Shown here piece by piece: positions 1 through 13,652 of a stretch of 13,652 bases of DNA. Location of the stretch: the NCBI GenBank assembly GCA_040289575.1, contig PSLL01000006.1, positions 113,764-127,415 on the forward strand, read 5' to 3'. Position numbers and translations under genes: made by a program. Position 1 is the stretch's first letter. Each line of letters opens with the position of its first letter. Under the pieces are notes generated by a model that saw only the letters and a list, made by a program, of their open reading frames with translations, had not been told where the DNA came from and made no database searches. The stretch comes from Candidatus Dadabacteria bacterium. Its GTDB lineage: Bacteria > Desulfobacterota_D > UBA1144 > Nemesobacterales > CSP1-2.

Positions 1-494
1 GATATGCCATCCTCGATATAAAAGGCTGAAACCCCGTAGAACCTGATCTTCCCCTGTTTTTTAAGTTCATCTAGCGTTTCATACACTCTATCCCTTTCTA
101 TATGGGCTGGCTTTGAATTGTGTATTTGATAAACATCTATCCAATCCCTTCCGAGCCTCCTTAAACTCTTTTCTAATGCAAATAATATATAGCTTCTTTT
201 CAGACTGCTTTTTACTCCGCCGTCTCCATAGAAATCCCAACCGAACTTAGTGGCAATTACAGTTTCTTTATCTCCTCTTTCCTTTAAAACCCGACCGATA
301 AGCTCTTCACTGTGTCCGTCTCCATAGATGTCTGCCGTATCTATAAAATTGATACCGAGGTCTAAAGCTCTATGCAGTGCGCGGATGGATTCTCTGTCAT
401 CCGTCGGCCCGTATCCGCGCTCGCTTATAGCCCACGCGCCAAAGCCGATTTCCGAAACCAATAGGTTTGTCTTTCCGAGTTTTCTAAATTTCAA
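1..494 (-). CDS. Aldo/keto reductase family oxidoreductase (3'-truncated by window edge)
   Basis: Not in the ORF track. Manual translation from TTG at 494: MKFRKLGKTNLLVSEIGFGAWAISERGYGPTDDRESIRALHRALDLGINFIDTADIYGDGHSEELIGRVLK...VIATKFG...SLRRLGRDWIDVYQIH...GKIRFYGVS. Contains the AKR motifs DTAxxY, ATK, SLxRL..D.Y.IH and GKIR..GVS (catalytic D/Y/K/H). The frame is open to the window edge. Confidence 0.93.
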   Translation of the reverse strand, partial: MKFRKLGKTNLLVSEIGFGAWAISERGYGPTDDRESIRALHRALDLGINFIDTADIYGDGHSEELIGRVLKERGDKETVIATKFGWDFYGDGGVKSSLKRSYILFALEKSLRRLGRDWIDVYQIHNSKPAHIERDRVYETLDELKKQGKIRFYGVSAFYIEDGI

Positions 495-596
495 TTTAAG
501 ATAATTTAATCACTGAGAAATAATATGAGTAGACAGAATACATTATACAGGAGTTAGGATTCAGAGGTGTTTCTCCTGTGTTCTATATTTTATATC

Positions 597-1625
597 TTAT
601 TTTATATGCGGCATTACCCTTTCGGCAAAGAGTTTCATGGACTTCATGGATTGTTTGTAATCCAGGCCGGGGAATTTAAAACGGCAAATGAGATGATTAA
701 GCGATGGCAGCGATTGCTGAAGATTTTTAATTGTCTCAACGCATTCTTCAGGCGTGCCGAATATCCCCTGCTCCTTTGCAGTCTCCTCCAATCTAGGGTC
801 ATTCGGGTCTGTTATTGGATTTCCTTCTCTATCTACCATTGAGCCCCACTCGGCATAGCCTTTATATATATACGTCACGTGCTCTTTAATTTCCCGCCAG
901 CCTTTTTCTCTTCCCTTGGGTGTAACGTAAACATCGCGGACAAGGGGCTGTTCAATCCCTTGTGGGTTGCGCCCGAATTCTCTAAGTGCATCGTGGAATA
1001 ATGAAATCTCCCTTTGGAGAAATGGTATTGTGCCAACACTCGCCAGATAAAGAGGCACACCCAAACGGGCAACACGCCTTATAGCTGGCTCTTGATATGC
1101 ACCAATCCATATAGGAATCGGCCTTTGGACGGGTTTTGGTGTGACATTGAGATCTTTATATTGATAGTATCTACCCTGAAAACTGAACGGTACGTCTTTC
1201 CAAATCCTTTGGAGAACCTCAATACCCTCATCCATACGCCCTTTTCTGTCTTTGAGAGACACACCAAAGGCATCAAACTCCTCCTGTCTGTATCCCAATC
1301 CAAGACCCAAGATCAAGCGTCCTTCTGAAATAATATCTACGACCGCGGCGTCCTCGGCGACTCTAATTGGATTATGTAGAGGCAAAAGCAAGACCCCCGT
1401 GCCAATACGGATTTTCCGTGTGCTGGCGGCAATGGCAGCCGCCGTTACAAGTAAAGAAGGACAATATCCATCTGATAGGAAATGATGCTCAGTCAACCAC
1501 GCAGACTCAAACCCGAGTTTCTCAGCCACACTAATCTGCTCTAACATTTCAGCATATAACTGCTGATGTGAGACAGGATTATGTGGCGGCGATTGCAGGC
1601 TGTAGTATCCAACTCCAAATTTCAT
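597..1625 (-). CDS. LLM class (luciferase-like) flavin-dependent oxidoreductase/monooxygenase
   Basis: 342 aa with LLM motifs: AEKLGFESAWLTEHH, IRIGTGVLLLPLHNPIRVAEDAAVVDIISEGRLILGLGLGY, PKPVQRPIPIWIG, GTPEECVE, LFAERVMP. Confidence 0.93.
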   Translation of the reverse strand: MKFGVGYYSLQSPPHNPVSHQQLYAEMLEQISVAEKLGFESAWLTEHHFLSDGYCPSLLVTAAAIAASTRKIRIGTGVLLLPLHNPIRVAEDAAVVDIISEGRLILGLGLGYRQEEFDAFGVSLKDRKGRMDEGIEVLQRIWKDVPFSFQGRYYQYKDLNVTPKPVQRPIPIWIGAYQEPAIRRVARLGVPLYLASVGTIPFLQREISLFHDALREFGRNPQGIEQPLVRDVYVTPKGREKGWREIKEHVTYIYKGYAEWGSMVDREGNPITDPNDPRLEETAKEQGIFGTPEECVETIKNLQQSLPSLNHLICRFKFPGLDYKQSMKSMKLFAERVMPHIK

Positions 1626-1677
1626 AAGGGGGTCCTCAAGGCTCTTTTATATAGTAATTGGGATTATTATCCTAAAG

Positions 1678-1726
1678 AATAATAAAAGAACGGCTGACCC
1701 TTATTGAGAAAATAAAAGCCAGCCGT
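1678..1726 (-). terminator. Intrinsic terminator downstream of the A-type Fe-S carrier gene
   Basis: Minus strand ACGGCUGGCUUUUAUU-UUCUC-AAUAAGGGUCAGCCGU is a 16-bp stem with three G-U pairs that form only on the minus strand. It is followed by UCUUUUAUUUAU and starts about 20 nt after the stop at 1748. Confidence 0.75.
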
Positions 1727-1747
1727 AATTCTTCGATGAGTTTATTA

Positions 1748-2071
1748 TCAAACTGTAAATGATGAGCCGCAGCCGCAGGAGGCCTTAGCATTCGGGTTTT
1801 TAATTGTAAATCCTGTGCCGTTAAGGCCATCTGAATAGTCAAGTATAGCTCCCTGAAGATAAGGAAAACTCAACTCATCAATTGCAACCTTGATACCACC
1901 TGTTTCAAAAATCTTATCCGTATCTTCAGTTGTGTCATCAAAGCCCATTTCATAAGAAAATCCAGAGCACCCACCGGGAACTACACGAACCCTAAGAACC
2001 GCTTCAGATATTCCCTCATCCTGTAGAAGTCTCTTCACCTCGCCAGCAGCTTTCGGAGTTATCTCAAACAT
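1748..2071 (-). CDS. A-type iron-sulfur cluster carrier protein (HesB/IscA/SufA/ErpA family)
   Basis: 107 aa with GGCSGFSY and C-terminal NPNAKASCGCGSSF (three conserved Cys). SD AAAGGAGGT lies upstream of the ATG. Subfamily cannot be assigned by eye. Confidence 0.95.
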   Translation of the reverse strand: MFEITPKAAGEVKRLLQDEGISEAVLRVRVVPGGCSGFSYEMGFDDTTEDTDKIFETGGIKVAIDELSFPYLQGAILDYSDGLNGTGFTIKNPNAKASCGCGSSFTV

Positions 2072-2097
2072 TTGGCTACCTCCTTTCGGAAATTTCT

Positions 2098-2583
2098 TTA
2101 ATCTCTATAATTATATGCAGTAATAAAGATAATAGCAAATCCAAGCAAAAAGACAACAGAGTTTATAATTACAGACCGCATGTGAAGGCTATTAAACCTG
2201 TTTTGCAACTCTCTATGCTGAGGAGAGTTTTCAACCAGACCTCTCATATGCGCCCTTACTTCCAACGCCTGAGGTCTTATTACCGCTCCGGCAAATACTG
2301 TAAGCCCGATCATAATAGTAATTATCACAACTCTTGACAGGCACAAAACCCCGGACTGAGGACCTCCAGTAAGCCAGAAAATTATGGAAGTAATAAGAGC
2401 AACCACACCGCATACATACCCGACAATATAGTATTTTGGGAAAATTGAGGAGATTACCTCTCCCGCCATCTGTCTGGGGAGAATTTTAAAAATGCTCGGT
2501 GCTACAGAAGAGGAGAAAAAGAATATGGTTCCTATCCAGAAGACAATCGAGAGAAGATGGAGAAATCTGAAAATAACTTGCAT
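2098..2583 (-). CDS. DUF4149/TMEM205-like integral membrane protein
   Basis: 161 aa with four hydrophobic segments. Motifs W.G..FF...VAPSIFK.L.RQMAG.V.S.IFPKY and F..LH..S..IN are typical of DUF4149. Confidence 0.8.
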   Translation of the reverse strand: MQVIFRFLHLLSIVFWIGTIFFFSSSVAPSIFKILPRQMAGEVISSIFPKYYIVGYVCGVVALITSIIFWLTGGPQSGVLCLSRVVIITIMIGLTVFAGAVIRPQALEVRAHMRGLVENSPQHRELQNRFNSLHMRSVIINSVVFLLGFAIIFITAYNYRD

Positions 2584-2657
2584 ATAGGTCTATCCCCTTT
2601 AGAAAAACATTTCATAAAAAATAGGCGTAGATTTGATTAACACTGTGTAAGCACCTA

Positions 2658-3680
2658 CTAATCCTTAAAAAGCCCGCTCTGCTCATGTTGAGGTTTTATT
2701 TTGAGGTGCGAGTAGGCAAGGGAAGTAGCGGTTCTGCCCCTTGGAGTTTTGGCAAGAAGCCCTTGACGTAGAAGGTATGGCTCATAGACATCTTCAATTG
2801 TGTCCTTATCCTCACTCACGGATGCGGCGATGGTTTCAATGCCGACGGGGCCACCCTTAAATTTCTCTATAATCGTTGAGAGTATAGCCCTATCCACATT
2901 ATCAAGACCAAGGGAATCCACCTCAAGCATATCGAGCGCGCTTTGGGCTACATCCAGATTGATAATACCGTCCGCCCTAACCTCGGCAAAATCCCTAACC
3001 CTCCTCAGAAGCCTATTGACAATCCTTGGCGTCCCTCTTGCGCGATGGGCAATCTCACGTGCTCCCTCATCCGTGATTCTTACACCGAGAATTCTCGCAG
3101 ACCTCTTTATTATCTCTGCGAGCTCCTCAGGAGTATAATAGTCAAGTCTCAGATCAACCCCAAACCTCGATCTCAGGGGCGATGTAATAAGCCCCGTTCT
3201 TGTCGTAGCCCCTATTAATGTGAATTTATGCACACTTATCTTCATTGACTTTGCGGTTGGCCCCTCTCCAATCATAAGGTCAATCTTGTAGTCCTCCATC
3301 GCTGAGTAGAGATACTCCTCAACAACCCGGTTAAGGCGGTGAATTTCATCTATAAAGAAAACATCTCTTTCATTAAGATGTGTGAGGATTGAAGCGAGAT
3401 CAGCAATCCTCTCAATTACTGGGCCGGAAGTGGCATGGATTCCCACGCCCAGTTCATTTGCAACGATGTGAGCGAGTGTGGTCTTTCCAAGCCCCGGAGG
3501 ACCATAGAGAAGAACGTGATCGAGAGCCTCCTTTCTGCGCCGGGCGGCTTCTATAAACACCCCGATCTTCTCTTTTACCTTAGTCTGACCCAGATACTCC
3601 TTTAGATACCTAGGCCTGATGTTAGACTCAAAAAGGGCATCCTCTTCCTGGAGATTTGGGGTTACTATTCTCTCTTCCAT
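2658..3680 (-). CDS. ruvB: Holliday junction branch migration ATPase RuvB
   Basis: 340 aa with [12 protein letters not shown], Walker [10 protein letters not shown], Walker [44 protein letters not shown] and TPRGR. Confidence 0.99.
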
Positions 3681-3719
3681 ATATACTCCTCATATAAACA
3701 ATACCATAATTTGATTAGC

Positions 3720-3750
3720 TACGAATGGACACTAATTTACACGAATAAAT
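3720..3750. repeat. Short degenerate tandem repeat, 10-nt period, three copies
   Basis: ACGAATGGAC / ACTAATTTAC / ACGAATAAAT at 3721-3750; consensus AC(G/T)AATnnAC. Confidence 0.5.
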
Positions 3751-3770
3751 TATAGTGGATTGAAGAAGCT

Positions 3771-3839
3771 GTAATAGCAAACGCCGATGAATCAATCCCC
3801 CTGTTTAGATTGATTCATCGTTTCACCTCTCGCAATTAC
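3771..3839. repeat. Palindromic (REP/RPE-like) intergenic element
   Basis: Perfect 13-bp inverted repeat CGATGAATCAATC (3785-3797) / GATTGATTCATCG (3808-3820) with a 10-nt loop. It is bounded by imperfect outer arms GTAATAGC (3771-3778) and GCAATTAC (3832-3839). Confidence 0.65.
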
Positions 3840-3889
3840 GAATTTTATTATCCTCCAAGAATCGAATTGGAATGAATTTCAGTTTCTCT

Positions 3890-4477
3890 TTAAACCCTTC
3901 TCATAATCTTGAGTGACTCTCTTAGAGCCGTCTCAATATTCTTTTCACTTGCGATTAGTTCTTCGATTTGTAAGATGTGCTCATCAATCTCACTTTTTGT
4001 ATAGCCGAGGTTCATGAGTGCAGATATTACATCTTCTAAATCCCCCCCTTTTTCTTTCATCTCTCCTATAGGCTGAATCTTTGAAACCTTATCCTTGAGT
4101 TCAGTAACAAGCCTCAGTGCGAGCTTAGATCCAATTCCGGGTATCTTTTTCTTTGAGAGCTCCCCCGAAGAGATGGCATATACAAGCTCAGAAGGAGACA
4201 CACTTGAGAGAATGTTTATTGCCACCTTTGGTCCAACACCTGAGACCCCAAGAAGCATTGTAAATATCCTCTTCTCGTCCTCCGTAAGAAAACCGAAGAG
4301 CTCTATCGCATCGTCTTTTATATGTGTATGGATTTTTAATTCCGTCTCACCGCCGAGTTCAGGGAGTCTGTAATACGTAGAGAGTGGAACGGTAATCCCG
4401 TATCCCACGCCGTGAATATCAATAACGATTTTTCCAAGTGATTTTTCGGCTATTCTACCCCTCAGAAGGGAAATCAT
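3890..4477 (-). CDS. ruvA: Holliday junction branch migration protein RuvA
   Basis: 195 aa with MISLLRG, GVGYGI, LFGFLT.DEK.IF..LLGVSGVGPK (HhH1), IPGIG (HhH2) and the domain III motif ALMNLGY. Lies between ruvC and ruvB. Confidence 0.98.
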   Translation of the reverse strand: MISLLRGRIAEKSLGKIVIDIHGVGYGITVPLSTYYRLPELGGETELKIHTHIKDDAIELFGFLTEDEKRIFTMLLGVSGVGPKVAINILSSVSPSELVYAISSGELSKKKIPGIGSKLALRLVTELKDKVSKIQPIGEMKEKGGDLEDVISALMNLGYTKSEIDEHILQIEELIASEKNIETALRESLKIMRRV

Positions 4478-5009
4478 CTTCCGTCCACCGACGCCTCCTC
4501 TTTCGGGGTCTTATTACCTCCACTCCGAGCCGTTCCTTTGTCTGAGATATATTTATGTGACAGAGTGCAATCGCAACCGCATCCGAAACATCCGGCCTCT
4601 TCCAGTCGGGGATTCCAAGTATTGATGAAATCATATCCTGAATCTCAAGCTTTCCCGCCCTACCCTGACCCGTGAGTGCTAGTTTCACCTCTGTAGGAGC
4701 ATATTCGTAAATGGGAATCCCGGAGATTGATGCGGCAAGAAGGGCAACGCCTCTTGCCTCTCCGAGCTTGAGAGCACTCTTCGCATTTTTTGCAAAGAAC
4801 ACGTCTTCAATAGATACCGCATCGGGAGAGCAGCGATTTATTACCTCTATTAGGCCCTCATAAATGGTTTTTAATCTCAGTGGAAGTGGAAAAGTCGGAT
4901 TTGGAATAATACAACCGCTTTCTATATGTATGAGCTCGTCATTGATTCGACTTTCTAAGACCCCATAGCCGCAAAACCTTGAGCCGGGGTCAATTCCGAG
5001 AACTCTCAT
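4455..5009 (-). CDS. ruvC: Crossover junction endodeoxyribonuclease RuvC
   Basis: MRVLGIDPG...SIEDVFFAKNAKSALKLGEARGV...EYAPTEVK...G.A.K...DVSDAVAIALCH, with the catalytic D/E/D/D present. Start placed at ATG 5009, just after the yebC stop, rather than TTG 5021. Overlaps ruvA by 23 nt. Confidence 0.97.
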   Translation of the reverse strand: MRVLGIDPGSRFCGYGVLESRINDELIHIESGCIIPNPTFPLPLRLKTIYEGLIEVINRCSPDAVSIEDVFFAKNAKSALKLGEARGVALLAASISGIPIYEYAPTEVKLALTGQGRAGKLEIQDMISSILGIPDWKRPDVSDAVAIALCHINISQTKERLGVEVIRPRKRRRRWTEDDFPSEG

Positions 5010-5013
5010 CCGG

Positions 5014-5757
5014 CTATCCAAAAGCCTGCATAAGTTCTTCTGCTATATCAAAGTTTGAGTAGACGTTTTGAACGTCGTCGCTGTCTTCAAGAGCCTCCAT
5101 AAGACGGAGCATCTGCTCTGCCTCCTTTCCTTCAATCCTGACGCTATTTTGAGGAATCATCGTAACCTCAGCCGAGGTATATTTAAGCCCCGCTCCCTCA
5201 ATCGCAGATTTTACAGATTCAAATGTGTCCGGTGAGGTAATTACAACAAGCTCACCCTCCTCAGTTTTTACATCATCTGCCCCGGCTTCAAGTGCGATTT
5301 CAAAGAGCTTATCTTCGTCTACCTTCCCCTTCTCAAAGGCGATTCTCCCCTTTTTCTCAAACGTCCAAGCAACACAACCGCTCTCTCCGAGATTGCCGCC
5401 GTACTTTGTAAAGATTCTCCTAATATCGGACACAGTGCGATTCTTATTGTCCGTAAGCACCTCAACGAGAACGGCGCTTCCGCCGGGACCGTATCCCTCA
5501 TATGTGACCTCGTAAAGCTCCTCTCCACCGATCTCGCCTGTGCCCCGCTTTATTGCACGCTCAATTGTATCCTTGGGCATATTTTGACTCTTAGCAGCAG
5601 CAATTGCCATTCGAAGTCGTGGATTTGTGTTTGGGTCACCCCCTAGCCTTGCGGCGACTGTAAGCTCCCGTATGAGTTTTGTAAATATCTTTCCACGCTT
5701 GGCATCGGCTGCCGCCTTTTTGTGTTTGATATTTGACCACTTCGAATGACCAGACAT
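5014..5757 (-). CDS. yebC: YebC/PmpR family protein
   Basis: 247 aa with [34 protein letters not shown] and [13 protein letters not shown]. Sits in the classic position upstream of ruvCAB. Confidence 0.97.
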
Positions 5758-5793
5758 AATAAATTCACCCCTTTTTAATTTCTGACCCTAGTT

Positions 5794-5822
5794 AGAATAT
5801 CTGTTTGACGAGGGATTGTAAA
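5794..5822 (-). promoter_or_regulatory. Putative sigma70 promoter of the yebC-ruvCAB operon
   Basis: Minus strand TTTACA (5822-5817), 17 nt, TATTCT (5799-5794); the -10 element lies about 36 nt upstream of the yebC ATG. Confidence 0.55.
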
Positions 5823-5885
5823 GAGCAAACACTAAGACAATGCATGATATGATGTACTATCCTAAATCATGAATATTGTATCATT

Positions 5886-6881
5886 TCAATTCACCCTCTC
5901 AACGGAAACGCTCAGAGCCTGTGGACCGGGAATTGACGTTGTAATCGTTCCCAGTGACGCACCCATATTTATCCTCCTTACGGGAAGGGTAATAGTGGAC
6001 GGATTAATCTTCTGACCCGGAAGTGACTCGAATGTGAATTTGAGCTTAGCGTCATCTGGAAGACCGAATACCTCGGCCGTGATGGAAGCCGATTTTCCGG
6101 TGCCCGTGTCCGGTATAACGATGTTATAGCCCCAGGCTTTTAAATCTGCATCGAGAACGCTGCCCCCGGGTTTTTTAAGACTTATTCGAACTGCCCCCTC
6201 TTTGCCTACCACAGTAGAGGGCAAATCGTGAAATTTTAATGCGACCTCATTCCTTCTTACAGCAATTATGTCACCTTTTATAAGCCTATTTTCTTTAGCG
6301 TCACGAATACCCACCTCAAAACCCCCGGGTCGGGGGATTTCTACAGGCGGCATAACGAGCGTAGCATTAAGAACGCCGAAACTAATTATGATGTCGTCAA
6401 GAGGCTGCAGTTTATCGGATTTAATAGACGGCTTTTGCTTAGGTAAAGAGACCTTTAGACTGCCCCTCTGCCCTGTAGCGATAAGGGATTCAGCATCGGA
6501 TTCGGATTGAGAAACGATAACCCTCTCCCATCCATCATCTGTTTCCCTAACATCTACAACCGGATTATCTCTCGGGGGGCCGCCTTTAGGAAAGATTCTT
6601 ATGGTTGTAATTTTCCCTGTATACTGGGGATTAACAAAGAATTCTCCAACTATTGAGCTAAATTCCACTTCATTGTACACCGGAGCCTCTGAATGAATCC
6701 CTTCCTCTTTCTGAACCTCCTTTTCCTCAGCCTTTGATATTCGCTTATTGTATTGCCCCTCTTTCCCTAATAATTCGGCTCGAACTTGATGCGACAGACC
6801 ATGGGCCGAAATGAAGATTGAAAAGAAGGCACCAACGAGGATATGTACAAATAACGTATCTAGTCCAATCCTCTCTTCCAT
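5886..6881 (-). CDS. Hypothetical protein with N-terminal signal peptide or membrane anchor
   Basis: 331-aa ORF with SD-like GGAGGG upstream. Hydrophobic N-terminus (LFVHILVGAFFSIFISAHG...VRA), then a charged linker and beta-strand-like, Pro/Gly-rich sequence. No family recognised. Confidence 0.75.
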   Translation of the reverse strand: MEERIGLDTLFVHILVGAFFSIFISAHGLSHQVRAELLGKEGQYNKRISKAEEKEVQKEEGIHSEAPVYNEVEFSSIVGEFFVNPQYTGKITTIRIFPKGGPPRDNPVVDVRETDDGWERVIVSQSESDAESLIATGQRGSLKVSLPKQKPSIKSDKLQPLDDIIISFGVLNATLVMPPVEIPRPGGFEVGIRDAKENRLIKGDIIAVRRNEVALKFHDLPSTVVGKEGAVRISLKKPGGSVLDADLKAWGYNIVIPDTGTGKSASITAEVFGLPDDAKLKFTFESLPGQKINPSTITLPVRRINMGASLGTITTSIPGPQALSVSVERVN

Positions 6882-6972
6882 TTATTTCCCTCCGAATCGT
6901 CTTTAAGTACAGTTTTTTCCTTGATCTTACCAAACTCATATAGGGACATTTATTATATCCTTCAAACTCCAC

Positions 6973-7002
6973 TTGACAAACCCTATGTTTAGCGTACATA
7001 AT
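6973..7002 (+). promoter_or_regulatory. Putative sigma70 promoter of rho
   Basis: TTGACA (6973-6978), 18 nt, CATAAT (6997-7002), about 110 nt upstream of the rho ATG. Confidence 0.55.
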
Positions 7003-7113
7003 ATTAATAGTCACAAAGTTTCAAATACAACTCTAACAGAACCGAAAGAATAAATTTCCTTTGTTTCATGAGTTCTAGCTTAAAGTTCTAAGTGAAAAAG
7101 AGTCTAAAAATTC

Positions 7114-8436
7114 ATGGTAAGAGCATCCAAAGCATCTCAAAATTCCGAAGATAATAAAAAGGAAGTAGGGGTCGAGTCTCAACAATTCCTCAATTTAAAT
7201 GAACTAAGAAATAGAAAGCCTACGGAACTGATGAGGATGGCAAGAGACCTAAACATTGAAGACACGTCTCGCATGTCGAAACAGGATCTTATATATGCAA
7301 TCCTGCGAGCACAAAGCGAGAAAGAAGGCATTATTTATGCCGAGGGGGTGCTTGAAATACTCTCGGAAGGCTACGGATTTTTAAGGTCTCCCAAGTACAG
7401 CTATCTTCCTGGACCGGATGATATATATGTCTCCAAATCTCAGATACGCTCATTTAATCTTAAAACTGGCGACACAACTGGCGGCCAGGTTCGGCTTCCA
7501 AGGGAAGGAGAAAAGAATCTTGCACTCCTTAAAATCGAACACGTAAACTACGATACGCCTGAATTCTGTAGAGACCGTGTGCCCTTTGAAAGCCTTATCC
7601 CGCTTCATCCTGAAGAGAAGATTCATCTTGAATACGACCCGAATGATTTTTGCACAAGGGTAATGGATCTATTTATTCCCGTTGGAAAAGGACAAAGAGC
7701 ACTAATTGTTGCACCGCCAAGAACCGGTAAGACCATTCTTCTTCAAAGAATTGCGAATGCAATAACTAAAAACCATCACGAGATAGTCCTTATAGTGCTC
7801 CTAATTGACGAGCGCCCTGAAGAAGTAACGGATATGGAAAGGTCTGTAAAAGGAGAGGTTGTAAGCTCTACATTTGATGAGCCGCCGCAGCGTCATATAC
7901 AGGTATCCGATATGGTTCTTGAAAAAGCAAAGAGGCTTGTAGAGCATGGAAAAGACGTGGTTATTCTACTCGACAGCCTTACAAGGCTTGCACGCGCAAG
8001 TAACACAGTAACCCCTGCAAGCGGAAGGGTTCTCTCCGGAGGAATTGAAGCAAATGCACTCCAAAGGCCAAAGAGATTCTTCGGTGCCGCAAGGAACACT
8101 GAAGAAGGCGGAAGCCTGACGATAATTGCCACTGCGCTGATTGATACTGGAAGCAGGATGGATGAGGTAATATTTGAGGAGTTCAAGGGCACAGGAAATA
8201 TGGAGGTCTATCTCGACAGAAAACTTGCGGATAAGAGAACATTCCCCGCAATAGACCTTCATCGTTCGGGAACAAGAAAAGAAGAGCTTCTATTACCTGA
8301 AGACGTTCTAAACAGGGTATGGCTTCTGCGCAAGATCCTAAGCCCTATGAGTACAATAGAAGCAATGGAATTCCTCTTAGAAAAGATGAGAGGAACAAAG
8401 TCAAATAAAGAGTTCCTTAATTCAATGAATCAGTAG
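7114..8436 (+). CDS. rho: Transcription termination factor Rho
   Basis: 440 aa with [38 protein letters not shown] (P-loop), [42 protein letters not shown] and SGTRKEELL. Confidence 0.99.
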
Positions 8437-8481
8437 CCTACTGACTCCAGGATTTGATTTTAGATAAAATTAGGCTAAAAT

Positions 8482-8528
8482 AAAAAGCCTGCTGTTCCAA
8501 GCGAGAGGATAAAACAGCAGGCTTTTTT
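8482..8528. terminator. Bidirectional intrinsic terminator between rho and the convergent small ORF
   Basis: Perfect 15-bp inverted repeat AAAAAGCCTGCTGTT (8482-8496) / AACAGCAGGCTTTTT (8513-8527) with a 16-nt loop. It gives a U-tract on both strands. Confidence 0.8.
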
Positions 8529-8568
8529 ACCTCTAAAGAATTGGAGAGGCAAAAAGGCGAATTAAGGT

Positions 8569-8649
8569 CTATTTCTTCTTAGTTCCACCCTTTTTGCTTC
8601 CTCCCTTCTTGCTACCGGACTTTTTGGTAGCTTTCTTCTTAGTTGCCAT
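8569..8649 (-). CDS. Small lysine-rich basic protein, 26 aa (MATKKKATKKSGSKKGGSKKGGTKKK)
   Basis: Not in the ORF track. ATG at 8649, TAG at 8571-8569. SD AAGGAGGTGA at 8667-8658 with 8-nt spacing. 12 of 26 residues are Lys. Followed by the bidirectional terminator. Confidence 0.75.
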   Translation of the reverse strand: MATKKKATKKSGSKKGGSKKGGTKKK

Positions 8650-8687
8650 CTATCGCCTCACCTCCTTGTTAGAAAGTATACTAAAAC

Positions 8688-8725
8688 AAAAAAAATCCCT
8701 CGTCTTCGTTGCCAAAAACGAGGGA
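8688..8725 (-). terminator. Intrinsic terminator/attenuator upstream of the small Lys-rich ORF
   Basis: Minus strand UCCCUCGUUUUUG-GCAA-CGAAGACGAGGGA is a 13-bp stem with two G-U pairs and a GNRA tetraloop, followed directly by U8. Confidence 0.8.
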
Positions 8726-8777
8726 GAATCCTTTGCCTTCTCAGTAATCTTAATCTTCATTATCAGATTCTATTAAG

Positions 8778-8806
8778 ACTCTAATTTGTTTTAAAAAGTT
8801 TGTCAA
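8778..8806 (-). promoter_or_regulatory. Putative sigma70 promoter for the leader/small-ORF transcript
   Basis: Minus strand TTGACA (8806-8801), 17 nt, TAGAGT (8783-8778), with AT-rich upstream sequence. Confidence 0.6.
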
Positions 8807-8956
8807 GTGTTTTTCACATTTTTCTACATAATGTTGTGCATGGTGATTTTTTATACACCAAATACTGTGAGTCTAATTTTAAATAATGATTTATCAGTCA
8901 GAACAATAATGGATTGAGGCTCAGAGTAGAAGTCAAATTCTTAGATTTTAACAGAT

Positions 8957-9274
8957 CTAATAAACCTCTATTAAAATGTATATATCGTTGCCTTCTACTT
9001 TTAGTTGATAGGTCTCAACCGACTCATAAGCGGGCATAGAGAGCACCTCGCCTGTTCTCACATTGAATTTTGCCCCATGCCAGGCACAGGTTATAGTCTC
9101 CTCATCGAGAAAGCCATCCGAAAGGGGATAATTCATGTGCGTGCATTCGTCTTTTATGGCATAGAATCTTCCACCCACATTGCATATTGCGATAATCTCG
9201 CCCTCGACTTCAAATGATCTGATCTCTCCGGGAGGGATATCGGATGTTTTTGCCACCTTTTTAAACTCGGCCAT
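8957..9274 (-). CDS. Rieske [2Fe-2S] ferredoxin (dioxygenase ferredoxin-subunit type)
   Basis: 105 aa with Rieske boxes C-T-H (DECTHMNYPL) and C-A-W-H (ITCAWHGAKFNVRTGEV..MPA). Confidence 0.95.
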   Translation of the reverse strand: MAEFKKVAKTSDIPPGEIRSFEVEGEIIAICNVGGRFYAIKDECTHMNYPLSDGFLDEETITCAWHGAKFNVRTGEVLSMPAYESVETYQLKVEGNDIYILIEVY

Positions 9275-9399
9275 TATACAAATAACCTCTCATAATGATT
9301 GTTGTAAACTTTTTGAATGAATCGAATGTAGGATACTATATACTAAGGGTTTAAAAGCCCATAACCAATCTTGTATTCTTTCTATTGCGCCTCAGTGTT

Positions 9400-9852
9400 T
9401 CACTCCGTTGAGATTACCATCTCATCTTCATTCAACGCGGCATTCAGCGTGTGCCATGCTAGGCTGGCACATTTAACGCGATTGGGGAAATTACACACCC
9501 CTGAGAGTGATACTAATTCCCCAAGCTCATTTAGGTCGTCCATTGTGTCCTTCTCCCCGATAAGCATTTTATGAACTCTATCGAAGAGGGCTTTAGCTTC
9601 GGCTATTGTTTTTCCTTTCAAGCTCTCAGTCATCATTGAAGCAGATGCCTTGGAGATTGCACAGCCCGAGCCTTGAAAACTGATTTCTCTAATCACCTCA
9701 TCCTCTAAATACACATAGATAGTGACCTGGTCGCCGCAAAGAGGGTTGTAACCTTCAGCCATGCGGTTTGCCCCTTCGAGCTTCTTAAAGTTACGCGGCT
9801 TCCTATTATGGTCGAATATAATGTCATGGTACAGTTCGCCGAGGTCAAACAT
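9400..9852 (-). CDS. sufU: SUF system NifU-family sulfur-transfer/scaffold protein SufU
   Basis: 150 aa with LYHDIIFDHNRKPRN, NPLCGD, GCAISKASAS and RVKCASLAWH. TAATG overlap with the sufS stop. Confidence 0.93.
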   Translation of the reverse strand: MFDLGELYHDIIFDHNRKPRNFKKLEGANRMAEGYNPLCGDQVTIYVYLEDEVIREISFQGSGCAISKASASMMTESLKGKTIAEAKALFDRVHKMLIGEKDTMDDLNELGELVSLSGVCNFPNRVKCASLAWHTLNAALNEDEMVISTE

Positions 9853-11123
9853 TAACTAAACACCTCAATGACCTTATGGATCGCCTGAACAAGTACATCC
9901 ACTTCCTCTTTTGTGTTATAGAAGGCAAATGACGCCCGGGCAGTAGCCGGCACTCCGAAGCGTTCCATAACTGGCATAGCACAGTGATGGCCAGTGCGGA
10001 TTGCTATCCCATCATAGTCCAATATGGTGCCGATATCATGCGGGTGCACACCGTCAATCACAAAAGACAATATACCGGCCTTCTCTTTTGCCGTTCCAAT
10101 GACCCGCACGCCCTCAATGGCACAAAGCGCATCTGTAGCATAATCAAGCAATTCCCGCTCATAGGCGGCTATTTTCTCCAAACCGATTCTACTTAAGTAA
10201 TCGATTGCAGAGCCGAGCCCTATTACACCAGCAATATGGGGTGTTCCTGCCTCGAATTTATAGGGGAGCACATTGTAGAGGGTTTTCTCAAATGTAACTG
10301 AACGGATCATATCACCACCTCCTTGGTATGGAGGCATTCTCTCAAGAATGTCGGCTTTGCCATAAAGCACGCCAACACCAGTAGGTCCAAAAAGTTTATG
10401 GCTAGAGAAAACATAAAAATCACAATTGAGATTCTGGACATCCACTGTTAGATGAGGCGCCGCTTGCGCTCCGTCAACCAAAACCGGAACATTCCAGCGA
10501 TGTGCCATCTCTATAATCTGCCTGATGGGATTAATCGTGCCAAGGGCGTTTGAGACATGGGCTACCGAAACGAATCTCGTTTTTGTGTTCAGTAGCCTTT
10601 CATATTCATCAATTAACAACTCACCTCTGTCGTTGATAGGGATAACCCGCAGTCTGGCACCAACCTGATCGCACAATATCTGCCATGGAACGATATTTGA
10701 GTGGTGCTCCATTGCAGAGATGATGATTTCATTCCCTGTCTTAATAAATGCCCTGCCATAGCTCTGTGCAACAAGGTTGATACCCTCTGTAGCACCGCGG
10801 ACAAAAATAATCTCTCGAGTATCCGATGCATTGAGAAGGCACTTTACCTTAAGCCGGGCATCCTCATAGGCACGCGTAGCCTGTTCACTTAAGAAGTGGA
10901 TTCCCCTATGAATATTTGAATTTTCCGACGAATAATATCGGACGATTGTATCAATCACAACTTGGGGCTTCTGGCTTGTGGCAGCGTTATCGAGATATAC
11001 CAGAGGCTTGCCTCGAACCTTCTCCCCAAGTATTGGAAAGTCCTGTCTAACCCTTGCAACATCGAAATGGGTCGTCAGATCCTGGCATATCTTTGAAGCG
11101 ACTAAATCGCTGATGGCAGTCAC
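9852..11123 (-). CDS. sufS: Cysteine desulfurase SufS (group II)
   Basis: 423 aa with [31 protein letters not shown] (PLP Lys), FEAGTP and RTGHHCA. GTG start overlaps the sufD TGA (GTGA). Confidence 0.97.
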
Positions 11124-12466
11124 GATACACCCTCCGACAATTTCTCCCGATTAAACCACTGCGCAACGATCCCTTCGAGGTGCCTTCGTATCGGCTCGAC
11201 CTTCATGCGCTGAAGATTCTCGTCTGCAAAAGCCAGAAGCAATAGGGCGCGCGCCGATTCTTCTGAAATACCACGAGAGCGCAGATAGAATATTGCGTCT
11301 CTATCCATCTGGCCTATGGTTGCCCCATGTGTACACTTTACGTCGTCGGCGTAGATCTCAAGCTGGGGCTTCGTATCAATCTGAGCCTCATCAGAAAGGA
11401 GCAGATTCTTATTTGTCTGCTTGGCGTCTGTCTTCTGCGCATTCTTATGCACAATGATACGTCCATGAAAAACACCATGGGATTTTCCATCAAGGATACC
11501 CTTATAGAGCTGACGGCTGTTGCAGTGGGGACTTGCGTGTTCAACCCTCATATAATTGTCCATGTGTTGCCGGCCAGTTGACAAGAAAAGACCGTTGACT
11601 ATGCACTCGCCCCCTTCCCCAGCTAAGACCGGATGGACATTGCTTCTGACAAGCGCGCCTCCGATCATCACAGAGTGCGTCACGACATTGCTGCTCCGCC
11701 CCTGTTGAATCCTTAGTGTCGAAATATTAAATGCCTTCCTGCTCTCACGCTCAATAAAGTAGTAGCTCAGCACGCTATTTTCCCCAACTATCGCTTCTGT
11801 AACTACATTTGAGAAATAGACATCGCTTCCCAAAGAAGCGTAGTCCTCCACAATAGTTGCCTGGCTATCCTCATCCATCACAATCAGATTACGGGGATGG
11901 ATTATTAGCGGATCAGCGGTTGGGGTTGATATATACAATATGTGGATTGGTTCTCTGAGTACCGTACTCTTTGTGATATAAACAAATGCTCCGTCATACA
12001 TAAATGCAGTATTGAGAGCGGAAAAGGTATCCCTTTGATAATCAGCGTACTGGGCTAGATGCGGCTCAATCAAGCTTCGATCAGATGTTAGTGCTTGGGC
12101 GAGGCTTGCAATCCTTACACCATTGGGTAGCGGTAACAAATTGGAGAGCTCCGGCGAATATCGGCCATTTACAAAGATAATTTGGCTACACTCCAAACCC
12201 GGAAATACAAATGGATCAAGGTCTTGTGGGACAAGTTCAGCACGACCGTCATTAGGAAGTTGAAACGGGGTTCGGGCAATTGCAGTCACGTTAGTAAATC
12301 GCCAATCCTCATCGCGCGTTGTTGGAAATCCAAGTTCAGAAAATCGGCCAATAGCCGCCTGACGGATTGGATTCAGCCATGCCTGGCCGTTCTGAGCGAC
12401 ATCTTTCTCAAACCGAGCAAAGTTCTCCAAGTAGCTTTTCATGTCTCGCATCACAATGACATTCAT
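11120..12466 (-). CDS. sufD: Fe-S cluster assembly protein SufD
   Basis: 448 aa with [66 protein letters not shown] and [18 protein letters not shown] upstream. Confidence 0.97.
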
Positions 12467-12480
12467 ATCTACCTCTCCTG

Positions 12481-13140
12481 TTAAGCGCCTGCCGGTATGG
12501 CGGTCCGGGCATTTTCAACCCAAGCATAACCCCTATTTTCAAGCTCTAGAGCCAGTTCCTTGCCGCCCGACTTGACAATTCGTCCATCAACAAGCACATG
12601 CACATAGTCGGGGATGATATAGTTGAGTAGACGCTGATAGTGGGTGATTACAATAAACGCGCGTTCCTTGCCCCTTAATGCATTAACACCGTTGGCAACG
12701 ATCTTCAATGCATCAATATCGAGACCGGAGTCGGTCTCATCAAGGATACCGAGCTTGGGCTCAAGCACCGCCATCTGGAAGATTTCATTTCGCTTCTTCT
12801 CGCCTCCAGAAAAGCCTTCGTTGACTGAACGCTGCAAGAGTTGTTCATCCATCTCCAGGAGCTTCATCTTTTGATTAACCAATTTGGCAAATTCTACAGG
12901 CTTAAGGGGCTGAAGGCCTCTGTGCTTGCGTATGGCGTTGAGTGCCTCTCTGAGGAAGTAGGTGTTGGTAACACCTGGGATCTCAACCGGATATTGGAAT
13001 GCCATAAATATCCCTTCCCGAGCACGATCCTCTGGACTCATCTCAAGCAGGTTTTTTCCCTGAAAGATTATCTCCCCCTCTGTAACATTATAAGTCTCCC
13101 GACCGGCTAGAACCTGAGCCAGCGTGCTCTTGCCGGAGCC
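12481..13140 (-). CDS. sufC: Fe-S cluster assembly ATPase SufC, from Walker A to the C-terminus (native N-terminus missing; C-terminal part of the chimeric ORF 12481..>13652)
   Basis: GSGKSTLAQVLAGRETY, RAREGIFMAFQYPVEIPGV, RSVNEGFSGGEKKRNEIFQM, LDETDSGLDIDAL, ITHYQRLL and LALELENRGY. Directly upstream of sufD. Confidence 0.93.
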   Translation of the reverse strand, partial: GSGKSTLAQVLAGRETYNVTEGEIIFQGKNLLEMSPEDRAREGIFMAFQYPVEIPGVTNTYFLREALNAIRKHRGLQPLKPVEFAKLVNQKMKLLEMDEQLLQRSVNEGFSGGEKKRNEIFQMAVLEPKLGILDETDSGLDIDALKIVANGVNALRGKERAFIVITHYQRLLNYIIPDYVHVLVDGRIVKSGGKELALELENRGYAWVENARTAIPAGA

Positions 13141-13652
13141 GCTGTGGCCCACCAGGCCGACCAGTTCGCCCGCTTTGACCTTGAACGAGACGTTGTCGAT
13201 CACCGGGTCCGGCGAGTCGCTGCTCTCGTAGCGGAAGGTCACGTTCTTGAACTCGATATTGCCAACGATCTCCCGGTCCGCGGCGTTCGGCTTATCCTTG
13301 ACTTCCGGCTCCGTATCCAGCAGCTCAAAGACGCGCTCGGCGGCGGTGGTGCTTTGCTGGATGCTCTCGTTCATCTCGCAAAGCGCCTGCACCGGCTGGT
13401 AAAACTGCCACATGTAGCTCGTGAAGGCGGTCAGGATGCCCAGCGTCATCGTGCCTTCGATGACCATCTTGCCGCCGAAGTACCAGATGAAGAGCGAGCC
13501 GGTCGCCGTGAGCAGCGTCGTCAGCGGCGAGTAGATCATGGACAGCTTCGTCGCGCGCATGTTGATGCCGAAGTACTTCTGCATGCGCCGGTCGAAGTTT
13601 TCCACCTCGCGGCTCTCCTGCGCGAAGCTCTTCACCACGCGCACGCCGGAGA
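13120..13652 (-). CDS. Fragment of an ABC exporter (MsbA/MdlB-like TMD end plus NBD start), in frame with SufC and 5'-truncated by the window edge
   Basis: SGVRVVKSFAQESRE, GTMTLGILTAFTSYMWQFYQPV, AAERVFELLDTEPEV, GNIEFKNVTFRY, VSFKVKAGELVGLVGHSGSGKST. The frame is open to 13652, so the track's start at 13644 is an internal Val. Sampled lines are 37-39 G+C per 60 nt. Confidence 0.88.

What the first reader, a model, noticed from the sequence alone, without database searches (positions are those of the whole stretch)
8569..8667. Unannotated 26-aa Lys-rich micro-protein convergent with rho
Seen: ORF MATKKKATKKSGSKKGGSKKGGTKKK has 12 Lys and no acidic, aromatic or large aliphatic residues. It is built from xxxKK units and bracketed by TKKK at both ends (the DNA TTTCTTCTTAGTT occurs twice). 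It has a 10-nt SD (AAGGAGGTGA) at 8-nt spacing and a downstream terminator, and is below normal gene-calling thresholds. Known: short Lys/Ala-rich repeats occur in histone H1-like nucleoid proteins (Chlamydia Hc1/Hc2, AlgP and HupB tails), and very small basic proteins occur in ribosomes (bTHX, bS22, eL41). Inference: this may be an undescribed minimal polycation that binds DNA, RNA, ribosomes or polyphosphate.
Basis: partly seen in the sequence, partly recalled or inferred. Interest (0 to 1): 0.75.

Follow-up and report, generated by a model that had tools for sequence, protein, structure and literature searches.

The report
Tiny lysine-rich histone-like gene
The 26-codon lysine-rich reading frame is a real, conserved gene that gene callers miss, and it is a drastically shortened version of a bacterial histone-H1-like protein, so it most likely makes a very small positively charged peptide that coats nucleic acids.

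Summary
The frame at 8649..8569 (-) encodes MATKKKATKKSGSKKGGSKKGGTKKK, with a perfect 10-nt SD 8 nt upstream and a terminator shared with rho.

It is a real gene:
- Nine other genomes of the same family (record titles: Candidatus Dadabacteria and other labels) keep the SD, ATG and frame. Lengths are 19-43 aa and every length difference is whole codons.
- Differences by codon position are 141/150/416, and pN/pS is 0.03-0.51.
- Metatranscriptome contigs from three studies cover relatives' copies.
- None of 8 versions is in a 15-billion protein collection.

The unit is self-contained: conserved upstream box, near-consensus promoter, terminator-like leader hairpin, ORF, 3' stem and terminator.

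In a sister family with ~1-Mb genomes, the same slot (suf genes upstream, rho convergent) holds a 119-164 aa Lys-rich repeat protein. One copy passes Pfam HC2, the chlamydial histone H1-like family. The micro-gene is therefore a shrunken ortholog of an H1/Hc2-like polycation.

DNA/RNA binding is inferred, not shown. A ribosomal, polyphosphate or leader-peptide role is less likely.

This scan has noted similar hidden oligolysine genes on other DNA. I class this as a new variant of a known kind.

The parts
8826..8859 (-). Conserved upstream box, about -55 to -88 from the predicted start. It reads GGTGTATAAAAAATCACCA (8859-8841) followed by a short palindrome ACATTATGT (8834-8826). Probably a regulator binding site.
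   Evidence: It is nearly invariant in 10 of 10 family copies although the gene upstream differs. It is single copy in the genome at up to 3 mismatches. No binding protein was identified.
8778..8806 (-). Sigma-70-type promoter: TTGACA (8806-8801), 17 nt, TAGAGT (8783-8778). An A-rich stretch lies upstream. The predicted start is near 8771.
   Evidence: The scan scores it 10 of 12. CTTGAC and the -10 T-A-x-A-G/T-T are kept in 10 of 10 family copies, and CTTGAC-17-TAAAGT/TACAGT is also found before the long sister-family genes.
8683..8740 (-). Leader hairpin that looks like an intrinsic terminator. The stem is 8725-8713 / 8708-8696, the loop is GCAA, and the T run is 8695-8688. An A-rich tract upstream can pair with the T run.
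   Evidence: One search reports 13 pairs followed by T8. A hairpin folds in 10 of 10 copies, with 62-nt segments at -16.7 to -28.0 kcal/mol. The consensus fold has 12 pairs, mostly invariant, only 1 with a change on both sides, and a covariation term of +0.42, i.e. none.
8658..8667 (-). Shine-Dalgarno AAGGAGGTGA, 8 nt before the ATG.
   Evidence: It is invariant in 10 of 10 family copies. It is one of 17 such 10-mers in the genome.
8569..8649 (-). Micro-gene of 26 codons plus TAG, encoding a Lys-rich peptide built of xxxKK pentamers.
   Evidence: coding signature. (not in the protein collection). (RNA contigs of relatives cover it).
8543..8604 (-). 3' stem that encloses the stop codon. An SD-like GGAGG with GCAAAAAGG inside the ORF (8604-8589) pairs with CCTTTTTGCCTCTCC in the 3' UTR (8557-8543).
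   Evidence: AARGGAGG is invariant at the DNA level in 10 of 10 ORFs. The pairing appears in the MFE fold of 10 of 10 copies. Z-scores against shuffles are modest, -0.1 to -4.0, and 4 of 10 are at or below -2. The 3' UTR pairs better with the internal site than with the true SD in 10 of 10.
8482..8528 (.). Two-way intrinsic terminator shared with rho: A run, stem GCCTGCTGTT...AACAGCAGGC, T run.
   Evidence: It is conserved in 10 of 10 copies.
7114..8436 (+). rho, convergent with the micro-gene. It is the fixed downstream neighbour.
   Evidence: Pfam Rho_N, Rho_RNA_bind and ATP-synt_ab. rho is convergent downstream in all 9 other family loci and in 7 sister-family genomes.

Best explanation
The locus is a self-contained, single-copy transcription unit of about 290 nt. 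It encodes a 26-residue, +12 polycation, probably 25 residues after removal of Met before Ala.

The gene is the shrunken ortholog of a histone H1/Hc2-like Lys-rich repeat protein that sits in the same suf...rho slot in a sister family. It retains four or five xxxKK pentamers of that protein.

Inferred mechanism. The disordered, flexible peptide binds the phosphate backbone of DNA, and possibly RNA, without sequence specificity. It neutralises charge and helps compact or shield the nucleoid. It acts in bulk like an H1 tail, Hc2 or a protamine rather than as a folded protein.

Inferred control. Output appears to be set at several levels:
- a near-consensus promoter with a conserved upstream operator-like box;
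- a terminator-like hairpin in the leader that must be read through;
- a very strong SD;
- a 3' stem in which an SD-like GGAGG inside the ORF holds a CCUCC element of the 3' UTR that could otherwise mask the true SD.

What is shown and what is inferred. Shown: the gene is real, is under purifying selection, is present in RNA libraries, and is syntenic with HC2-like genes. Inferred: the binding partner and every regulatory step.
For: Gene reality.
- SD, ATG and a Lys-rich frame are kept in 10 of 10 family copies, with lengths of 19-43 aa, and all CDS lengths are multiples of three.
- Differences by codon position are 141/150/416. pN/pS is 0.03-0.51 over 36 pairs. The five close, unambiguous pairs give 0.15, 0.09, 0.18, 0.51 and 0.16.
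- Five of 5 metagenome contigs chosen only by hairpin plus SD carry the ORF, one of them with a new in-frame 3-nt deletion.
- No antisense frame has a conserved start.

Expression.
- Metatranscriptome contigs from 3 studies cover relatives' copies.
- One 226-nt contig runs from 8754 through the leader hairpin and the ORF to about 8532.

Orthology with H1/Hc2-like proteins.
- In the sister family f9, a 119-164 aa Lys-rich repeat gene lies convergent with rho in 7 genomes (G101, G102, G103, G106, G107, G110, G117).
- sufBD, with or without a Rieske gene, lies directly upstream of it, as in this window.
- It has a similar start (MAVAKK..PAAKK against MAATKKAPAKK) and the same promoter type, CTTGAC-17-TAAAGT.
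- The 164-aa copy scores 42.3 bits on Pfam HC2, whose cut-off is 40.

Precedent. Hc2 is described as a DNA-binding protein whose size varies with the number of Lys-rich pentamers (PMC2848022, abstract seen in a search listing).
Against: - No binding was tested.
- The micro-proteins match no Pfam or NCBIfam model: 0 families for the 26-, 37- and 43-aa forms at E<=1, apart from one 12.6-bit non-hit.
- A profile of the micro-proteins finds nothing in 1.84 billion representative proteins.
- Low-complexity similarity cannot prove homology, so orthology rests on synteny.
- Ten representatives of families f2-f8, which lie between the two groups, have no Lys-rich gene at rho. Common descent therefore needs several losses.
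- Within the family the gene was not found in 5 of 15 genomes, so it is dispensable.
- The genome has three HU/IHF-type genes that could cover nucleoid needs.
- The RNA evidence consists of assembled contigs of relatives. The tool warns that these do not prove transcription and cannot show ends.
Confidence: 0.6

Rival explanations
1. It is a ribosome- or RNA-associated micro-protein, a very small basic subunit or RNA chaperone in the manner of bTHX, bS22, eL41 or the Fur-regulated basic proteins of Bacillus.
For: It is very basic and has a promoter with an A-rich upstream element and one of the 17 strongest SDs in the genome. The leader carries a half-site resembling the recalled Fur-box consensus, and the gene sits next to the suf operon.
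Against: Length varies from 19 to 43 aa by gain and loss of pentamers, with no fixed residues beyond K and G. It was not found in 5 of 15 genomes of the family. The syntenic long forms are H1/Hc2-like, not ribosomal. The Fur-like match has 3 mismatches, and 274 sites in the genome match equally well.
Confidence: 0.12
2. The unit is mainly a regulatory RNA. The promoter makes a short RNA that ends at the leader terminator, or a purine-rich RNA that pairs with CU-rich targets. The ORF is incidental or a decaying remnant of the long gene.
For: A strong terminator-like hairpin lies between the promoter and the ORF and is more conserved than the coding sequence. GGAGG and CCUCC elements are conserved at the nucleotide level.
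Against: The 60 nt between the start and the hairpin, which would be the body of such an RNA, are the least conserved part. The ORF shows a clear coding signature and only in-frame length changes. One RNA contig bridges hairpin and ORF. No Rfam family matches; the best hit is 24 bits against cut-offs of 55-100.
Confidence: 0.1
3. It is a polyphosphate- or other polyanion-granule protein, like AlgP of Pseudomonas.
For: AlgP is a histone H1-like protein tied to the spacing of polyphosphate granules (PMC9239181, abstract seen in a search listing). Any polycation will bind polyphosphate.
Against: No PPK1 (PF02503) or PPK2 (PF03976) was found in this 95%-complete assembly.
Confidence: 0.05
4. It is a lysine-sensing leader peptide, or a type I toxin or secreted cationic peptide.
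For: It is a short ORF rich in one amino acid with structured RNA around it.
Against: A terminator follows and the next gene is convergent, so there is nothing downstream to regulate. There is no hydrophobic stretch or signal peptide. No conserved antisense gene or promoter was seen.
Confidence: 0.02

Closest known systems
Chlamydial histone H1-like protein Hc2 (HctB; Pfam PF07382, NCBIfam NF038052)
   Same: It is built of Lys-rich pentamers with small residues (A, T, S, G, P) between the lysines. Size varies by repeat number (PMC2848022, abstract). The syntenic 164-aa sister-family protein passes the Pfam HC2 cut-off.
   Different: It is 19-43 aa, against 165-237 aa as given in that abstract. 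The micro form scores on no model. It is richer in Gly and Ser. It comes from a free-living uncultured lineage with no developmental cycle known. Its regulation differs: a leader terminator and a 3' stem.
Other bacterial H1-like proteins and tails: NF038053 (Burkholderia-type H1-like protein), AlgP, the DdbA N-terminal domain, and Lys-rich tails on HU, DksA and RsfS
   Same: They have the same low-complexity K/A/P/T composition. The long sister-family forms score weakly on NF038053, at 23.7 and 33.4 bits against a cut-off of 80. Database relatives of the long form include such tails fused to DksA, RsfS and HU.
   Different: Those are 100-270 aa, or are tails attached to folded domains. Here the tail fragment stands alone as the whole gene product.
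Tail-only linker histones and protamine-like polycations of eukaryotes (recalled, not tested here)
   Same: These are disordered, highly basic polypeptides that act by charge neutralisation.
   Different: They are unrelated by descent, longer, and Arg-rich in the case of protamines.
Hidden oligolysine micro-genes noted earlier in this scan (Nitrospirales, Patescibacteria, Omnitrophota, DPANN archaea)
   Same: They are unannotated Lys-rich ORFs of 10-40 codons with their own promoter, a structured leader and a terminator, and are conserved within a clade.
   Different: They are on different DNA and in different lineages, with no sequence or synteny link tested. Here both flanks tie the micro-gene to a full-length HC2-like ortholog.

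Membership tests
Pfam PF07382 HC2 (histone H1-like nucleoprotein) | Scores above the family's gathering cut-off (40 bits) | tested here: not met
   The 26-, 37- and 43-aa micro forms match 0 families at E<=1. The syntenic long forms score 42.3 bits (164 aa, over the cut-off) and 26.9 bits (119 aa, under it).
Pfam PF07382 HC2 (histone H1-like nucleoprotein) | Made of tandem Lys-rich pentamers | tested here: met
   The peptide reads ATKK-SGSKK-GGSKK-GGTKK-K. K5, K6, K10, K15, G16 and K19 are invariant over 9 orthologs.
Pfam PF07382 HC2 (histone H1-like nucleoprotein) | Binds and condenses DNA | not testable with these tools
   This needs a peptide or expression assay.
NCBIfam NF038052 / NF038053 (histone H1-like DNA-binding proteins) | Scores above the curated cut-offs (135 and 80 bits) | tested here: not met
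   The micro forms have no hit. The long forms score at most 51.1 and 33.4 bits.
Very small basic ribosomal proteins (bTHX, bS22 and similar) | Fixed length and conserved residues, and present throughout the lineage | tested here: not met
   Lengths are 19-43 aa. The gene was found in 10 of 15 genomes of the family and not at rho in the other 5.
Amino-acid-sensing leader peptide (attenuation) | A regulated gene follows on the same strand | tested here: not met
   A terminator follows, then convergent rho.
Fur-regulated small basic proteins (Bacillus Fbp type) | Fur box at the promoter | tested here: inconclusive
   The leader motif has 3 mismatches to the recalled 7-1-7 consensus, and 274 genome sites match equally well. 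Only the left half-site is conserved.

The most novel reading that the evidence does not exclude
Ultra-short oligolysine peptides may be a widespread class of genetically encoded bulk counter-ions for nucleic acids in uncultured bacteria and archaea, invisible to gene callers. This locus shows how they could arise, by repeat loss from full-length H1/Hc2-like genes (164 aa down to 19 aa at one syntenic site). It also suggests the dose is controlled by the mRNA itself through a read-through leader terminator and a competition between SD, decoy SD and anti-SD that could limit translation per transcript.
Probability: 0.25. Interest if true: 0.8.

Novelty: new variant of a known kind. Interest (0 to 1): 0.6.

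Why it matters
- It shows that a conserved, selected and probably highly expressed gene can lie far below gene-calling thresholds. None of 8 versions is in a 15-billion protein collection.
- It gives a natural lower limit, 19-26 residues, for a histone-H1-tail-like polycation that selection still maintains. That is directly testable with synthetic peptides.
- The syntenic series from 164 aa to 19 aa is a clean example of a repeat protein shrinking to a micro-protein.
- If such genes are common, as other notes of this scan suggest, inventories of nucleoid proteins in uncultured phyla are systematically incomplete.

Tried and rejected
- **Protein searches with the peptide.** The 43-aa ortholog gave 1 candidate and no scored hit. 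A profile of 9 micro-proteins found 0 of 1.84 billion representatives. In six-frame search it re-found only 4 of 120 genomes and missed G000 itself. These searches are therefore blind to this kind of sequence and say nothing about absence.
- **Rfam.** Six matches at E<=1, all far below the gathering scores. Rejected.
- **Leader peptide across the hairpin.** An upstream ATG is present in 9 of 10 copies, but it lies in different frames and the peptides are not conserved. Rejected.
- **Fur box in the leader.** Not significant.
- **Regulon search.** The upstream box, promoter and hairpin are single copy in the genome, so no co-regulated genes were found.
- **Antisense hydrophobic ORF at 8594-8776 (+).** No conserved start, and it is closed early in several relatives. 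Rejected.
- **RNA depth and contig ends.** Cover lies only within 8532-8754, and several contigs end near the hairpins. The runs were found through this very stretch, the contigs come from relatives with different neighbours, and the tool states that contigs cannot show ends or levels. I draw no conclusion from the uncovered flanks, the depth or the ends.
- **Covariation in the leader hairpin.** Only 1 of 12 pairs changes on both sides. The structure is supported by conservation and folding, not by covariation.
- **Paper searches.** I saw listings and abstract starts only. None describes Lys-rich micro-genes or H1-like genes in Dadabacteria. I opened no paper, so text or supplements that I did not see could hold such a report.

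Full report
**What is there**

On the minus strand, an ATG at 8649 opens a 26-codon frame that ends with TAG at 8571-8569. The peptide is MATKKKATKKSGSKKGGSKKGGTKKK.
- It has 12 Lys and otherwise only G, S, T, A and the initial M.
- The 10-nt SD AAGGAGGTGA (8667-8658) lies 8 nt upstream. The genome holds only 17 copies of this 10-mer.
None of 200 shuffles reached two matches.
- An A-run/stem/T-run terminator (8528-8482) separates the ORF from convergent rho at 7114-8436.
- Among ATG frames of 10-61 aa with an SD-like site, this is the most Lys-rich in the 3.06-Mb assembly. Nothing else there resembles it.

**It is a gene**

A DNA search of 41 related genomes, followed by a strict SD-ATGGC pattern search over all 120 genomes held for the phylum, found the unit in G000 and 9 of the 14 other genomes of its family f1.
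- The other 6 places that matched the pattern are unrelated genes.
- All ten copies keep the SD, the ATG and a Lys-rich frame. Lengths are 19, 20, 20, 26, 27, 27, 27, 32, 37 and 43 aa, and every coding length is a multiple of three.
- Over 36 pairs, differences fall 141/150/416 on codon positions 1/2/3, and pN/pS is 0.03-0.51.
- Protein-guided alignment of such repetitive sequence can flatter these figures. The five close pairs, whose alignment is unambiguous, still give 0.15, 0.09, 0.18, 0.51 and 0.16. One serine codon, for example, is TCC, TCA or TCG in different genomes.
- In a test blind to the ORF, I picked metagenome contigs by the leader hairpin and the SD alone. Five of 5 carried the ORF, one with a further in-frame 3-nt deletion.
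- Antisense frames have no conserved start.
- None of 8 exact versions is in a collection of about 15 billion predicted proteins, so gene callers have missed it throughout.

**Expression**

Three metatranscriptome runs from three studies (two soil, one groundwater) hold contigs of relatives' copies at 80-90% likeness.
- One 226-nt contig runs from 8754 through the leader hairpin and the whole ORF to about 8532.
- Others cover 8708-8573 and 8694-8532.
- This fits a short monocistronic mRNA that reads through the leader hairpin.
- The tool warns that contigs in RNA libraries do not prove transcription and cannot show ends. I count this as supportive only.

**Anatomy of the unit (all on the minus strand)**

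The conserved block begins about 100 nt upstream of the promoter, whatever gene lies upstream. That gene is a Rieske gene here, a sufS paralog in two genera, a FAD-oxidase-like gene in two, and a divergent transglycosylase-like gene in one. The block contains, in order:
- a nearly invariant box, GGTGTATAAnAAATCACCA, plus a short palindrome (8859-8826);
- an A-rich stretch;
- TTGACA, 17 nt, TAGAGT/TAAAGT (8806-8778);
- about 60 poorly conserved nucleotides;
- a 13-bp hairpin with a GCAA loop followed by eight T (8725-8688), flanked by an A tract;
- about 20 nt, then the SD and the ORF.

The hairpin folds in 10 of 10 copies. It is supported by conservation rather than covariation, since only 1 of 12 pairs changes on both sides. 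All of these elements are single copy in the genome. No Rfam family matches.

Because no room for a second promoter is left between the T run and the SD, the ORF must be transcribed through a terminator-like structure. I read this as a built-in attenuator. The signal that would relieve it is unknown.

**A second RNA feature**

The DNA words AARGGAGG, which encode K-G-G inside the ORF, are invariant in 10 of 10 copies even at synonymous positions.
- In all ten MFE folds this SD-like site pairs with a CCUCC-containing stretch of the 3' UTR, enclosing the stop codon.
- The adjoining pairs differ between clades: GCAAAAAGG/CCTTTTTGC here, GGGAGGT/ACCTCCC in one genus, AAGGAGGAAGT/ACTTCCTCCTT in another.
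- Z-scores against shuffles are modest, -0.1 to -4.0, and 4 of 10 are at or below -2.
- The same 3' UTR element could also pair with the true SD, but less stably, in 10 of 10.
- A switch between the two pairings is an idea, not a finding.

**What it descends from**

Five family genomes lack the unit: sufS or another gene abuts rho directly. Ten representatives of families f2-f9 were then checked at rho, and only the f9 genome showed a Lys-rich convergent gene.

Following f9, a sister family in the same class with genomes of about 1 Mb:
- A Lys-rich repeat gene lies convergent with rho in 7 genomes. It is complete at 119, 160 and 164 aa in three of them, cut by contig ends in three (G101, G102, G106) and interrupted by an N gap in one (G117).
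- In four more genomes the gene sits at a contig end, as expected if assemblies break in the repeat.
- Its upstream neighbours are sufBD, with or without a Rieske gene. That is the same suf operon that precedes the micro-gene in this window.
- It begins MAVAKK..PAAKK, compared with MAATKKAPAKK in a family copy.
- It has the same promoter type, CTTGAC-17-TAAAGT, but no leader hairpin or upstream box.
- The 164-aa protein scores 42.3 bits on Pfam HC2 (cut-off 40) and the 119-aa protein 26.9. NCBIfam H1-like models score below their cut-offs.

With both flanks shared, I regard the micro-gene as the ortholog of an H1/Hc2-like gene that has lost most of its pentamer repeats. The weak point is that families between the two groups lack a gene at this site, so several losses must be assumed. 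Some of them have H1-like genes elsewhere. PF07382 rings in 22 of 120 genomes, only 2 of them over the cut-off. One family genome without the micro-gene has a 108-aa H1-like gene on another contig.

**Function**

Hc2 is described as a DNA-binding protein whose size varies with the number of Lys-rich pentamers (PMC2848022; abstract seen in the listing). The peptide here is four to five such pentamers. By composition and descent, the most likely action is non-specific electrostatic binding to DNA, and possibly RNA.

Against the other partners:
- Ribosomal role: the variable length and the patchy presence argue against it.
- Polyphosphate role: no PPK1 or PPK2 was found in this 95%-complete assembly.
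- The genome also has three HU/IHF-type genes, so the peptide is an accessory factor, in line with its loss in some relatives.

Lys codons are AAG 79 to AAA 41 in the ten ORFs, against about 1:1 in long ORFs of the genome. This keeps A runs short. I did not test it statistically.

**Lineage**

Eight of the 20 public records that matched the promoter pattern carry the unit.
- Three are titled Candidatus Dadabacteria.
- The others carry various submitter labels: Ignavibacteriales, Deltaproteobacteria, Spirochaetia (two), and Bacterium HR37.
- The genome tool places all of them in one family, so I use the Dadabacteria name with that caveat.

**Novelty**

The class of bacterial H1-like Lys-rich proteins is known. 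A conserved, selected 19-43 aa form with its own regulatory RNA architecture did not turn up in five literature searches. I saw listings and abstract starts only.

Earlier notes of this same scan describe similar hidden oligolysine genes in Nitrospirales, Patescibacteria, Omnitrophota and DPANN archaea. These are unchecked AI notes and I did not test them. They suggest the phenomenon is general, which lowers the surprise of this single case and raises the value of the class. What this locus adds is the two-flank synteny that ties a micro form to a full-length HC2-like gene.

Noticed in passing
window 8633-8667 as laid in run X16: Groundwater RNA contigs with mean depth up to about 709 share only the SD, the ATG and the first codons with the window. 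They continue into G+C-rich sequence. Read from the loose-end consensus, that sequence would give a Lys-rich frame of about 15 codons. This may be another organism's highly expressed oligolysine micro-gene.
   Followed up: no
window 8851-8859 (-), and the same columns in L004, L005 and L007: The most conserved part of the upstream box is, on the other strand, a 9-mer one base away from the DnaA-box consensus as I recall it. It matches that consensus fully in three relatives. At one mismatch in 100 nt this is not significant by itself.
   Followed up: partly
L042, L043, L050 (G012, G009, G077): A conserved 47-aa Cys-rich small protein (MAL.EGEVY.CPD..CGCEITV.KGAAPG.GGD.APRCCCGKEM) lies behind the same perfect SD. 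It looks like a small metal-binding protein.
   Followed up: no
L088:1513-1836 (G006): A family genome that lacks the micro-gene at rho has a 108-aa Lys/Arg-rich H1-like gene on another contig. This may be a replacement.
   Followed up: no
L072, L078, L079, L085, L087, L089, L097 and L075: In the ~1-Mb sister family, contigs often end, or carry an N gap, inside the Lys-rich repeat gene. This gene is therefore a recurrent assembly break and is probably under-counted.
   Followed up: partly
proteins P0003, P0009, P0056 and others: Database relatives of the long form are mostly HC2-like tails fused to DksA, the ribosome silencing factor RsfS, or HU/IHF. The same Lys-rich module is widely attached to nucleic-acid-related proteins.
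   Followed up: no
window 5886-6881 (-): A 331-aa ORF between the yebC/ruvCAB block and rho has no Pfam family at E<=0.001.
   Followed up: no
window 8760-8650 (-): A 36-codon frame starts at a conserved ATAATG in the leader, runs through the hairpin, and stops at the TAG directly before the micro-gene's ATG. The ATG is kept in 9 of 10 copies, but the frame and the peptide are not. A stop codon abutting or overlapping the micro-gene's ATG is seen in 9 of 10 copies.
   Followed up: partly

Follow-up and report, generated by a model that had tools for sequence, protein, structure and literature searches.

An attenuator-type leader is the best description of a conserved promoter–terminator element preceding an unannotated lysine-rich micro-gene in Candidatus Dadabacteria

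Why should a strong intrinsic terminator stand between a promoter and a gene for a protein of 26 amino acids? The question is posed by a locus in a 13,652-nucleotide stretch of DNA from Candidatus Dadabacteria (hereafter the window; all coordinates are window positions, and the unit discussed lies on the minus strand). A first-pass annotation of this DNA had offered two readings: either expression of the micro-protein needs conditional read-through of the hairpin, by translation-coupled attenuation, a protein-binding leader or an unrecognised riboswitch, or the promoter makes a stand-alone small RNA (sRNA) of about 85 nt. We compared the locus in its source genome (G000) with other genomes of the same Candidatus Dadabacteria family (G001–G014) and with metagenome copies (L-numbers). 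The original observation is confirmed, the arrangement is conserved well beyond chance, and it is best described, as judged from the aligned DNA, as an attenuator-type leader of an unannotated Lys-rich micro-gene, in which the hairpin most likely meters the amount of micro-protein. We know of nothing that has been established about RNA-level regulation in Candidatus Dadabacteria, and a literature search by titles and abstract openings found no description of such a unit.

The unit begins with a conserved block of about 65 nt 5′ of the −35 element (8807–8872), recognised by its invariant and near-invariant columns in alignments of 10 and 15 sequences. The block contains an 18-bp imperfect palindrome, GGTGTAT-N4-AATCACC (8859–8842), centred at about −80, then CACAACATTATGTA (8838–8825) and an A-rich, UP-like stretch (8824–8809). 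The palindrome may be a protein-binding site; the G000 genome has no second copy with up to two mismatches, and a search there for a regulon of the palindrome and boxes gave no convincing second site. A sigma-70-type promoter follows (8778–8806), with TTGACA at 8806–8801, a 17-nt spacer and TAGAGT at 8783–8778, as the first-pass annotation had described it. It scores 10 of 12 promoter matches and is the best promoter-like site within 8300–9400, a region that holds 10 such sites against 3.2 ± 1.9 in shuffles. In the same two alignments every sequence has the same −35, and the spacer and −10 hardly vary, the −10 reading TAAAGT in most relatives. Near-identical −35/UP regions precede mraZ in G005 and another, apparently non-coding, stretch in G009, and we read the promoter core as a generic strong promoter. 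The usual spacing from the −10 would put the transcription start near 8771.

About 45–46 nt after the predicted start comes the terminator (8688–8725), a 13-bp stem with a GCAA loop (8725–8696) followed by T8 (8695–8688) and then GTTTT; here too the earlier description was accurate. Its predicted stability is −20.6 kcal/mol in G000 and ranges from −14.4 to −21.4 kcal/mol across the 18 distinct copies, in all of which 8–9 of the 10 nt 3′ of the stem are U. The scan that produced the promoter counts found four terminator-like sites against 0.7 ± 0.9 in shuffles, and the predicted 86-nt RNA (8771–8686) folds at −28.6 kcal/mol (z −4.77), a stability that none of 200 shuffles equalled. The hairpin is single-copy in the G000 genome, where a strict scan found only 59 terminator-like hairpins in 3.06 Mb; it is the sole member of that set with a promoter before it and an ORF led by a Shine-Dalgarno (SD) sequence after it. 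In the 18-sequence alignment, 91.7% of cells in the terminator columns are paired, compared with 49–59% when partners are slid. Covariation in the terminator did not exceed that in shuffles (one pair changed on both sides, which 414 of 500 shuffles reach), so the support for it consists of conserved sequence and kept shape, not statistical covariation, and what is conserved in the hairpin is for the most part sequence shared by relatives. Both the U-tract and the lower stem, CCCTCG/CGAGGG, are invariant or near-invariant; the upper stem and loop vary, and in the G004 and L062 copies the upper stem is built differently.

Behind the terminator stands the SD sequence AAGGAGGTGA (8658–8667), 20 nt after the T-run and invariant in all 18 copies, although the 15–20 nt that separate it from the U-tract are variable. 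It serves a micro-ORF (8569–8649) encoding 26 amino acids, MATKKKATKKSGSKKGGSKKGGTKKK, and ending in TAG; homologues have 19–43. The ATGGC at its start is invariant or near-invariant, and 19 copies retain the start, the stop and the SD, with indels that are in frame and repeat-like. Codon differences between close pairs are all synonymous: five in G001 against L066, seven in G010 against L086 and five in L070 against L086, with no non-synonymous difference in any of the three. The micro-ORF is a real gene, clearly under purifying selection, and yet its product is invisible to annotation. None of eight homologues turned up in an exact look-up against a collection of some 15 billion proteins, and Pfam and NCBIfam searches at E up to 10 gave composition-level matches only (12.6 bits to the Rv3852 family, for which the cut-off is 100, and a valine-tRNA ligase tail). 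The ESM Atlas contains one homologue, among unnamed clusters of 29–38 aa; in the nearest named cluster, which scores 0.90, 17% of the members bear the name HC2. The gene ends at a bidirectional terminator (8482–8528) shared with the convergent rho gene (7114–8436, plus strand) and composed of A6, GCCTGCTGTT (8522–8513), a 16-nt loop, AACAGCAGGC (8496–8487) and T5, whose arms GCCTGCTG...CAGCAGGC are kept in relatives.

This order of upstream block, sigma-70 promoter, leader, terminator, SD, Lys-rich micro-ORF and bidirectional terminator is found in 10 of 15 genomes of one Candidatus Dadabacteria family, G000 included, and in none of 105 other genomes of the phylum. A scan of 120 genomes with a pattern of SD, ATG and two Lys codons gave 11 matches, all in this family; 10 carry the module, and the eleventh, in G012, starts differently (MALKE...). 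Over positions 8872–8600 the identity to G000 is 69–84% in nine other genomes of the family. A hairpin-free metagenome pattern, in which nothing but the −35, the SD and the start was specified, returned 35 loci, 12 of them homologues and 23 unrelated genes. Removal of duplicates left 18 distinct leader sequences, every one with promoter, hairpin, SD and micro-ORF in that order. Conservation of the hairpin in front of micro-protein homologues was a point on which the first-pass annotation had staked its interpretation: hairpin and U-tract are kept in 18 of 18, and the hairpin is present in all 12 metagenome homologues.

Every carrier has the unit converging on rho, whereas the gene upstream changes: Rieske, SufU, SufS and SufD genes in G000, Rieske in G002, sufS in G004, G005, G011 and G013, and other ORFs in G003 and G008. 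G010 has a diverging ORF upstream, across a 900-nt ORF-poor gap, and the G001 contig begins inside the unit. In several genomes Fe-S assembly genes are neighbours of the unit. In G006, G009, G012 and G014 a gap of about 55 nt is all that separates sufS from rho, so that site lacks the unit, and G007 has a different neighbour. No further copy was found in G000 beyond the leader locus. The sequencing runs listed as containing the locus comprise four DNA runs from two soil studies and no RNA runs. The unit is autonomous and unannotated, with a promoter of its own rather than its neighbour's.

From which promoter, then, is the micro-gene read? Of the 18 copies, two (G011 and G013) have a promoter-like match of 9/12 or better behind the hairpin; the other 16 reach at most 7/12, and G000 has none. 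The TATACT at 8680–8675, once proposed as a separate −10 element, is indeed present in G000, but this rarity of matches behind the hairpin speaks against such a role. Because the conserved promoter always lies 5′ of the hairpin and few sites lie behind it, the micro-protein mRNA would most simply be a read-through RNA. Most transcripts from the promoter would then end at 8688, giving an RNA of about 85 nt with predicted ends, and the micro-protein mRNA would arise only when RNA polymerase reads through the hairpin. The reading that we favour, with a probability of roughly 0.4, is that the hairpin is a leader attenuator with conditional read-through, possibly relieved by ribosomes on an SD-less leader ORF.

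The 5′ leader itself (8726–8771) is variable apart from one conserved island, AATG, in the region of 8762–8758, which includes the leader ATG (8760–8758). A11, A12 and G14 never vary in the alignment of 18 sequences, and 17 of these keep T13; among leader positions 1–37 the only other invariant base is A1. Conservation extends also to an A-tract and a U-run ahead of the stem, while the first 10 nt and the 20–25 nt between the ATG and the A-tract vary. Overlapping the leader ATG, at +8 to +22, is a match to the 7-1-7 Fur consensus: 13 of 14 positions agree in G003, L063 and L071, and 11 of 14 in G000, G010, L070, L086, L064 and L083; the other nine copies, which include the nearest relatives of G000, score at most 9 of 14, which shuffles equal. 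Three genes of the Fur family are present in G000.

From this ATG a frame of 36 codons (8650–8760) runs across the hairpin and the T-run to a TAG directly before the micro-ORF ATG, and at this TAG-ATG junction in G000 it is in frame with the micro-ORF (8649–8569). Both this arrangement and the lack of an evident SD had been reported earlier, and we too found no SD for the leader ORF, whereas 11 of the 13 genes in the window have one. The leader ATG is kept in 17 of the 18 copies; in the exception, G008, it is replaced by ACG, and a TTG stands in frame two codons 5′ of this. In all 18 copies the ATG frame continues without a stop across the hairpin and U-tract, whereas the other two frames contain stops in most copies. 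The earliest leader-ORF stop falls at least 10 nt after the stem, at a position that varies among copies, and the ATG lies 30–36 nt from the hairpin in all of them.

How much weight can this open frame bear? Dinucleotide shuffles leave the path from ATG to hairpin open in a proportion of 0.33–0.71 per sequence, and the hairpin itself is open in all three frames; given also the kinship of the 18 copies, the open frame is weak evidence. The only Lys codon common to the leader peptides stems from the A-tract, which gives Lys in any frame, and no run of regulatory codons is conserved in the 18 copies. Apart from its start codon and its openness, the leader bears no mark of coding. A functional leader peptide finds no support: the leader frame through the hairpin differs among close relatives, and leader substitutions are mostly non-synonymous (none synonymous and two non-synonymous between G010 and L086), so that only the act of translation could matter. 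The retention of the ATG in 17 of 18 copies and of the frame through the terminator in all 18 keeps translation-coupled attenuation a possible reading.

If read-through is conditional, occlusion by ribosomes would be the most likely means. The leader ATG would open a frame over the whole hairpin, and a ribosome close behind the polymerase would hold the 5′ arm single-stranded and suppress termination; the output of micro-protein would then reflect the tightness of coupling between translation and transcription, and the leader peptide as such would have no function. That AATG is the sole conserved island in an otherwise variable leader favours this step. Against it, terminated transcripts would, if translated, be non-stop mRNAs, which carries a cost, and the complementarity of the leader's AAUGR to UCGUU, which lies in the 5′ arm of the terminator, offers another possible reason for the conservation of AATG. 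Control by ribosomes is the weakest step of the mechanism and, taken on its own, we regard it as doubtful.

Other forms of leader regulation fared less well. Rfam gave no match at gathering score in the whole window and nothing usable at E up to 10 in 8400–9000; the best sub-threshold matches over the leader were PyrR (22 bits, gathering 54), ncr952 (21, gathering 100) and NsiR1 (14.1, gathering 39), and a tRNA/tmRNA scan found none. The terminator is the sole helix in the RNAalifold consensus, which contains none in the 46 nt before the hairpin, where the AATG island and the A-tract are the only conserved columns. The riboswitch of the first-pass annotation accordingly loses its footing, as the stretch of 33–36 nt from ATG to hairpin varies freely, and we reject a riboswitch class for want of a conserved structured domain between start and terminator. 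Attenuation of the trpL type was likewise rejected. There are no mutually exclusive helices, the single candidate competitor being a weak helix of 5–8 bp without covariation, and the ATG kept in 17 copies has no SD and opens peptides that differ in sequence and frame. Sequestration of the SD by ACUUUCU, seen in the G000 fold, is absent from the consensus structure. The small GAGAA-N9-TTCTC hairpin noted earlier is present in G000 and is not kept in relatives, and a boxA-like reading of CUUUCUAACAA was dropped for the same lack of conservation.

The second reading of the first-pass annotation, a stand-alone RNA of about 85 nt with its own function, would leave the micro-protein to be made constitutively through a leaky terminator of fixed efficiency. 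An abundant short RNA is what one would predict from a consensus −35 that has an UP-like A-tract and, 46 nt further on, a canonical terminator. The U-rich stretch directly before the hairpin and the long U tail in most copies are also in keeping with an sRNA, as is a hairpin sequence conserved beyond the needs of pairing. The first 16 nt of the leader are near-identical in nine copies (the G003, G010 and L064 groups and G008) and similar in G004 and L062. Yet there is no family-wide seed, AATG alone being common to all groups, and no Rfam family matches. No Hfq gene was found in G000, which is 95.35% complete, by a search that gave matches in control genomes; an Hfq-dependent sRNA class was rejected because, although the module has the shape, neither Hfq in G000 nor a family-wide seed was found. 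The invariant SD 20 nt after the terminator and the selected micro-ORF show the downstream part to be no by-product. We consider a stand-alone sRNA unlikely, although the present evidence does not separate it from an attenuator; what stands of the first-pass interpretation is the conserved hairpin and the possibility of translation-coupled attenuation.

Read-through might instead depend on a factor, a protein that stabilises an AAUGR:UCGUU antiterminator or that melts or stabilises the hairpin; a cold-shock-domain (CSD) protein is one candidate, and the polycationic micro-protein another, in which case the circuit would be autoregulatory. The inner five pairs of AAUGR:UCGUU form in 17–18 of the 18 copies, and the T-to-C change that costs G008 its ATG turns a U-G pair into C-G. 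The full 8-pair helix is 86.1% paired against 37–67% when slid, a comparison favoured by the derivation of the register from one of the sequences. When the RNA is folded only as far as the 5′ arm, 7–8 arm bases pair with the leader in G003, L071, G010, L070, L086 and G008. These pre-terminator folds are weak, however, at −3.5 to −8.7 kcal/mol against −14.4 to −21.4 kcal/mol for the terminator; there is no covariation in the paired columns, 4–7 of the 18 copies cannot form the three outer pairs, and RNAalifold does not report the helix. Four CSD genes in G000 exceed the Pfam cut-off, but the four csp genes of that genome have no such leader terminator. No RAT, ANTAR or PyrR-type motif was found, the PyrR score lying far below gathering as given above. 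Factor-dependent antitermination therefore seems to us improbable.

A bolder proposal would make the unit a two-product regulator in a phylum presumed to lack Hfq, in which the abundant terminated RNA of about 85 nt acts in trans as an sRNA and the read-through Lys-rich micro-protein is its dedicated polycationic RNA chaperone. Such a unit would resemble FsrA and FbpB fused into one transcription unit, and in some lineages it may be placed under a metal-responsive operator overlapping the leader start; in a variant, the polycation would act on its own terminator hairpin and so set its own level. We regard this proposal as a long shot.

Least probable of all is that the hairpin chiefly insulates, ending suf/Rieske transcripts while a weak promoter behind it serves the micro-gene, as the first-pass annotation had allowed in part: G000 has no other minus-strand terminator-like site between the Rieske stop (8957) and the hairpin, and G011 and G013 carry TTGGCA-17-TATTAT (10 and 9 of 12) across the hairpin loop and T-run, but an insulator does not explain the strong promoter conserved 5′ of the hairpin in all 18 copies, the other 16 copies offer poor promoter matches behind it, and the gene upstream changes from genus to genus, that of G010 pointing away, with no co-directional gene within 900 nt.

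Returning to the attenuator that we prefer, the kind of element is known; the literature searched does not describe this variant, which lacks an alternative helix, has a terminator overlapped throughout by an ORF with no SD, and carries a polycationic cargo. If the reading of the leader ORF is true, it would represent a minimal attenuator that reports transcription–translation coupling without any alternative RNA structure. To our knowledge, coupling-reporting attenuation of this sort has been documented for very few genes so far.

Considering the cargo first, the micro-protein is similar in composition to the Lys/Ala-rich histone-H1-like proteins, such as Hc2 of Chlamydia (PF07382), but in Pfam and NCBIfam, searched as far as E of 10, it matches nothing beyond the level of composition. 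Its composition also resembles that of tiny polybasic ribosomal proteins, although its length of 19–43 aa and its repeat-like indels are unlike those of a fitted ribosomal protein. In Bacillus subtilis, a species in which Hfq has no major part, the sRNA FsrA is reported to act together with the small basic proteins FbpA, FbpB and FbpC (29–54 aa, predicted RNA chaperones; PMC10730256). The unit described here would likewise yield an sRNA and a very small basic protein, here from one promoter, whereas fsrA and the Fbp genes are described as separate Fur-regulated units (PMC10730256). A Fur-type box does not appear to be a conserved feature of the Dadabacteria unit.

As to the RNA, a promoter-proximal terminator in the leader of a coding gene, with a short RNA as its product, recalls the prematurely terminated 5′-UTR RNAs detected by 3′-end mapping, which may be regulatory or a by-product of attenuation (PMC7815308). 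The cases reported there have mapped RNA ends, whereas the ends given here are predicted. With the trpL, hisL and pheL attenuators the unit has in common a short leader ORF and then an intrinsic terminator before the regulated gene. It differs from them in that conserved 1:2, 2:3 and 3:4 helices and a regulatory codon run are missing, the leader ORF runs past the terminator, and no biosynthetic operon lies downstream.

The closest parallel may be drawn with pyrL-pyrBI of E. coli, even though the leader ORF here has no SD and is only putatively translated, the unit has no link to pyrimidines or UTP, and the cargo is a Lys-rich micro-protein of 26 aa. Two accounts place the pyrBI attenuator inside the leader-peptide gene and report that terminators close behind a translated frame are repressed (PMC4824070), and that tight coupling across pyrL blocks formation of the terminator (PMC5021804). 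In the Dadabacteria unit, too, the terminator hairpin and U-tract fall within a short leader ORF, in 18 of 18 copies. U-runs precede the terminator as well: conserved U4–U5 runs stand directly before the stem and inside its 5′ arm, and might act as nucleotide-sensitive pause sites, though the second is needed for the stem too. As in these accounts of pyrL-pyrBI, no alternative antiterminator helix would be needed, and termination would be the default, since fewer than 100 nt of the ORF precede the terminator.

The micro-gene unit, read on the minus strand, is bounded by a second terminator-like element downstream of the Lys-rich micro-ORF (8649-8569). At 8482-8528, an A6-hairpin-T5 arrangement, whose arms are 10 bp long and whose loop spans 16 nt, can be read on both strands, as a terminator common to the micro-gene and the convergent rho gene; a simple hairpin scan reported just the inner five pairs of this element. 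Across the whole 3.06 Mb genome to which the window belongs, a strict rule (a stem of 7 bp or more without mismatches, including at least four G-C pairs, followed by T5) returned only 59 intrinsic-terminator-like hairpins. Canonical terminators seem to be rare in this Rho-bearing organism. The long-loop element flanking the micro-gene is beyond the reach of that rule, and therefore the micro-gene unit has one of the 59 plus one further terminator.

In one genus of the same family, represented by three loci (L005, L006 and L007, from genomes G011, G005 and G013), the leader hairpin itself is preceded by A7-A8 and followed by T5. With these flanks it could be a bidirectional terminator. The same loci hold a promoter-like site matching at 9-10 of 12 positions, with TTGGCA in the hairpin loop and TATTAT in the T-run.

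Upstream of the −35 element lies a conserved 65-nt block (8807-8872, minus strand), which among the relatives in our alignment is as well conserved as the promoter. Around −80 it contains the imperfect palindrome GGTGTAT-N4-AATCACC, 18 bp in length, and genera other than that of the window's genome carry a second box, ATTGGTGTAAATCC, some 30 nt farther upstream. The block with its palindrome looks like a transcription-factor site; a search of the window's genome found no convincing further copy of the palindrome or boxes. Separately, a Fur-box-like 7-1-7 match lies at +8 to +22 (8750-8764, minus strand), overlapping the leader ATG. At this and the homologous positions, the G003 group shows a strong match, the window's genome and two other groups a moderate one, and half of the copies none.

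Two stretches in other genomes of the family also hold promoter-like sequence. In G009 (L012, 1500-1700), a near-identical UP/−35 region (96% over 26 nt) precedes TAGTAT, after which no SD or obvious ORF start was seen by eye; this stretch may be an RNA gene. In G010 (L009, 660-1557), the 900 nt that separate the micro-gene promoter from a diverging gene lack any ORF of at least 60 aa on the unit's strand, and enclose two strong promoter-like sites that face each other, both matching at 11 of 12 positions.

Farther upstream, beyond sufD, the minus-strand gene at 12484-13644 encodes ABC_membrane and ABC_tran domains, the make-up of an exporter-type fused ABC protein and not of a plain SufC. Neither SufB nor SufC was seen in the scanned part of the window.

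Similar signals occur on unrelated metagenome contigs. One (L077) has another very Lys-rich small ORF, 47 aa long, which shares the −35 and SD/start motifs of the micro-gene and lacks the leader hairpin. Six others (L067, L073, L078, L081, L082 and L092), from unrelated bacteria, carry these motifs at cold-shock-protein genes, whose leaders contain a terminator-like hairpin and U-run about 60 nt 5′ of the SD.
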